Origin: Nitrosopumilales archaeon
GTDB taxonomy: Archaea > Thermoproteota > Nitrososphaeria > Nitrososphaerales > Nitrosopumilaceae
NCBI GenBank assembly: GCA_016276965.1
Contig: JADNRU010000001.1
Coordinates: forward strand, 14,499 to 78,498
DNA length: 64,000 bases
Reading direction: 5' to 3'
Both the position numbers and the translations under genes were made by a program. The notes below the pieces were generated by a model. The model was not told the origin of the DNA. It saw only the letters and a list, made by a program, of their open reading frames with translations, and made no database searches. Below, piece after piece: positions 1 through 64,000 of the stretch (positions within the stretch are counted from its first letter, which is position 1; every line of letters begins with the position of its first letter).

Positions 1-347
1 CTGGTGTTTCTCCAGGAATCGACGTTTCTTTTGACCACATTGGTCAGACTCACTGGAACAAACAATTAACATTACTCAAATTTGGCGCAACGTTGGTATC
101 CTGTGGTGCAACAACAGGATATGATGCAAAAATTGATCTAAGACACGTCTTCTTTAAAGGAACGAACATTTTGGGTTCAACTCAGGGAACAAGGGCCGAA
201 CTTGAACAAGGACTATATTGGATGGGACGAGGAAAAATTAAATCTGCAATAGACTCTGTACATCCATTTGAGAATGCAGCTGAAGCTCACACTAAAATGC
301 TAACAGGCAAAGGCCTCTTTGGCAAAATCTTAATGAAACCAGAATAA
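1..347 (+). CDS. MDR-superfamily (zinc-type alcohol dehydrogenase / enoyl-reductase-like) oxidoreductase, C-terminal fragment; the 5' end lies upstream of the window
   Basis: Frame 3 is open from base 3 (GVSPGIDVSFDHIGQTHWNKQLTLLKFGATLVSCGATTGY...). The C-terminus ...AEAHTKMLTGKGLFGKILMKPE is typical of MDR dehydrogenases. The TTG at 93 in the ORF track is only the first start-like codon. Confidence 0.7.
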   Translation, partial: GVSPGIDVSFDHIGQTHWNKQLTLLKFGATLVSCGATTGYDAKIDLRHVFFKGTNILGSTQGTRAELEQGLYWMGRGKIKSAIDSVHPFENAAEAHTKMLTGKGLFGKILMKPE

Positions 348-358
348 TCATAGACTGT

Positions 359-1216
359 ATGACACGGCTTTTTCGCAGCCTACTTTTTGTACCCGGTAAT
401 AACCCTAGGTTTCTAGAAAAAGCAAAATCATTAACTGCAGACATTGTTTGTTTTGATTTAGAAGATTCTGTTCCAGATAATGAAAAGAAAAAAGCCAGAA
501 AAATAATTGAGGAATCTCTAAAAACCCGTTCAAAATATTACTCTGAAGTTTATGTTAGGACAAATTCCCCCTCATCTGGAAAAATCTTAGATGATTTGGA
601 TGAAATTGTTAGAAAGGGAATCGATGGTATCGTAATTCCAAAGGTAAACACTGTAAAAGAACTCAAAAAAATTGAAAATATTCTATCTAGCCTTGAAAAA
701 AAGCGTAAACTTGGTCACATTGCACTTGTGCCTTCAATTGAATCAGCAGAAGGTGTGGTCAATACCTATGATATTGCCTCTTCAAGCAAGCGCATTTCTG
801 CAGTGATATTTGGTGTATTTGATTTGTTAAATGATATGGGAATTGAATATAAAAAAAATCCGGAAGGTGCAAAATACGCAAGAGCAAAAATCCCCCTTGA
901 TGCAAAAGCTGCTGGAGTTTATGCACTAGATGCAATATGGCAAGATTTGAAAGATAAGAAAGGTTTGAAAGAGGATTGTACAGCTGGAAGAAAACTTGGG
1001 TATGTTGGCAAAACATTAATCCATCCAGATCAAATTGACATAACGCATAAGGTCTTTCATCCAAACGAGACTGAGATCAAATGGGCACAAAAAGTTTACA
1101 AAACGTACTTGCAATCAACAAAAAAAGGAAAAGGTGCAACAACAGTAGATGGAAAGATGATAGATGAAGTGCATTTTAAAAGAGCTAAAGCACTTTTAGA
1201 TTTGGTTAAGAAATGA
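359..1216 (+). CDS. HpcH/HpaI aldolase / citrate lyase beta (CitE)-like acyl-CoA lyase
   Basis: 285 aa. N-terminal LFVPGNNPRFLEKA, DLEDSVP and later IHPDQI motifs are characteristic of CitE / malyl-CoA lyase-like proteins. Confidence 0.8.
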   Translation: MTRLFRSLLFVPGNNPRFLEKAKSLTADIVCFDLEDSVPDNEKKKARKIIEESLKTRSKYYSEVYVRTNSPSSGKILDDLDEIVRKGIDGIVIPKVNTVKELKKIENILSSLEKKRKLGHIALVPSIESAEGVVNTYDIASSSKRISAVIFGVFDLLNDMGIEYKKNPEGAKYARAKIPLDAKAAGVYALDAIWQDLKDKKGLKEDCTAGRKLGYVGKTLIHPDQIDITHKVFHPNETEIKWAQKVYKTYLQSTKKGKGATTVDGKMIDEVHFKRAKALLDLVKK

Positions 1217-1310
1217 TATGATAACTACTTTTTTCTAATTACAATATTTACAATACCAATACTCTTGAGGATTTTTTCGAGTGACTAGTTAAGATATTCT
1301 TTTTTCATAC

Positions 1311-3260
1311 TCATTTAATTCCACTAAGACTTGTAATATCTCGAGGGAAAAATAAATCAACAAACCAATCAAGTGCTACTCTAATTTTTTTCTCATTGCT
1401 AGGAAGGGTAGATAGATAGTATTGTCTCCAGATAAACCAGGCTAACAATCCCTTGATTTTACTACCCATTAAAAGAGCAACCCCATTTCTTTTACCAATT
1501 TTAGCCATAGAACCCTTACTATTGTAAACAAAGGATTTTTGAGCATTTGTTTCACCTTTAATAGAGGAAATAATATTTTCAGAAACAATCTTTGCTTCTC
1601 TTACAGCATGTTGTGCAGTTGGAGGATACGGTTTTCCAGTCCGCTTATCAATTATAGATGCACAATCACCAAGAGCAAATACATTAGGATGTTCTTTTAG
1701 TCGCAAAAAATTGTCAACTTCTAAACGTCCGTTTGGAGTATGTTTTGTTTCAAGTTTTGAAATTACAGGATCAACTGTAACTCCTCCCGCCCAAATTAGT
1801 GTGGCACATGGAATTTTCATTCCGTTATCTAGTTCAACATGATCACTATCAACATCAATTAATTTAGTTTTTTTAATAATTTCTACTCCATTTTTTTCTA
1901 AAGATCTCATGGCATATTCTCCAAGCTCTCCAATTTCTGGCAGGATTTTTTCACCAGCTGAAACCAAAATTATTCTTATTTTTTCCACATCTATATTTCT
2001 GTAAAATTTTTCTACAGATTCTCTAACAAAATCGTTAATCTCTCCTACTGTTTCAACACCAGAAAATCCTCCTCCTACAACAACAAATGTCATGAGCTTT
2101 GACATTAATTCTAAATCTTCTTCTTGATCTGCACTTTCAAGCATAGAGATAACTCTATTTCTTATATCGATGGCGTCTCCAAGAGTTTTAATCGTCAATG
2201 CATGTTTTTGAATATTTTCATTTCCAAAGAAATTAGTTTTTCCACCTAAGGCAATAACAAGATAATCAAAATCTAAATCTCGTTTGTTCTGGTCTAAACC
2301 TCGTGTTATTGTGACTTTTTTATTATTCAAATCTATAGAATCAACTTTAGCATGAAAGTATCGGGCTCTTTTACAAAATGTTCGAATCGGTGTTGCAATA
2401 TGTCTTGATGCAAGCATTCCTGTGGCCATTTCAGGCAACAATGGAGTATGGAGAAAAAAATTGTCTTTACTTATCAAACCTATACTGACATTAACATTAT
2501 TTTCAAAGGTCTCTTGAAGTTGTTTTAACACTCCAACGCCAGCATAACCTCCACCCAAAATCAGAATTCGTTTAATTGATTTTGATGGATTTTCATGAAC
2601 ATTTTCAACATGTTTTTCGTATGTTGAAATTTTTGAAAATTCTATTTCACACCTTCTACATCTAAAGTTTGCACCTAACTTTCTAGTCAAAATTGAGGCT
2701 AAAACACCAAAAGTTATGCCCCAAATAATGTGCATTATGAACGAATCAACCAAACTAGAGACAAAATTTCCCTTAACTAACTCTGACGCTTCAACTAAAG
2801 TCATTTGGGGATCCAGCTCTGATAGAATTTCAGCCATGTTTGGTCCTAATACCAATTGCGAAACAGGAATTGCAAATACCGCAAATACAATCACTCCTGC
2901 AAAAACACCGTAAAATAGACCATTTTTGAGCTTTGAGATATTGAATTTGAATATTTTATGAAGTAAAATACCCGTAACAATTCCGATAATTGTAGCAGCC
3001 AACATGTGAAATGCAAATCCCACTTCAGGTAAATTAGAACCCAAAACTTTTGCAATTACAAGCAAAGTGACAAAATATTGTGAACCAGTTGTGAAATCAA
3101 AAAATATTCTTGGCAAATGCATAGTGAGACCACCAATAATTGAACCAATAGCTACGAAAAAAATCTCTTTTTTCAGAGAGAAACCTACCCTCAGATAAAG
3201 AGATTTTTTATTTATCTTTAATTTAGTTTCAGAAGGTTTTGGATTTTTTTCTAGAGTCAT
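1311..3260 (-). CDS. Type II NADH dehydrogenase (NDH-2, FAD-dependent pyridine nucleotide-disulfide oxidoreductase) fused to an N-terminal polytopic membrane domain and a C2H2 zinc finger
   Basis: 649 aa. Residues ~30-195 contain four or more hydrophobic helices. FRCRRCEIEFSKISTYEKHVENVH fits C-X2-C-X12-H-X4-H. It is followed by Rossmann motifs ILILGGGYAGVG and VVVGGGFSGVE and by GDCA, as in NDH-2. Confidence 0.8.
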   Translation of the reverse strand: MTLEKNPKPSETKLKINKKSLYLRVGFSLKKEIFFVAIGSIIGGLTMHLPRIFFDFTTGSQYFVTLLVIAKVLGSNLPEVGFAFHMLAATIIGIVTGILLHKIFKFNISKLKNGLFYGVFAGVIVFAVFAIPVSQLVLGPNMAEILSELDPQMTLVEASELVKGNFVSSLVDSFIMHIIWGITFGVLASILTRKLGANFRCRRCEIEFSKISTYEKHVENVHENPSKSIKRILILGGGYAGVGVLKQLQETFENNVNVSIGLISKDNFFLHTPLLPEMATGMLASRHIATPIRTFCKRARYFHAKVDSIDLNNKKVTITRGLDQNKRDLDFDYLVIALGGKTNFFGNENIQKHALTIKTLGDAIDIRNRVISMLESADQEEDLELMSKLMTFVVVGGGFSGVETVGEINDFVRESVEKFYRNIDVEKIRIILVSAGEKILPEIGELGEYAMRSLEKNGVEIIKKTKLIDVDSDHVELDNGMKIPCATLIWAGGVTVDPVISKLETKHTPNGRLEVDNFLRLKEHPNVFALGDCASIIDKRTGKPYPPTAQHAVREAKIVSENIISSIKGETNAQKSFVYNSKGSMAKIGKRNGVALLMGSKIKGLLAWFIWRQYYLSTLPSNEKKIRVALDWFVDLFFPRDITSLSGIK

Positions 3261-3269
3261 CTAATACCA

Positions 3270-4595
3270 TTAGAATTGTTTGATGTAGCTTACCCATTCT
3301 TTCAATGCATTAACTGATTTTACCATCATCGGAGCATTTTGTTTGACAAATACAAGTTCATCTGAATTTGATCTTGGTGGATTCTGTTTGTAGTTATCAA
3401 ATGTCTTTTTGCCGTCATAATCAACAAAGGCAATCCTTGCACCATAATCATTAGGTTCCAGCAAGCAAGCATCGCCAGTTATAATTCCAATATGATGTGG
3501 ACAGCTAAGAGCTGATTCTCCTAACTGATTGGAAGTTGTTACACCTTTCTTTTTCAGATCATCTGCAAGTTCGTTAAAATCTGCAAAAAAGTAAAAACCT
3601 CCTTCTGGTTTTGTGGCTTTTATACCATCCACTTTATTCCATTCTTCACTTAGATATGTTCCCATAATTCTATGAATTTGTCTTGTTATGTTGATGTATT
3701 CTTCAATCTCTTCATTTGGTTCGTATGCTTTTATTGCTGCATATTGTGTAGGTGTTGAAACATTTGTGTAAACAGTAGCTGCTACTTTTTTAAAGTCATT
3801 TTCTAGTTCTTCTGTGCTTGTTGTAGGTAAGATACATGAACCTAGTCTGTATCCACCAGCAGATCTGTCTTTTGATAATCCATTTGTAATGAAGCTGCCT
3901 TCTGGATACACTAGACCCATACTAGTGAAATTATTTATTTCATAGGTATCTAATGCATAAATTTCATCTGCAATCACAAGAATGTTATGCTTTCTACATA
4001 CTTCAGCAATCTTTTCTAATTCCTTTTTTGTGTAAACAGTTCCTGTAGGATTGTGAGGATTGTTAAGTACCATCATGTGCTGCTCACTTTCAATTTTTGA
4101 AACAAACTCGTCTAAATCGTCTGGTTGAATTCTATAGTTGAATTCAGGTTTTAAATGAAAAATATGAAAATGTTTGTCAAGCAAAGTGATTTGAGGTCTA
4201 TAACCAATCCAAGACGGTGAGGGAAGAATTACTCCACCTTTGACTATATTTACTAGAGTATTGATCAAATCCTTCGTTCCTGGCCCTATTACGATTCTAG
4301 AAGGATCAACATCTATTCCAAAATGCCTTTTGTTAAAACCAGAAATTGCTTGACGAAGTTCTAAAATTCCTTCTGCTGCAGAATAATGTCCCTGATTTGC
4401 ACTTGATGCAAGAGCTTTGACTAATGGAGGAGGTACATGAAAAGGTGACTGACCAAACCCAAGAGCAAAATATTCTACATTACATCCCACACTAGCACAT
4501 TTTTTTCGTTGTTCTGCAATCATCAATCCCATTTTTAGATTATCAGGCATTACGATTTTTTTAACATGTGACTCTACAAGAATTTCATTGCCCAA
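3270..4595 (-). CDS. Class I/II pyridoxal-phosphate-dependent aminotransferase (aspartate/alanine aminotransferase-like)
   Basis: 441 aa. NPHNPTG, IADEIY and SKDRSAGGYRLG (PLP-lysine region) motifs are present. Confidence 0.85.
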   Translation of the reverse strand: MGNEILVESHVKKIVMPDNLKMGLMIAEQRKKCASVGCNVEYFALGFGQSPFHVPPPLVKALASSANQGHYSAAEGILELRQAISGFNKRHFGIDVDPSRIVIGPGTKDLINTLVNIVKGGVILPSPSWIGYRPQITLLDKHFHIFHLKPEFNYRIQPDDLDEFVSKIESEQHMMVLNNPHNPTGTVYTKKELEKIAEVCRKHNILVIADEIYALDTYEINNFTSMGLVYPEGSFITNGLSKDRSAGGYRLGSCILPTTSTEELENDFKKVAATVYTNVSTPTQYAAIKAYEPNEEIEEYINITRQIHRIMGTYLSEEWNKVDGIKATKPEGGFYFFADFNELADDLKKKGVTTSNQLGESALSCPHHIGIITGDACLLEPNDYGARIAFVDYDGKKTFDNYKQNPPRSNSDELVFVKQNAPMMVKSVNALKEWVSYIKQF

Positions 4596-4598
4596 TTT

Positions 4599-4769
4599 CT
4601 ATTCCCATTCATTTTGAAATGAAAACCCACAATTTGAGCATTTGTGAGCAACAATTTGTTCAACGATCTTTCCACTGCAGTTCGCAGGACATCCAATCCT
4701 AGATCTTACTTGTGCTCTAACTGGTTCCATAACACCATCACATTCTGAACAGTTCATGGTTTTATTCAT
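4599..4769 (-). CDS. Small Cys-rich zinc-ribbon protein, second of a tandem pair
   Basis: The track ORF 4599..4898 overlaps the upstream ORF, so the likely start is the ATG at 4769 (MNKTMNCSECDG...) or at 4757. It contains CSEC...CPANC...CSNCGFSFQNEWE-stop. The stop lies 4 nt before the aminotransferase start. Confidence 0.45.
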   Translation of the reverse strand: MNKTMNCSECDGVMEPVRAQVRSRIGCPANCSGKIVEQIVAHKCSNCGFSFQNEWE

Positions 4770-4947
4770 TCCAAATTCTGCCGCATTCCAAACATTTTCC
4801 ATTAAAGGAATTGTTGGTGCTATGAATTGAAATAAGAACTTCCAGATCTCCACAATAGGGGCATTGAAACCTAAAATCTGGATATTTTGTTCTTTCAAAA
4901 CTTAAAACGAAATGATTTTTTTCAAGTACTTGACTCATACCTTTCAA
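4762..4947 (-). CDS. Small zinc-ribbon protein (CPxC...CxxC-x3-W-x-E C-terminus), first of a tandem pair
   Basis: 61 aa from the TTG at 4947, or 58 aa from the ATG at 4938. FQCPYCGDLEVLISIHSTNNSFNGKCLECGRIWNE-stop has the same architecture as the ORFs at 30042 and 50991. Confidence 0.45.
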   Translation of the reverse strand: MKGMSQVLEKNHFVLSFERTKYPDFRFQCPYCGDLEVLISIHSTNNSFNGKCLECGRIWNE

Positions 4948-5035
4948 AAATTAGGATTCTATTTAGGGATATTTCCAAATTAATTTGGTCTTAATTTGGA
5001 TAAATTTCTATAAACCATTTTCATGATTAACTATC

Positions 5036-5398
5036 ATGTCTCAAATCGAAAGTCAATATGATGAGTTTGTAAGAGAATTTGGAACCAAACTAGGAAAAAT
5101 TGACATTTCTCTTGCCTTACAAACAATGTATTATCAGAGAAAGTTTCAAGACACAAAACCCAAAGTTGACCTACGAGTATGCTATAGAGAAGGAACCGAT
5201 CTAGAGTCAAAGCGTTTAGAACTTGATAGACATTTTGCTTGTGCCTCAACAACATATGTAAAAAAACAATTTGGAATGCCAGAATGTGAAAGAATTTTGA
5301 AGGTAGAATGTCTTGCTGATCTTGACACTATTCACAAAATTTCAAAGGATCCAGACGTAGATTTCATTGCAGGTTCTGCATCTATTGCCTCATATTAG
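5036..5398 (+). CDS. Hypothetical protein
   Basis: 120-aa ORF in an otherwise uncovered interval with coding-like composition. No motif recognised. Confidence 0.5.
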   Translation: MSQIESQYDEFVREFGTKLGKIDISLALQTMYYQRKFQDTKPKVDLRVCYREGTDLESKRLELDRHFACASTTYVKKQFGMPECERILKVECLADLDTIHKISKDPDVDFIAGSASIASY

Positions 5399-5490
5399 AT
5401 GCGATTAAAGAAACAATTAAAGTTTACAATTACACATTCAAAGATGAGATTTTGAAATAACTTTTTTTTCTATGAACGCACTAATGAATT

Positions 5491-5922
5491 ATGGAACGAG
5501 CATATGTTTTAATTAATTGTGATCTAGGAACTGAAAAATTCGTAATTGATGAAATTAAGAATTTAACAAATGTAAGGGAAGTCTATGGAACCTGGGGACC
5601 TTATGATGTTATTGCTACTGTTGAATCTAATAAACCTGAAATGGTCACACAAACAGTTATAGGGAAAATTAGGAAATTAGATCATATCAGGTCCACCTGT
5701 ACCTTAATAGAAACGGAAGAAGGTGTCAAAAAAGATATGATGAAAGCTGAATTAATTCCAGATATTATACCAGAGGAAAAAAAACCTCTAGAACCACCCT
5801 CAGGTATGGATGAGGAATTTGATCAAGAAGACAATGATGAGGATTATGACGACAAAAATTATTCTACGAAAAAAAAGAAACATTACACAGATGTCTATAA
5901 AAAAAGATACAGAGAAAAATAA
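5491..5922 (+). CDS. Stand-alone Lrp/AsnC-type ligand-binding (RAM) domain protein with a highly charged C-terminal tail
   Basis: N-terminal MERAYVLINCDLGTEKFVIDEIKNLTNVREVYGTWGPYDVIATVE resembles the AsnC_trans_reg/RAM fold. The tail is acidic (DEEFDQEDNDEDYDD) and then basic (KKKKHYTDVYKKRYREK). Confidence 0.6.
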   Translation: MERAYVLINCDLGTEKFVIDEIKNLTNVREVYGTWGPYDVIATVESNKPEMVTQTVIGKIRKLDHIRSTCTLIETEEGVKKDMMKAELIPDIIPEEKKPLEPPSGMDEEFDQEDNDEDYDDKNYSTKKKKHYTDVYKKRYREK

Positions 5923-5929
5923 TTTTTAA

Positions 5930-6592
5930 TTACTTCTTATTATTTAAGCCAAAGATTGCATGACCTTGTTTTAGTTTTATTATTGGAAGATAAGTATACC
6001 CATGTTGGAATTTGTCGGTAAACACAGGAGCTTTTGTATCTTGTAATGAGTATTGAAGAAATGGTTTTACTGGTTCTTTATCCAGTATAACATGATTAAA
6101 AAAGTAAACAACATCTTCTAAATCAAGTGAGGTAATGTATCCAATTACCCATTTGCCTTTTCTTGGAAATGAAAAAAGAGTTATATCTAGTTCATCTGGC
6201 ATTTCTGGATCATAAGTTAATCTTGCTAGACTTCCTAAATCTTCTACTTGAATAGTATTGAATTTATCTTCAATTTTTTTTGGATTTATGTTAAATGCTG
6301 ATGGAAGTGAATGAAGATGTATAATGGGTGCGTAGTTAGAAATTGCCTTAGGAGAATTTACGATATCAGCTTCCTCTTTTCCACCTTTAGCAGAATATGA
6401 GACATATCTTCCACTTTTTGGGGCTTTAGTATAAAACGAAAGTAAGGATTTGGTAAGAACACGCCTACTTGATAATACTTTTTCGCCATTCAACTCATGA
6501 GAATAAACTCTAAGGGGACTCTCTCTAAAGGTACAAACATATCTTGCGAAACTTGCAAAATCAGCAGTTTCAATAAAAAACTGAGTTAGCAA
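5930..6592 (-). CDS. Hypothetical protein
   Basis: 220-aa ORF (TTG start) filling the interval. No motif recognised. Confidence 0.55.
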   Translation of the reverse strand: MLTQFFIETADFASFARYVCTFRESPLRVYSHELNGEKVLSSRRVLTKSLLSFYTKAPKSGRYVSYSAKGGKEEADIVNSPKAISNYAPIIHLHSLPSAFNINPKKIEDKFNTIQVEDLGSLARLTYDPEMPDELDITLFSFPRKGKWVIGYITSLDLEDVVYFFNHVILDKEPVKPFLQYSLQDTKAPVFTDKFQHGYTYLPIIKLKQGHAIFGLNNKK

Positions 6593-6669
6593 CAGACTAA
6601 AACGGATTGGTAGTAATTAAAACCTAATTCTCTAGTAAACAATTTCTAGATAGACAAAATAATGGTAAT

Positions 6670-7518
6670 ATGGAAAAAAAGATCTGTTGGGCCAATACTG
6701 ATGATTTTGGAGAATCAGATATTGTAATAATTGGAATACCAGATGAATCTCAATCCCATTCTTTAAGAAAAGGAGCATCTGAGGGTCCGCACTTTATCCG
6801 AGAAGTTTCTAACATCCGAGATTCATACACTAGAGACGGAAAAAAATCTCTTGGACTTCCGTCTTCGGGACCTTTACAAAAAAAAGTTTTCGATTATGGA
6901 GACATTTCTAGAGATAAGATCGAACAAGTTTATGATAAAATAATTTCAAATTCCAAGACTCCGATTACAATTGGTGGAGATCATTCTATTTCAAGGGAGG
7001 TTATAAAATCAATATCAAAATCAAAAGGGCCTCTTTCTTTGGTTTATTTTGATGCTCATCCAGATTTTGTAAGCTCAACTACGAATTATTACGGGTCTGT
7101 CTTTTATGATGTGCTTCCCCACATTGACATAAAGTCTAGTCTTCAGATTGGAATAAGAACACCAGAAAAAGAAGAACTAGATAACATAAAAAAATACAAT
7201 CTGAAAGTTATTACACCATTTGAAATAGCTGAAAAAGGAGTAAAGGAGATTTCAAATTCTATTTTAGAAACAATTGGAAAAAATGTTTACATCTCTTTTG
7301 ATATGGATTGTATCGACCCAGCTTATGCACCAGGTGTTTCCGTTCCTGTACCAATGGGTCTAAAAAACTTAGAGGCAACATATCTACTAAAATCAATTGT
7401 TAAGGAAGGAATTGTTGGCATAGATATAATGGAGGTTTGTCCAAGCTATGACATCAAAGACAGAACTTCACATCTTGCATCCCGAATGATTGCAGAAATT
7501 ATTAACGCATGTAAATAA
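6670..7518 (+). CDS. speB: Agmatinase / arginase-family ureohydrolase
   Basis: GGDHSIS, DAHPDF and SFDMDCIDPAYAPGV are the canonical Mn-binding motifs of the ureohydrolase family. Confidence 0.85.
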   Translation: MEKKICWANTDDFGESDIVIIGIPDESQSHSLRKGASEGPHFIREVSNIRDSYTRDGKKSLGLPSSGPLQKKVFDYGDISRDKIEQVYDKIISNSKTPITIGGDHSISREVIKSISKSKGPLSLVYFDAHPDFVSSTTNYYGSVFYDVLPHIDIKSSLQIGIRTPEKEELDNIKKYNLKVITPFEIAEKGVKEISNSILETIGKNVYISFDMDCIDPAYAPGVSVPVPMGLKNLEATYLLKSIVKEGIVGIDIMEVCPSYDIKDRTSHLASRMIAEIINACK

Positions 7519-7519
7519 T

Positions 7520-7879
7520 CTATTTACAATTATTTGATTTTTCTACCATTTCATTAAAAACATGCATATTAGATTCCAATTTTGGAGAAAGAAAATAACT
7601 CATTCCATACTTGTCACCAATTGTATGAAGCAAATTATTTTTCACCAATATATTGATGTGACGTTGAACAACTTTGTAATCTAAACCAAGCTCCTCAGAT
7701 AATTGATTGGTATTACATGATCCATTTTGTAATCGTGAAACAATCTTTACCCTATTTATGCAACCTCTTGAACCAGCAAAAACAGACCATAGCAACATTT
7801 TCACTTGTTTCTGCTTTTCATAATCAATACTATTTACATTGGTAAATGTAGATGGTTTGATCAATTTTCCCAGAACCAA
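7520..7879 (-). CDS. ArsR-type winged-helix transcriptional regulator
   Basis: 119 aa. NTNQLSEELGLDYKVVQRHINILVKNNLL is a typical HTH recognition region. Confidence 0.65.
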   Translation of the reverse strand: MVLGKLIKPSTFTNVNSIDYEKQKQVKMLLWSVFAGSRGCINRVKIVSRLQNGSCNTNQLSEELGLDYKVVQRHINILVKNNLLHTIGDKYGMSYFLSPKLESNMHVFNEMVEKSNNCK

Positions 7880-8050
7880 TTTGTCAAAGAGTGGACCAAT
7901 TTACGAGGCATTGTAGATTGGCTTTAAAAATGCTAAATGCTATAAAACCAGTTATCCAAATTTTGACCAGATTTTATAAAAAAAATCCAGATTTGAAAAA
8001 ACGTAATATGGAAATTGGTTTAAATACATTCTTCTTTTTTAAAAAATAAA

Positions 8051-8497
8051 TTGGCACAAGTTAAGTTCATCAACAATAAAGAACAAAAAAACACTGAAAC
8101 TGAATCCACAGTTTCTGTATGTGATATTATGAAAAATAATACTTCAACAATAATAAAAAAAATGGAATCTCAAATACCCTCGTATGTTCAATCTTATTCT
8201 GATCTTTATTCTGAATATCTTCATTCTTTAGATGATCTTTTTGGAACATGCTATATTGCTGAAAAGGAATTTTTCGATAAATTAGGATTTGATCAAAACA
8301 CACTCAAAGCATATGACAGTTATTTTAAATCGATTACAGGATATTATTTATCACAAATTGAATTTTCTACTTCATTTCTAAGAACTTATGTTCAAACGCG
8401 AATTTCAGCAATAAAATCATATGATAGCTATATGCATGTCATGATGAATTCTTATGCAAAAATACTATCACAATTTTCAGAAACATTTAAAAAATAA
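8051..8497 (+). CDS. Hypothetical protein (helical, Tyr/Ser-rich)
   Basis: 148-aa ORF (TTG start) in an uncovered interval. No motif recognised. Confidence 0.5.
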   Translation: MAQVKFINNKEQKNTETESTVSVCDIMKNNTSTIIKKMESQIPSYVQSYSDLYSEYLHSLDDLFGTCYIAEKEFFDKLGFDQNTLKAYDSYFKSITGYYLSQIEFSTSFLRTYVQTRISAIKSYDSYMHVMMNSYAKILSQFSETFKK

Positions 8498-8524
8498 ACA
8501 TTTTTTGCGCAAAAGGTAGTCAGA

Positions 8525-9928
8525 ATGGCACAACAAACAATGGAAATTAGTACTATTAACCCAGCCACAGAGGAAATTTTATCAAATTATGAAGAAATGA
8601 GTAAAGCTAAAGTTGAAAGCATAGTCGAAAAAGCAAAAACGACTTTTTCCTGGTGGAAACTTGATTATGAAAAAAGAAGAGGTTGTGTCTATAACCTAGC
8701 TGAATACCTGAAGAAAAACAAAACAGAACTTGCAAAAATTGCTACAAAAGAAATGGGTAAAGTTCTAAAAGAATCCATTTCTGAAGTCGAAAAATGCGCT
8801 TGGGTTTTAGAGTTTTACGCTGATCATGCTAAGAGCTTTCTTTCTGAAGAAGTTCTGAATACTGATGCAAGAAAAAGTTTCATCACATTTGAACCACTAG
8901 GAATTATTGGTTCCATAATGCCATGGAATTTTCCATATTGGCAGTGTCTCAGATTTGCTGCACCATGTTTAATGGCAGGAAATACAATTATTATGAAACC
9001 TTCAAGGGTTACTATACAATGTGGAATTGAGCTTGAAAAAGCTTGTACAGAAGCTGGATTTCCTGAAGGGGTATTTCAGACCGTGGTGGGAAGTTCAAAT
9101 GTTGCAAACTATCTAATTGACTCTGACATTAATGCTGTTACTTTTACTGGTAGTACCCAAATTGGAGCACTGGTTGGGAAAAGAGCCATATCACAATTGA
9201 AAAAATGTGTTTTGGAATTAGGAGGAAGTGATCCTTTCATTGTACTTGATGACGCAAATATTGAAAAAGCAACAAATGGAGCAGTTAAAGGCCGATTTAT
9301 CAATTGTGGCCAAAGCTGTATTGCCTCAAAAAGATTTTTTGTTTCAAAAAAGGTTGCTGATGAGTTCATAGAAGGTTTTGTTAAAAAGGCATCAAGATTG
9401 AAAGTAGGTGATCCTATGGTAACAGAAAATGACATTGGCCCATTAGTTAACAAAGAAGCGCTTGAAAATATTTCTTCTATTGTAGAAGATGCAAAAGAAA
9501 AAGGTGCTGAAATTCTATTAGGCGGTTCTGAAATTGATGGAAAAGGATACTATTACAAACCAACTATTCTGAAAAATATTAAACCCGATATGAAAATTGC
9601 CAGTGAGGAGACTTTTGGTCCAGTAGCACCAATTACTATAGTAGAAGATGAAAAAGAAGCAGTAAAACTATCTAATAGCATTGAATTTGGTTTGGGTGCA
9701 AGTATATGGACGGAAAATCTTACGAAAGCCGAAAATTTGTCAAGACAAATAGAATCAGGTATAGTAAGTGTAAATAATGTAGTAATTTCAGATCCTAGAA
9801 TACCATTTGGAGGAATAAAACACAGTGGATTTGGTAGAGAGCTTTCCAGATACGGAATGCTAGAATTTGTGAACATTAAATCCGTAAGATTTTACGATCA
9901 ATTAATCCATCATCATTATGTAGAGTAA
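8525..9928 (+). CDS. NAD(P)-dependent aldehyde dehydrogenase (succinate-semialdehyde dehydrogenase-like)
   Basis: 467 aa. ALDH motifs are MPWNFPYWQ, FTGSTQIG, ELGGSDP, CGQSCIASKRF (catalytic Cys) and EETFGPV. Confidence 0.85.
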   Translation: MAQQTMEISTINPATEEILSNYEEMSKAKVESIVEKAKTTFSWWKLDYEKRRGCVYNLAEYLKKNKTELAKIATKEMGKVLKESISEVEKCAWVLEFYADHAKSFLSEEVLNTDARKSFITFEPLGIIGSIMPWNFPYWQCLRFAAPCLMAGNTIIMKPSRVTIQCGIELEKACTEAGFPEGVFQTVVGSSNVANYLIDSDINAVTFTGSTQIGALVGKRAISQLKKCVLELGGSDPFIVLDDANIEKATNGAVKGRFINCGQSCIASKRFFVSKKVADEFIEGFVKKASRLKVGDPMVTENDIGPLVNKEALENISSIVEDAKEKGAEILLGGSEIDGKGYYYKPTILKNIKPDMKIASEETFGPVAPITIVEDEKEAVKLSNSIEFGLGASIWTENLTKAENLSRQIESGIVSVNNVVISDPRIPFGGIKHSGFGRELSRYGMLEFVNIKSVRFYDQLIHHHYVE

Positions 9929-9931
9929 TTT

Positions 9932-11497
9932 ATGTTTGAAAATGAATTCACATGGGGCAAGGCAGTTGCCGAAAATACCCAAGATGATTTTCATGAAAAA
10001 TATGAAAAAGCTCTTGAAGATGTAAAAAATGACCTTAACAAAGAATATCCAATTATAATTAATGGTAAGGAACTTTTTTTAGAAAAAAAATTTGAAGTAA
10101 AATCACCTTCAGACACTAGAATAATCGTAGCAAAATTTCCTTTAGCTTCAAAAGAAGAGACCATAAATGCAATAAAATCTGCTAAAGAAGCCTTTCATGA
10201 ATGGAGTAACACTCCCTACCAAACCAGAGCTAAAATTTTCCAAGAATGCGCAGATTATTTTTCAAAACGCAAATTTTACTTATGTGCATTAATGTCATTT
10301 GAAAACGGAAAAAATAGGATCGAAGCAATGGGTGATGTAGATGAAGCAATTGATTTTATGAGATTTTATGCTTATCAATTAGAAACAAACAAGGGATTTT
10401 CAAAAGAGACATTCCATCCTAATCCTAAAGAAAAGACTAGAACCATTCTCAAACCATATGGAGTTTGGGGAATTATTGCTCCATTTAATTTCCCCTCAGC
10501 AATAGCAATTGGAATGACTACTGCTGCTCTAATCACAGGCAACACAGCAGTGTTAAAACCTGCAAGTGATACTCCTTTATCATCCTTTGAATTTGCAAAG
10601 ACAATTTACAAAAAATTGCCCCCTGGTGGAATAAACTTTGTAACAGGATCAGGGAGTGTTGTAGGACAAACTATTATTCAAAGTCTTGAAGTTGATGGAA
10701 TTGCTTTTACAGGCTCTAGAGAAGTAGGACTGTCTGGATTTAAAAAATTCACAGAAACAGAAACTAAACCCTTCATCTCTGAGATGGGAGGTAAAAATCC
10801 AGTAATTGTAACAAAATCAGCTGATATTGAAAATGCAACAGAAGGAGTAATGCGTGCATCATTTGGATATGGTGGACAAAAATGTAGTGCATGTTCTAGA
10901 GTTTATGTACAAAATGAAATAGCTGATAAATTCATTGAAAAACTTGTAGAAAAAACGAAATCATTAAAAATTGGCTTACCTTGGCAAAAAGATGTTTTTT
11001 TGGGACCTGTAATCAATAAAGCTGCTCTAAAAAAATTTGAAGAAGCATCTGAGCTTGTAAAAAAAGATGGACAAATCCTTACAGGTGGCACAGTTTTAAA
11101 AGATCAAGAACATGAAAATGGATACTATGTTCAACCAACGATAGTTACCAAACTTTCACCAGATCACAAATTAACTAAAGAAGAATTATTTTTACCATTT
11201 CTATGCATTTACAAATATGAAGACTTTGATGATGCAATAAAACTTGCAAACGAAACTGAATATGGTTTAACAGCAGGCATTTTTAGCAAAGATCCAAATC
11301 AACTAGAAAAATTTTTTTATGAAATTCAAGCAGGTACTGTTTATGCTAATCGAACTTCTAGTGCAACAACTGCAGCTTTGGTTCAAAGTCAACCTTTCGT
11401 CGGATGGAAACATTCCGGTTCCACTGGAAAAGGTGCAGGTGGTGAAAACTATTTACAACAATTTATGCGTGGTCAAACTCAGACACGGTGTGATTGA
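9932..11497 (+). CDS. 1-pyrroline-5-carboxylate (L-glutamate gamma-semialdehyde) dehydrogenase
   Basis: 521 aa ALDH with APFNFP, EMGGKNP, GYGGQKCSACSRVYV and EELFLPF, matching the RocA/PruA type. It is convergent with a proline dehydrogenase gene. Confidence 0.85.
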   Translation: MFENEFTWGKAVAENTQDDFHEKYEKALEDVKNDLNKEYPIIINGKELFLEKKFEVKSPSDTRIIVAKFPLASKEETINAIKSAKEAFHEWSNTPYQTRAKIFQECADYFSKRKFYLCALMSFENGKNRIEAMGDVDEAIDFMRFYAYQLETNKGFSKETFHPNPKEKTRTILKPYGVWGIIAPFNFPSAIAIGMTTAALITGNTAVLKPASDTPLSSFEFAKTIYKKLPPGGINFVTGSGSVVGQTIIQSLEVDGIAFTGSREVGLSGFKKFTETETKPFISEMGGKNPVIVTKSADIENATEGVMRASFGYGGQKCSACSRVYVQNEIADKFIEKLVEKTKSLKIGLPWQKDVFLGPVINKAALKKFEEASELVKKDGQILTGGTVLKDQEHENGYYVQPTIVTKLSPDHKLTKEELFLPFLCIYKYEDFDDAIKLANETEYGLTAGIFSKDPNQLEKFFYEIQAGTVYANRTSSATTAALVQSQPFVGWKHSGSTGKGAGGENYLQQFMRGQTQTRCD

Positions 11498-12351
11498 AGA
11501 AAAGAACTACCAAGAAGCAAAATGTTTCTCTTTCTTTCTTTTAATCTACGAATCGAGTAGGGTAGCCAATTGGTACCATATGGAATGTAATCAGAAACTC
11601 CAAAACCCTTTTTGAGCAATTTCGGCTTTAATTCATCTCGAATTCCTTTTAACATCTGAAACTCAAACCTGCGATGGAATTTTTTTGAGAGTCTAATAGC
11701 AGTTTTTATCATGTTTGAATCATGAGTAGCAATGCCAAACTCGTTTCCTTCTTTGAAAAGTAATTTCATGAGGTAAATGTAATTCTTATCAACTTTGTCT
11801 TTAGATACGAAGGCAATCTTACTGTTTTCTTTATAAGCACCTTTTACAAGTCGTATTTTTGCTCCATAATTTAGCAAATCTTTCAAATCATTTTCACTCC
11901 GTTTCAGATTTGCTTGTATACAAATTCCAAGTCTTTCATATCTAGCGAATAAATCTTGATAAATTCCCATGGTTTCATCTGTGTGTTCTGATGATTCCAT
12001 ATCTAACCAAACAAAAACATGAGCTAACGATGCGCTTTTGATTAAATTTTGAAAATTTTTCAAACATTCTTTTTTACTTATTGAAAGGCCAACTTGTGTT
12101 GGTTTTACTGATATTGCTCCTCTAACTTTCCACTTTCTAAAAGAGGACATGATTACTTTGTATTCTTTTATTGTTTGGTTAATTGGCTTTTTTGAGGTAT
12201 GATATTCTCCAAGTTTGTTAACAATAGCATGTCTTCCATTCTTGTAAGCAAATTTTGCTGATTCAAGAGCATCATTTATTGAATCTCCTGCTATCCATTG
12301 CTTTGCTACACCAAATAGGATTTTTTCCATTAGTCTTGTTACTGATACCAT
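11479..12351 (-). CDS. Proline dehydrogenase
   Basis: 290 aa with IRLVKGAYKE and the terminal ...YIPYGTNWLPYSIRRLKERKRN typical of monofunctional ProDH. Its 3' end overlaps the P5CDH 3' end by 19 nt. Confidence 0.8.
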   Translation of the reverse strand: MVSVTRLMEKILFGVAKQWIAGDSINDALESAKFAYKNGRHAIVNKLGEYHTSKKPINQTIKEYKVIMSSFRKWKVRGAISVKPTQVGLSISKKECLKNFQNLIKSASLAHVFVWLDMESSEHTDETMGIYQDLFARYERLGICIQANLKRSENDLKDLLNYGAKIRLVKGAYKENSKIAFVSKDKVDKNYIYLMKLLFKEGNEFGIATHDSNMIKTAIRLSKKFHRRFEFQMLKGIRDELKPKLLKKGFGVSDYIPYGTNWLPYSIRRLKERKRNILLLGSSFLQSHRV

Positions 12352-12437
12352 TTGCTCTTCATTCTCTATAGTAATGTAAAAAATTTTACTAAAAGAAAAT
12401 GATGCTTTTTATACAGATGTATGCTCAGCTACTCAAT

Positions 12438-13028
12438 ATGTTTACTGGAATCATTGAGGTAGTTGGAAAAGTGATTAAAATCAATAAGAGTACAAAAAAT
12501 CGTAGTGCTTTTCAGATGACAGTTGATTTGGGAAAACACGCTAAAGGTCTTAAGATTGGCCAAAGCGTTGCCTTAAATGGAGTTTGTCTGAGCGTAACAA
12601 AAATTGTAAAAAAAAAATGTAATTTTGAAATGATTGACGAAACTATAAAAAAAACTGATCTTGGAAATTTGATTCCAGGAGCAGAAGTAAACATAGAACG
12701 AAGCGTGAAGGCAGGAGACAGGATGGAAGGACACTTTGTTTTAGGACATATTGATGGTGTTGGAATAATAAAAAAAATCGAAAAAAAACCTAAAGAGGTA
12801 AAAATTTGGTTTGAAGTACCAAAAAATCTTTCAAAGTTTATTGTAAAAAAAGGATCTATTGCAATAGATGGAATTAGTCTTACCGTTGTTGATATTAAAA
12901 AGAACATAGCCTCAGTTTGTTTGATTCCTCATACCATGAAAGTTACAAATTTTCATTCAAAAAAAATTGGCGACAAGCTTAATATTGAAACTGATATTTT
13001 AGGAAAATACATCCTAAAACAAACCTAA
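12438..13028 (+). CDS. ribE: Riboflavin synthase (alpha chain, two lumazine-binding repeats)
   Basis: Canonical N-terminus MFTGIIEVVGKV at the ATG at 12438. The track ORF begins 13 codons earlier. An internal repeat has GHFVLGHIDGVG. Confidence 0.9.
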   Translation: MFTGIIEVVGKVIKINKSTKNRSAFQMTVDLGKHAKGLKIGQSVALNGVCLSVTKIVKKKCNFEMIDETIKKTDLGNLIPGAEVNIERSVKAGDRMEGHFVLGHIDGVGIIKKIEKKPKEVKIWFEVPKNLSKFIVKKGSIAIDGISLTVVDIKKNIASVCLIPHTMKVTNFHSKKIGDKLNIETDILGKYILKQT

Positions 13029-13100
13029 TCTATTACTACTTTTGTGGTAATTACCAATTTTTTAGTTAACTTTATAATCTGAAATTTAGCTAGATTTATC

Positions 13101-13775
13101 ATGTCACTTGAAAATGCTATTTCTTCTTTAAAACGTGGAGAATTTGTTTTAATGCATGATTCTACTGGAAGAGAAAATGAAATTGATATGGTAGTTGCAG
13201 CAGAATTTGTTACTCCTGAACACATTGCACGTATGCGTCAACATGCGGGAGGACTGTTATGCTTGGTAATTAACAACTCTCTTGGTAAAAAACTTGGTCT
13301 ACGATATATGCATGACATTTTATCTAATTCAGATTATTTTGATTCAAATTCAAAAGAGATGATAATGGGGCTTGCACCTTATGGCGATCACCCTACATTC
13401 TCAATATCGATTAACCATTACCAAACCTACACTGGAATTACCGATAGAGATAGAGCTCTTACTATTCGAGAAATGGCCAATCTTAACAAAGCAGATAATC
13501 AAAGAAACAAGTTTGTTTCGTCTTTTAAAACACCAGGTCATGTTCCAGTCTTAATTGCTTCAGAAGGACTACTTTCAAACAGGAGGGGACATACTGAAAT
13601 GTCAGTATATCTGACCCAAGTCGCAGAATTAACTCCTGTATGTGCAATTTGTGAGATGATGGATTCCCAAACATATGCGGCATTATCCGTTGAAAAAGCA
13701 AAAAAATATGCAAAACAAAACGCCATCCCATTTATCGATGGCAAAGAACTATTAGAATACGCTAAGGTGTACTAA
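13101..13775 (+). CDS. ribB: 3,4-dihydroxy-2-butanone 4-phosphate synthase
   Basis: GRENEIDMVVAAEFVTPEHIARMRQHAGGLLCL and RRGHTEMSV motifs. Confidence 0.9.
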   Translation: MSLENAISSLKRGEFVLMHDSTGRENEIDMVVAAEFVTPEHIARMRQHAGGLLCLVINNSLGKKLGLRYMHDILSNSDYFDSNSKEMIMGLAPYGDHPTFSISINHYQTYTGITDRDRALTIREMANLNKADNQRNKFVSSFKTPGHVPVLIASEGLLSNRRGHTEMSVYLTQVAELTPVCAICEMMDSQTYAALSVEKAKKYAKQNAIPFIDGKELLEYAKVY

Positions 13776-13777
13776 TT

Positions 13778-14191
13778 TTGAATATTGCTATAGTGACCTC
13801 GGAATTTAACCAGAAAGTAACATCTAAAATGCTAGAAGTTGCTCAAGAAAAAGCACGACTTCTCAAACTAAATGTAAAATATACATGTAAGGTCCCTGGC
13901 ATTTTTGATATTCCATTATTAGTTGATACTTTACTTGAAAAAAAAGAAATTGATGCAGTAGTTACCTTAGGAGCCGCAATTAAAGGAAAAACAAAACATG
14001 ATGAATTGATTGCAAATGCTACAGCAACCAGACTAACTAAACTTTCACTTAAACACAAAAAACCAGTAACTTTAGGAATTACAGGACCCGGAATGGGGGA
14101 AAGACAAGCCTACGCCCGAATAAGACCTGTGGCAGAAAGAGCAGTAGAAGCAGCCTTAAAAATTTCACAAGAATTAGAAAAAATAAGGTAA
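13778..14191 (+). CDS. ribH: 6,7-dimethyl-8-ribityllumazine synthase
   Basis: 137 aa. IAIVTSEFNQKVTSKM, VPGIFDIP and TLGAAIKGKTKHDE motifs. It lies in the rib operon. Confidence 0.9.
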   Translation: MNIAIVTSEFNQKVTSKMLEVAQEKARLLKLNVKYTCKVPGIFDIPLLVDTLLEKKEIDAVVTLGAAIKGKTKHDELIANATATRLTKLSLKHKKPVTLGITGPGMGERQAYARIRPVAERAVEAALKISQELEKIR

Positions 14192-14192
14192 A

Positions 14193-14948
14193 TTGATTCA
14201 GTTAACTATAATCAAAATAAATGATTACGGACCTTGGACACTAACTTTAGGTAGTGATAGAGAACACCAGTTACAGATTTTACAGGCTTCTTTATACAAA
14301 GAAGTGCAGCAACTTTTCTCAGAAAAAAACTGCCTTGCTTTTTTGAATATAGCTGATGAATTTTTTGTATTAACTAATGGCTTATCCTTAGATGGCCATT
14401 TAGAAATACAAAAAAAATTAGAAAAATTATTTGATCTTAAACTTTCAATGTCTATTGGATATGGAAAAACTCCTTTTGATGCGAATCTCAAAGCTTATGA
14501 AGGTAAACAAACAGAAGTAATTTTAAACCTAGATCACAACATTTACGGTTTTGTTAATGGAGAAGCTGAGGACGAAGTTACCATAATGCATTTTGACATA
14601 GAAGGCATTACCTCAAAAAGAAAAACAAAATCACCGTATGAAATCTCTTCGACAATATTCAAACTTTATGCTACAATGTCAGAATATTTCTTGAATAAAA
14701 AATCAATGGCATTTTTTTTGGGAGGGGATAATTTTATGATTATATCAAATAAAGATGCAAAAGAAACTGCAAAGAAATTCATTGATACTACAAAAGAAAA
14801 TTTAGGAATTGTTTTAAATTGTGGAATTGGAAGGGGAAAAACAGCAAGAGAAGCTGCAAAACTTGCAACAAAATCACTTGATACCATAAGAGAAATTAGA
14901 GATTCTGGAAAGGAAAAACCAGAAATTTATGAAACATCATGCATCTAA
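14193..14948 (+). CDS. arfA: GTP cyclohydrolase III (archaeal ArfA type)
   Basis: N-terminus MIQLTIIKINDYGPWTLTLGSDREHQLQILQA matches the archaeal GCH III family (MJ0145-like). It lies in the rib operon. Confidence 0.85.
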   Translation: MIQLTIIKINDYGPWTLTLGSDREHQLQILQASLYKEVQQLFSEKNCLAFLNIADEFFVLTNGLSLDGHLEIQKKLEKLFDLKLSMSIGYGKTPFDANLKAYEGKQTEVILNLDHNIYGFVNGEAEDEVTIMHFDIEGITSKRKTKSPYEISSTIFKLYATMSEYFLNKKSMAFFLGGDNFMIISNKDAKETAKKFIDTTKENLGIVLNCGIGRGKTAREAAKLATKSLDTIREIRDSGKEKPEIYETSCI

Positions 14949-16129
14949 AAAATGCAAGTGTTCTTTACGGAAAAGATTTAAAATTCGTTTCATCAACAAA
15001 TATTAAAATCTCAGAACAAATTTTTAAAAAAATTAAACCATCATTACATCCTAGCTCTAATGAAGAATCCTTTGACTGTGAAGGATTATTACTAATCCCT
15101 GGACTAGTAAATTCTCATACTCATATTGGAGATTCTATTGCTAAAGATGTTATCTTAGACAAAAGCGTTGACTCAAAAATTCATCCAGTGATTGGCGCAA
15201 AAGCAAAAATTTTGAAAAAATCTAACTCTTTACATCTTTCAAATTTCATGAAAAACACGTGTCAGTCAATGTTGAAAAAAGGAATTACTACTTTTGTAGA
15301 CTTTCGCGAAGGTGGAACGGCAGGTATTTTACTTTTAAAAAAAGTCCTCTCTAGCGTACCAATTCGTTCAATAATTTTAGGGAGATTAGAATTTTATCAG
15401 GACCAAAAACAAATCAGGAAAAATATTTCTCTTTCCAATTTACAAAAAAATGAAGTCAATTTAATTTTAAAAAAATGTGATGGATTAGGAATTAGTGGTC
15501 CAAATGAAAACAGCAACTCAGTTCTAAAATTCTATTCTTGTACCAAAAAAATTCGAGCAATTCATTCAGCTGAGACAATTAAAAGCTCCAATTTTTCAAA
15601 GAAAATTTCCGGTAAAACTGAAACTCAGCGTGCATTACTTCTGAAACCGCATTTTCTAGTTCATATGACTTATTCCTCAAAGGCCGATTTACATACTATA
15701 GCAAAAAAAACTCGAGGGATAGTAATTTGTCCACGTGCAAACGCGACTTTAGCAGAAGGAATTCCAAATTTGGAAATGATGCTTAAAGCAAGATGCAACA
15801 TTGCAATTGGAACTGATAATGTAATGATAAATTCCCCAGATATGTTTAGGGAAATGGATTACCTATGGAAGGTCACAATGGGATTAAATCGAAAAAGAAT
15901 ATCCCCTAAACAAATTCTTCAAATGGCATCTGTAAACGCAGGAAGACTCTTACACAAAAAGATTGGAATAATAGAACCTGGTAAACTAGCAGATTGCGTT
16001 TTTATTGACAAGCATGCAATTGATTTAGAACCAATGCATAATCCTCATGCATCAATTGTTCACCGCGCATCAGAATCAACAATTCGTGCCGTAATGATAG
16101 GAGGAAAAATCGTTCATGGCAAAATTTAG
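14939..16129 (+). CDS. Amidohydrolase-superfamily protein (ATZ/TRZ / SsnA / nucleobase-deaminase-like) embedded in the riboflavin operon
   Basis: 396 aa. The HxH metal motif is LVNSHTHIGDS, with later IHSAE, VHMTY and AIGTDNV (Asp) motifs. It overlaps arfA by 10 nt and the downstream reductase gene by 14 nt. Confidence 0.8.
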   Translation: MHLKNASVLYGKDLKFVSSTNIKISEQIFKKIKPSLHPSSNEESFDCEGLLLIPGLVNSHTHIGDSIAKDVILDKSVDSKIHPVIGAKAKILKKSNSLHLSNFMKNTCQSMLKKGITTFVDFREGGTAGILLLKKVLSSVPIRSIILGRLEFYQDQKQIRKNISLSNLQKNEVNLILKKCDGLGISGPNENSNSVLKFYSCTKKIRAIHSAETIKSSNFSKKISGKTETQRALLLKPHFLVHMTYSSKADLHTIAKKTRGIVICPRANATLAEGIPNLEMMLKARCNIAIGTDNVMINSPDMFREMDYLWKVTMGLNRKRISPKQILQMASVNAGRLLHKKIGIIEPGKLADCVFIDKHAIDLEPMHNPHASIVHRASESTIRAVMIGGKIVHGKI

Positions 16130-16787
16130 GCCAACAATAATTCTTAGTGCAGCAATTACTCTAGATGGAAAAATTGCTTCTTACAAAGGAGATTCAGAAT
16201 TATCTTCTAAACATGACAAGGTTCGCATTCACAGATTACGTTCTAAAGTTGATGCCATTTTGGTAGGAAAAAACACGGTCATGCGAGATGATCCCTTACT
16301 CACAGTCAGACATGTAAAAGGAAAAAATCCAATTAGAATAATTCTTGATTCTAGAGCCACAATAAAATCCTCTTCTAAAATTATCAAAACTAGTAGAAAT
16401 ATTCCTACAATCATTGCTATATCAAAAAAAGCTACTCGTAAAAACATCCTTAGATTACAAAAACATCCAGTTGAGGTGATTATTTCAGGGAAAAATAGAG
16501 TCAATATCAAAGAACTTTTGAGAATTCTCAAAAGAAAAAAGATCAATAGAATACTTTTGGAGGGAGGTGGTACTGTCAATTGGGATTTTGTACGACGTGG
16601 TTTTGTTGATAAGGCTATAGTAACTCTAACACCATTTCTTGTTGGTGGAAAAGAAGCAATTACTTTAGTTGAAGGAAAAGGATTTTCAAAGATTTCAAAA
16701 TCACCTAGATTGAAACTAGAAAAAATAAATCGGCATGAAAATGAATTAGTATTATACTATTCATTGAAACATAATAAAAAAAATTAA
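16116..16787 (+). CDS. arfC: 2,5-diamino-6-ribosylamino-4(3H)-pyrimidinone 5'-phosphate reductase (RibD C-terminal-domain type, archaeal ArfC)
   Basis: 223 aa. SAAITLDGKIA, DAILVGKNTVMRDDPLLTVR and LLEGGGTVNW are motifs of the RibD reductase domain. Confidence 0.85.
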   Translation: MAKFRPTIILSAAITLDGKIASYKGDSELSSKHDKVRIHRLRSKVDAILVGKNTVMRDDPLLTVRHVKGKNPIRIILDSRATIKSSSKIIKTSRNIPTIIAISKKATRKNILRLQKHPVEVIISGKNRVNIKELLRILKRKKINRILLEGGGTVNWDFVRRGFVDKAIVTLTPFLVGGKEAITLVEGKGFSKISKSPRLKLEKINRHENELVLYYSLKHNKKN

Positions 16788-16880
16788 GAAATTAATTGAA
16801 AAATCAAAAAGTTATGATCTTATTATACCTATTACTGTTTCAAAATTCTAGTAATTATAAAATTTGTAAATTTTCGAATT

Positions 16881-17036
16881 TTATTCAATTCCGGCACCGC
16901 CGTCCTTTTTTTCTTCAAACTCTTTCATTTTCTGAGAGCAAGCAAGCATTTCTTCAGGCGTATGTCGACTTTTAGGTCTTTTACACATTGGACATACTTC
17001 TTCACCACCCCCATGTTTTGGTGGTTCGGTCATCAT
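16881..17036 (-). CDS. Possible small protein (51 aa), unannotated in the ORF track
   Basis: Manual translation gives MMTEPPKHGGGEEVCPMCKRPKSRHTPEEMLACSQKMKEFEEKKDGGAGIE-stop. It lies in a locally GC-richer patch of an otherwise AT-rich 300-bp gap. Confidence 0.3.
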   Translation of the reverse strand: MMTEPPKHGGGEEVCPMCKRPKSRHTPEEMLACSQKMKEFEEKKDGGAGIE

Positions 17037-17085
17037 AATGTAATTACGTACCTCTCTCTTATAGCAGTTTTAGAATGAATTAGAA

Positions 17086-17601
17086 TTATTTTCTCATATC
17101 TTTTTTTATATGATCAACTTTCCATGCAAAAGCCTTTTTTGCCTTATCATTTTTCTTCAAGTTTAAAACCTGACCGCATGAAGGACATTTGAAGAATACT
17201 TCTAGCGCGTTTTCAAAAGTAACTCTTGGACAATCTTCATTTCCACAATGATAAAAGTCAGAAGAACTTTCATAATCAAATCTCTGTTGAATTCTTTCAG
17301 AAATCTTTTTCTTTTGACCCTCTATGAAATTTTCAACCTCATCTCTTCTAGAACGCCATCTGTAAACAAACCAACCTTTCTTTTCGTCTTTTACTCTAAT
17401 CCCTGTGATTAGTGCTTTACCAAAAAGATCATAGAGAACTTTTCTAACCATGTTTATACGCAAACCAGTTGAACTTGCAATTTCTTCGTCTGTTGCATCT
17501 TCTGATTTTAAAAGAGACCTGGCTACCTTGAGATATTCATCCCCCCCAATCATTGTTGCGATTCTGACAAAGGGAGCTTCGTATTTGTCAATCAACGTCA
17601 T
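17086..17601 (-). CDS. tfe: Transcription factor E (TFE, TFIIE-alpha homologue)
   Basis: N-terminal winged helix (EEIASSTGLRINMVRKVLYDLF...GWFVYRWR) and a C-terminal zinc ribbon (CGNEDCPRVTF...FKCPSCG). Confidence 0.85.
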   Translation of the reverse strand: MTLIDKYEAPFVRIATMIGGDEYLKVARSLLKSEDATDEEIASSTGLRINMVRKVLYDLFGKALITGIRVKDEKKGWFVYRWRSRRDEVENFIEGQKKKISERIQQRFDYESSSDFYHCGNEDCPRVTFENALEVFFKCPSCGQVLNLKKNDKAKKAFAWKVDHIKKDMRK

Positions 17602-17621
17602 TTTCCGTCTCCTTCCTAGTA

Positions 17622-18167
17622 TTAATCCATTCTTTCATTAATCACCACATTTTTCCCATTTTTAGTAGGAATTATCCTTCTTCCAGGATTTTCATATTTT
17701 GCCAAAAACTGATTTCCTTTCTGAATTCTGTCTAAAACGACAGCAAGTGAACTTATTTCAGAATGAGGTTGATGGCCCACTGCAACATTATAGTCTGCCA
17801 TATCGTAAATCTCTCGAGGAACTTTTTTTGCTCCCACAATTATGAGAACTTTATCTTCTTTTTGTAGTTTGGATTCAACATCGTTAATGTTTTCCCCATA
17901 CATTGTTAGATGAATAATTTTTACAGATTTTGCTTTCTTTTCCTTGATGACCTTTTTCCAATCATCTACGAACTCGATTTCAAAATCTCCTCCCCAAGTT
18001 GAATTAATTTTTTCAAGGGTATCTTTGATTTCTGGATTTACTTCATTCATATAGATTTTAGAAGCACCAAAAGCTCTTGAAACTAGAGCAACATGTGTTG
18101 TAACTCTATCATCTCTTACTAATCGTTGTCCAATCCTTAGTATCTCAAAATTCATGGATTTTATCAA
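17622..18167 (-). CDS. tRNA (cytidine56-2'-O)-methyltransferase aTrm56 (SPOUT family)
   Basis: [27 protein letters not shown] and [20 protein letters not shown] match archaeal Trm56. The true start may be the M at residue 5. Confidence 0.85.
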
Positions 18168-19266
18168 GCTCCGCTTTTAGCGATTTTTTTGTAACCAATA
18201 TTTTTTTTGTTTCTAGTGACTTATTGATTAATTCTTTTAGTTGCTGTATATTTTCACCGGTAACTGCTGAAATTGGAATCCATTTTTTGCTGTCGTTTAA
18301 TTGTAAATCTTTTGGTTTTTCCATTAAATCATTTGGTTCTACAAGATCAGATTTGTTTAAAACAAAAATCATCTTGTCTGGTTCTACTCCTAATTCATAA
18401 AGAGTTTGAATACAGCTTTGAAATTTCTTTTTTAATACAGGCTTTGGATCACTTGCATCTATTACTACAATAACTATGTCGGTGTAGAGAAGCTCTTCTA
18501 AAGTAGACTTGAAGGCCTCTATCATGTATGCAGGTAGCTTACTGATAAAACCTACAGTGTCTGATATTAAAACTTGTTTTCTTTTTATTGAAATTTTTCT
18601 TGTTGTTGTGGAAAGTGTAGTGAAGAGCTCTTTTCCCTGTTGAAGTTCTTCACCAGTTAATGAATTAAACAATGTAGTTTTTCCAGCTGAAGTATATCCT
18701 GCAAGTGAGATGGTTTTAAAACCCATTCTCTTTCGTGATTGTCTATGAAGTGCTCGTTGTTTTCCAGCTTTTTTTAATTTTGATTTAACACTTACCATTC
18801 GATGTTTTATATCATTATAGTAAACATCTACTTCGAACTTTCCAATTCCCATAAACCCAGGCTGTTCTCCCTTTTTTGCAAGACGCACCTTTTCTTTTGC
18901 TCGAGACATTTCATAACGCAACTGTGCAAGTTTAATTTGCAATTTTGTTTCAGTACTATATACACGACTTTCAAAAATTTCTAAAATTAAAGCTTCCCTA
19001 TCTAAGATTGCAATCTTTAATTTTGATGCAAGATTGTAATTTTGGCTAGGTTTTAGAATTTCATCAAAAATTATGACATCAGGTCTTAGCTTTATTTTGA
19101 GTTCTTTTAGATTTTCAACTTTTTCTTCACTAATACCAAATTTGGCACGATTAAGAAAATCTTGCTTGAGGATGTGAGAAACCTTGTAATTTGCAGCGTC
19201 GCACAAGGCTAATGCCTCGTTTACAGAATCATCTCTGTCATAGGTTATCAAAAAAGCCGATTTCAT
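18145..19266 (-). CDS. hflX: GTPase HflX
   Basis: The HflX N-domain is followed by a G-domain with [12 protein letters not shown] (G1), DTVGF (G3) and NKSD (G4). Confidence 0.9.
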
Positions 19267-19277
19267 ATCAAGTAATG

Positions 19278-20333
19278 CTAATCATTAATGCTTTTGTCTT
19301 TTTTTAGGGTTTTTTCTACGTTCATATTTAGAACAATTTCTGCAATATCGCTTGCATATTCAGAAAGCCTTTTTACATTTTCTACCATTCTTCTAACACG
19401 AAAAACCTCTTCATCATCTTTTAATGACTTTGTCATGTTTAGAACCTTTTTTTCGTATTTGGTAATATCGATTGATTTTTTTATTGCCTGTTCGGCTTGA
19501 CCATAGTTTTCTTTAAAGAGAGCTAGGCAAGCCTCATCTAAGACAGATACAGCAAAATCGTTCATTTCTTTAATTTTTTCTAAAATCTCTTTTTTAATTG
19601 GTTTTTTAAATTCTATTAGATCTTTTGCGATATGAACTGCATGGTCCCCAGTTCTTTCTATGTTTTTTACTACAAGTCTATATCCCATACAATCTCTTGA
19701 ATTTGAAAATCCCATTTCTTTTAACATGTGCTCGTTCTGGATAGCAATAATTAGTTGACGAATTATGTAAAATCCAAATCTATCTACTTCATCATCTGTG
19801 TTAATTACTTCATTTGCTAGATCAAAATTTAATTCTTTTACTGCAAGAATTGCATCACTTAACATTGATTTGGCTAGGTGAATCATTCTCTTGAAAGCCC
19901 CATCAACTGATAACTCTAGCAAATTTACAAGAACTTGAATTGTAATTCCACTGGTAGAATCTGAAATTATTTCAGTACCCATTAACATTCTTTTAACAGC
20001 TTCTTTTATGGCTGTTCTTTGAGCGGGTTTGAATCTCCCGGTTTTTGGTTTAACGTTTATTGTTTTAAACCCAAGAAAGTAAAGTGAGATCAGTTTTCTA
20101 ACAATAGATGCAGCGTCATCATCAGGCCCTATTTCAAAAATTGCTCCTTCTGCATGAATTGCTCTTGTTTGGTATTTTGGTGGGTAGATTTGTAATGTGG
20201 ATGCACCTTGTCTTGCAATACGAATTTGGTCACCTTGTTTTAACCCCATATCTCTAATCCATTGTTTGGGTAGGGAAACTATGTAAGAGGATTTTCCTGT
20301 AAATTGGATTTTTCTGATTTCCTCTTTTCCCAT
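19278..20333 (-). CDS. Phosphate-uptake-regulator-like protein (AbrB/SpoVT N-domain + two PhoU repeats)
   Basis: N-terminus [31 protein letters not shown] (AbrB-like) is followed by two helical PhoU-type repeats with E..D..vD patterns. Confidence 0.85.
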
Positions 20334-20426
20334 GATCTATAGGGTAATTTCACTTCTATATAGTTCCTTGTTTAAATATATGCGAATCCTGAAATTAATA
20401 TTTAGAATTAGCCTTTACTATATTCC

Positions 20427-20903
20427 ATGGATGCCTATGTGAAAATTAAACAAACAATTGATGCTTTATTCGGAACTGGGGTTTCGGCCCATTTCCCAAG
20501 AAAAGTAAATTTTACTTTTTCAAAGAAAAATGGTAGAATTCGTTCTGTATATTCTAACAATCTACTCCTTTGTACTTTGAGAATAGATGGAGGTTTGGCA
20601 ATTACTCCTGAATTTGCTCAAATATTATTCAAAAGCAAAAAATTCAAAGAAAACTGTCTTGAGGTGGACCTAGATTCTAAACCCTTTGTAGAGGATGGAA
20701 GGTCAGTTTTTTGCCATCATGTAGTTTGGTGTGGAAAAAATATTCGCATCGGATCAGATGTACCCGTACTTTTTAAAAGTAAAGTAATAGCTGTGGGGAG
20801 GGCAATTCTTTCATCAGAAATGATAAAATCTCAAAATCGAGGAGTGGCAGTAAAAATCAGGGATAGTTTAAAAAGTCAGAAAAAAGGAGATCGGTTACCA
20901 TGA
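20427..20903 (+). CDS. PUA-domain RNA-binding protein
   Basis: 158 aa. The C-terminal CHHVVWCGKNIRIGSDVPVLFKSKVIAVGRAILSSEMI...GVAVKIR resembles a PUA domain. Its stop overlaps the next start (ATGA). Confidence 0.65.
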   Translation: MDAYVKIKQTIDALFGTGVSAHFPRKVNFTFSKKNGRIRSVYSNNLLLCTLRIDGGLAITPEFAQILFKSKKFKENCLEVDLDSKPFVEDGRSVFCHHVVWCGKNIRIGSDVPVLFKSKVIAVGRAILSSEMIKSQNRGVAVKIRDSLKSQKKGDRLP

Positions 20904-21241
20904 TGCGCGGTGGTAATAGACAGATGAGAAGAATGATGGACAAAATGGGTCTTGACATGAATGATATTCCAAATGTTCAGGAAGTCATTATCAAGACAAA
21001 CAAAAAAGAAATCATAATACCAAAACCCTCTGTAATGGAAATGAAAGGCAAAGATAATTCGATTTTTCAGATAGTAGCAGAAAGCTATGAAGAAAAAGAA
21101 CTTGAAGTTCCCATATTTAGTGCGGAAGACATTCAGCTTGTATGCCAACAAGCTGGTGTAAACGAGGAACAAGCTACAAATGCTCTAAAGGAGTCAAAAG
21201 GAGATCTAGCTAGAGCCATTTTACTTCTCACCAGTAAATGA
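20900..21241 (+). CDS. nac: Nascent polypeptide-associated complex protein (NAC domain + C-terminal UBA)
   Basis: 113 aa. The NAC core is VQEVIIKTNKKEIIIPKPSVMEMK, and the UBA-like end is DIQLVCQQAGVNEEQATNALKESKGDLARAIL. Confidence 0.85.
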   Translation: MMRGGNRQMRRMMDKMGLDMNDIPNVQEVIIKTNKKEIIIPKPSVMEMKGKDNSIFQIVAESYEEKELEVPIFSAEDIQLVCQQAGVNEEQATNALKESKGDLARAILLLTSK

Positions 21242-21276
21242 ATGATTTAATTAATGGATTTGGAGTTTGATCTGAA

Positions 21277-21672
21277 GTGAAATTAAAACGCTCAAAATCA
21301 TCAACTGAAGAGGTTGCAATAACTAAAGATTATCCAACCTCAACTGCTGCACCAGCGAAGGTTGATACCATAATCAAGGCCTTATCAGCTTTGGAATCAG
21401 ACATTGATTCTTTAAGTCAAAATCTGGCTGATATGAAAAAACAATTAAATCAAAAGGCTCAACGAGAAATCGAAAAGTTAACTGAACAAGTTTCCCAAAT
21501 GGCTACAAAAGAGGCTGAGGCAATGATTTCAGAGGCAAGAGAAAAAGCCAAGTCAGAATCCCAAAGAATCCTGACTACCGCAGACATCAATCTAAAGGAT
21601 GTTCAAAATAAAATTGATTCAAAATTCAATGAAGCAGTTGAAGTCGTTGTTTCAATGGTTCTAAAGGCATAA
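21277..21672 (+). CDS. Coiled-coil protein of unknown function
   Basis: 131 aa (GTG start) with a heptad-rich Glu/Lys/Gln sequence. It has a faint resemblance to A/V-ATPase stalk subunits, not enough for a call. Confidence 0.5.
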   Translation: MKLKRSKSSTEEVAITKDYPTSTAAPAKVDTIIKALSALESDIDSLSQNLADMKKQLNQKAQREIEKLTEQVSQMATKEAEAMISEAREKAKSESQRILTTADINLKDVQNKIDSKFNEAVEVVVSMVLKA

Positions 21673-21696
21673 ACCTAAATTTCACCTAGACGGAGC

Positions 21697-22356
21697 TTGA
21701 TTATCGATCCGTTAAAATACGCTCGTATTGGAATTGCCACAACATATGGGAAACCATATTACAAATTCGTTAAAGCTCTTAGGGCCTTGAACCTAAATTT
21801 TGACTCTCTTCTTCCTGAGGAAATTAATAACTTTGAAGGTCCCCTAATTCTCACAACCTCTAAGGAGGCGCCCAAATTATCCCAAAAACCCATGTTATAC
21901 GAAGAAATTATGGATAAAGATCCTGCAGTTATTAGAGGATTAATGATTCAAAAACTTGAATCTGGATTGGAGAAAAATGAACTTATCCTAGGAATTGATC
22001 CTGGACAAAGAATTGGGTTATCTGTTTTCTACTTTGGAAAGGAAATCGAAAGAACAATTTACACTTCAGTTGAACAACTAGTAACACATGTAGTAATTAT
22101 CTTAGGCCAACTTCGGGCAACCAAGAAGATTGTAAAAATAGGCAATGGTAACATGAAACTAGCCAAAGAAATCACAACTTTACTTAATTTACGATTTTGT
22201 TCAGATTTTGAGTTAGAGTTTGTCGATGAAAGAAGAACATCCCTAAAAATCAAAAACTACAATCAACGCGGTAAACGAGATATGATGTCGGCAAGATACA
22301 TTACTCAACGTGAAGGTTACCGCCATTTTATTTTGCCATTATCTAGAACCGGTTAA
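21697..22356 (+). CDS. Protein with a C-terminal RNase H-fold YqgF/RuvX-like nuclease domain
   Basis: LILGIDPGQRIGLSVFYFG and, ~80 residues downstream, FVDERRTS parallel the YqgF signatures (FDFGTKSIGVAV ... HDERLST in E. coli). Confidence 0.55.
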   Translation: MIIDPLKYARIGIATTYGKPYYKFVKALRALNLNFDSLLPEEINNFEGPLILTTSKEAPKLSQKPMLYEEIMDKDPAVIRGLMIQKLESGLEKNELILGIDPGQRIGLSVFYFGKEIERTIYTSVEQLVTHVVIILGQLRATKKIVKIGNGNMKLAKEITTLLNLRFCSDFELEFVDERRTSLKIKNYNQRGKRDMMSARYITQREGYRHFILPLSRTG

Positions 22357-22617
22357 AATTATAACAAACAGTTCCTTGTTTATGAAAAGTTTTTATGGTT
22401 TGTTCATAACAATTGGGAAAATTTCAAAAAATACGATTTTCGAAAACATCGGTAAATATTTATAACCTTTTCTAGCGAAATCGTGAAATCTATTTTTTAA
22501 ATAGAACGATCAATATAGATTTTACAAGAATTTAGTCAAAATTTTATAGAAATTATTGATCGATCCTTAAATAGTTGTGAATGTTATATAAATTCATACC
22601 AAGGAATTGATGAAAAA

Positions 22618-22869
22618 ATGACGTGTAAAGGAATTTGTGTACGATATAAGGCTCAAAAGCCTGTAGGAACCGGAAGATATGCTTCTGGCCAGAGACGATG
22701 CCAAATTTGTGAAATCTTTATCAAATGGGAAGGTTTGTGGTGCCCATGCTGTGGTTACCGATTACGAACTAAACCAAGAAACCTCAAGTATAAAGCAAAA
22801 CTGCGTGCTCGCGTAGAAGCTGATACTAAGATAGAAAGAAAAGCAGAAGCGATAGCAATAAAGGCATAA
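22618..22869 (+). CDS. Zinc-ribbon protein with a basic C-terminal tail
   Basis: 83 aa. CKGIC...CQICEIFIKWEGLWCPCCGYRLRTKPR is followed by a Lys/Arg/Ala-rich helix. A 260-bp AT-rich upstream region has a TATA-like ttatataaa ~30 nt before the ATG. Confidence 0.6.
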   Translation: MTCKGICVRYKAQKPVGTGRYASGQRRCQICEIFIKWEGLWCPCCGYRLRTKPRNLKYKAKLRARVEADTKIERKAEAIAIKA

Positions 22870-22888
22870 GTTTCCTCGAAGCTTATTA

Positions 22889-23227
22889 ATGGCCACGCAA
22901 GGTTATACAAAAAAAACCGTTAACGTGGGTAATAGAAGCTTTGTGGTTCAGATGATATCATTTGAGAATGGAAATTTTCTATCCGTTACCGAAGGTACTC
23001 AAAAAATTGGTTCTATGGTAGTCTCACTGGGATCGGGACCCACTACAACTACTGCAACAGTTATTCCTGCAAAAACTGATTCCATTTTTTTAAAATTAAT
23101 TGCTGAAAAAATTTCTAGCTTTGTGAAGGGTATAGGGATTGTTTCAGTGTATGTAAATAGAGAACTGGGAAATGAAGTTGCAAAGATTTTGATGGGTGAA
23201 ATTATGGAGATGGTAAGAACTGAGTGA
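22889..23227 (+). CDS. Hypothetical protein immediately upstream of, and overlapping, the UbiD reading frame
   Basis: 112-aa ORF. No motif recognised. Confidence 0.55.
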   Translation: MATQGYTKKTVNVGNRSFVVQMISFENGNFLSVTEGTQKIGSMVVSLGSGPTTTTATVIPAKTDSIFLKLIAEKISSFVKGIGIVSVYVNRELGNEVAKILMGEIMEMVRTE

Positions 23228-23312
23228 TTTACGTAATTACCTTTCTTTAATCAAAAAAAAAGGTCAACTTAAAACTGTTAAAAAAAAAGTTTCCACAAAA
23301 TATGAGATTTCA

Positions 23313-24557
23313 GTGATCACAGCAAAAGTTGACGGTTCATACGCTGTATTATTTGAGAAAATCAAAGGCAAAAAGTTTAGACTAGTTTCAAACCTTGTAG
23401 GAACTAGAGCCAGATTTGCTCAAGCAGTAGGGGCTAAGGAATCTAATATTCATGAAAAAGTTATTCAGGCAATTCAACGGGCCAAAAAACCTAAGAAATC
23501 TACAAAAGGTAAATTCTTTGAAAATCATTCAAAAGATCTTTCTATCTTGCCAATTGTCAAGCATTTTGAGAAAGAACTAGGCCCATTTATCACCTCATCT
23601 ATTATCTACACTAAAAATCCTGAAAAAGGAACCCAGAATTCTTCTTTTCACAGACTACTTCCTTTAGATAAAAAGCATTTTTCAGTACGTATGGTTGAAG
23701 GACGAGATTTGCATCGAGCCTTTATCAATTCTAAAAAACATCGCAAAGACCTCAAAGTAGCAATTACTATTGGTGTTCATCCAGCAATTTCAATTGCAGG
23801 TGCATATCAGGCAGATTGGGGCAAAGATGAACTGGATATTGCCAACTCGATTTTAAAAGGAAAGCTCAGTTTAGCAAAATGCCCATTCTCTGGAATGCTT
23901 GTCCCTTCAGAAGCTGAGATTGTTATGGAAGGAAGAATTTTGCATAATAAAACTCACAAGGAGTGGATGGTTGAAATGCTTCGGACTTATGATTTTGCTA
24001 GGAAACAACCAGTTTTTGAGCTTGAAGATTTGTATTATAGGAATAATCCAATTTTCCATGATATTTTATCTGGATACTCTGAACATAGATTACTAATGGG
24101 AATGCCAATAGAAGCCAAATTAAATCGCAATTTGAAAAAAGCTTTTCCACAAACAAAACAAGTGTCCATGACTAATGGTGGATGTAATTGGCTTCACGCT
24201 GTTGTACAAATTAAAAAGAAGAAAGAGTCAGATGGAAAACAAATTATCAAAAAGACATTTGCCATTCATCGATCCTTAAAGATGGTTACAGTAGTTGATG
24301 ATGATATTAATCCCAACGATGCAGAATCAGTCGAATACGCCATGGCTACTAGATTCCAGGCTGACAAAGACCTTGTAATAATTAAAAATGTAAGGGGCTC
24401 AAGCCTAGATCCTTCAAGTGACCAAAAAAAGCTCAAAACTGCAAAGCTCGGAATTGATGCAACTAAACCATCTTTTAAGCTAAAAAGTGGTTTTGAAATT
24501 GCTCAAATCCCTAAACAAAGCAAAATATCACTAAAAAAATATTTCAAAAATTTGTAG
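23313..24557 (+). CDS. UbiD-family (prenylated-FMN-dependent) decarboxylase
   Basis: UbiD-like throughout. The coordinates use the first canonical start (GTG at 23313). The conserved UbiD N-terminus SDLRNYLSLIKKKGQLKTVKKKVSTKYEIS is encoded in frame from 23223 with no ATG/GTG/TTG (see finding). Confidence 0.85.
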   Translation: MITAKVDGSYAVLFEKIKGKKFRLVSNLVGTRARFAQAVGAKESNIHEKVIQAIQRAKKPKKSTKGKFFENHSKDLSILPIVKHFEKELGPFITSSIIYTKNPEKGTQNSSFHRLLPLDKKHFSVRMVEGRDLHRAFINSKKHRKDLKVAITIGVHPAISIAGAYQADWGKDELDIANSILKGKLSLAKCPFSGMLVPSEAEIVMEGRILHNKTHKEWMVEMLRTYDFARKQPVFELEDLYYRNNPIFHDILSGYSEHRLLMGMPIEAKLNRNLKKAFPQTKQVSMTNGGCNWLHAVVQIKKKKESDGKQIIKKTFAIHRSLKMVTVVDDDINPNDAESVEYAMATRFQADKDLVIIKNVRGSSLDPSSDQKKLKTAKLGIDATKPSFKLKSGFEIAQIPKQSKISLKKYFKNL

Positions 24558-24712
24558 AAAAAAGAAAACCCAAAGAGGCAGATAAAAAAGGGCATGAGTA
24601 TCCACCCCTTCAGATTTAGAATTATTAGGAAATTTTACTTCATATCTTGGAGTATGTCCTAAATTAAACAGACAAATTTCGTTTTTTTTTCTAGTTTTAT
24701 TGTACTGGAAAT

Positions 24713-24868
24713 ATGTTCAAATCACACATACAAGGCAGTATTATTGAGACTGACGATAGTAAATTTAGATTGCTTCGCAAATGTGTAAGATGTGGGAAGG
24801 AATTTGAAACTAAAGCAGATGACATTTACTGTTCATTTGCGTGTTTTTATAAAATACCTAATTCCTAG
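24713..24868 (+). CDS. Possible small Cys-containing protein (51 aa), not in the ORF track
   Basis: Manual translation gives MFKSHIQGSIIETDDSKFRLLRKCVRCGKEFETKADDIYCSFACFYKIPNS-stop. CxxC...CxxxC suggests a zinc knuckle. Confidence 0.3.
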   Translation: MFKSHIQGSIIETDDSKFRLLRKCVRCGKEFETKADDIYCSFACFYKIPNS

Positions 24869-24901
24869 TTTCTTGATTATTTTAAAATTAAAGATTTTTT
24901 A

Positions 24902-25309
24902 TTAGGTCTGCCACATCTTTTTCCAAGTATCTGCAAATTTGTTCATCATTTCACCATATTCTTTCATAGATTCTAGTCCAGATTCACTCATGGATTTTTG
25001 CCAGCTTTCACTGAATTGTTTGAATGCGTTTACGCTATAGTCATTGATAGCTTTTTGCCAATTTTCGCCAAACTGTTTGAAAACCGTTATTCCTGCTTCA
25101 TTCATAGCTTTTTGCCAATTTTGGCCAAACTCTTGCATGGTATCTTTGCTTGATTCTGAAGATGCTTTTTCCATTACTTCATTATACTTTGTCTGCATTT
25201 CATTGGTTATTTTTTGAAAAGATTCGAATACCTCTCTCCATTTTTCCAGCGAGTTAGTATATTCTTTCCATAATGAATCCCAACCAGCGGGACTTTTGGT
25301 TTCTGACAT
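24902..25309 (-). CDS. Trp-rich helical repeat protein (three 19-aa repeats, (Q/K)(E/Q)FxxxWQK(A/S)(M/I)(N/S))
   Basis: 135 aa. Repeats QEFGQNWQKAMNEAGITVF, KQFGENWQKAINDYSVNAF and KQFSESWQKSMSESGLESM are flanked by related W-x3-W segments. No signal peptide. Confidence 0.6.
   Translation of the reverse strand: MSETKSPAGWDSLWKEYTNSLEKWREVFESFQKITNEMQTKYNEVMEKASSESSKDTMQEFGQNWQKAMNEAGITVFKQFGENWQKAINDYSVNAFKQFSESWQKSMSESGLESMKEYGEMMNKFADTWKKMWQT
24990..25160. repeat. Three tandem 57-bp repeats inside the Trp-rich protein gene
   Basis: (g/c)tttttgcca(a/g)(t/c)ttt... recurs at about 24995, 25052 and 25109, a period of 57 nt (19 codons). Confidence 0.8.
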
Positions 25310-25378
25310 AGATCATTTTTTTCTTTGATGCCATTGATAAAGTGATCCATTTTTAGAAAAATGTTACTTGGTTTTAGA

Positions 25379-26155
25379 TTAACAGAAATTTTGAGTAATG
25401 TACACTTTATCATCCTCATCTATTACTATTCCAATGCCCTCTCGATCAAACATTTCTGTAAGGATATTTTTCCTGTGACCTGGGGATTCCATCCAACCAT
25501 CAACTGCTGCAATTGCAATCTTTTCATTAGTATTCCAATCATAGGATGTAATTATCCCGTTTATGGTATAGTATTTGTCGTAAAGATTTCCTTGAAAGAT
25601 GTTTTCTGCCAAACCAGAATAAATTGATAAACCAACCATTTTTTGACAAGAGTAACTTGCAATCTCTGCTCTGCCAGAAGGATCTACTCCTTCTGGGGTC
25701 TCATGTGAAAAATAATTTCTGCTAGCCATGTCATAACTATGAGATCTTCCAATCTCTGATATTTCTGGATCAAGAGTTAATTCTGATAAATCATGTTTTA
25801 TTCTTTGTTCGTTTGTAAGAATGTGAACTAATTTTTCAATTTCTAGTGGATCAAAATCTGGTTTATTTTTATCATTCTGTGATGACTGTGATCTTTGATC
25901 ATTTTTTAGAACTTTTTCACTAACTATAGTCCCCTTTTGATTAGTTTCTTGTACTACAAGATTTGCTTGTTCTAGAGTTTCTTCTATTGTTACGTCTCCA
26001 CTAACAAGGTCTTGTATAGCTTTGTTAGAAGAATAAAGACCTTGTAAAAGCATTTGAGTAGCATCTGGAGATAATTCTATTACTCCAAACCAAAAAGCAG
26101 CAACTATTAAAAAAATTGGGATTACTACTACAAAGCTATTGGAAGCACCACTCAA
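25379..26155 (-). CDS. Membrane-anchored/secreted CAP (SCP/PR-1, YkwD-like) domain protein
   Basis: TTG start. N-terminal hydrophobic helix FVVVIPIFLIVAAFWFGVI. The C-terminal CAP motifs are RSHSYDMASRNYFSHETPEG and AVDGWMESPGHRKNIL. Confidence 0.8.
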   Translation of the reverse strand: MSGASNSFVVVIPIFLIVAAFWFGVIELSPDATQMLLQGLYSSNKAIQDLVSGDVTIEETLEQANLVVQETNQKGTIVSEKVLKNDQRSQSSQNDKNKPDFDPLEIEKLVHILTNEQRIKHDLSELTLDPEISEIGRSHSYDMASRNYFSHETPEGVDPSGRAEIASYSCQKMVGLSIYSGLAENIFQGNLYDKYYTINGIITSYDWNTNEKIAIAAVDGWMESPGHRKNILTEMFDREGIGIVIDEDDKVYITQNFC

Positions 26156-26243
26156 GGATGTATTTTAAGAAAACTCCATTAGATAAGATTTTCGCAGAAA
26201 ACTACAGCGAACATCATAGATTGTTTTTGAATAAGAAACTAAG

Positions 26244-26359
26244 AGAACGAGGACGTAACTGAATCGTATAACGGTTGAATTATTTTATGGAATTGATGAT
26301 GTCCTCGTTCCAATATTATTATACGTAGCATCATAAGTTAAGAAATTGTTTGTAATTTT
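26244..26359. repeat. Element A: 10-bp-stem hairpin (26245-26254 / 26301-26310, 46-nt loop) plus a 24-bp core (26336-26359) that is the exact reverse complement of 29068-29091
   Basis: Read directly from the sequence: agttaagaaattgtttgtaatttt at 26336-26359, and gaacgaggac ... gtcctcgttc. It is homologous to element B in inverted orientation. Confidence 0.85.
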
Positions 26360-26430
26360 CTCCAAACAAAATGAATTTGCATTTTAATTAGGAACAATGA
26401 AGTTAAATTCCACAAAATTGATCTGAATTT

Positions 26431-26598
26431 ATGGAAATAGAATTTGCAAGTTTTGCTCTTGGATTTCTAGGAATTGGACTATTCTTTTTTGGATTTTTCC
26501 TAGGACAAAAAAGTTCTCCAAAAATTGCAGAAAACCCAAAAGATCTTTCTGAAGGAGTAAAACTAGATCAAGTGGAAATTAATTTAAAAACAGGATGA
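26431..26598 (+). CDS. Possible small membrane protein (55 aa), not in the ORF track
   Basis: Manual translation gives MEIEFASFALGFLGIGLFFFGFFLGQKSSPKIAENPKDLSEGVKLDQVEINLKTG-stop. It has one clear TM helix. Confidence 0.3.
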   Translation: MEIEFASFALGFLGIGLFFFGFFLGQKSSPKIAENPKDLSEGVKLDQVEINLKTG

Positions 26599-26641
26599 TT
26601 ATTTCCAGAAGATTTTCATAAAAGGAAACCTCTAATCTAAT

Positions 26642-27058
26642 ATGGATTATACTCCTCTTTTAGATAAAATAATGGGTCTTGATAAAAACATTCGATTTTC
26701 CCTTATCTGTGATATGCATGGAAATGTAGTAAATACCCGTCACCGAGAAAAACAAGAAAATTTTCTTACAGAAAATGAAACAAAGGATGCTTTACAATAT
26801 TCTGTTGAATCATGGAGAGTACGTAATCATCATTCAAAAAAAATTGGTAAAGGAAAATTTGCTTTTGTAGAATATGAAAAACTTAGACGAATAACGATGC
26901 CATTAAATGAAGATCGTATGTTATTAGTAACTGTTGATAAGGATGGAGAAAATTATGAAATTATTGATCGCATTCTAAATCAGATCAGACATCCAGAAAA
27001 TTTAAAAACAAGTCTCAAACAAGAAAATTCTAGTCTAGACGTTCTATTACCCAAATAG
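26642..27058 (+). CDS. Hypothetical protein
   Basis: 138-aa ORF. The mixed alpha/beta-looking sequence could be a roadblock/LC7-like fold, but this is not verifiable here. Confidence 0.55.
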   Translation: MDYTPLLDKIMGLDKNIRFSLICDMHGNVVNTRHREKQENFLTENETKDALQYSVESWRVRNHHSKKIGKGKFAFVEYEKLRRITMPLNEDRMLLVTVDKDGENYEIIDRILNQIRHPENLKTSLKQENSSLDVLLPK

Positions 27059-27411
27059 TATATTCTGATTTTCTTTTACTAATATTGCTCCGTATGACCC
27101 TTGATGAAATAGTCCATCGGATTAGATTCTCGCCCTATACGGAGATCTCAATTATTTCTAACAAGATTTTTGAAGGATGAGAACGCAGGCGTCATGCCCT
27201 GTTTTTATGGGGAAACCTGACTAACACCATACGTTCCCACCCAATCCAATAAACCAATTTTTGTAAATAATTCCCTGTATGTTCAAAGAAAATACACTGA
27301 CCATAAAGTTGATAGGAATTTGTTATTCAAAATTAGGAAATAAGATGATCCAAGGTGTCAAAAAGTAGAAACTCTTCTGCTGAATAGTAAAATTTCTAAC
27401 TTTTTTCTAAC

Positions 27412-28056
27412 TTGAAAAATAAATGCTTAACTGCCTTTGCTTTTTTTGTCTTAATAGGAACTATAGCAAACTCTGCCGAAGCCCAGCTAATTGCTCCATT
27501 TGATTATACACTTACAGGAGCAGAAATCACAGATTTGAATTTTGATTTCAAAGATTTCGAAGTAATCTTAGATGTAGAAGTTACAGATTCTCCAGCTACT
27601 CTAAAGGTAAGCTTTGATCGAGAATTTTTTGATTCTCAGATTAATGGAGAAGATGACGATTTTATCATAATTGCTGATGGAGATTTGGTCCGTTATACTG
27701 AACTCGAAAATAACAGTAAGAGCAGGACTATAGAATTCCATCTTATGTCTGGTACTGACCAAGTTGAAATATTTGGAACTCACCTCAAGGGAATAACTTC
27801 CGAGTCTCACCAAATAAAGAGTGAGGAACCAACCATAATCATTTTAGATCAAACTGATAAAGTAAATGAATTATTAGCAGAAAATAAACAATTACAGAAA
27901 GAAAACAAACTCCTTACAGAGGACAATGAGGAGCTTGATAGTAGAATTTTTGAGCTTGAAAACTTGGTATCCGCACTAGAGAAACATATCAGTAATCTAA
28001 ACGCTCTAGTTTTGGAACAAGTAAAGGTAATTTACCAATGGGTATTCCCAATTTAA
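27412..28056 (+). CDS. Secreted protein with an acidic beta-rich N-domain and a C-terminal coiled coil
   Basis: TTG start. Signal-peptide-like CLTAFAFFVLIGTIANSAEAQ. The C-terminal heptads are NELLAENKQLQKENKLLTEDNEELDSRIFELENLVSALEKHISNLNALV. Confidence 0.6.
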   Translation: MKNKCLTAFAFFVLIGTIANSAEAQLIAPFDYTLTGAEITDLNFDFKDFEVILDVEVTDSPATLKVSFDREFFDSQINGEDDDFIIIADGDLVRYTELENNSKSRTIEFHLMSGTDQVEIFGTHLKGITSESHQIKSEEPTIIILDQTDKVNELLAENKQLQKENKLLTEDNEELDSRIFELENLVSALEKHISNLNALVLEQVKVIYQWVFPI

Positions 28057-28095
28057 TAAAATTTCCAAAATTAAACATTTAGAGAAATTTTTGAA

Positions 28096-28218
28096 TTAAG
28101 CTATAGCAATTTTTATTTCTCGAAAATCATGTCTTTCTAAATTTTTGTGAAGTATGGCATGTGAATGTTCTTTAAATGTTAGATCACATCTGTAACATTT
28201 CCATGCCATCTTACTCAT
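28096..28218 (-). CDS. Mini C2H2 zinc-finger protein (40 aa)
   Basis: MSKMAWKCYRCDLTFKEHSHAILHKNLERHDFREIKIAIA fits C-X2-C-X12-H-X5-H. The longer track ORF (to 28410) overlaps the next gene, and its N-terminal part looks non-coding. Confidence 0.45.
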   Translation of the reverse strand: MSKMAWKCYRCDLTFKEHSHAILHKNLERHDFREIKIAIA

Positions 28219-28386
28219 ATTGCAATTAACGCAATTTTTGTATTTAATATCCGCGTAGCTTTCGTTCTTTCCATCAATGATGAAAAATTTGAATAAAAAA
28301 ACCGTTGATTTTTTGCTATTGCACTTTAAGGTTTCTATGAAATTATATCTAAAATGTAAATACAATTCCAGAATTCTAATTTTAAA

Positions 28387-29025
28387 TTGGAAATGCTGGG
28401 CAATAAACAAATCATTTTTTTCACTTTGGCATCAACCCTTTTTATTTCATCAATTGCAGGTAATTCAATTTTCCAGACTGCATTTGCTCAGAGTCAAACT
28501 ACCCCCGGATTTACAGTATTAACTGGAGAACAGCTAAAAAACAATCCTTTTGCAACAAACATTCTAGATAGAATTGAGCAATCAAAGATATTACTTGCCC
28601 AACTTCAATCAGGCAAAAAACCAATGACTGAGCATCAAAAATTCATTGAAGAACAACGAACAATTGCTAAAGAGAGGCTTAATGCAGATCTTGCTCGAAT
28701 GAATAAACAATACGAAAATTATACCCCAAGAGCTGCATTTGGAAGCTTTCTTTCAGGAATTAACGGAACATATCATAATCTCTATTGGGACCAGTTTAAC
28801 TATCTTGATAACAAAATTCAGATTGCACGGAGTGCGATGAATGATGTTTTACAAAATGGTGGAAGCTATCAAGAAGCAAGACAAGCATATTTCAAATATG
28901 CATCTATGACCAAAGTAGAAATGATTAAGGTAAACCAAGACCTTAACATCAAGCATGGATTTGCAGATGCTTCTGTTCAAAAAATGTTTGATAAATATGG
29001 CAAACTACCTAGAACTGAAAACTAA
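28387..29025 (+). CDS. Secreted helical protein of unknown function
   Basis: Signal-peptide-like IIFFTLASTLFISSIAGNSIFQTAFAQ. The rest is helical and rich in Gln/Asn/Lys. Confidence 0.6.
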   Translation: MEMLGNKQIIFFTLASTLFISSIAGNSIFQTAFAQSQTTPGFTVLTGEQLKNNPFATNILDRIEQSKILLAQLQSGKKPMTEHQKFIEEQRTIAKERLNADLARMNKQYENYTPRAAFGSFLSGINGTYHNLYWDQFNYLDNKIQIARSAMNDVLQNGGSYQEARQAYFKYASMTKVEMIKVNQDLNIKHGFADASVQKMFDKYGKLPRTEN

Positions 29026-29067
29026 AGTTTGTTTTTGAATTTTTCAAATATTAAGAAATGTTAGGAT

Positions 29068-29176
29068 AAAATTACAAACAATTTCTTAACTATTTACTAT
29101 ACTATTGTATGCTAGACGAGGACTTTACCATATCTTGGCAAAATTAAGGGTTGTTTCAGTCATTTGTCCTCGTTCT
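29068..29176. repeat. Element B: 24-bp core (29068-29091) plus a hairpin (29116-29123 / 29166-29173, extendable by one G-U; 42-nt loop). It is an inverted homologue of element A.
   Basis: aaaattacaaacaatttcttaact at 29068-29091 is the exact reverse complement of 26336-26359. acgaggac ... gtcctcgt stems and the ttcagt loop block are shared with element A. A T-run (ctattttttt) follows the hairpin. Confidence 0.85.
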
Positions 29177-29306
29177 ATTTTTTTCCCAAAATAATCCAAA
29201 TCCATACCTATTTTGAGTCTACTGAGATTCCAAATTAAGCTAAATTGATGAAAATAAAGCTAGAACTGTAAACGATCCTAATTAATTCCAATGGAGTAAC
29301 AATGGT

Positions 29307-29960
29307 ATGACATACCAGAGTCTGGCAACTAATCCGTATGAATTACTAGAAAAGGTTGTACCCGACGAATCCGACTATAAGGTTGCTTTTTCTGGTAAGG
29401 TAGAAAGCTACTGTATTGGGATGGTAGATATCGTAAACTCTACAAGAATTTCTGCAGGATTACGTGAAGATGGATGGTGCAAATATTACATAATTTTCTT
29501 AAATTCAATGGCTAAAATTCTAAAGAGATTTGGGGGGATTCCCATTAAAAATAATGGAGATAGTTTATTGTATTATTTTCCACAATCAGCAGACCGTAAA
29601 ACCAAATATGGCTTTGTTAGTTGCTTGGAGTGTAGTCTAGCAATGATTGAGGCACAGGAACTCTTGTCACATACCTCTCAAAAAAATGGTTTGCCCAGTC
29701 TTAATTATCGAATCAGTTCTGATTATGGCAAAGTAACAATCATGGAGCCAAATAATTTATCTCCAATGGATGTAATGGGCCCCCCAGTAAACATGTGTTC
29801 AAAAATGAACCATAACGCAGAGGTAAATGGAATAGTTATCGGAGGAGATATGTATGAAATGGTTAAAGATTTGCATGACTATCGTTTCAAGCAGGTAGAT
29901 GGGTATTCAATTGGTTTGAAGTATGCGTACCCTGTTTACTCTGTTTACAGGAAGCATTGA
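29307..29960 (+). CDS. Stand-alone class III nucleotidyl (adenylate/guanylate) cyclase-homology-domain protein
   Basis: 217 aa. GMVDIVNSTRIS (first metal Asp), IKNNGDSLLYYF (second metal Asp), YRISSDYGKV and GPPVNMCSKM (Asn present, Lys where Arg is usual). Confidence 0.7.
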   Translation: MTYQSLATNPYELLEKVVPDESDYKVAFSGKVESYCIGMVDIVNSTRISAGLREDGWCKYYIIFLNSMAKILKRFGGIPIKNNGDSLLYYFPQSADRKTKYGFVSCLECSLAMIEAQELLSHTSQKNGLPSLNYRISSDYGKVTIMEPNNLSPMDVMGPPVNMCSKMNHNAEVNGIVIGGDMYEMVKDLHDYRFKQVDGYSIGLKYAYPVYSVYRKH

Positions 29961-30041
29961 TTTAATAAAATTGTCCTCAAAATTAAGAGATTTCCAGATA
30001 CAGTCAAGTACCATTTGACGTATTAAAACAAGGGCAAAAGG

Positions 30042-30206
30042 ATGGGGACAATGAGAAAAAAGAAAAAAATAATCCAAACAAATTCAGATGAGCATAAAGT
30101 TGAATGTCCCGACTGTCCTACTGAAGCCTCTGTTTATTGGGATATCCGTTACAACGGTTATAGAGGAACCTGTGAGGTATGTGAAACAAACTGGCCTGAA
30201 TCATAA
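30042..30206 (+). CDS. Small zinc-ribbon protein (54 aa), paralogue of 50991..51185; not in the ORF track
   Basis: Manual translation gives MGTMRKKKKIIQTNSDEHKVECPDCPTEASVYWDIRYNGYRGTCEVCETNWPES-stop. Compare ...VRCPICNREIQPYWEPRYNGVRATCNICGTNWQES-stop at 50991. Confidence 0.5.
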   Translation: MGTMRKKKKIIQTNSDEHKVECPDCPTEASVYWDIRYNGYRGTCEVCETNWPES

Positions 30207-30213
30207 ATTCAAA

Positions 30214-30597
30214 TTATCTGGATGAATACATCAAATATCCATTCTTTACTTTCTTAATTGTGTCTATCACATGATTGGTTTCGTATGGCTTGACTATTGT
30301 TGCTGAAGCCTGAAGTCCTCTTAGGGTCTTTTCAGTATGTTGAGATAATGAGCCAGTAATCATAATGATTTTGGCCTTGGGATCAAATTCTCGAATTTTT
30401 TGCAACCCATGATATCCATCAAATTTAGGCATAACCAGATCCATTAGAACAAGATCAGGTTTGTATTTTTTATACAACTCAACTGCCTCCTTTCCATTAT
30501 TTCCTCTAGCCAAAACCTTAATGTCATTCATTTCTAGATATTCACACAATACTTCTGCAGCATCATCATAATCATCAATAACAATAACACTAGTCAT
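30214..30597 (-). CDS. Stand-alone response-regulator receiver (CheY-like) protein
   Basis: 127 aa. VIVIDDYDD, the phospho-acceptor context DLVLMDLVMPKFDG, MITGS and the conserved Lys in TIVKPY. Confidence 0.85.
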   Translation of the reverse strand: MTSVIVIDDYDDAAEVLCEYLEMNDIKVLARGNNGKEAVELYKKYKPDLVLMDLVMPKFDGYHGLQKIREFDPKAKIIMITGSLSQHTEKTLRGLQASATIVKPYETNHVIDTIKKVKNGYLMYSSR

Positions 30598-30767
30598 TAG
30601 ATGCTTGAATTAGTCAAAAATCATAATATCCTCTTGTATGTTTGCTGTGAACATCTGCATAATTCAGATCTCTTATACCTAATTATTACTTAGATTGGCC
30701 AAATTGGAAATAATAAAACCATAAAAATTCCGCACCCGATATATGAAAAAATGTAGTATATACTAAC

Positions 30768-31007
30768 ATGTATGAAATCAGGGCAAATCTGGGCAGAGGC
30801 ATGGTAAAAAGCCTGTCATCTATCATGACAGGCAGGGAAGTCCCTTTGGAAAACATTTGGGAAACAATTCAAGATTTTGGTATAACCAGAAGCGACCTTA
30901 AGAAACTAAATCCATCCTACAAAGAACTCCATGAAGTATATTCGGCTATCAAGGCTTACCGCCTCAGTGTAAAGTATCTCAAACAATTAGCTACTAGTGT
31001 TGAATAA
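30768..31007 (+). CDS. Hypothetical protein
   Basis: 79-aa ORF. No motif recognised. Confidence 0.45.
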   Translation: MYEIRANLGRGMVKSLSSIMTGREVPLENIWETIQDFGITRSDLKKLNPSYKELHEVYSAIKAYRLSVKYLKQLATSVE

Positions 31008-31395
31008 AACTTCATTTTTGGTAAAATTTTTAATTCATGAAGGGAGCCGTGAGGCTCCCCAACATGATACAACTCCTCTACCGTTCTGGATTGGTCGGGA
31101 TTACTTTCATTGTGGTCTGGGCAATGAGGCTACAAGTAATTTCTCATTTTGTATTAAAGCGTTTACGTAGAAATTATCAGTATGATCTATATACTCAAAA
31201 TTAAAAACTGCAGCTAGTATTTGGGGCTGTCACCAAAGTACTTTCGTTTTTGGTCTTAAGCTCCAAAATACTGGTGTAAAAAATTGGCCAAGTTAAATCC
31301 CAAAGGAAAACTCAAACCATATTCATCAAATATGATTTACCCACTCTCAATTGTTTTACTAACTTGGGCAGTATACATTTGGAGATAAATTCAGA

Positions 31396-32322
31396 TTATA
31401 ATGCAGAATCTACCATCAGAGCAATGAATAGTACTGCCAAGTATGGGCTAGAAAACTTAAACAAAGTCCAAGAAGCTTTCTCGGTTGGTTTTTTGATTAC
31501 CCATGCACTCAAAACCATCATAAGAATTCCTGAAGCTATAGCAGTATACAAGTAAACTGGACCCATTACTGAAGTGCCATCTTCATGAGTTAGGAAAAAT
31601 GGAACTATACTAAATAACACCATCATTAGAGTTGTTCCTGCAATTATTCTAGCAGCTGCATTTTCAGAACAAATAGCAGTAAGCATTGGAACACTCACTT
31701 TGTTGTAATCTTCTTTGAAGTGTAGAGTAAGGGCCCAAATGTGCATTGGAATCCATACAAACACCAAAGCAGCCATCACTAGACCCAAATCCCATAATCC
31801 CTGAGTAGTAACTGCCACATATCCTATCATTGCTGGTGCACCTCCTGAAAATCCACCAAGAATGATGTTAGTCCAACTTCTACGCTTTAACAAATAACTA
31901 TACACGAAGATATTATCAGCTAGTCCAAATGCCATAAACGAACCTGCCAAAATCCCCTGCCAAAAAGTTGTAGTGTATGATATTCCAAAAGCACAGGCCA
32001 AAGAAATACCTGCTAAAACCAAACCAAAATCTCTAGCTTTTTCTGGGGAAATTCTCCCGCTTGGTATTGGTCTATTCTTAGTTCTTTCCATAATTGCATC
32101 AATATCTCTATCATGATAATTTGTCAAAGTATTTGCTGCAGCTGAACCTGCAGCAACTCCTGCAATCATGAGAGCCCAAGTAATTGGAGATACATCAATA
32201 GAGTAAATGTTAGAGGCTGTGATCGCTGCAGCAAAAGCAGTAAACACCAAAAGGTACCAAATTTTCGGTTTTGTTAGTTCATAGTAATTTTTGAATCGAG
32301 ATTCAGTTTTTGCCCTTTGCAT
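31396..32322 (-). CDS. ctaB: Protoheme IX farnesyltransferase (heme O synthase)
   Basis: 308 aa polytopic UbiA-family protein with NTLTNYHDRDIDAIMERTKNRPIPSGRI. Confidence 0.9.
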   Translation of the reverse strand: MQRAKTESRFKNYYELTKPKIWYLLVFTAFAAAITASNIYSIDVSPITWALMIAGVAAGSAAANTLTNYHDRDIDAIMERTKNRPIPSGRISPEKARDFGLVLAGISLACAFGISYTTTFWQGILAGSFMAFGLADNIFVYSYLLKRRSWTNIILGGFSGGAPAMIGYVAVTTQGLWDLGLVMAALVFVWIPMHIWALTLHFKEDYNKVSVPMLTAICSENAAARIIAGTTLMMVLFSIVPFFLTHEDGTSVMGPVYLYTAIASGILMMVLSAWVIKKPTEKASWTLFKFSSPYLAVLFIALMVDSAL

Positions 32323-32372
32323 TTAGTTTGCCCTCCATTGAGAAGATCTTAATCAAAATTAAATGTACCACA

Positions 32373-32831
32373 CTATTTCGCAGGCATATAAGGCATTGAT
32401 TTGGTCCTAGTTTTCATTTCAATAAAACTTTCAGAGCTAATGACTCCATCTATTCTTCCAATTTTATCTGAAACCAATTTATGCATCTGATCAAGGGATT
32501 TTGCATACATGGTTACCAAAATATCAAACCTTCCAGTAACTTCGGCAATTTCACGAACACCATCTATTTTGAAAAGTTCTTCAATAACATTATCTCTTTT
32601 TTTGGAATCCATATTAATCCCAGTTAATGATTTTACTTGATATCCTAACTCTTGATCATTAACAACTATAGTAAATTTCTCAATTAATTTGCGTCTGACT
32701 AATCTCTTTATTCTACTATAAACAACAGATGAATTGACTTTAATTTTTTTTGAAAGTTTAGGAATTGAAATTGCTGCATCTTCTGAAAGTTCAGATAAAA
32801 TCATAAGATCCAAATCATCAATTTTTGCCAT
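32373..32831 (-). CDS. Lrp/AsnC-family transcriptional regulator (HTH + RAM domain)
   Basis: 152 aa. DLDLMILSELSEDAAISIPKLSKKIKVNSSVVYSRIKRL is followed by a RAM domain. Confidence 0.85.
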   Translation of the reverse strand: MAKIDDLDLMILSELSEDAAISIPKLSKKIKVNSSVVYSRIKRLVRRKLIEKFTIVVNDQELGYQVKSLTGINMDSKKRDNVIEELFKIDGVREIAEVTGRFDILVTMYAKSLDQMHKLVSDKIGRIDGVISSESFIEMKTRTKSMPYMPAK

Positions 32832-32901
32832 AAGATTAATCTTAAAATTTAGAGAAATCTCGGTTTAATAAAGCTATTATTGAAATTTTTATAATTTTGG
32901 A

Positions 32902-33987
32902 TTAGATTTTACCTTTTTTGTATAGCATTTCTGCTAACAGCACTGCGCCTTTTGCAGAGCCCATCTTTTTGTTATGACTGAATAACATGTACTTTAGACC
33001 GTGATCGAATAGTTCTTCCTTTTCAACTCTACCAATAGTTGTAGTCATTCCATCACCAACCTCTCGTTCCATTCTTGGTTGTGGTCTTGTTGGGTCTTCA
33101 TGAAATGCATAATATTTTTCTGGAGCTGAAGGCAATCCAGCCACAGAAATTTTTTGATTATAATTATTGTAAAGCTCTTTTGCTTTCTCAGGATCGATGT
33201 CTTTATTGGTTTCGACGAATACTGATTCGGTATGGCCATCAATCACTGGTACTCTAGTACAAGTACAACTAACTTTAATATCTGCATCTTCTATTTTTCC
33301 ATCTTTTAATTTGCCAAGAATCTTTCTTGTTTCTTTTCTAACTTTTTCTTCCTCTTTTGGAATGTATGGTATTATGTTATCAGTAATATTCATCGCACCA
33401 AGACCTGGCGATCTTCCTGCACCAGAGATTGCTTGCATTGAAGTCATCAAAACTTTTTTTACACCATATTTTTCAAATAACGGTTTAAGCGTTATAGCCA
33501 AACCAGTTGTAGTACAATTTGGAAGTGGGGCAACCCATCCTTTCCAATTTCTATTCTTTTTTTGAACCTCTAATAGCTCTGCTAGTTCATCATTTACCCC
33601 AGGAATTAAAATTGGAACATCCTCTTCATATCGATAAGCGGAACTAGTACTAATAACAGGAACATCTTTTGCAAATTTTGTTTCAATATCACGGGCTGCT
33701 ACAGATTCTACTGCTGAAAATACTAAATCTAACTGAGATGCATCAATTTCATCAATATTTTTGACAGTCATTTCTTTGATATAATTAGGAATTTCACTAC
33801 CTACTTCCCAAGAAACAATTCCACTATTTGGATCTCTAATAGCTTCAACAAACTTTTTGCCAGCAGATCTTTCTGAAGCTGCAATCTGAGTTACCTCAAA
33901 CCATGGATGGTTTTCTAGTGAAAGTACAAACTCCTGTCCTACCGAACCCGTGACTCCAACTATGGCTATTTTCTTTTTCACGAACAA
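32902..33987 (-). CDS. asd: Aspartate-semialdehyde dehydrogenase (archaeal type)
   Basis: 361 aa. IAIVGVTGSVGQEF, the catalytic NCTTTGL and GAGRSPG. The family also includes archaeal malonyl-CoA reductases, so substrate assignment is by default. Confidence 0.8.
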   Translation of the reverse strand: MFVKKKIAIVGVTGSVGQEFVLSLENHPWFEVTQIAASERSAGKKFVEAIRDPNSGIVSWEVGSEIPNYIKEMTVKNIDEIDASQLDLVFSAVESVAARDIETKFAKDVPVISTSSAYRYEEDVPILIPGVNDELAELLEVQKKNRNWKGWVAPLPNCTTTGLAITLKPLFEKYGVKKVLMTSMQAISGAGRSPGLGAMNITDNIIPYIPKEEEKVRKETRKILGKLKDGKIEDADIKVSCTCTRVPVIDGHTESVFVETNKDIDPEKAKELYNNYNQKISVAGLPSAPEKYYAFHEDPTRPQPRMEREVGDGMTTTIGRVEKEELFDHGLKYMLFSHNKKMGSAKGAVLLAEMLYKKGKI

Positions 33988-34033
33988 TTTTGCTAAAGAT
34001 TCAATTAATAATCCTTTATCGTATTTCCTTACG

Positions 34034-35107
34034 TTGAAGCTGAATCAAAATGTAGCATTGCACAAACCAGTTTCTCATGGAGGTCCTTATTCCATCAAAA
34101 AACCTCCTCTAGACCTACTTGACTTTAGCTCAAACATCAACCCTCTTGGAGCTCCACCAATGGTTCGAAGGTATCTTCATAAGAAACTAGATACAATATC
34201 ACAATATCCTGATACAGATTCTGTAAATTTACGAAAAGGACTACAATGGTATTGTAAGATTCCATTTGATCAAATTGTTATTGGAAACGGTGCAACTGAA
34301 ATCATTTACAATTTTTGTCAAGCATTCTTGAATAAAAAAACTCCAGTATTAATTCCAATTCCAACATTTGGAGAATATGAAGCTGCAGCAAAGCTTTCAG
34401 GATGCAAAATTTTATTTTTTAAAACAATGAATTTAGAAGCTAACCTCAATGATTTTATTAAAAAAATTCCAAAAAATGGATGTGTGTTTGTTTGTAATCC
34501 AAATAATCCTACAGGAACTATTCTATCAAAAACAAAATTGCAAAAAATAATTCAATCTGCAAAGAAAAAATCTACTCTAATCTTTGTTGATGAGTCATTT
34601 ATAGAACTTGTTCCAGATTCAAATGAATCGATGATAAAATTTGTTAAAAAATACAGAAATCTATTCATACTTCGGTCAATGACAAAGTCATTTGGTTTAG
34701 CAGGAATTCGTGTGGGATATGGAATTGGAAATAAACAAATTATTTCTATTCTTAACAAGCTGAAAATTCCATGGAACGTTAGTGGACTTGCTCATCATGC
34801 AGCTGGAGCTGCACTTTGTTCTGTTTTTTATTTGGAGAAAGCCAAAAAATTAATCAAAAAAGAATCTAAATATCTAAGAAATTCTATTGCAAAGATTGAT
34901 GGTTTTGAGTGTCATGATACATCGACTAATTTTATTTTGATTAAAACAAAACAAAAATCAAAAACTTTACAAAAAAAACTTTTAAAGAAAAAAATTTTGA
35001 TCCGAGATTGTTCAACATTTAGAGGATTAAACAACAATTATGTTAGGATTGCAGTAAAAACAAGAAAAGAAAATCTAAAACTTGTAAAAGCATTGGAGAC
35101 AATTTAA
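34034..35107 (+). CDS. cobD: L-threonine-O-3-phosphate decarboxylase (CobD, class II aminotransferase fold)
   Basis: HGG...LDFSSNINPLG, NPNNPTG and SMTKSFGLAGIRVGY motifs, and it heads a cobalamin gene cluster. A TTG at 34034 is preferred because the track start at 33950 overlaps asd. Confidence 0.75.
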   Translation: MKLNQNVALHKPVSHGGPYSIKKPPLDLLDFSSNINPLGAPPMVRRYLHKKLDTISQYPDTDSVNLRKGLQWYCKIPFDQIVIGNGATEIIYNFCQAFLNKKTPVLIPIPTFGEYEAAAKLSGCKILFFKTMNLEANLNDFIKKIPKNGCVFVCNPNNPTGTILSKTKLQKIIQSAKKKSTLIFVDESFIELVPDSNESMIKFVKKYRNLFILRSMTKSFGLAGIRVGYGIGNKQIISILNKLKIPWNVSGLAHHAAGAALCSVFYLEKAKKLIKKESKYLRNSIAKIDGFECHDTSTNFILIKTKQKSKTLQKKLLKKKILIRDCSTFRGLNNNYVRIAVKTRKENLKLVKALETI

Positions 35108-35946
35108 TGAAAACACTAATGGTCCAGGGTACTTCTTCTGGTGCTGGTAAAACAACATTAGTTGCTGCACTTTGTAGGATTTTTTCTAATTCAGGAATTT
35201 GTGTTGCTCCTTTCAAATCTCAAAACATGTCAAATTTCTCGTATAAGACTCCAAATTTTGAGATTTCTCGAGCTCAAGCCATTCAAGCAATTGGTGCACG
35301 TTGTAAAATCACCCCTGATTTGAATCCAATTTTATTAAAACCTCTTGGAAATTATTACAGTATTGTATTCTTGCAAGGAAAACGATACAAAAAGATGCAT
35401 GCCACTGATTATTACAATAAATTTGTAAAAACAAAAGGCCTAAAAATTGCAATGGAATCTTTATGGCGGCTAAAAAGAAAATATGATGTCATAATTATTG
35501 AAGGAGCAGGTTCTCCAGCGGAAATTAATCTACAAAAATTTGATATCGTTAACATGAAAATTGCTGAAAGAACACATTCCCCAGTCTTACTAATTACTGA
35601 TATAGATCGGGGAGGTTCTTTTGCAAGTATTGTTGGTACACTTGCATTACTTGATAAGAAATATCAAAAACTTGTCAAAGGTTTTGTAATTAACAAATTT
35701 CGAGGAGATATTAATATTCTCAAACCTGGATTTGTAAAGCTCAAACAAATTACCAAAAGACCAGTTTTTGGAGTAATTCCAATGACAAAGATAGATCTCC
35801 CTGAAGAGGATTCACTTGGTGTAAAACCAAAGCCCATAACATGGAATAAGAAAAACATCGACAAAATTGACAAGGAGATTGACAAGTTAAGTAAATTAGT
35901 AAAGAAAAGTCTAAACCTTAAGGCAATTGAGAGACTGATATATTGA
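35107..35946 (+). CDS. cobQ: Cobyric acid synthase CobQ, ATP-binding synthetase domain only (no glutamine amidotransferase domain)
   Basis: 279 aa. MVQGTSSGAGKTTLVAALCRIF, APFKSQNMS, IIEGAGSPAEINL, DIDRGGSFAS and INKFRGD match the CobQ N-domain. The ORF ends shortly after PEEDSLG, where the GATase domain normally begins. Confidence 0.75.
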   Translation: MKTLMVQGTSSGAGKTTLVAALCRIFSNSGICVAPFKSQNMSNFSYKTPNFEISRAQAIQAIGARCKITPDLNPILLKPLGNYYSIVFLQGKRYKKMHATDYYNKFVKTKGLKIAMESLWRLKRKYDVIIIEGAGSPAEINLQKFDIVNMKIAERTHSPVLLITDIDRGGSFASIVGTLALLDKKYQKLVKGFVINKFRGDINILKPGFVKLKQITKRPVFGVIPMTKIDLPEEDSLGVKPKPITWNKKNIDKIDKEIDKLSKLVKKSLNLKAIERLIY

Positions 35947-36902
35947 TTATTGAATCAATTCTGATTGTTGCATTTGCATTAGGATTAGACTTTGCGGTAG
36001 GCGATCCAAAAAACAAATTTCATCCAACTGCATGGATTGGCAAATTGGTAGCTATTCTAACCCCCCATGCAAAAAAATCTGAAAAACTTGGGGGGGTTTT
36101 GTTGGTGTTAGGTGTAACTAGTATTGTTGTAATCTTAATTGTTTCATTAGAAATTGTGGTTAATCTAGTAACCATAGATTTTATTTCATTAATTGCGTCT
36201 GTTCTTGTTGGAACAATTCTTCTAAAAACAACAATAGCTATTCGAGGAATGGAAAAACATGCACTAGCTGTTGTAAAGTCAGTTGAACAAGACGACATTG
36301 ATAAAGCTAGAGATAATCTTGCTTTGATAGTAAAGAGAAATACCAAGGAATTAGATAAAAATCACATATTATCTGGAGTGCTTGAAAGTGTAAGTGAAAA
36401 TACCGTTGATGGTATTACCGGACCATTATTTTATTATGGACTGTTTGGTTTGCCTGGTGCCTTTGTATATCGAACCATAAACACAATTGATTCCATGATT
36501 GGATACAAGAATTCAATTTTCAAAAATGTAGGATGGTTTGGTGCATACAGTGATAAAGTTCTAAACTATATTCCAGCAAGATTAACCGCATTTGTGATGG
36601 TTTTAGGTGCAATGATAATTGGTATTGATTGGAAACAATCTTACCATATAATGATACGAGATGGCTCAAATACCGAATCTCCAAATGCTGGCTTTCCAAT
36701 GGCGGCTTTGGCAGGAGCTCTACAAACAAAGTTTGAAAAAATTGATCATTATACACTTGGAGAAGGAAATCAAGAACTTACTAAAGAACACATAACATCA
36801 GGAATTGCTTTAATGAAAGTTACATCAGTCCTTTTTTGTGGTATTGTAACAATTCCAATCATAGTAGTGTTATCATATTTAGGATGGTGGATTCATGCTT
36901 AA
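35943..36902 (+). CDS. cbiB: Adenosylcobinamide-phosphate synthase (CbiB/CobD membrane protein)
   Basis: 319 aa. GDPKNKFHPTAWIGK, DSMIGYKN and ESPNAGFPMAALAGAL motifs. Confidence 0.9.
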   Translation: MIIESILIVAFALGLDFAVGDPKNKFHPTAWIGKLVAILTPHAKKSEKLGGVLLVLGVTSIVVILIVSLEIVVNLVTIDFISLIASVLVGTILLKTTIAIRGMEKHALAVVKSVEQDDIDKARDNLALIVKRNTKELDKNHILSGVLESVSENTVDGITGPLFYYGLFGLPGAFVYRTINTIDSMIGYKNSIFKNVGWFGAYSDKVLNYIPARLTAFVMVLGAMIIGIDWKQSYHIMIRDGSNTESPNAGFPMAALAGALQTKFEKIDHYTLGEGNQELTKEHITSGIALMKVTSVLFCGIVTIPIIVVLSYLGWWIHA

Positions 36903-37623
36903 GGAAATTAGTTCTGTATTTTCTTTTTTAACTATAATTCCAACAAGAAATGCAAATCTTGTAACAATTGCAAAGTACATGTATCTATTTCCACTTGTTG
37001 GTATAGCAATTGGACTTTTAGTGGGAGGATTTGGTTTTGGATTATCCTTTGTCGGTCTTGAACCACTAGTTGTTGGACTGTTGGTAATGGGAGCCATTGC
37101 ATTAATCACTGGAATTCATCACATGGATGGTCTTGCTGACTTTGCAGATGGATTAATGACTAAGGGAACAAAAGAGAAAAAGCTTCAAGCAATGAAAGAT
37201 CTGTCAACTGGTTCAGCTGGAATTGTTACAATTGTGTTGTATATTGTTGGAATGATTATTGCTCTTTCATTAGCTGAAGGATATCTGTTATTTCAAGCAA
37301 TTCTAGTTAGTGAAATAATGGCAAAATTCTCGATGGTATTGTTGGCAAGCACTGGACAGTCTGCAGCCCCAGGATCAAATTCACCGTTTGTACAACTAAT
37401 GAAGGACAAGAAAAAGCTTGTAGCATCAATCGCGTTAACCATAATTCCTCTAGTAATTGTAGCAGGAAGTACAGGAATGATTGTTTTTGCTTCTGGTGTT
37501 ATTCTAACTTTTTTCATAGGGAGTATTTCAGCTAGAAGTTTTGGAGGAATTACCGGTGACGTATTGGGAGCAACAAACGAATTAACAAGATTATCCTCTC
37601 TTTTGATTTTTGTTACAATATGA
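36895..37623 (+). CDS. cobS: Adenosylcobinamide-GDP ribazoletransferase (cobalamin 5'-phosphate synthase)
   Basis: 242 aa polytopic protein. FSFLTIIP, GIHHMDGLADFADG and GGITGDVLGA motifs. Confidence 0.9.
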   Translation: MLKEISSVFSFLTIIPTRNANLVTIAKYMYLFPLVGIAIGLLVGGFGFGLSFVGLEPLVVGLLVMGAIALITGIHHMDGLADFADGLMTKGTKEKKLQAMKDLSTGSAGIVTIVLYIVGMIIALSLAEGYLLFQAILVSEIMAKFSMVLLASTGQSAAPGSNSPFVQLMKDKKKLVASIALTIIPLVIVAGSTGMIVFASGVILTFFIGSISARSFGGITGDVLGATNELTRLSSLLIFVTI

Positions 37624-38204
37624 TTGGTCTTGTCATGGCAGGCGGCAAAGGAAGCCGAATGAAAATTGATGATGAAAAATTACTATTAAAATATGTTCAT
37701 CCCACCATTCTTCATGTAATATTTGCATTACAAAACTCCGAATGTTTTTCTAAAATAATTGCTGCTTCAAGTCCTCATTCTCCAAAAACAAAAGAAATGA
37801 TACAAAATGCTGGAATTGAAATTTTTGAAACTCCAGGAGATGGTTATGTCAAAGATCTAAACCTTGTTTTAAAGTCCATTAATGATGACATTTTTGTCGT
37901 GTCTGGAGATCTAGCACTATTAGATGAAGAAATTGTCACAAAAATTGTAAAGGCACACAATCCTGATGGTCTTTGGACGAGCTATTTAGTTACCAAAGAT
38001 TTTGCAAATTCATTGGGTTTAAAGCCAAAATATGCGATTACTTTTCAAAATAAGGAGTGTTATTTTACAGGAATCTCAATTGTTAATGCAAAAGAGATTA
38101 ATAATCTTGATTCAGTTGAAGAAATTTACCATATACTAAATGATAAAAGAATTGCTTTTAATTTAAACACTAAAGAAGACTACAACTTACTTGGCAGTTC
38201 CTGA
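37620..38204 (+). CDS. cobY: Adenosylcobinamide-phosphate guanylyltransferase, archaeal CobY type (NTP-transferase fold)
   Basis: 194 aa. N-terminus GLVMAGGKGSRM. It lies directly after cobS with overlapping stop/start. Confidence 0.75.
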   Translation: MIGLVMAGGKGSRMKIDDEKLLLKYVHPTILHVIFALQNSECFSKIIAASSPHSPKTKEMIQNAGIEIFETPGDGYVKDLNLVLKSINDDIFVVSGDLALLDEEIVTKIVKAHNPDGLWTSYLVTKDFANSLGLKPKYAITFQNKECYFTGISIVNAKEINNLDSVEEIYHILNDKRIAFNLNTKEDYNLLGSS

Positions 38205-38384
38205 AACTTTGCCGTGTAGTTCAGCTACGGCACCTGTTGGTTCAGCAATAAAATTACCACACGATTTGCAAGTTACTTTTGTTGATGCATGTGAATAAAC
38301 AATATTTTCTTCATTGCATTCTTTACACTTTACTTTTAGAAATTTGCTACTTGGTTCAGGTATGAGAATATGTTCTTTTTTCAA
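38187..38384 (-). CDS. rps27e: 30S ribosomal protein S27e
   Basis: 65 aa. FLKVKCKECNEENIVYSHASTKVTCKSCGNFIAEPTG is the eS27 zinc ribbon. Confidence 0.9.
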   Translation of the reverse strand: MKKEHILIPEPSSKFLKVKCKECNEENIVYSHASTKVTCKSCGNFIAEPTGAVAELHGKVSGTAK

Positions 38385-38662
38385 TGTGCTATCAACTCAA
38401 CTTTTCGGATTCTAATTCCACGTTTATTCCATTTCTTTTTGCAAACTGTGCAAGTTAATATCGGCGTCCATTTTTTTGTTGTTTTAGCAGGCTTTGCAAG
38501 TTTTGGGAATTTCTGTCCCCCGTACCCTTTTTTGTCCTCAGCATGGCGTCGTTCACCAAGAGCAGAACCTCTTCTTTTACCTGGCTTGTAAGTGGAAACC
38601 TTCTGCTTTGTATGCTTATTACATTTAGGACAAAATCTCATAATCTCTTTGGGCACGTTCAT
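38381..38662 (-). CDS. rpl44e: 50S ribosomal protein L44e (eL42)
   Basis: MNVPKEIMRFCPKCNKHTKQKVSTYKPGKRRGSALGERRHAEDKKGYGGQ...CTVCKK. The start is set at the ATG at 38662, since the track's 66-codon extension is unsupported. Confidence 0.9.
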   Translation of the reverse strand: MNVPKEIMRFCPKCNKHTKQKVSTYKPGKRRGSALGERRHAEDKKGYGGQKFPKLAKPAKTTKKWTPILTCTVCKKKWNKRGIRIRKVELIAH

Positions 38663-38735
38663 AAAGAAATGCCAATCTTGACGGTAATTTAAACATCGCT
38701 TTGAATCTATAATAGTTCCAAAAATAAATGAATGT

Positions 38736-40496
38736 GTGCAGAAACTTTCATCGACTATCTCTTCTTTGAATGCAGTGGCGATGGGAGATAAACCTGCAGA
38801 TTTAGTTTTGAAAAATTGTTCTCTAGTAAACGTATACACAAAGGAAATTTTAAATAACATCCAAATTTCGATCGTTAACGAACGAATTGCATATGTTGGT
38901 AGTGATGCCTCCCATACTATAGGAAAAAAGACTGTTGTAATTGATTTAAAAGGAAAATACGTTACTCCAGGATTTGCAGACCCTCATACACATGTTGATC
39001 AATTTGTCTTACCATCTGAACTTGCAAAAAAATCTCTTTTATGTGGAGTTACCTCACTTTTTTCTGATCCAATTGATATTGTCAGTGTTTGTGGGTACAA
39101 AGGATTTAGAGAATTTGTAAGACTAACAGAAAATTTGCCAGCAAGATTTTTTCATGTTGTCCCTGGAGGCCTACCCGTAGACAGAAAATTTAGTCATGGA
39201 AAAACTTTAAGTCATTCTCAAGAAAAGTCTGCAGTAAAGCATCCAAGTGTTGTGGGTCTTGGTGAAGTTTTTTCATGGACCAAAGTCACAACAAGGGACT
39301 CAAAAACAATGAAAACTTTGTCTACAATGCTTGAAAATGATTGTATCATAAATGGCCATACTGCAGGAGCATCAGGTAAAAAACTTAATGCGTATGTTTC
39401 ATCTGGAATACTTTCATGTCATGAACCGATTAACTATGATCAAGTAATTGAAAGACTACGTCTTGGAATGTGGGTAATGATTAGAGAAGGTTCCATTAGA
39501 AGAGACTTGAAAGAAATTTTACCACGTATAATGTCTGAAGGTATTTTTATGGATAGGTTGATGTTTTGTTCTGATGGATTAGATCCTTCAGATATTTCAA
39601 AATATGGCCATATTGATCATAGTATTAGGGAAGCTGTAAAGTTAGGATTAGATCCCGTTATCGCAATCACAATTGCCTCAAGAAACACTTTTGATTATTA
39701 TAAAATGAGCAAAGATTTGGGGGGAATTGCTCCAGGCAAATTAGCTGACATTTTGGTATTTGATTATCTTACCACAATGAAACCAAACAAAGTCTTCGTT
39801 GGTGGTAAACTTGTGGTATCAAATGGAAAAATTGTTTCTAAGGTAAAAAAGAAGTCTATACCTAGATGGATTACAAAGACAGTAAAATTAAAAAAATTTT
39901 CAGAAAAAGACTTTGAATTAAAATCCAAATCTAACTCTGTTAATGCAAATTTGATTACCATGGTATCTGAAATTATAACACAAAAAGATCAAGCTGAACT
40001 TTATACAAAAAACGGTAATGTCTCTGCTTCATTTGATAAAGACATATGGAAAGTTGCAGCCTTTGATAGAATCTATGGCTCAAGAAAACATTCTATAGGA
40101 TTTTTGAAAAATTTTGGAGCCCAAATAGGGGCATTTGCCTCAACTTGGGGCTTTCATGAAAATGATTTGATTGTCATTGGACAAAACGAAAAAGATATGG
40201 CAGCGGCTGCTAATAATTTGATTGAAACTCAAGGAGGCTTGGTGGTCATAAAAGATAAGAAAACCGTGGCATCAATTCCATTACCAATTGGAGGAATTAT
40301 TTCCTCTGATTCCTTTGAAAAAACATCACAAAACTTTGAAAAGCTAAACTCCACAATAATTGATGCAGGATGCAAATTCAAAAGACCTCACCTAATACCC
40401 CTTTTCTTGCCTTTTCTTGCATTACCCTCAATTAGGATTCTTTTTAGTGGAATAGTTGATGTCAAAAAAAGATCCTTTATTCCACCAATTAACTAG
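38736..40496 (+). CDS. ade: Adenine deaminase-like amidohydrolase
   Basis: 586 aa. LVLKNCSLVNVYT..., GFADPHTHVD (HxH), and a size and C-terminal domain consistent with the Ade family. The start may be the M at 38781. Confidence 0.75.
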   Translation: MQKLSSTISSLNAVAMGDKPADLVLKNCSLVNVYTKEILNNIQISIVNERIAYVGSDASHTIGKKTVVIDLKGKYVTPGFADPHTHVDQFVLPSELAKKSLLCGVTSLFSDPIDIVSVCGYKGFREFVRLTENLPARFFHVVPGGLPVDRKFSHGKTLSHSQEKSAVKHPSVVGLGEVFSWTKVTTRDSKTMKTLSTMLENDCIINGHTAGASGKKLNAYVSSGILSCHEPINYDQVIERLRLGMWVMIREGSIRRDLKEILPRIMSEGIFMDRLMFCSDGLDPSDISKYGHIDHSIREAVKLGLDPVIAITIASRNTFDYYKMSKDLGGIAPGKLADILVFDYLTTMKPNKVFVGGKLVVSNGKIVSKVKKKSIPRWITKTVKLKKFSEKDFELKSKSNSVNANLITMVSEIITQKDQAELYTKNGNVSASFDKDIWKVAAFDRIYGSRKHSIGFLKNFGAQIGAFASTWGFHENDLIVIGQNEKDMAAAANNLIETQGGLVVIKDKKTVASIPLPIGGIISSDSFEKTSQNFEKLNSTIIDAGCKFKRPHLIPLFLPFLALPSIRILFSGIVDVKKRSFIPPIN

Positions 40497-40541
40497 GAAA
40501 TGTTAAAAAGGGGCATTAAAAGAAGACCCACTGCAAATTAA

Positions 40542-42170
40542 ATGGCTTCAATTCAACAAACCCCTCAAGGTCCAGTGTTAGTATTAAAAGAAAGTGCTCT
40601 TCAGCAAAAAGGAAAAGATGCCCAGAAAAATAATATTGCTGCTGCAAAATTAGTTGCAGAATTAGTTAAATCCAGTTTAGGTCCTCGTGGTCTAGATAAA
40701 ATGTTAGTCGACCCTATAGGAGATGTCACTATTACAAATGACGGGGCTACAATCCTAAAAGAAATAGACGTGCAGCATCCTGCAGCAAAAATGATGGTTG
40801 AGATTGCTAAAACAACTGATAATGAAGTAGGAGACGGAACTACATCCTCAGTTGTTGTCGCAGGTGCTTTACTAGAAAAAGCCGAACAATTATTGAATAA
40901 AGATGTTCATTCTTCTGTAATAGTAGAAGGATATCAGGCAGCATCTGACAAAACACTCGAACTACTCTCTCAAATAGCTAAATCCATTCTTCCTGATGAT
41001 AGAAATTCATTACTTAAAATTGCAAAAACTAGTATGGAATCGAAATTAATTTCAGACGATAGCGATTTAATTTCAAAAATCGTTGTTGATGCAGTCTTAA
41101 AAATTGCCATAAAAAAAGAACAAAAATACACAGTTGATTTAGACAACATAAAGGTGGAAAAGAAAGCCGGAAGTTCAATTCAAGACACCACTATGATAAA
41201 AGGAATAGTATTGGACAAAGAAATTGTTCATAGTGGGATGCCAACTAAAATAGAAAAAGCAAGAATTGCTCTTATCAATTCCCCATTAGAAGTTGAAAAA
41301 ACGGAAATGAGTGCAGAAATCAGAATTACTGATCCAGCACAAATGCAGATGTTCTTAGAAGAAGAAAACAGAATGCTAAAAACAATGGTAGATAAAATCC
41401 ATGCAGTTGGAGCAAACGTTCTCATCTGCCAAAAAGGTATTGATGATATTGCTCAGCATTATCTAGCAAAACACGGAATCTTAGCAGTTAGACGAGTAAA
41501 AGAAAGTGATATGACAAAACTAACCAAAGCTACGGGAGGAAGAATTTCAACTAATCTTGATGACCTGTCAGAAAAAGACCTAGGCTTTGCAGACATAGTT
41601 CATCAGAAAAAAGTCGAGTCCGACAAATGGGTATTCATTGAAGGCTGCAGAAACCCACTATCTGTAACTCTATTGATTAGAGGTGGTTCACAAAGAGTTG
41701 TAGATGAAGTTGATCGTTCTATTCATGATGCATTAATGGTAGTAAAAGATGTAATAGAAACCCCTTTAATTGTTGGAGGTGGCGGTGCACCAGAAGCTTA
41801 TGTAGCATCACATCTTAAAGAATGGGCAAATAAATTTGAAGGAAGAGTACAACTTGCAATTAAGAAATATGCTGAAGCATTGGAAACTATTCCATTAACT
41901 ATTGCAGAGAATGCTGGAATGGATCCTCTTGATACTATGGTAAATCTAAGGGCAAAACAAAGTCAAGGACATAAATGGACAGGAATTGATGCAAAAAAAA
42001 CCGAAGTAGCCGATATGTTTTCCCAAGACATTGTAGAACCTCTTGTTGTAAAAGAACAAATAATAAAATCAGCAACAGAGGCTGCATGTATGATTCTCAG
42101 AATTGATGATGTAATTTCTATAGGCTCTTCAGGTGGACCTGGAGGAGCTGGTGGACCACCACCAATGTAA
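40542..42170 (+). CDS. ths: Thermosome subunit (group II chaperonin)
   Basis: 542 aa. [27 protein letters not shown] and VGGGGAPE, with a Gly/Pro-rich tail ending in M. Confidence 0.95.
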
Positions 42171-42245
42171 AAAATCAGGAAATTTTGTAATTTTTCATTT
42201 GAGACATACAAAAAAAGAAATTCTACTGTGCCCAATTAAAAGTAA

Positions 42246-42422
42246 ATGAGCTATCATCCTAGTAACTATCTAGATAATAAAACAAAACTAGAAATCGAGA
42301 AGGCCTTATTATTCCTTAAAAAAGTAAGATGGAAAAATGAAGATGAAGTTTATGATAAAATTGCAGAAGATTTTGATGTTCCAAAAACTGCAGTTAAAGA
42401 GATAGCTAAAAAATTAACGTAG
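42246..42422 (+). CDS. Possible small helical protein (58 aa), not in the ORF track
   Basis: Manual translation gives MSYHPSNYLDNKTKLEIEKALLFLKKVRWKNEDEVYDKIAEDFDVPKTAVKEIAKKLT-stop, with an HTH-like C-terminal half. Confidence 0.3.
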   Translation: MSYHPSNYLDNKTKLEIEKALLFLKKVRWKNEDEVYDKIAEDFDVPKTAVKEIAKKLT

Positions 42423-42500
42423 GGATAAACAAATCCCTTTTAAAAACAAATATGAAATTCAAGTAACAGAATTTTTAAAATAATAAAGCTATAAGGAATT

Positions 42501-42746
42501 ATGGCATTTGCTTACATTCTAATTAAATGCAAAACTAGCTTTGAAAATCAAATAATTGAAAAACTACTTCAAATTAAAGAGGTAAAAGATGTCAAGGGTA
42601 TATTTGGAGAATATGATATTTTTGTAAAATTAGAAACAGATTCACAACAAAAAATAGAAGAAATTATAACAAAAAAAATCCGAAAAATTCCTTACATTAC
42701 TACAACTAATTCACTTAGTCCAACAACTTCTGATGATCAAATATAA
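42501..42746 (+). CDS. Stand-alone Lrp/AsnC-type RAM-domain protein
   Basis: 81 aa. MAFAYILIKCKTSFENQIIEKLLQIKEVKDVKGIFGEYDIFVKLE parallels the ORF at 5491. Confidence 0.6.
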   Translation: MAFAYILIKCKTSFENQIIEKLLQIKEVKDVKGIFGEYDIFVKLETDSQQKIEEIITKKIRKIPYITTTNSLSPTTSDDQI

Positions 42747-42779
42747 AAACTTCAAAACCGATGTTTGTAGTCTAAGACC

Positions 42780-43649
42780 TTGTTTAAAATAGGAATCGAT
42801 CTTGGAGGAACCAAAATCGAAAGTATACTTTTAGATCAAAAGCTAAATGTAGTAGAGCGAACAAGAATTCCAACTAACCAAGAAAAAGGTTACAATTCTA
42901 TCATTGAATCCATTGTTAAAATAGTAACTGACCTTAAGAAAAAAACAAACGAAAAAACAACAATTGGATTAAGTACGCCAGGGGCAATTTCAAAAAAAAC
43001 AGGCTTAATAAAAAATAGCAATACTCAATGTCTCATTGGAAAATCATTAGCAAATGATCTTGAACAAGCATTAAAGCAAAATATTCGCATGGAAAATGAT
43101 GCAAATTGTTTTACATTAGCAGAGAGTAAGTTGGGAGCTGCAAAAAATTACAATATGGTTTTTGGAGTAATTATGGGAACAGGAATAGGTGGAGGAATAG
43201 TATTAAATGGAAAATTGCTCAAAGGTAGGACAAATATTGCAGGTGAATGGGGTCATCATACTCTAAAAATAGGTGGTAACAAATGTTATTGTGGAAAAAA
43301 TGGATGTGTTGAGACCTACATTAGTGGTCCAGCATTAGAAAAAAGATGGAAAGAATTAACAGGAAAAACCGAATCTCTGTCTTCAATAGTACAAAATCTA
43401 ACTAGTGATACTGCAAAGCAGTGGAAAATTGAATTTTTAGAAAACTTTGGAACAAGTTTGGCAAACGTAATTGATATCTTAGACCCTGATGTCATTGTTT
43501 TAGGAGGAGGAGTTTCAAACATTTCCTTTCTTTATGATGAGGGAAAGAATAGTGTTTATGAAAAAGTTTTCTCGGATTTGATTGATACACCAATTTTAAA
43601 AAACCAGTTAGGAGATTCGGCAGGAGTTTTTGGTGCTAGTTTATTATGA
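42780..43649 (+). CDS. ROK-family sugar kinase (glucokinase / N-acetylglucosamine kinase-like)
   Basis: TTG start. IGIDLGGTKIE, GTGIGGGIV and the zinc motif GEWGHHTL...CYCGKNGCVETY. Confidence 0.85.
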   Translation: MFKIGIDLGGTKIESILLDQKLNVVERTRIPTNQEKGYNSIIESIVKIVTDLKKKTNEKTTIGLSTPGAISKKTGLIKNSNTQCLIGKSLANDLEQALKQNIRMENDANCFTLAESKLGAAKNYNMVFGVIMGTGIGGGIVLNGKLLKGRTNIAGEWGHHTLKIGGNKCYCGKNGCVETYISGPALEKRWKELTGKTESLSSIVQNLTSDTAKQWKIEFLENFGTSLANVIDILDPDVIVLGGGVSNISFLYDEGKNSVYEKVFSDLIDTPILKNQLGDSAGVFGASLL

Positions 43650-43751
43650 TAGAGGAGAATTCATTTGATTCATTCATCCATTTAGTCTGATAATATTGGC
43701 TGTTGGAATTTTTGTTGGTACAAGAATTTGGATTGCGTTTAAAAATAACTA

Positions 43752-45299
43752 TTATTGAGGCTCAATAGTTGCAGGCGGTTTACTAGAGACCACATAAGAA
43801 ACCCATGTCACATCGTCAATTTCATTTGTTATTCTGTTACTGATCTTTTCTAATAATCCATGGGGAAGTCTTGTCCAATCTGCCGTCATTGCGTCAACTG
43901 AATCTACTACACGAATCATTACAATATTTCCGTATTTTCTTTCGTCTCCAACAACTCCAACTGCTTTATCATCTCCAACTGCAGCATATGCTTGCCAAAC
44001 TTTATCGTATAACTCCGCATCTTCTAACTCTTCTTCAACTATTTTACTTGCAATTTTTGCTATCTGTAATTTTTTTTCGGTAATTTCTCCAATGATTCTT
44101 ACAGCAAGACCGGGGCCTGGAAAGGGATGACGAATAAGTAATAGCTTTGGTACGCCAAGGATTTCTCCTATTTTTCTTACTTCATCTTTATACAAATCTC
44201 TTAATGGTTCTAAGATTTCAAGCTTTAACCAATCAGGCAATCCTCCAACATTATGATGTGTTTTAATAACTGATGCAGGTCCTTTAGAAACCCCACTTTC
44301 AATTACATCCGGATACAATGTACCTTGTGCCAGCCACTTGAACGGTCCATTTTTTTCTGCAAAATCAGTAAAGATCCTAATAAATTCTTCACCAATTATT
44401 TTCCTTTTTTGCTCTGGATCAATTATTCCTTTTAGTTTTTTAAGAAATTCTTCTTTTGCATTAATTGAATTAAAATTTACAGAAAAATTTTTTGTGAACA
44501 TCTCTTCTATTTCTTTTTCTTCATTTTTTCTCAAAAGTCCGTTATCAACAAAAATACATTTCAATCTATCACCTATTGCTTTGTGAATCAGCAATGCTGT
44601 AACTGTAGAATCAACTCCACCACTGACCGCACACAAAACATTTCCTTCAATTTTAGAAATTTTCTCGACAGAATTTTCTACAAAGGTTTTCATAGTCCAT
44701 TCTTGTTTTGCACCACAAATCTTTAATGCAAAATTTTTTAGGATTTGAGTTCCTTGTTCAGTATGAACTACTTCTGGATGAAATTGAATTCCAAAAATAG
44801 AACCACTTTTGTTTGCAATAGCAGCAGCCTGAGCAGATTCTGTATGCCCAATAATTTCAAATCCAGTTGGTACTTGTTCAGCTTCATCTCCATGGCTCAT
44901 CCAAGCACGAATTGATTCACTAATTCCACCAAGTAAATTAGTGTCATTATCTATGGTAAGCATCGAAGAGCCATATTCTTTGTTGGCTCGCTTTACTTTG
45001 CCCCCAAACTGATTTACAATTAATTGGTGTCCATAACATATTCCCAATAGAGGTATTTTCATATCAAAAATCCCTTTATCAGGAATAGGGGCATCCGATT
45101 TGTAAACACTGGATGGTCCCCCCGAAAAAATTATTCCCTTTGGTTCTAATTTTTTAAGCTCTTCAAGAGAAATATCAAAGGGAACTAATTCTGAATATAC
45201 TGAAAACTCACGCATTCTTCTACAAATTAGATGACTGTACTGAGATCCAAAATCTAATACGATAATTTTATCCATAAGATCACTTTTTCGAATTATCAA
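43752..45299 (-). CDS. guaA: GMP synthase (glutamine-hydrolysing), fused GATase + ATP-pyrophosphatase
   Basis: 515 aa. GICYGHQL (catalytic Cys), FHPEV, SGGVDSTV (P-loop) and the C-terminal KPPATIEPQ. Confidence 0.95.
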   Translation of the reverse strand: MIIRKSDLMDKIIVLDFGSQYSHLICRRMREFSVYSELVPFDISLEELKKLEPKGIIFSGGPSSVYKSDAPIPDKGIFDMKIPLLGICYGHQLIVNQFGGKVKRANKEYGSSMLTIDNDTNLLGGISESIRAWMSHGDEAEQVPTGFEIIGHTESAQAAAIANKSGSIFGIQFHPEVVHTEQGTQILKNFALKICGAKQEWTMKTFVENSVEKISKIEGNVLCAVSGGVDSTVTALLIHKAIGDRLKCIFVDNGLLRKNEEKEIEEMFTKNFSVNFNSINAKEEFLKKLKGIIDPEQKRKIIGEEFIRIFTDFAEKNGPFKWLAQGTLYPDVIESGVSKGPASVIKTHHNVGGLPDWLKLEILEPLRDLYKDEVRKIGEILGVPKLLLIRHPFPGPGLAVRIIGEITEKKLQIAKIASKIVEEELEDAELYDKVWQAYAAVGDDKAVGVVGDERKYGNIVMIRVVDSVDAMTADWTRLPHGLLEKISNRITNEIDDVTWVSYVVSSKPPATIEPQ

Positions 45300-45822
45300 T
45301 CATTTTAGAAAGAGACCAAGTAGCCGTATTGATAATTTCATTTACCCTTTCTTTCTGACGATAATTCTTGATAATTATCTCTCTAATGTTGGCACCCGTC
45401 TTGTTTACAATACAGTCGATGACAGATTCCTTTTGTATCCTACCATTTTCCGCATCAATGTCATCTTTTCTTTTCATCTCACCAATTATTCTATCAATGA
45501 AAAATGACTGGAATGGAGGAGTATCTGCAGGTAAAACTACATCATCTTCTAAAATAATGGAAACTTGCTCTGGAGTAACATAGGCATTTGCAATTACTGA
45601 ACCGTCTCCACTTCTTATTATGGGTATCAAAGAATCTGATTTTGTAGCTTTAACAGGACTAATTGTGGATGCTTTGGTAAAGCTTCCTTGTTTAAGAATC
45701 AAATTTAAAACTCCCAAATTTTTCTCAAGATTTTCAATTTCTTCTTTATGTTTTTCTATCTGCTCAGATATTTGATCCCTTAGTCCTAATATATCACGCA
45801 TTTGTTCTTCTGAAAACTCCAC
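45280..45822 (-). CDS. Hypothetical protein (N-terminal coiled coil), co-oriented and overlapping with guaA
   Basis: 180-aa ORF. Its stop overlaps the guaA start by 20 nt, and its start is 25 nt after the mptE-like gene. Confidence 0.55.
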   Translation of the reverse strand: MEFSEEQMRDILGLRDQISEQIEKHKEEIENLEKNLGVLNLILKQGSFTKASTISPVKATKSDSLIPIIRSGDGSVIANAYVTPEQVSIILEDDVVLPADTPPFQSFFIDRIIGEMKRKDDIDAENGRIQKESVIDCIVNKTGANIREIIIKNYRQKERVNEIINTATWSLSKMIDNSKK

Positions 45823-45846
45823 GATTATAATCAGGAAGATACTGTA

Positions 45847-46599
45847 TTAAAACGCATTCTCATTAAGAAGTATTTTTTTTACTTCTTTGTAGCGAATTTT
45901 TTTGAAACCTTTTATTGGCTTTGAGGTAGTATAGAGACCCTTCGAATTTTTGGAAGCTAACCATTCAAGAAGTTTTTTTCCTCTTCTTAGTTTTTTTAGT
46001 TTAAGTTTTTTATTTGAAATTTTTAGTTTGGAATATTTTCCAATTTTTGTTCCAAAGTCCATTCCAAATAGAATTATTTTTTTTGCATTAAAATGAGTAG
46101 CAAGAAAAACACATCTATCTCCATCTGTAAAACCTCCAAAATTGTAAATTTTTCCTATAGATTCAGTTTGTGTAGTTCCTATACAATTTTTGAAAAATTT
46201 AACTAAATCTAATTTATCAAAATTGTCTGCATGTGCATGAACTACAACTATTGTTTTTGTTTTTCCAACTTTGGTTAAAGATTTGATATCTCCGTCAAGA
46301 TCAGATACCACAATGTCTGGCATGATATTATTTTCAAGTAAGGCTTTAGTTGCACCATCAGCCACAATTTTCGTAACTTTTTTGTATTTTTTTAAAATTG
46401 TTATAGAAGATAAAAGAGATGGGCCTGCTCCCACTACAAAAACTGGTTGATTATAAATTAATTTCTTGAAATTTTTTAATCGAAATCCATTTTTTAGAAG
46501 AGAATTTAACATTCGGGCGGATTCTAAATCTTCTTTTTTACTGTAACCAAATTCCCTAATTATTTCAGAATATCTTGATTTCCAACCGGAGATTGTCAT
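45847..46599 (-). CDS. mptE: 6-hydroxymethyl-7,8-dihydropterin pyrophosphokinase, archaeal MptE (DUF115) type
   Basis: PVFVVGAGPSL, VVSDLDGD and the FGMDFG-type C-terminal region are typical of DUF115/MptE. It is divergent from folP. The start is set at the ATG at 46599. Confidence 0.7.
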   Translation of the reverse strand: MTISGWKSRYSEIIREFGYSKKEDLESARMLNSLLKNGFRLKNFKKLIYNQPVFVVGAGPSLLSSITILKKYKKVTKIVADGATKALLENNIMPDIVVSDLDGDIKSLTKVGKTKTIVVVHAHADNFDKLDLVKFFKNCIGTTQTESIGKIYNFGGFTDGDRCVFLATHFNAKKIILFGMDFGTKIGKYSKLKISNKKLKLKKLRRGKKLLEWLASKNSKGLYTTSKPIKGFKKIRYKEVKKILLNENAF

Positions 46600-46633
46600 A
46601 TAACTCAAATTGGTATGCCTTATCATAAATCAT

Positions 46634-47515
46634 ATGAATAAACTAGGATCTGTTTTTGTTGGATTACCAAATCCTGTAAGAATCATGGCAATACTAAACA
46701 CAAGTCCAGAATCTTTTTATAAAAAATCGATTATGACAAATAAAAAAAAGATTTTGACGGCTATTCGGAATATGGAAGAACAAGGTGCAGACTTTATTGA
46801 TGTTGGTGGAATGTCTACTGCCCCTTATTTACCAACTACAGTATCGGAGAAGATTGAATCAAAACGCATTACTAACGCAATAAAAATAATTCAACAGGTT
46901 TCTAATATTCCAATTTCTGTTGATACCTGTAGGGCAAGTGTAGCTAAGGATGCTTTAGAATTAGGTGTTGATATTCTTAATGACATTTCAGGACTCAAAT
47001 ACGATAAAAACATGCCTAAGATAGTTGAAAAATATCAACCCTCTCTAGTTCTTTGTGCTTTTAGTAAAAAACAAATTCGTGGAAATCATGTAAAAAATAC
47101 TAAAAAATTATTGAAACACAGTTTGACAATAGCCAACTCTGCTAATATTTCTAAAAAAAAAATTGTGTTGGATCCAGCAATTGGTTTTTTCAGAAAAAGT
47201 GGCAAAGGAAATTTTTTTACAAAAATAAATTCAGATTGGTTAGATAGAGATCTTCAAATTTTAGAAAATTTAAAATTATTAAAATTAGGTCAACCTTTAC
47301 TTGTATCTGTTTCAAATAAATCATTTATTGGAAAAATATTAAAAAAAGAAAATCCAACAGATCGACTTTATGGATCATTAGCTGCTGAATCAGTCTCTGT
47401 ACTAAATGGTGCAGATATAATCCGTACTCACAATGTGGGTGAAACAAAAGATGTGGTTGTATTTGTTCAAAAATTAGCTCAGAAAAAAACAAGAAAGGCT
47501 TATAACGCTTCATAA
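46634..47515 (+). CDS. folP: Dihydropteroate synthase (pterin-binding domain)
   Basis: IMAILNTSPESFY, GADFIDVGGMST, SVDT, LNDISG and VSNKSFIG motifs. The start is set at the ATG at 46634; the track TTG at 46610 would overlap mptE. Confidence 0.85.
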   Translation: MNKLGSVFVGLPNPVRIMAILNTSPESFYKKSIMTNKKKILTAIRNMEEQGADFIDVGGMSTAPYLPTTVSEKIESKRITNAIKIIQQVSNIPISVDTCRASVAKDALELGVDILNDISGLKYDKNMPKIVEKYQPSLVLCAFSKKQIRGNHVKNTKKLLKHSLTIANSANISKKKIVLDPAIGFFRKSGKGNFFTKINSDWLDRDLQILENLKLLKLGQPLLVSVSNKSFIGKILKKENPTDRLYGSLAAESVSVLNGADIIRTHNVGETKDVVVFVQKLAQKKTRKAYNAS

Positions 47516-47534
47516 ATCATGACTATAGGTTTCA

Positions 47535-48968
47535 TTGGAGTTCAAAGAAGGATTAACGTTTGATGACGTTCTCCTTGTACCTAAATTTTCTGATATTACA
47601 AGTAGGGCTCAAACTAACTTGGAAACAAAACTTTCCAAAAACATTTCACTTAATATTCCTCTGATCAGCGCCAATATGGATACAATAACTGAATCTGGTA
47701 TGGCAATTGCTATGGCTCGCCAAGGCGGTTTAGGAATTATTCATAGATTTCTTACCGTCAAAGAAGAAGCTAATGAAATACTAAAAGTAAAACGATCAGG
47801 AAGTGTAATGATTGAAAATCCATATGTAATTGGCCCTGAAAAAACCGTTGAAGAAGCAATTTCTTACATGCAAGAAAAGGGAGTACACGGACTTTTGGTT
47901 ACAGATTCTGAATCAAAACTAACTGGTATACTTACTCGTAGAGACGTAATGTTCGAATCAAAATCTAATCAATTAGTCAAAGACGTAATGACCAAAGATG
48001 TTATCACCGCAAAGCCTGGAATTAGTTTAGATGATGCAAAAGAAACTTTACGGAAACATAGAATTGAAAAATTGCCTTTGATTGATGAATCAGGTCTCAT
48101 TAAGGGTTTGATCACAAGTAAAGATATTACAAATATTGAAAATTATCCATCTGCTTCAAAGGATAAGAAAGGAAGACCTCTTGTGGGTGCTGCAGTAGGT
48201 GTTAAAGGAGATTTCATGGAAAGAACAGAAGCCCTACTTGAATCGGGTGCTGACGTTATTGTTGTTGATATTGCGCATGGTCATAGTGAGAATGCTGTTA
48301 ACACAATTCATCACATTAAGAAAGCATTTCCAGATACGGAATTAATTGCTGGAAATGTTGCCACTGCCAAAGGAACAGAAGACTTGATCAAAGCAGGAGT
48401 TAATGCAGTAAAAGTTGGTGTTGGTTCTGGCTCAATTTGTATTACACGAGTGGTGACTGGTTCTGGTGTTCCTCAACTAACTGCAGTTATGGATTGTGCT
48501 CAAGTAGGAAGAAAACATGACATTCCAATAATTTCTGATGGGGGAATAAGAACATCTGGAGATGTAACAAAGGCTTTAGCAGCTGGTGCATCTTCGGTAA
48601 TGGTTGGTAGCATACTTGGAGGTACAGATGAAAGTCCTGGTTCATTTATGTCTAAAAATGGAAAACGATTCAAAATTTATCGTGGTATGGCGTCATTTTA
48701 TGCCTCCTTAGGTAGAAAGTCAAAAGAAAATGGGAACGTTTCCATCGAAGACGATCTTAATGACTATGTTGCAGAAGGTGTTGAAGCAATGGTTCCTTAC
48801 AAAGGTAGTGTAAAGGATATTTTAAAACAACTTACTGGCGGGGTTCGTTCAGGTCTTAGTTATTGTGGAGCACACACCATTAAACAGATGCAGGAAAATG
48901 CAGAATTTATTAAAATATCCGGAGCCGGTTTTGCAGAAAGCCAACCACACGACGTTTCTTTAATGTAG
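47535..48968 (+). CDS. guaB: Inosine-5'-monophosphate dehydrogenase with a CBS pair
   Basis: [10 protein letters not shown], the CBS region, [12 protein letters not shown] (catalytic Cys) and GGIRTSGD. Confidence 0.95.
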
Positions 48969-49042
48969 CTAATTTTTTATTCACCTTCTATTAAGAGATT
49001 TTACATAAACCCTGTAAATAACGAATAATTATTCTATTTTTT

Positions 49043-49510
49043 GTGTTAACTAAAATAACGATAATTGGAATAGTAGTTGGGGCAATAATTACAGCTATCG
49101 GCGTCGTTGCTTTGTTTTCATCATTTGGTCTTCAAACCGTTAAAGTAGATGAAACTTTTGCAATTGGAGAATCAACAACTTACTCATTTCAAGCTCCCGC
49201 ACATGCAATACAATATCTGAATATTACCGGAAAAAGTTTTGATGTAGAACTAAAAACACCTTATGGAGGATTGCAAATACCACGTGATACTTTCAAAGAT
49301 GATTTGAGCCTTGAATGGGTTCATCTAATAGATGGTCAATCTATACTAGAAATCCAAAATACGGGTGATTCAGAGTTACGCGTTTACGGAACTATTGAGA
49401 CAGTAACTGATCCTATAATGTTTAGTTATCATATTATCGTAATTGTAACTGGTTTGGTAATAATTGGTTTTAGTTCTGGCTTTAGTGCACGAAAACCACG
49501 TGGTTTCTAG
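49043..49510 (+). CDS. Membrane protein, N- and C-terminal TM helices flanking a beta-rich extracytoplasmic domain
   Basis: 155 aa (GTG start). IIGIVVGAIITAIGVVALF ... IIVIVTGLVIIGFSSGF, followed by a basic tail. Confidence 0.5.
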   Translation: MLTKITIIGIVVGAIITAIGVVALFSSFGLQTVKVDETFAIGESTTYSFQAPAHAIQYLNITGKSFDVELKTPYGGLQIPRDTFKDDLSLEWVHLIDGQSILEIQNTGDSELRVYGTIETVTDPIMFSYHIIVIVTGLVIIGFSSGFSARKPRGF

Positions 49511-50331
49511 GTTAGCTCAGCTCTTGGATAGGAACCTATAATTTTTAAAAAGATTGTATTTTCTTTAATTTTACTTAGCATTTCTTTTACATTTGTATAG
49601 TCTTCATGTCCCTCAAAATCTAGATAGAAATTATATTCCCATGCGGTACTTTTTTTAGGCCTAGACTCGATCTTGGTTAAATTGATACAATAATCATTAA
49701 TTATTTTAATAATATTATGTAACGCACCTGGTTCGTGTTTTATAGAAAAAATAATAGATGTTTTGTCTTTTTTTGTTTCATGAGTTTTCTGTTTTGATAG
49801 AACCAAAAATCTTGTGTAATTGTTTGAATGATCTTCTATTCCCTCTTTAACTACTGGTACTTGAAAAATTTCTGAGGCCTCTTTGCTCGCAATACATGCA
49901 ATATTTTTTTTATTAATTTCCTTGATTATCTTGACGCTGCCTGCAGTATCATAGGTTGGAACAGTCTTCAAATTATGTTCTTGAATAAATTTTCGACATT
50001 GACCTAGTGCCTGAGGATGGGAATAAACAGTGTCTATTTCATTAATTGAATCAAATCCAATTAAGCAATGTCTAATTCTATGATAAATTTCTCCAACAGA
50101 ATTAAGAGTTGTAGTGTAAAGAAGGTCATAGCTTTCCCCAACACTTCCTTCGAGTGAATTTTCTACAGGTAATATAGAATAGTCTGTTTTTTCATTTTCT
50201 GTTTGTTCTATTACATCAGCAAATGTGAGTAGAGGTACAGATTCTATTTTTTCATCAAAAAAACTAATTGCAGCAGCTTCACTATATGCACCACGTTCTC
50301 CTTGGAACGAAACACGGATCATGCTACTCAC
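49507..50331 (-). CDS. pheA: Prephenate dehydratase with a C-terminal ACT domain
   Basis: FQGERGAYSE, PVENSLEGSV, TRFLVL and ESRP motifs. Confidence 0.85.
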   Translation of the reverse strand: MSSMIRVSFQGERGAYSEAAAISFFDEKIESVPLLTFADVIEQTENEKTDYSILPVENSLEGSVGESYDLLYTTTLNSVGEIYHRIRHCLIGFDSINEIDTVYSHPQALGQCRKFIQEHNLKTVPTYDTAGSVKIIKEINKKNIACIASKEASEIFQVPVVKEGIEDHSNNYTRFLVLSKQKTHETKKDKTSIIFSIKHEPGALHNIIKIINDYCINLTKIESRPKKSTAWEYNFYLDFEGHEDYTNVKEMLSKIKENTIFLKIIGSYPRAELT

Positions 50332-50875
50332 CTAGTTTTACAAAATCACTTTTTCCAAAATTTTTAGATAATTTTCGATCATCTATCCAATTGCAATCAG
50401 TGCATTTTATAGCATCACGCATTTGGATTACATGTCCACCGCATTTTTTGCATTTAGTGAACAAAACTCCTAACTCTGGTTCGTTAATTGTTGCATGGAT
50501 GGTACCATTTAGGTGATTAATTATTTTTAGTACCACAATATCATTTACTAACGCTACAGATTTTTTCCTAAGGTTTCTAGTTGGGCAAATACATTCTACA
50601 TGAGAATTTATTGGTTTATTGTTAATGTAATCTATTGAGATAGCCATCATTGAAGACATAACAGCAGCTACAGTACCAATTACAATATCATTTATTTGAG
50701 GTACTGATAGCAATTTGGAATTTCTAACTTGGACAATACGATTTTTCTTATCTATCTCGGTTGTTCCTATTACTGTGGATCTTACATTATGTCCATCATC
50801 AAAGGTGTTTTTACCTGATTCATATTCTTCAATAATGGCAATTTTATCACCAGGAAAAGTTACATCATCAGACAA
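50324..50875 (-). CDS. csl4: Exosome complex RNA-binding protein Csl4 (S1 domain + zinc ribbon)
   Basis: 183 aa. N-terminus PGDKIAIIEEYESGKNTF, a central S1-like region and a C-terminal CKKCGGHV...IKCTDC ribbon. It overlaps pheA by 8 nt. Confidence 0.8.
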   Translation of the reverse strand: MSDDVTFPGDKIAIIEEYESGKNTFDDGHNVRSTVIGTTEIDKKNRIVQVRNSKLLSVPQINDIVIGTVAAVMSSMMAISIDYINNKPINSHVECICPTRNLRKKSVALVNDIVVLKIINHLNGTIHATINEPELGVLFTKCKKCGGHVIQMRDAIKCTDCNWIDDRKLSKNFGKSDFVKLGE

Positions 50876-50990
50876 TGGGCTGTTTTTTTTGTTGATGATT
50901 ATAATTGTTTATGGAATCTAATCTCAAATTTGATGTAAATTGGAAATAATCTGGAAAATTAGTTTAATACTAATTTATAATTTCTATCAT

Positions 50991-51185
50991 ATGGCAAAAT
51001 TTAGTAATGTAAAAAATTTTATTTTAATTAAAATTGGTAACAAAGTTTTGCATAAAAATTACGATGATCACAAAATAGTTCGATGTCCAATATGTAATCG
51101 TGAAATCCAACCTTACTGGGAACCTCGATATAATGGAGTCCGGGCTACGTGTAATATTTGTGGAACAAATTGGCAAGAATCTTAG
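50991..51185 (+). CDS. Small zinc-ribbon protein (64 aa), paralogue of 30042..30206
   Basis: MAKFSNVKNF...HKIVRCPICNREIQPYWEPRYNGVRATCNICGTNWQES-stop. The ATG at 50991 is preferred over the track TTG at 50940. Confidence 0.5.
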   Translation: MAKFSNVKNFILIKIGNKVLHKNYDDHKIVRCPICNREIQPYWEPRYNGVRATCNICGTNWQES

Positions 51186-51193
51186 AATTAAAA

Positions 51194-52198
51194 CTATAAC
51201 CAGTGGGGTATCTGCATATATCCCTCTATACTTTCATTTCTTAGAATTTTCAATAGAGCAGTTGCTTGGGGTGTGGATAATAGAGGTTTATCAAAATGAT
51301 TATCTATAGAAATTCTTGGACAAGCGACTTGTATAAATGCGTCAATACCTTTCAAGTTTCTCAATCTTTCATTTGTAATATCAGTTAATGCAAACAACTG
51401 TACTTCTTTTCCTTCTTTTTCAAGTTCGCGTTTGAATTTGAGTGCTGTTAATTTTGATAATTGTCCTTCTTTAAGTCCTACAATAATTCCAAAAGTTTTC
51501 GCATCAGCAGCTTGATAAATAGCCAATGTTGCTTTTTTTTGTAATTTCTGAGCAAAATCCGTTACTTCATGGATTTCATTAAAGTAGGGATCAAGAACAT
51601 AGGTTGGTTTGTTAGTGGATAGAGCAATTCCTGCGGCATGAAAGTTACTTTGTCCTAAAAATACATTTACATCTACTTGGTCTTTAATTTCCATTGCAGG
51701 ATAAAATTCACATCCAAATACTTGCCCATCATTGAGTTGTCCTTTACCTTTTCCAATTTTTACCTTGATTCCACCGTCTTCCAAAATTTTCTGTACAGAT
51801 TCTATTTCATGAAGATGTTGGCTATCAGTAATGAGTGATATGGTTTTTCCTTTTAACATTTCAATAGATTTTTTTGCAATCTTTTCAAAAGAAATATCGT
51901 CAAATGCATCAATCATTACGATATTAGTTCCTAAATTATCCATGCTAATTGTGTGTCCAATATTAAAAAGAACTTCAGCACCTAGAACCTTTGCCCCACT
52001 TGTATTTAGATCACAAGAACCCCATGTAGCATCTGCCAAAACGTAGGCAGGAATACCAAACCTTTTCATTATATTTGAGGCAGTCTCTTGAACTTTAGGT
52101 AATAATCCATCCGGTGCATTTAATGCTACAGAAACCGGTTTTCTATTCTTAATTTCTTCAAAAATTGCTTCTTCATCAATTTTTATCATTTGTAACAT
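51194..52198 (-). CDS. dph2: Diphthamide synthesis protein Dph2 (2-(3-amino-3-carboxypropyl)histidine synthase)
   Basis: 334 aa. VALNAPDGLL, ADATWGSCD and CPRISID motifs of the radical-SAM-like Dph2 family. Confidence 0.85.
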   Translation of the reverse strand: MLQMIKIDEEAIFEEIKNRKPVSVALNAPDGLLPKVQETASNIMKRFGIPAYVLADATWGSCDLNTSGAKVLGAEVLFNIGHTISMDNLGTNIVMIDAFDDISFEKIAKKSIEMLKGKTISLITDSQHLHEIESVQKILEDGGIKVKIGKGKGQLNDGQVFGCEFYPAMEIKDQVDVNVFLGQSNFHAAGIALSTNKPTYVLDPYFNEIHEVTDFAQKLQKKATLAIYQAADAKTFGIIVGLKEGQLSKLTALKFKRELEKEGKEVQLFALTDITNERLRNLKGIDAFIQVACPRISIDNHFDKPLLSTPQATALLKILRNESIEGYMQIPHWL

Positions 52199-52271
52199 GT
52201 CCCACTCCTTTGAATTTAATTTAAACTAAGCTAGATTCCATGATAACCCAAAAATGTGTGTATAATAGAAA

Positions 52272-53609
52272 TTGTTTATGATGAATAAAATGTCTATTCT
52301 TCACATTGGTTTTGATGATACAGATTCTTCCAAGGCCATGTGTACTACTTACCTTGCATACAAAATTGTAAAATTTCTAGAAAACGAAAAGGTGGAATTT
52401 CTTGATTATCCATATTTGATTAGATTGAATCCAAATATCCCTTGGAAAACAAGAGGAAATGGTGCAATTGCACTTGCAATTAAAACACCTAATCCAAAAA
52501 AAATCAAAAACACGATTAAGCAATTAGTTTCTAAATATTCAGATATTAAGGGAGGAGCAAATCCAGGTTTAGTATTTTTTCAAAATTACAAAGTGCCTAA
52601 TAATTTTGTAAAGTTTAGTGAGCTTGCACTTTGGAAATTAATTAGCAGGAATTATGCTAAAAAATTTATTTCTGAAAATAATTTAGAAACAATATCATTT
52701 GGAAATGGTCAAGGAATTGTTGGCGCCATAGGAGCAATTGGTTATAAATTTCGTGACCATACTTTTGAGCTATTAAGCTACAGAAAAAAATCACACATTG
52801 GACAAAAAAGGAAAATTACTAAAGACAGTGTAAGAAAAATGCAAGAAAAAACATATCCAATAACTTTTAACAGCTATGATAAAAAAAAGGATAGAATTTT
52901 AATCACTCCTCATGGTCCTGATCCAGTTTTTTATGGTCTTAGAGGTGAAAATGCAAAATCAGTTATTGATGCATCACAAATGATTGTAACTGCTGAAAAA
53001 CTAGAAGGGTACATGACTTTTAAAACTAATCAGGGTACAGGAGACCATCTTAAACATGAACTTGAAGCTGATGACTTTAAACCATATACTTCTGGAACAG
53101 TAACTGGAACAGTATTAGAAAAACCTAAGATTGAACACGGTGGTCATGTTGTTTTTTCAATAAATAAAAATGGCCAAGAAATTAGATGTGCAGTTTATCG
53201 ACCAACAAAAATTACTATGATTGCAAAGGAACTAATTGCTGGAGATAAAATTCGGATAGGTGGAGGAGTAAGAAAAGCTTCCAAAACACATAATCGAATA
53301 TTAAATGTTGAAACATTTGAAATACTAAAACTTGAAAAAGATTTCCGCCTAGTAAACCCTCTTTGTTTGAACTGTAATAAGAGAATGAAATCAAAGGGAC
53401 AAAAACAAGGATTTCAATGTATTAAATGCGGTGAAAAATCTGCTAATAAATCAATTTTGGAAATTCCTCGAAAGATTAAACAGCAATTATACATTCCATC
53501 AGTATCTGCACATAGACATTTGAGTCGACCAATGCAACGTTATGGAAAAGTAAACAAGGACTCTAAAATTGATTCAAATCTTCGTTGGTTTCATATTTAC
53601 AAAAATTAA
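52272..53609 (+). CDS. tiaS: tRNA(Ile2) 2-agmatinylcytidine synthetase TiaS
   Basis: LHIGFDDTDS at the N-terminus, an OB-fold region and a C-terminal zinc ribbon CLNCNKRMKSKGQKQGFQCIKCG. The start may be the ATG at 52290. Confidence 0.8.
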   Translation: MFMMNKMSILHIGFDDTDSSKAMCTTYLAYKIVKFLENEKVEFLDYPYLIRLNPNIPWKTRGNGAIALAIKTPNPKKIKNTIKQLVSKYSDIKGGANPGLVFFQNYKVPNNFVKFSELALWKLISRNYAKKFISENNLETISFGNGQGIVGAIGAIGYKFRDHTFELLSYRKKSHIGQKRKITKDSVRKMQEKTYPITFNSYDKKKDRILITPHGPDPVFYGLRGENAKSVIDASQMIVTAEKLEGYMTFKTNQGTGDHLKHELEADDFKPYTSGTVTGTVLEKPKIEHGGHVVFSINKNGQEIRCAVYRPTKITMIAKELIAGDKIRIGGGVRKASKTHNRILNVETFEILKLEKDFRLVNPLCLNCNKRMKSKGQKQGFQCIKCGEKSANKSILEIPRKIKQQLYIPSVSAHRHLSRPMQRYGKVNKDSKIDSNLRWFHIYKN

Positions 53610-53610
53610 C

Positions 53611-53717
53611 TAGCGGGGAGTAGATTTGAACTACTGATTTGCGGGTATCTCATCAGTAATGATTATGAGCCCGCCGGGATGACTTAGCCCATAGTAGTCT
53701 GACTTCCCCACCCCGCT
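53611..53717 (-). tRNA. tRNA-Met (anticodon CAU), probably the initiator, with a 17-nt canonical anticodon-loop intron and ~15 extra nt in the D-loop
   Basis: Folded by hand. Acceptor AGCGGGG/CCCCGCU (A1:U72); D-stem GGGA/UCCC; anticodon stem GCGGG/CCCGC with three G-C pairs next to loop CUCAUA-[intron]-A. Anticodon CAU is at 53665-53667. T-arm AGUAG-UUCAAAU-CUACU; discriminator A; CCA is not encoded. Confidence 0.8.
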
Positions 53718-53800
53718 AATTCAAAGCAAGTTTCAGGGTGATATATACGCTTTATCAAAAACTTGGAAATGATTAAAAGTATTCAAAAAGTTTTTCCGAT

Positions 53801-54898
53801 GTGGACAAAAAATTAAGAATTGTAGGAATCATTGCAGCTCTTGCAGTTTCTGTTTTAATACTTTCTTCTCCTTATGAACCTCCACCAATTCCGGAACCAA
53901 ACTTACAAGAATCTGAAAATGAATTTGTAGAAATTTTAGCAACAAATCTAAAAAAACCATGGGCAATAGCTTTAGCAGGTGATAGAATTTTTATCACAGA
54001 AAAAAATGGAAAAGTAAGAGTTTTTGAATCAAATACATTGCTTGATGAACCTCTAGCTACTCTTAGGACTGTAGATGTTTTTGATGGAGGACTTCTTGGA
54101 ATTACAGTTCATCCAGATTTTGCAAATAATCACTTTCTTTATGTATATTATACCTATGAAGAGGATGGAGAACTTTGGAATAAAATTCTCAAAATTAAAG
54201 AATCTGAAAACAAACTTCAAGACGCAGAAACCATCTTAGATAAAATTCCGGGATCTAAATTCAGCAATGGAGGAGTTTTGAAATTTGGGCCAGATAACAA
54301 ACTTTATGTTTCAACAGGTGCAGGTTTGGATTCTTCTCATGCTGCTCAAGATCTGAATTCATTGGCAGGAAAAATTTTGCGATTAAATGATGATGGGTCT
54401 TTCCCAGATGATAATCCTTTTCCAAATTCTCCAATTTTTTCATATGGACATAGTAATCCCCGTGGAATGGCCTGGGATAAAAATGGAAGTCTCTATGTTT
54501 CAGAATTGGGACCTTCTAAGAACGATGAAATTAACTTAGTTCGAGTCGGACAAAATTACGGTTGGCCAATCCAACAATGTTCAAATGGTGAAGAATTTGT
54601 TGATGCAATCGCTTGCTATGACCCAAGGATAGAACCAGGGGGGATTGTATTTTATGTGGGTGATAAATTGGACCTACAAAATGATATGATTATGGCTGTA
54701 ATGGCTCCAAAGCATCTTGACAAATTAGAAATTAATGAAAATGGCATAATTTCACAAAACAGCATATTGAGCGGCTTGGGAAGAATTCGTGATGTAATGG
54801 AAGGGGCAGATGGCTATCTTTATCTAATTACTTCAAATACTGATGGAAAAGGATTTCCAGATAGTAAAGATGATAGATTAGTGAGGATTCTAAAGTAA
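53801..54898 (+). CDS. PQQ-dependent soluble aldose/sorbosone dehydrogenase-like beta-propeller protein, membrane-anchored or secreted
   Basis: GTG start. N-terminal helix IVGIIAALAVSVLIL. Motifs PWAIA, ITEKNGKVRV, HPDF..NHFLYVYYT, GGVLKFGPDNKLYV, GKILRLNDDGSFPDDNPF and YGHSNPRGMAWD. Confidence 0.8.
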   Translation: MDKKLRIVGIIAALAVSVLILSSPYEPPPIPEPNLQESENEFVEILATNLKKPWAIALAGDRIFITEKNGKVRVFESNTLLDEPLATLRTVDVFDGGLLGITVHPDFANNHFLYVYYTYEEDGELWNKILKIKESENKLQDAETILDKIPGSKFSNGGVLKFGPDNKLYVSTGAGLDSSHAAQDLNSLAGKILRLNDDGSFPDDNPFPNSPIFSYGHSNPRGMAWDKNGSLYVSELGPSKNDEINLVRVGQNYGWPIQQCSNGEEFVDAIACYDPRIEPGGIVFYVGDKLDLQNDMIMAVMAPKHLDKLEINENGIISQNSILSGLGRIRDVMEGADGYLYLITSNTDGKGFPDSKDDRLVRILK

Positions 54899-54899
54899 A

Positions 54900-56156
54900 T
54901 TGGCTGATTCCTCAATTCCAAAATTCTTTGAAAAAAGTAGGGAAGAACGAATTGATATTGTAGGAAAATTTTCTGGACTGTCAAAAGAGGAAATAGAAAT
55001 TCTAAAGAATTCGGAAGGAGGAATTTCTTTTGATAAAGCAGACAAAATGGTAGAAAACGCAATTGGAACTTTTTCATTACCATTAGGAATTGCAACTAAC
55101 TTTCGAATAAACAATAAAGATTACTTGATTCCAATGGTTATTGAAGAACCTTCAGTAATTGCAGCTGCCTCAAAAGCTGCAAAGATTGCCAGAATTCATG
55201 GAGGATTTAATGTTCAAGCTGACGAGTCATACAGTATTGGACAAATTCAAGTTGTAAACGTTGATGTAAAGCGAGCCACTGAAAAAATAATGAAATCTTC
55301 TAAAGAAATTTTAGAGATTGCAAATACAAAAAGTAAAACCCTGTCAAGTATGGGAAAAGGAGCAAAAGAAGTTACTTGTAGAGAGGTTAAAACCGATTCG
55401 GGGTCTATGCTAATTGTTGAGATTTTAATTGATGTTGGCGATGCAATGGGTGCAAATGTTACAAACACAATGTGTGAAGCACTTGCACCTATGATTGAGA
55501 AATTAACAGAAGGAAATGTAATTCTTAGAATACTGTCTAATTATTCAACAAGAAGAATGGTAAAGGCTTCGGCTGTTTTTGATAAAGAAGCAATTGGAGG
55601 TATGAAAGTAGTAGATAATATTATTTTATCATATCAATTTGCTGCTAATGATCCACACCGTGCTGTAACTCACAACAAAGGAATAATGAATGGAATCGTA
55701 GCAGTAGCTAACGCAACAGGTCAAGATATTCGTGCTATAGAAGCAGCTGCAAATGCATATGCTGCACATGAAGGAAAGTACAGTTCTTTAACTAAATGGA
55801 CAAAAGATGAACTAGGAAATTTAGTAGGTAAAATTGAACTACCAATGTCTGTAGGAATTGTAGGAGGTATCATTAACGTTCATCCAATGGCAAAAATATG
55901 TACAAAAATTTTAGGAGTAAGTTCTGCAAAAGAACTCGCTGGAGTGATAGCAGCAACTGGGCTTGCCCAAAACTTTAGTGCGTTGAGGGCTCTTGCTACA
56001 GAAGGAATTCAAAAAGGACACATGAAACTTCATGCAAGAAATATCGCATCTGCGGCAGGAGCGAATCAAGAACAAATAGATAAAATTGTACAGAAAATGG
56101 TTAAGGAAAATAATATCTCACTCAACAGAGCAAAAGAGTTACTCGACCAAATTTAA
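54900..56156 (+). CDS. hmgA: 3-hydroxy-3-methylglutaryl-CoA reductase (soluble; class II-like motifs)
   Basis: TTG start. IEEPSVIAAASKAAK, DVGDAMGANVTN and HNKGIMNG, with a C-terminal GHMKLHARN flap. Confidence 0.9.
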   Translation: MADSSIPKFFEKSREERIDIVGKFSGLSKEEIEILKNSEGGISFDKADKMVENAIGTFSLPLGIATNFRINNKDYLIPMVIEEPSVIAAASKAAKIARIHGGFNVQADESYSIGQIQVVNVDVKRATEKIMKSSKEILEIANTKSKTLSSMGKGAKEVTCREVKTDSGSMLIVEILIDVGDAMGANVTNTMCEALAPMIEKLTEGNVILRILSNYSTRRMVKASAVFDKEAIGGMKVVDNIILSYQFAANDPHRAVTHNKGIMNGIVAVANATGQDIRAIEAAANAYAAHEGKYSSLTKWTKDELGNLVGKIELPMSVGIVGGIINVHPMAKICTKILGVSSAKELAGVIAATGLAQNFSALRALATEGIQKGHMKLHARNIASAAGANQEQIDKIVQKMVKENNISLNRAKELLDQI

Positions 56157-56193
56157 ACACCAAATTATATAGCTGAATGCTGAGAAGATAGGA

Positions 56194-57171
56194 ATGCCTC
56201 AAATTAAATTTGCAATACCAAAAGGAAGTTTAGAAGAAGCAACGTTCAAGATTCTTGAAAAATCGTGGACAAAAGTTACTCGTATGAGTCGTACTTACAG
56301 AGTATTACTAGACGATCCACAAATTAAAGTCAAAATGGTTCGTCCTCAAGAAATTCCTAATTTAGTTTATGAAGGTCTTTATGATGTTGGAATTACTGGT
56401 AATGATTGGGTTGATGAAACCAAAGCCAAAGTAGAATCTATATTAGATCTAGAGTATGGTAGGATTAAACTTGTTTTTGCAATACCTGAAAACTTTCATT
56501 TTAAGAATCTTGATTCTATGATTACTGCATATGCAAAAAAGAAAAAAATACTTAGAATCTCTTCAGAGTATCTTACAACAGCTTCAAAATATATCAAACA
56601 GTGTAAATCTTACAAAAAATTCTATGGTACAAAAGATCCTATGATAGTAACTCCATGGTTAAGACTGGGGAAGAACAAAAATATTCAAATCCACCTTTCT
56701 TTTGGTGCAACTGAAGCAAAACCTCCTGAAGACGTTGATGCAATAATGGACGTAACAGAAACTGGAACCACTCTAAAACAAAATCAATTAAAGTTAATCG
56801 ATCAAGTTTTAGAATCTACTGCTCACTTGATAGCCAACAAAAAATCACTAAATGATAAAGCAAAAAGAGAAAAAATTTTTGATATTGTTACCTTGTTACG
56901 AGGAGCTGTACTCGGTAAAAAGCACTTACACATTTACGTCAACGTAAGAGAGAAAAATCTAAAAAAACTACTAAAGGAAATTCCATCACTAAAAAGACCC
57001 ACAGTAAGCCCACTTAGCGAAAAAGGATGGTATGGAGTAAACACCATAATTCTAAAATCCGAATTTTACAAAGTAGTTCCAAAATTACGAAAAATTGCAC
57101 AAGGATTAGTAGTTCATGAACCAAGGCAAATTTTGCCTCTAGAGGAGATAAAACGTGACGAGGAAAATTGA
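56194..57171 (+). CDS. hisG: ATP phosphoribosyltransferase (long form with C-terminal regulatory domain)
   Basis: IKFAIPKGSLEE, VRPQEIPNLV, DVGITGNDW and DVTETGTTL motifs. Confidence 0.9.
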   Translation: MPQIKFAIPKGSLEEATFKILEKSWTKVTRMSRTYRVLLDDPQIKVKMVRPQEIPNLVYEGLYDVGITGNDWVDETKAKVESILDLEYGRIKLVFAIPENFHFKNLDSMITAYAKKKKILRISSEYLTTASKYIKQCKSYKKFYGTKDPMIVTPWLRLGKNKNIQIHLSFGATEAKPPEDVDAIMDVTETGTTLKQNQLKLIDQVLESTAHLIANKKSLNDKAKREKIFDIVTLLRGAVLGKKHLHIYVNVREKNLKKLLKEIPSLKRPTVSPLSEKGWYGVNTIILKSEFYKVVPKLRKIAQGLVVHEPRQILPLEEIKRDEEN

Positions 57172-58439
57172 TGAAAATCATCTCGGTTCGCAATATCGAT
57201 AAATTTGCAGAATCAGTTCGCCCTAAACCTTCTAAACAAAACAAGAAAATTGTAGAATCTATCCTTTTTTCGGTAAAAAAAAGGGGAGATTATGCTTTAA
57301 AACTATATGAAAAAAGGTTCAGCGGTGCAAAACTGAATTCTTTACTAGTCTCAACTAAAGAAATTAAACAAGCCTACTCCAAAACAAGTAAGGAACAATT
57401 AGCAGCAATCAAATTAGCAAAAAAAAGATTATCAAAAACTGAAACTGCAATAAAAAATCAACTAAACCAAGTCATAATCAAAACCGATGGAATAAAAATA
57501 AAAAAAACATTTTCACCGCTTTCGAGTGTTGGATGTTATGTGCCAGGTGGGTTAGCACGTTATCCAACAACTCTTGTAATGTCTGTCGTTCCAGCAAAGG
57601 TTGCTGGGGTAAATAGAATAGTAGTTGTCTCACCACCAAACAAACAAGGTATGATTGATCCGTTAACCCTTGTAGCTGCTGATATATGTGGCGTTGATGA
57701 AATTTACAAAACTGGTGGTGCACAAGCAATTGCTGCATTATCATTTGGAACAAAATCAATTCCTAAAGTAGATAAAATTGTGGGCCCTGGAGGCCCATTT
57801 GTTACTACCGCAAAATCACTTGTAAGTGATATAACTTCTATTGATATGATTGCCGGCCCAACAGAATTGTGTATTATAGCAGATGAAACTACGAATCCAA
57901 ATTATGTTGTATACGATTTATTTTCTCAAGCTGAACACAGTAATGATACTTTTTGTTACGTGATAACAACGTCACCTAAATTTGCAATGAAATTAAATCA
58001 AACAATTAAAGATAAAATTTCAAAGGCTGAAAGAAAAAATATAATTCAACAAAGTCTTTCAAAAAATGGATTTATTGCATTGTGTAAAACAAAAAATGAT
58101 GTAATTAAATTGGTCAGCAAATTAGCACCAGAACACCTACAAATCATAACAAAAAATCCACAACAATTTGCATCAAAGATAAAAACAGCAGGTTTAGTAT
58201 TAATTGGAAAAAACACTCCTTCTGCCGCTAGTGATTACCTATTAGGTTCAAATCACATACTTCCAACAAACGGTTTTGGAAAAGTAAGAGGCTCACTTTC
58301 GGTTTTGGATTTTGTGAAATTAGGTACTGAAGTAGAATCTAGTAAAGTAGGATTAAGAAAAATAGCAAAATTCATGAAAGCACTCTCAGAAGCTGAAGGT
58401 CTCAAAAACCACTATGAATCAGTTAGGAGTAGATTATAA
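57168..58439 (+). CDS. hisD: Histidinol dehydrogenase
   Basis: YVPGGLARYPTT, GGAQAIAALSFGT, IAGPTELCIIAD, SQAEHS and PEHLQI motifs. Confidence 0.95.
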   Translation: MMKIISVRNIDKFAESVRPKPSKQNKKIVESILFSVKKRGDYALKLYEKRFSGAKLNSLLVSTKEIKQAYSKTSKEQLAAIKLAKKRLSKTETAIKNQLNQVIIKTDGIKIKKTFSPLSSVGCYVPGGLARYPTTLVMSVVPAKVAGVNRIVVVSPPNKQGMIDPLTLVAADICGVDEIYKTGGAQAIAALSFGTKSIPKVDKIVGPGGPFVTTAKSLVSDITSIDMIAGPTELCIIADETTNPNYVVYDLFSQAEHSNDTFCYVITTSPKFAMKLNQTIKDKISKAERKNIIQQSLSKNGFIALCKTKNDVIKLVSKLAPEHLQIITKNPQQFASKIKTAGLVLIGKNTPSAASDYLLGSNHILPTNGFGKVRGSLSVLDFVKLGTEVESSKVGLRKIAKFMKALSEAEGLKNHYESVRSRL

Positions 58440-59509
58440 TGAAAAAAGATTGGTTTCAAAAAAAAGTAAAACAATTTTCTATCCTTAAAGGATATCAAAA
58501 ACCAGAAAAACATTCTGACACTCTAAAACTTGATTCTAATGAAAACTTTGTAATAAGCAAACAATTTCAGCGTGACCTGATTGATAGTGCACAAAAGATA
58601 TCAGATGTACGTGAATACCCACTTGGTAGAGCAGAAAAACTAATTGAAGCTCTATCAAAGTATCTTAGCATTCCAAGCTCTATGATTGGAATAGGAAACG
58701 GTTCAGATCAAGTCCTAGATTTAATTCTGGCAAACTTTTGTTCTAAAAAAACACGTGTATTAACTTCTGAACCCACGTTTGGATTTTTTGAGGAACGATG
58801 TAAACTCTACTCCATTCCAACAATTAAAGTTCCTTTTTCCAAAAACATGACTCTAGATTTAGATACATTTCTAAAAAAATCCAAAAATGCAGATTTACTA
58901 TATTTAGATTCTCCAAACAATCCTACAGGATTTCAATTCCCAAAAAATGATTTACAAAAACTAATCAGAAATTTTGATGGACCAGTAATAATTGATGAAG
59001 CATATGGGGAATTTGGTGATTATTCTCTAGTAAGCATGATAAAAAAACAAGATAATCTAATCGTTTCAAAAACATTTTCAAAAGATTTTGGACTTGCTGG
59101 ACTGAGATTAGGTTATTTTGTTGGAAACAAGAACATAGTTGATGTTTTTTCAAGAATAATTCAATATCCATATCCATTAAATTCTATTGCTATTGAAGTT
59201 GGAATCTTAGCACTGCAAAAAAGAAAACTAATTTCTGAAATAGCTAATCAAATAAAACAAGAACGGAAAAGAATAATTGAAAATTTAAGAAAGACTAGTG
59301 CCTTTGAAGTCTTTGATTCTAAGGCCAACTTCGTTTTATTTGATGCAAAAGGTGCTGATAGACGCATCTATACTGCTCTTGTGGAACAGGGAATTTCAAT
59401 AAGAAAATTAGGACAAATAGGAAAGCACAAAGGTTGTTTGAGAGTAACAGTTGGTACCAAAGAAATGAATTCAAAATTTTTACTCGCAATACGTGATCTT
59501 CTAAGATGA
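58439..59509 (+). CDS. hisC: Histidinol-phosphate aminotransferase
   Basis: LDSNENF, SPNNPTG, IDEAY and TFSKDFGLAGLRLGY motifs. Confidence 0.9.
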   Translation: MKKDWFQKKVKQFSILKGYQKPEKHSDTLKLDSNENFVISKQFQRDLIDSAQKISDVREYPLGRAEKLIEALSKYLSIPSSMIGIGNGSDQVLDLILANFCSKKTRVLTSEPTFGFFEERCKLYSIPTIKVPFSKNMTLDLDTFLKKSKNADLLYLDSPNNPTGFQFPKNDLQKLIRNFDGPVIIDEAYGEFGDYSLVSMIKKQDNLIVSKTFSKDFGLAGLRLGYFVGNKNIVDVFSRIIQYPYPLNSIAIEVGILALQKRKLISEIANQIKQERKRIIENLRKTSAFEVFDSKANFVLFDAKGADRRIYTALVEQGISIRKLGQIGKHKGCLRVTVGTKEMNSKFLLAIRDLLR

Positions 59510-60483
59510 CAACACTCGAAATTGAAGAAGGTATCTATGTAAATGATACCCTAACTGAGACAACAAAAGATATTGATTCAGTAATCTTTGATTGTGATGG
59601 TGTATTAATTGATGTCAGTAATTCGTATGATGTAACAATTCAAAGAACTACAGAGTATATTTTAAAAGAAATTGCCAGTCTTGAAAAATTTGATCCTGTC
59701 ACATCAAAAATGATTGATGGTTTCAAGGCAACCGGAGGTTTTAACGACGAAGTTGATCTTACTTATGCTGCAATCTTGTCCTTGGTAGCAGCAGATTTGT
59801 TAAAAAAGCGTGGCAATGAATTTGTTTTTGAAGTTATAGAAAATGCAGACAAGAGTGGAATAATATCTGTTGAGAAATTCTTGGGAAGCTTGAATGTTGA
59901 TATATCGAAAATTAAAAAAATATTAAATTATCCTGGACGTCATTCTGAAAATATTCTTTATTCTACATTTGATCAAATGTTTTATGGACCTGAACTGTAC
60001 CAAAAATTGTTTAAAAAGAAATCTAATTTTACTGATGAAGGATTAATTGATAATGATATAGTTCTTGTAAAACAAGACATGCTTGAAAAACTGAAAAAAA
60101 AATTTGATAACAAAGTTGCCATAGTTACTGGAAGAGGTAAAGACTCTATCAGTTATTCTATGAAAGAATTATTGGAACAATTTGATTTGAAACACTCTGT
60201 TTTTTTAGAAGATGAGTCAAGAGAACTAGCCAAACCAAATCCTAGCTCATTAATAAGATCAATTAAAGGAATGAACTCATCACACTGTTTGTATGTCGGT
60301 GATTCAATGGAAGACTTTATCATGGCAGAAGAAGCAACTATGAAGGGTCATAAGACTACTTTTTGTGGTATATTTGGAACAAGCAAATTCCCTGAACAAA
60401 AAATAAAATTATTTGAAGAAAATAATGTAACCATATTTCTTAAATCCATCAATTTACTTCCGAAGGCATTAAATCTGGTTTAG
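59506..60483 (+). CDS. HAD-superfamily hydrolase with a large cap insertion, embedded in the his operon (candidate histidinol-phosphatase)
   Basis: All four HAD motifs are present: VIFDCDGVLID (I), VAIVTGRG (II), LAKPNPSS (III Lys) and YVGDSMEDF (IV). Its start overlaps the hisC stop. Confidence 0.75.
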   Translation: MTTLEIEEGIYVNDTLTETTKDIDSVIFDCDGVLIDVSNSYDVTIQRTTEYILKEIASLEKFDPVTSKMIDGFKATGGFNDEVDLTYAAILSLVAADLLKKRGNEFVFEVIENADKSGIISVEKFLGSLNVDISKIKKILNYPGRHSENILYSTFDQMFYGPELYQKLFKKKSNFTDEGLIDNDIVLVKQDMLEKLKKKFDNKVAIVTGRGKDSISYSMKELLEQFDLKHSVFLEDESRELAKPNPSSLIRSIKGMNSSHCLYVGDSMEDFIMAEEATMKGHKTTFCGIFGTSKFPEQKIKLFEENNVTIFLKSINLLPKALNLV

Positions 60484-60509
60484 AGGTAATCTGACACTCT
60501 GGGATTAAA

Positions 60510-61097
60510 ATGAAATCTAGAACAAGCAAAATAAAACGTTCAACAAAGGAAACTGATGTAACAGTTAGTGTTAATCTTGATGGTACAGGAAAAACTTCAA
60601 TAAACACAGGAATAAGTTTTCTTGATCACTTGATTACTGCATTTGGGAAGCATGCCATGCTTGATCTTCAAGTAAAATCAAAATCAAATGACAAAATCGA
60701 ACACCACTTAATTGAAGACACAGCAATTACAATTGGTTCAGCAATTGATAAAGCACTTGGAAACCGTTCAGGCATTACTAGATTTAGCTATGCATCAGTG
60801 CCTATGGATGAATCTCTAGCTGAGGCATCAATTGATATGGTAAAGCGTCCTTTTTCGAAAATCAACCTTTCTGTGAAAAGAAATAACATTGAAGGAATGT
60901 CCAAAGAAGATATTGAACACTTTTTTCAATCTCTCGTACAGAACCTAAACAGTTGTATCCACTTGACAGTAAAGTATGGAGAAAATGATCATCACAAAAT
61001 CGAAGCTGCAATGAAATCATTAGCAGTAGCCTTTAGAATAGCCTCGTCTAAAGACAAAAAGCAAAAAGGAATTCCAAGCACCAAAGGCGCAATGTAA
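60510..61097 (+). CDS. hisB: Imidazoleglycerol-phosphate dehydratase
   Basis: [31 protein letters not shown] and [14 protein letters not shown] motifs. Confidence 0.95.
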
Positions 61098-61705
61098 TGG
61101 TTAAAGTAGCAATATTTGATTATGGAGCAGGAAATATCTTTAGCTTAAAAACCTCCTTAGAAAAAAATGACGCAGAAGTAGATGTTATAACAAGTTTTGA
61201 CAAGGCAAACAACTATTCGGGACTTTTGCTGCCTGGTGTTGGAAACTTTGATCCTGCAATTAAAAGTATTCGAGATTATTCGAAAACCGACTTTGCTGAT
61301 TATGTTTCTGATAAAAAGCCTGTTCTTGGAATTTGTCTAGGAATGGAGATGTTTTTTGAAAAAAGTGAAGAAGGAAAGGAGAAAGGTTTAGGAGTAATTG
61401 ATGGAGAAGTTGTATTACTTCCACATGAAATGAAAATTCCACATATGGGTTGGAATAATCTTAACATAAAAAAACAAAGTAAAATTGTTGAAGGCGTAAA
61501 AGATGGTTCATGGGTTTATTTTGTACATTCCTACAGAGTAAAGCCAAAAAATACTGATCTAATCGTTGCAGACTCTGACTATGGAATAACCGTCCCAGCA
61601 ATCATTGAATACGGGAATTTCTTTGGAACGCAATTTCATCCAGAGAAATCAGGAAAAATTGGCTCCATTATGATCCGAAACTTTTTGAGAGAGTGCAAAA
61701 AGTGA
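61097..61705 (+). CDS. hisH: Imidazole glycerol phosphate synthase, glutamine amidotransferase subunit
   Basis: VAIFDYGAGNI, LPGVGNF, GICLGMEM (catalytic Cys), PHMGWN and QFHPEKS. Confidence 0.95.
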   Translation: MVKVAIFDYGAGNIFSLKTSLEKNDAEVDVITSFDKANNYSGLLLPGVGNFDPAIKSIRDYSKTDFADYVSDKKPVLGICLGMEMFFEKSEEGKEKGLGVIDGEVVLLPHEMKIPHMGWNNLNIKKQSKIVEGVKDGSWVYFVHSYRVKPKNTDLIVADSDYGITVPAIIEYGNFFGTQFHPEKSGKIGSIMIRNFLRECKK

Positions 61706-62409
61706 AAATAATTCCTGCAATCGACCTCATGGATGGTAAGGTCGTGAGACTATTCAAAGGAGACCCAAAAAAACAAACTGTTTACAGCGACAAACCATTG
61801 GAAATTGCAAAAAAATGGGAAGATGCTGGAGCGGACATGATTCATTTAGTAGATCTTGATGCAACATTAGGTATAGGTTCTAACTTAGAAATCATAGAAA
61901 GTATTGCTAACGAAATATCTATTCCAATTCAAGTTGCAGGTGGCTTGAGAGACGAATCAAAAATTGTTAAAGTTTTGGGTTTTGCATCAAGAATTGTATT
62001 AGGTACAATAGCGTTTGAAGACAAAGAAATTTTGAAAAGAATTTTATCAAAATTTGGTAAAGAACGAATAGTAATTTCAGTTGATCACATTGATGGAATC
62101 ATTGTTGTTGAAGGATGGCAGAAAAAAACTGGAATTAACTTAGTTAAAGGAATAAACGATTTTGTAGAAATGGGTTTTTCTGATTTTCTTTTAACCAACG
62201 TTAGTAGGGATGGTACATTGCAAGGCCCTGACTTGGAATTTTTAGAAACTGCCTGTAGAATAAAAAATACTAACATAATTGCAAGTGGTGGAATTTCAAA
62301 TATTGATGATATTAAAAGAGTCAAAGAAAGTAAAGCTGATGGTGTTATTCTAGGAAAAGCACTATATGAAAATTTGATTTCTATTGAGGAGGCAAAAAAA
62401 ATAACATGA
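61693..62409 (+). CDS. hisA: ProFAR isomerase (1-(5-phosphoribosyl)-5-[(5-phosphoribosylamino)methylideneamino]imidazole-4-carboxamide isomerase)
   Basis: IIPAIDLMDGKVVRL, HLVDLD, VGGGLR, RDGTLQGP and ASGGIS motifs. Confidence 0.95.
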   Translation: MQKVKIIPAIDLMDGKVVRLFKGDPKKQTVYSDKPLEIAKKWEDAGADMIHLVDLDATLGIGSNLEIIESIANEISIPIQVAGGLRDESKIVKVLGFASRIVLGTIAFEDKEILKRILSKFGKERIVISVDHIDGIIVVEGWQKKTGINLVKGINDFVEMGFSDFLLTNVSRDGTLQGPDLEFLETACRIKNTNIIASGGISNIDDIKRVKESKADGVILGKALYENLISIEEAKKIT

Positions 62410-63209
62410 CTTTAACAAAAAGAATTATTCCTTGTTTAGACGTAGCAAATGGAAGAGTTGTAAAAGGATTACATTTTTCTTCAATAAAGGATGCAGGAGA
62501 CCCTGTATTGCTTGCCGAAAAATATAGTAAGGAAGGAGCAGATGAACTCATCTTCCTTGACATAACTGCTTCACAAGAACATCGAGAAACAATCAAAACA
62601 TTAGTATCAAAAGTAGCAAAAGTAATTGATATTCCATTTACAGTAGGTGGAGGAGTAAAAACACTTCAACACGCCCGAGATATTTTACTTAGTGGAGCTG
62701 ATAAAGTAGCAATCAATACAGGTGCTGTAAAAAATCCTGAAGTCATTACAGAATTGATGGAACTTTTTGGTAAACAGTGTGTGGTAGTTGCCATTGATGC
62801 AAAAAGAAATTATAACTTGGAAAAAGGAAAAAATACCTACTCTGAAGGGGATAAGAAATTCTGGTTTGAAGTATTCATTTATGGTGGAAAAAAAGGAACT
62901 GGATTAGATGCTGTAGATTGGGCAAAAAACGTTGAAAAACTTGGAGCAGGAGAAATTTTACTTACTAGTATTGATATGGATGGAACAAAAGATGGATATG
63001 ATACATTGCTAACAAAAGAAATTGTAAACAAAGTCTCAATTCCAGTGATAGCATCTGGAGGTTGTGGAAAACCTGAGCATATGGTGGATATATTCAAAAT
63101 GTCAGATGTAGATGCAGCACTAGCAGCATCAATATTTCACTATGAAACCCACTCTGTAAATAGAGTTAAAGAATTTCTTAAAAAAGGAGGAATTCCCGTA
63201 AGATTATAA
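62406..63209 (+). CDS. hisF: Imidazole glycerol phosphate synthase, cyclase subunit
   Basis: RIIPCLDV..GRVVKG, DELIFLDITAS, VGGGV, DMDGTKDGYD and ASGGCG motifs. Confidence 0.95.
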   Translation: MTLTKRIIPCLDVANGRVVKGLHFSSIKDAGDPVLLAEKYSKEGADELIFLDITASQEHRETIKTLVSKVAKVIDIPFTVGGGVKTLQHARDILLSGADKVAINTGAVKNPEVITELMELFGKQCVVVAIDAKRNYNLEKGKNTYSEGDKKFWFEVFIYGGKKGTGLDAVDWAKNVEKLGAGEILLTSIDMDGTKDGYDTLLTKEIVNKVSIPVIASGGCGKPEHMVDIFKMSDVDAALAASIFHYETHSVNRVKEFLKKGGIPVRL

Positions 63210-63234
63210 ATAAATCTGGGAAACTAAAACATAC

Positions 63235-63561
63235 TTGGAAAAAAAAATAGATGACATTGATTTTTCAAAAGGCAATGGACTAGTTCCAGTTATAGTTCAA
63301 GATGTAAAATCTAAAGAAGTTTTAACACTAGCTTATACTAACAAAGAATCACTTGAGCTTACAAAAAAGACAGGAAACTCTTGGTTTTGGAGTAGATCTC
63401 GTAAAAAACTTTGGATGAAAGGAGAAGAATCTGGGAACATACAAAAGGTAAAAGAAATACTTGTTGATTGTGACTCTGATGCAATTATTTATCTAGTAGA
63501 ACCATCAGGTCCAGCTTGTCATACTGGAGAACGAGTTTGTTTTCATAATAAATTAAAATAA
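63235..63561 (+). CDS. hisI: Phosphoribosyl-AMP cyclohydrolase (monofunctional HisI)
   Basis: TTG start. LVPVIVQD, LAYTNKESLE, WSRSRKKLWMKGEESGN, VDCDSDA and CHTGERVCF motifs. Confidence 0.9.
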   Translation: MEKKIDDIDFSKGNGLVPVIVQDVKSKEVLTLAYTNKESLELTKKTGNSWFWSRSRKKLWMKGEESGNIQKVKEILVDCDSDAIIYLVEPSGPACHTGERVCFHNKLK

Positions 63562-63564
63562 TTA

Positions 63565-64000
63565 TTAACAAACTGGTTCATATTGAGCTTCTGAACCTGA
63601 TAAAATTTCATTAATAATTTCAAACGAGATGTTTTCATATGGTACTCCACGAAATACTATTACCCAAGTTCCGACAAGATCTTCGCTTGAACAAATACCA
63701 ACAAGACCTGCAATACCAGGCTTGAAATATTGGTTAAAATCAGTTTTTAATGATCCATCAAACGGAATAGCTTCATATACGATATAATGAGTTGCGTTTT
63801 TTGGTCGTAGAAAAGAAATTTGTCCTTTTTCATTGGGATCTACTCCAACAGCTCTAAAAAAAATACTTTCTCCCAACTTATACTGTGGTTTGTTTATCTG
63901 AAAAGGACCTGACACAATAACGGTTTCCGAAAAAATTGGCTTGGAAATTACTTCATTTTGTTCTAGTTCATTTTGATCTACATTATTTTGAACAACTTCC
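63565..64000 (-). CDS. Hypothetical protein, partial (the N-terminus lies beyond the window end)
   Basis: The reading frame stays open upstream of the track's GTG at 63915 to base 63999 (...EVVQNNVDQNELEQNEVISKPIFSETVIVSGPFQ...). No motif recognised. Confidence 0.5.
   Translation of the reverse strand, partial: EVVQNNVDQNELEQNEVISKPIFSETVIVSGPFQINKPQYKLGESIFFRAVGVDPNEKGQISFLRPKNATHYIVYEAIPFDGSLKTDFNQYFKPGIAGLVGICSSEDLVGTWVIVFRGVPYENISFEIINEILSGSEAQYEPVC

Follow-up and report, generated by a model that had tools for sequence, protein, structure and literature searches.

Intergenic small RNA (sRNA) genes of archaea, as described for Haloferax, Methanosarcina and Sulfolobus, stand alone, each with its own BRE/TATA promoter and termination at an oligo-T. 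We analyzed a 64,000-nt stretch from a Nitrosopumilales archaeon (the window; GCA_016276965.1, contig JADNRU010000001.1, positions 14,499 to 78,498, forward strand), in which two homologous elements of ~110 nt in inverted orientation bracket a 2.7-kb segment. Like those sRNA genes, the predicted units in these elements are intergenic, conserved above their flanks and 60 to 70 nt long, with their own promoter at the canonical distance and a terminal oligo-T. Unlike them, they belong to a family that is absent from Rfam 15, with a conserved promoter of ~35 nt that is common to micro-protein genes, and with a constant stem and four loop types. Judged from sequence, the two elements are probably paralogous, divergent genes for 60- to 70-nt RNAs with a shared promoter.

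Guide sRNAs of the box C/D and H/ACA kinds offer another likeness, as a multi-copy, 50- to 75-nt class with constant protein-binding elements and a variable inner sequence. Unlike box C/D RNAs, the units here do not have RUGAUGA...CUGA in the required order on either strand: inspection of the family sequences found no UGAUGA (C box) outward, and the inward UGAUGA adjoins the 3' arm, in the wrong order. Unlike in H/ACA sRNAs, an ACA box never lies 3' of the hairpin, where the outward 3' arm is followed by (A/C/U)UUUU. A box C/D, H/ACA or K-turn identity was rejected, as the boxes are missing or misordered. Rfam 15 gave no gathering-score match in the window and none at an E value of ≤1 in five related loci; at E ≤5, the region from 25300 to 31400 had a single spurious match, inside the CAP coding region. 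A literature search on Nitrosopumilus sRNAs, thaumarchaeal promoters and the motif strings returned nothing relevant and no paper describing these units. The topology of the window also matches that of divergent archaeal promoters with a shared regulatory sequence, as in the back-to-back copies of relatives (L017, L018, L034, L057 and L068), but 2.7 kb with five genes separates the window's two promoters, which therefore no longer form one regulatory region.

The 24-mer AGTTAAGAAATTGTTTGTAATTTT has two exact copies in the 64 kb, at 26336 to 26359 (plus strand) and 29068 to 29091 (minus strand), and no third copy in the window at up to three mismatches. Shuffling the window 100 times produced no match, which bears out the earlier note's view that this perfect inverted core is improbable by chance. 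The inverted repeat reaches 33 nt at 94% identity (26336 to 26368 and 29059 to 29091). A GC-rich hairpin adjoins each core on the side away from the segment, as had been reported, after a gap of 25 nt in copy A and 24 nt in copy B; its loop is 46 nt in A and 42 nt in B. The pattern ACGAG-N36-62-CTCGT occurs in the window at these two hairpins only (0.07 sites expected), and nhmmer with an A/B profile detected no third element in the 64 kb. A ttcagt block, described before as conserved, is found in copies A and B and is not kept in the relatives of copy A; we therefore gave it no weight. The features of the two units are as follows.

26336 to 26371, minus strand: promoter A, reading TTGTTTGGAGAAAATTACAAACAATTTCTTAACT, with the exact 24-mer and the 33-nt inverted repeat
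Components of promoter A, minus strand: upstream block TGTnTGG; 13-mer AATTACAAACAAT at 26345 to 26357; TATA-like TTTCTTAA at 26338 to 26345
26312 to 26335, minus strand: spacer A, from the promoter to the predicted transcription start, poorly conserved and AT-rich by the start (GTATAATAATATT)
26244 to 26311, minus strand: predicted hairpin RNA A (type A), ~68 nt
Arms of hairpin A, minus strand: 5' GGAACGAGGAC (reverse complement of 26301 to 26311) and 3' GUCCUCGUUC (reverse complement of 26245 to 26254)
29058 to 29091, plus strand: promoter B, ATGTTAGGATAAAATTACAAACAATTTCTTAACT, with the 13-mer at 29070 to 29082 and TATA-like TTTCTTAA at 29082 to 29089
29092 to 29113, plus strand: spacer B, from the promoter to the predicted transcription start
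29114 to 29175, plus strand: predicted hairpin RNA B (type B), ~62 nt
Arms of hairpin B, plus strand: 5' (AG)ACGAGGAC at 29116 to 29123 and 3' GUCCUCGUUC at 29166 to 29175
29176 to 29184, plus strand: oligo-T tract TATTTTTTT, with T7 at 29178 to 29184, the predicted archaeal terminator of unit B

In the outward direction, the core is arranged like an archaeal BRE/TATA promoter. The family promoter consensus, from 50 distinct units, is aaTGTnTGgaaaAAATTACAAACAATTTCTTAa, and its motif form for scanning is TGTnTGGnAAAAATTACAAACAATTTCTTA. In relatives, the ATG of a micro-protein gene lies 31 to 33 nt past the 13-mer AATTACAAACAAT in 21 distinct units; these genes are presumably leaderless. The first base of the hairpin stem lies 30 to 34 nt past the same 13-mer in 29 distinct units. 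Since the hairpin start and the micro-protein ATG stand in the same register, TTTCTTAA would fall at about -32 to -25, the usual TATA position. This placement would be positional, from the register, and TTTCTTAA differs from the textbook TATA box. TTTAWA-like boxes also precede other genes of the window, about as far from the ATG. The upstream part of promoter B resembles the promoter of a 41- to 54-aa gene in relatives (the second, inverted core of L017, L018 and L057). Conservation was selective, at 87% identity for the promoter, 74 to 87% for the hairpin and 60 to 67% for spacer and downstream sequence, with the limit that conservation within the 19- to 20-mer is partly by construction because sequences were gathered by exact-match core patterns. 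Among type A relatives, spacer identity was 56 to 69%, versus 87% for both promoter and hairpin.

The hairpins form a family with a constant stem, GGAACGAGGAC/GUCCUCGUUCC, and four loop types, with window copy A belonging to type A and copy B to type B. On the plus strand, the stem of hairpin A pairs GAACGAGGAC (26245 to 26254) with GTCCTCGTTC (26301 to 26310), and its loop holds CAUCAUCAAUUCCAUAA...CAACCGUUAUACGAUUC; homologues with 82 to 92% identical hairpins occur at related loci L017, L018, L034, L057, L068 and L069. The stem of hairpin B pairs ACGAGGAC (29116 to 29123) with GTCCTCGT (29166 to 29173), its loop holds UUACC..CUUGG..GGUUGUUUCAGUCAUUUGU, and it can be aligned with type B hairpins from 12 further distinct units. 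Loops are strongly conserved within each type (82 to 92% in type A). The 3' ends are strand specific: a run of five or more T within 16 nt past the 3' arm was present in 24 of 29 distinct units, versus a background of 6.9% and 1 of 29 on the opposite strand, and four or more T followed the hairpin in 28 of the 29. Copy A has no clean oligo-T 3' of its hairpin (UCUUAGUUUCUU) and may therefore read through towards the CAP gene.

Pairing within the stems was assessed by type. In a 12-sequence alignment of type B, 95.5% of cells were paired in the outward reading, which none of 500 shuffles matched, versus 31 to 61% in slid controls. Of its 176 cells, 26 are G.U pairs that are valid outward only and are mismatches on the other strand, and the type B covariation score was attained by 3 of 500 shuffles. 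The terminal stem of the whole family was 85.5% paired, with double changes at four pairs, no more than in shuffles; covariation is weak here because the sequence of each arm is itself conserved. In the constant stem, compensatory substitutions turn G-C into A-U in L030, and A-U into G-C in L018, L034 and type C. Types A and A2 fold better inward (mean of -21.7 versus -16.6 kcal/mol outward; none of 18 better outward), and every type A2 copy has an A.C mismatch outward that would be G.U inward. Short open reading frames in the hairpin were rejected as candidates: the inward tails after MELMMSS... are 13 or 35 codons long and differ in sequence as well, and the outward MERGHH frame is confined to type A2.

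Next, we consider the module in relatives. It is present in many Nitrosopumilaceae genomes and metagenomes, singly, in tandem or back-to-back. The 20-mer TTAAGAAATTGTTTGTAATT was found in 16 thaumarchaeal stretches of species-representative genomes, up to three per genome and on different contigs, and the core-plus-ACGAG pattern was found in 26 metagenome loci; a search of a viral collection gave one, chance-like match. An nhmmer search for homologues, a check that the earlier note had proposed, recovered the element in relatives whose cyclase is 65 to 70% identical. Searching species-representative genomes with the cyclase protein gave no related loci; the lineage has no close representative there. 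Back-to-back cores lie 36 to 240 nt apart, each reading outward (L017, L018, L034, L057 and L068), and promoter-to-promoter distance overall spans 36 nt to 2.7 kb, with a Zn-ribbon gene in between in L057 and L068. Gene order around the modules differs by lineage, which places them at boundaries of rearranged blocks; no single inversion explains the change between the window's gene order and that of L017/L018. Nor is there a tie to one downstream gene, as the hairpin is followed by the CAP, cyclase or Zn-ribbon gene depending on the lineage. In L033, the order is ilvC (minus strand), a promoter leading to a 54-aa gene, a promoter leading to hairpin B and its T run, and a convergent 57-aa gene. 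Because this convergent gene directly follows the hairpin, the hairpin counts as a unit of its own rather than a leader.

The earlier note had raised three readings: a mobile or invertible cassette with terminal inverted repeats, paralogous genes for small structured RNAs, and a shared operator or leader. The evidence favors the second, to which we add the outward reading and the place of A and B as two loop types of a wider family. The third was half right: the two units do share the 24-mer core as a regulatory element, which behaves as a promoter, and the hairpin is not the leader of a particular gene. A version of it that keeps the core as a common promoter or operator and has the hairpin act either as DNA (a regulator-binding palindrome or a roadblock at the start) or as a 5' leader or attenuator controlling read-through to CAP (A) and the cyclase (B) seems unlikely to us. 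It would fit the conservation of both stem arms in sequence, beyond pairing, the ambiguous strand preference of type A by folding energy, and the positions of copy A, which is without a clean terminator 88 nt upstream of the CAP gene, and copy B, 130 nt upstream of the cyclase gene. However, the downstream gene depends on the lineage and is convergent in L033, the 82 to 92% conservation of type A loops is not needed by a mere palindrome, and an arm separation of 42 to 46 bp is unusual for a dimeric DNA-binding site. By inspection, the CAP and Zn-ribbon genes also carry their own TATA-like boxes near their starts. A reading of the core as an outward micro-ORF (M-S-G-K-N-Y-K-Q-F-L-N) for an upstream or leader peptide is contradicted by the sequence and is the least credible of all. 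Many copies do read ATG TCT GGA AAA AAT TAC AAA CAA TTT CTT AAC TAA, with K/R and S/Y-type changes in codons 2 to 4, but many others, among them all type B units and window A, have CTG, TTG, GTG or ACG in place of the start. In-frame stops interrupt window B (ATG TTA GGA TAA) and type C (ATG TTC TAA), and the 13-mer has zero synonymous variation; we rejected this candidate.

We consider it very improbable that the two elements form the inverted termini of a cassette, non-autonomous and mobile or invertible, or serve as recombination sites for rearranging the 2.7-kb segment, although a perfect 24-bp inverted repeat does enclose five small genes, and the modules lie at the edges of rearranged blocks with gene order and promoter distance (36 nt to 2.7 kb) varying by lineage. 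The likeness to MITEs and to the terminal inverted repeats of non-autonomous transposons lies in short inverted repeats around a gene-bearing segment and in related copies at several loci per genome. Unlike MITEs or invertible segments, the locus has no target-site duplication, no transposase or invertase, and no presence/absence or orientation polymorphism among the assembled contigs that span it, and every copy stands in promoter register with a gene or hairpin. The outer flanks, ...aactaaga next to GAACGAGG and CCTCGTTC next to tattttttt, share no direct repeat. All five listed open reading frames (55, 138, 214, 40 and 212 aa) are present in the segment and, as the earlier note had said, none has a recombinase domain; a Pfam scan of all ten neighboring proteins gave domains of the CAP, cyclase, response regulator and UbiD kinds, and neither a recombinase nor a transposase turned up within the segment or close by. 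GC composition is the same as in the flanks. The close-relative contigs that span the segment (L001, L002, L004, L005 and L011) all have the same gene content and orientation, with the segment neither absent nor inverted, and L049 and L060 are collinear; orientation was seen in assemblies, which hide minority orientations. In the same neighborhood, distant relatives carry orthologues of p212 and p214, two of the five bracketed genes, and of the flanking genes, in a different order. Promoter-less copies were absent across 336 kb of related loci and in the window, copies elsewhere are single or tandem, and promoter function accounts for the inverted repeat. The 2.7 kb between the units is thus most likely ordinary chromosomal DNA and not a mobile cassette. 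Within it, the 350-nt gap at 27059 to 27411 had no Rfam match and unremarkable folding (z = -1.07). Archaeal origin (ORB) repeats were also considered and rejected: there is no orc1/cdc6 nearby and no ORB dyad, and the cores are 36 nt apart in relatives.

Under the favored reading of paired sRNA genes, each ~110-nt element would make up a full small transcription unit that points away from the 2.7-kb segment. The core would be an archaeal promoter, with TTTCTTAA as the TATA box and AAACAA as the BRE, and the conserved upstream block TGTnTGGnAAAAATTAC may be the binding site of a dedicated activator or a TFB paralogue. RNA polymerase would initiate ~24 to 27 nt downstream, with the first G of the stem, and terminate at the oligo-T, giving a 60- to 70-nt RNA whose 5' and 3' ends pair as the constant stem GGAACGAGGAC/GUCCUCGUUCC. 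Units A (minus strand) and B (plus strand) would be paralogues with loop types A and B, in a family spread through part of the Nitrosopumilaceae. The same promoter probably also drives two micro-protein gene families in relatives. Local gene shuffling may have put five ordinary chromosomal genes between the promoters here, which lie 36 to 240 nt apart in relatives.

As to function, we speculate that the constant stem serves proteins as a binding handle and that the conserved, type-specific loops provide specificity in trans. Antisense targets of the hairpin RNAs within the window showed no complementarity above chance, and the loops showed no pairing above chance with neighboring micro-protein mRNAs (z = -2.3 to +1.5); neither a target nor a binding partner emerged. 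A bolder scheme, which we regard as decidedly unlikely, joins the hairpin RNAs and the two micro-protein families in one dedicated regulon, with the unusually long promoter (~35 nt) read by a specialized TFB/TBP paralogue or activator. The stem would then be the handle of an RNA-protein machine of ammonia-oxidizing archaea and the loops its guides or specificity elements, and the modules may also be recombination hot spots that reshuffle their neighborhood.

Few archaea on Earth are as abundant as the ammonia-oxidizing Nitrosopumilaceae, yet we found almost nothing in the literature on their small RNAs or regulon-specific promoters. The locus corrects a tempting misreading, as a perfect inverted repeat around a block of genes can be two divergent promoter copies. 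If the units are expressed, they would represent a new small-RNA family with four loop types, and the promoter motif would tie these hairpin RNAs to two unannotated micro-protein families and serve as a simple sequence tag by which the full set could be located in any genome of the clade.

The exact 24-mer AGTTAAGAAATTGTTTGTAATTTT occurs only twice in the window, at 26336-26359 (+) and 29068-29091 (-), where chance would predict no copy. The perfect inverted core that an earlier note had reported, together with its neighboring hairpins, is therefore real. Around the 24-mer, the inverted repeat reaches 33 nt at 94% identity. Hairpin arms GAACGAGGAC/GTCCTCGTTC lie 24 to 25 nt from each core on the outward side, i.e., away from the five ORFs that the two units bracket, and a search of the window with nhmmer gave no third copy. 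The host is a low-GC thaumarchaeon, and the window proteins are identical to entries KAG0512234-44 of the MAG "Nitrosopumilales archaeon NPMRD1." Base composition is even throughout the region, which contains the following features.

25379-26155 (-), CAP-domain gene, left of the elements
Hairpin A (unit A, read on -), stem of 10 bp, loop of 46 nt
Between the elements, ORFs of 55, 138, 214, 40 (-), and 212 aa
Hairpin B (unit B, read on +), stem of 8 bp plus a G.U pair, loop of 42 nt
29307-29960 (+), class III nucleotidyl cyclase, right of the elements
30042-30206, 54-aa Zn-ribbon ORF, downstream of the cyclase
After the Zn-ribbon ORF (-), response regulator

The 350-nt noncoding gap described earlier between the 138-aa and 214-aa ORFs is present at 27059-27411, with slightly higher GC. 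It has no Rfam match and folds no better than shuffles (z = -1.07).

We searched for the element in relatives (loci L001 to L069, from Nitrosopumilaceae genomes and metagenomes). As the earlier note had suggested, nhmmer with an A/B profile retrieved homologs in L017 and L018 (E about 1e-13), and pattern scans extended the family to many thaumarchaeal loci. The 20-mer TTAAGAAATTGTTTGTAATT matched 23 stretches in species-representative genomes, of which 16 were thaumarchaeal (Nitrosopumilaceae MAGs, CSP1-1, and MnTg01), with no genome having more than three, each on its own contig; the remaining seven come from unrelated organisms and probably match by chance. Scanning metagenomes for the core plus ACGAG added 26 loci. 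These patterns fixed a 19- to 20-mer, and conservation within it is partly due to how the sequences were collected. Read outward (core as AATTACAAACAATTTCTTA...), all copies belong to three kinds of unit, with the core followed by the ATG of a 41- to 54-aa protein (..FILNDVAEVVLNWNLG..), by the ATG of a ~35-aa protein (MKGFFKK..LPENALVWAGLLK), or by a hairpin.

The ATG lies 31 to 33 nt after the 13-mer AATTACAAACAAT in 21 distinct protein units, and the stem starts 30 to 34 nt after it in 29 distinct hairpin units. These small genes are assumed, from what is general in archaea, to be leaderless or nearly so, which would place TTTCTTAA at about -32 to -25 and AAACAA where a BRE is expected. TTTAWA-like boxes are similarly spaced from the ATG in other window genes (the one upstream of 6670 reads AAACAATTTCTAGA). 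The consensus of all 50 units is aaTGTnTGgaaaAAATTACAAACAATTTCTTAa, and the block upstream of the 13-mer is conserved although the search patterns did not demand it. The best-supported reading is that the core, including the perfect 24-mer common to units A and B, acts as a promoter directed outward. A micro-ORF over the core (MSGKNYKQFLN) was rejected: its start is often CTG, TTG, GTG, or ACG, and in-frame stops in window B and in type C units also contradict it.

The earlier note had left open whether the elements are paralogous small structured RNA genes or a shared operator or leader. In 24 of 29 units, the 3' arm is followed within 16 nt by a run of at least five T's (background, 6.9%; opposite strand, 1/29), and in 28 of 29 by one of at least four. 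Window A has no clean T-run after its hairpin, and any transcript of it may read through towards the CAP gene. Identity is 87% in the promoter and 74 to 87% in the hairpin; the 60 to 67% in the spacer and downstream sequence is about the baseline for short AT-rich sequences. Lineages differ in what lies downstream of the hairpin (CAP, cyclase, or Zn-ribbon gene). Locus L033 (CSP1-1) contains ilvC (-), a core leading into a 54-aa gene, a core leading into a hairpin with T6, and then the 3' end of a convergent 57-aa Zn-ribbon gene; with that gene directly after it, the hairpin is no leader there. No promoterless hairpin with a stem of at least 7 bp was found in the window or in 336 kb of related loci. 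The T-runs, the conservation, and L033 thus argue best for paralogous small structured RNA genes, each hairpin being a putative separate small RNA unit. To that claim we add that the 24-mer would be their common promoter, read away from the bracketed genes.

All hairpin units share the stem GGAACGAGGAC/GUCCUCGUUCC, and the loops are of four types, each conserved internally.

Type A, window A, L017, L018, L034, L057, L068, and L069
Type A2, eleven distinct units
Type B, window B, L049, and twelve further distinct units
Type C, L048, L050, and L053

Since their loop types differ, window A and B are not recent copies of each other, which bears out the earlier view; their loops have diverged because the two are old paralogs. 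In type B (terminal plus internal stem), 95.5% of cells are paired, a level reached by 0 of 500 shuffles (slid controls, 31 to 61%), and 26 of 176 cells are G.U pairs that become mismatches on the other strand. Across the whole family, 85.5% of terminal-stem cells are paired. Compensatory changes there are few (G-C to A-U in L030; A-U to G-C in L018, L034, and type C), and, since the sequence of both arms is itself conserved, covariation is no greater than in shuffles. For types A and A2 the opposite strand gives the better fold, with type A2 having an A.C mismatch in the outward reading and the C/A-rich loops of type A accounting for part of the effect; the strand of type A was called from promoter register and T-runs rather than from structure. 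In type A2 (e.g., L025 at 2122 and L067 at 1370), the 3' arm motif CUCGUU(C/U) is duplicated in tandem (..CUCGUUCAUGCCCUCGUUCC), which offers the 5' arm two possible partners and may allow a switch between alternative pairings. Window copy A lacks the tandem motif.

The bracketed segment had also been read as a mobile or invertible cassette, which the synteny of relatives does not support. Contigs L001 to L016, from many samples, have a cyclase identical to that of the window or in the same 90%-identity cluster. All those spanning the segment (L001, L002, L004, L005, and L011) share the gene content, order, and orientation of the window, and L049 (96% identical) and L060 (99.5%) are collinear with it along their length. 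The synteny check thus gave no absent or inverted segment, and these assemblies contain no presence/absence or orientation polymorphism. Gene order differs in distant relatives (L017 to L020 and L034; cyclase 65 to 70% identical): CAP (+), response regulator (-), cyclase (+), and then, except in L018, an ortholog (+) of the 212-aa protein. L018 also carries, a few kilobases away, orthologs of the 214-aa protein and of the 135-aa neighbor. Of the five bracketed genes, at least two thus belong to the resident set and have been locally shuffled. In L017 and L018, a second, inverted core lies 36 and 84 nt, respectively, from the first, with a hairpin and then a Zn-ribbon gene on one side and a 41- to 48-aa gene on the other, a topology that matches the window minus 2.7 kb. 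Several genomes (L026, L027, L030, L033, L040, L046, L061, L063, and L065) have a 54-aa gene and a hairpin unit in tandem on the same strand, each with its own core and ~250 nt apart, so inverted pairing is not intrinsic to the cores. In L057 (641-787) and L068 (781-939), a homolog of the window 54-aa Zn-ribbon ORF sits between two back-to-back cores, which implies that the space between the divergent promoters took up different genes in different lineages.

In L026 to L043 and L046 to L066 (e.g., L033 3394-3604, L022 3281, and L024 2675), the core precedes two unannotated micro-protein families, both of which it is predicted to drive. The 41- to 54-aa family (..FILNDVAEVVLNWNLG..AIKKINSAFAKQ) is often beside ilvC and a hairpin unit. 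With only 22 clusters in the protein database, the 54-aa family is small; all its members are named "hypothetical," and it has no significant Pfam match. The window yielded no member of the 41- to 54-aa family or of the MKGFFKK family. The upstream block and spacer of promoter B (29058-29113) are closer to the promoter of the 41- to 48-aa gene (L017 5331-5400 and L018 5832-5890) than to other type B promoters. In the window lineage, such a promoter is now followed by a type B hairpin, with no micro-protein gene, which suggests replacement or deletion at the transcription start.

Two further stretches are conserved. L017 (5115-5150) and L018 (5598-5632) share a block, CGCGTAGGACTGATAAnTTATTCATTTT, in the interval from the Zn-ribbon gene to hairpin A. 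At 31015-31290 (-) in the window, the response-regulator and UbiA genes flank ~260 nt that lack a long ORF and are 74 to 76% identical to ORF-free DNA upstream of the CAP gene in L017, L018, L019, L020, and L034. RNAalifold gives this stretch four conserved helices with three compensatory pairs; it has no Rfam match and is a candidate unannotated structured RNA.

The hairpin RNAs have no complementarity above chance to the window sequence or to neighboring micro-protein mRNAs, and neither an Rfam family nor a paper in the literature searched describes them. The conserved stem and the type-specific conserved loops suggest, as a guess, a protein-binding handle joined to a specificity element. 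Judged from their sequences, the units appear to form a previously undescribed family of archaeal small RNAs that has a regulon-type promoter.
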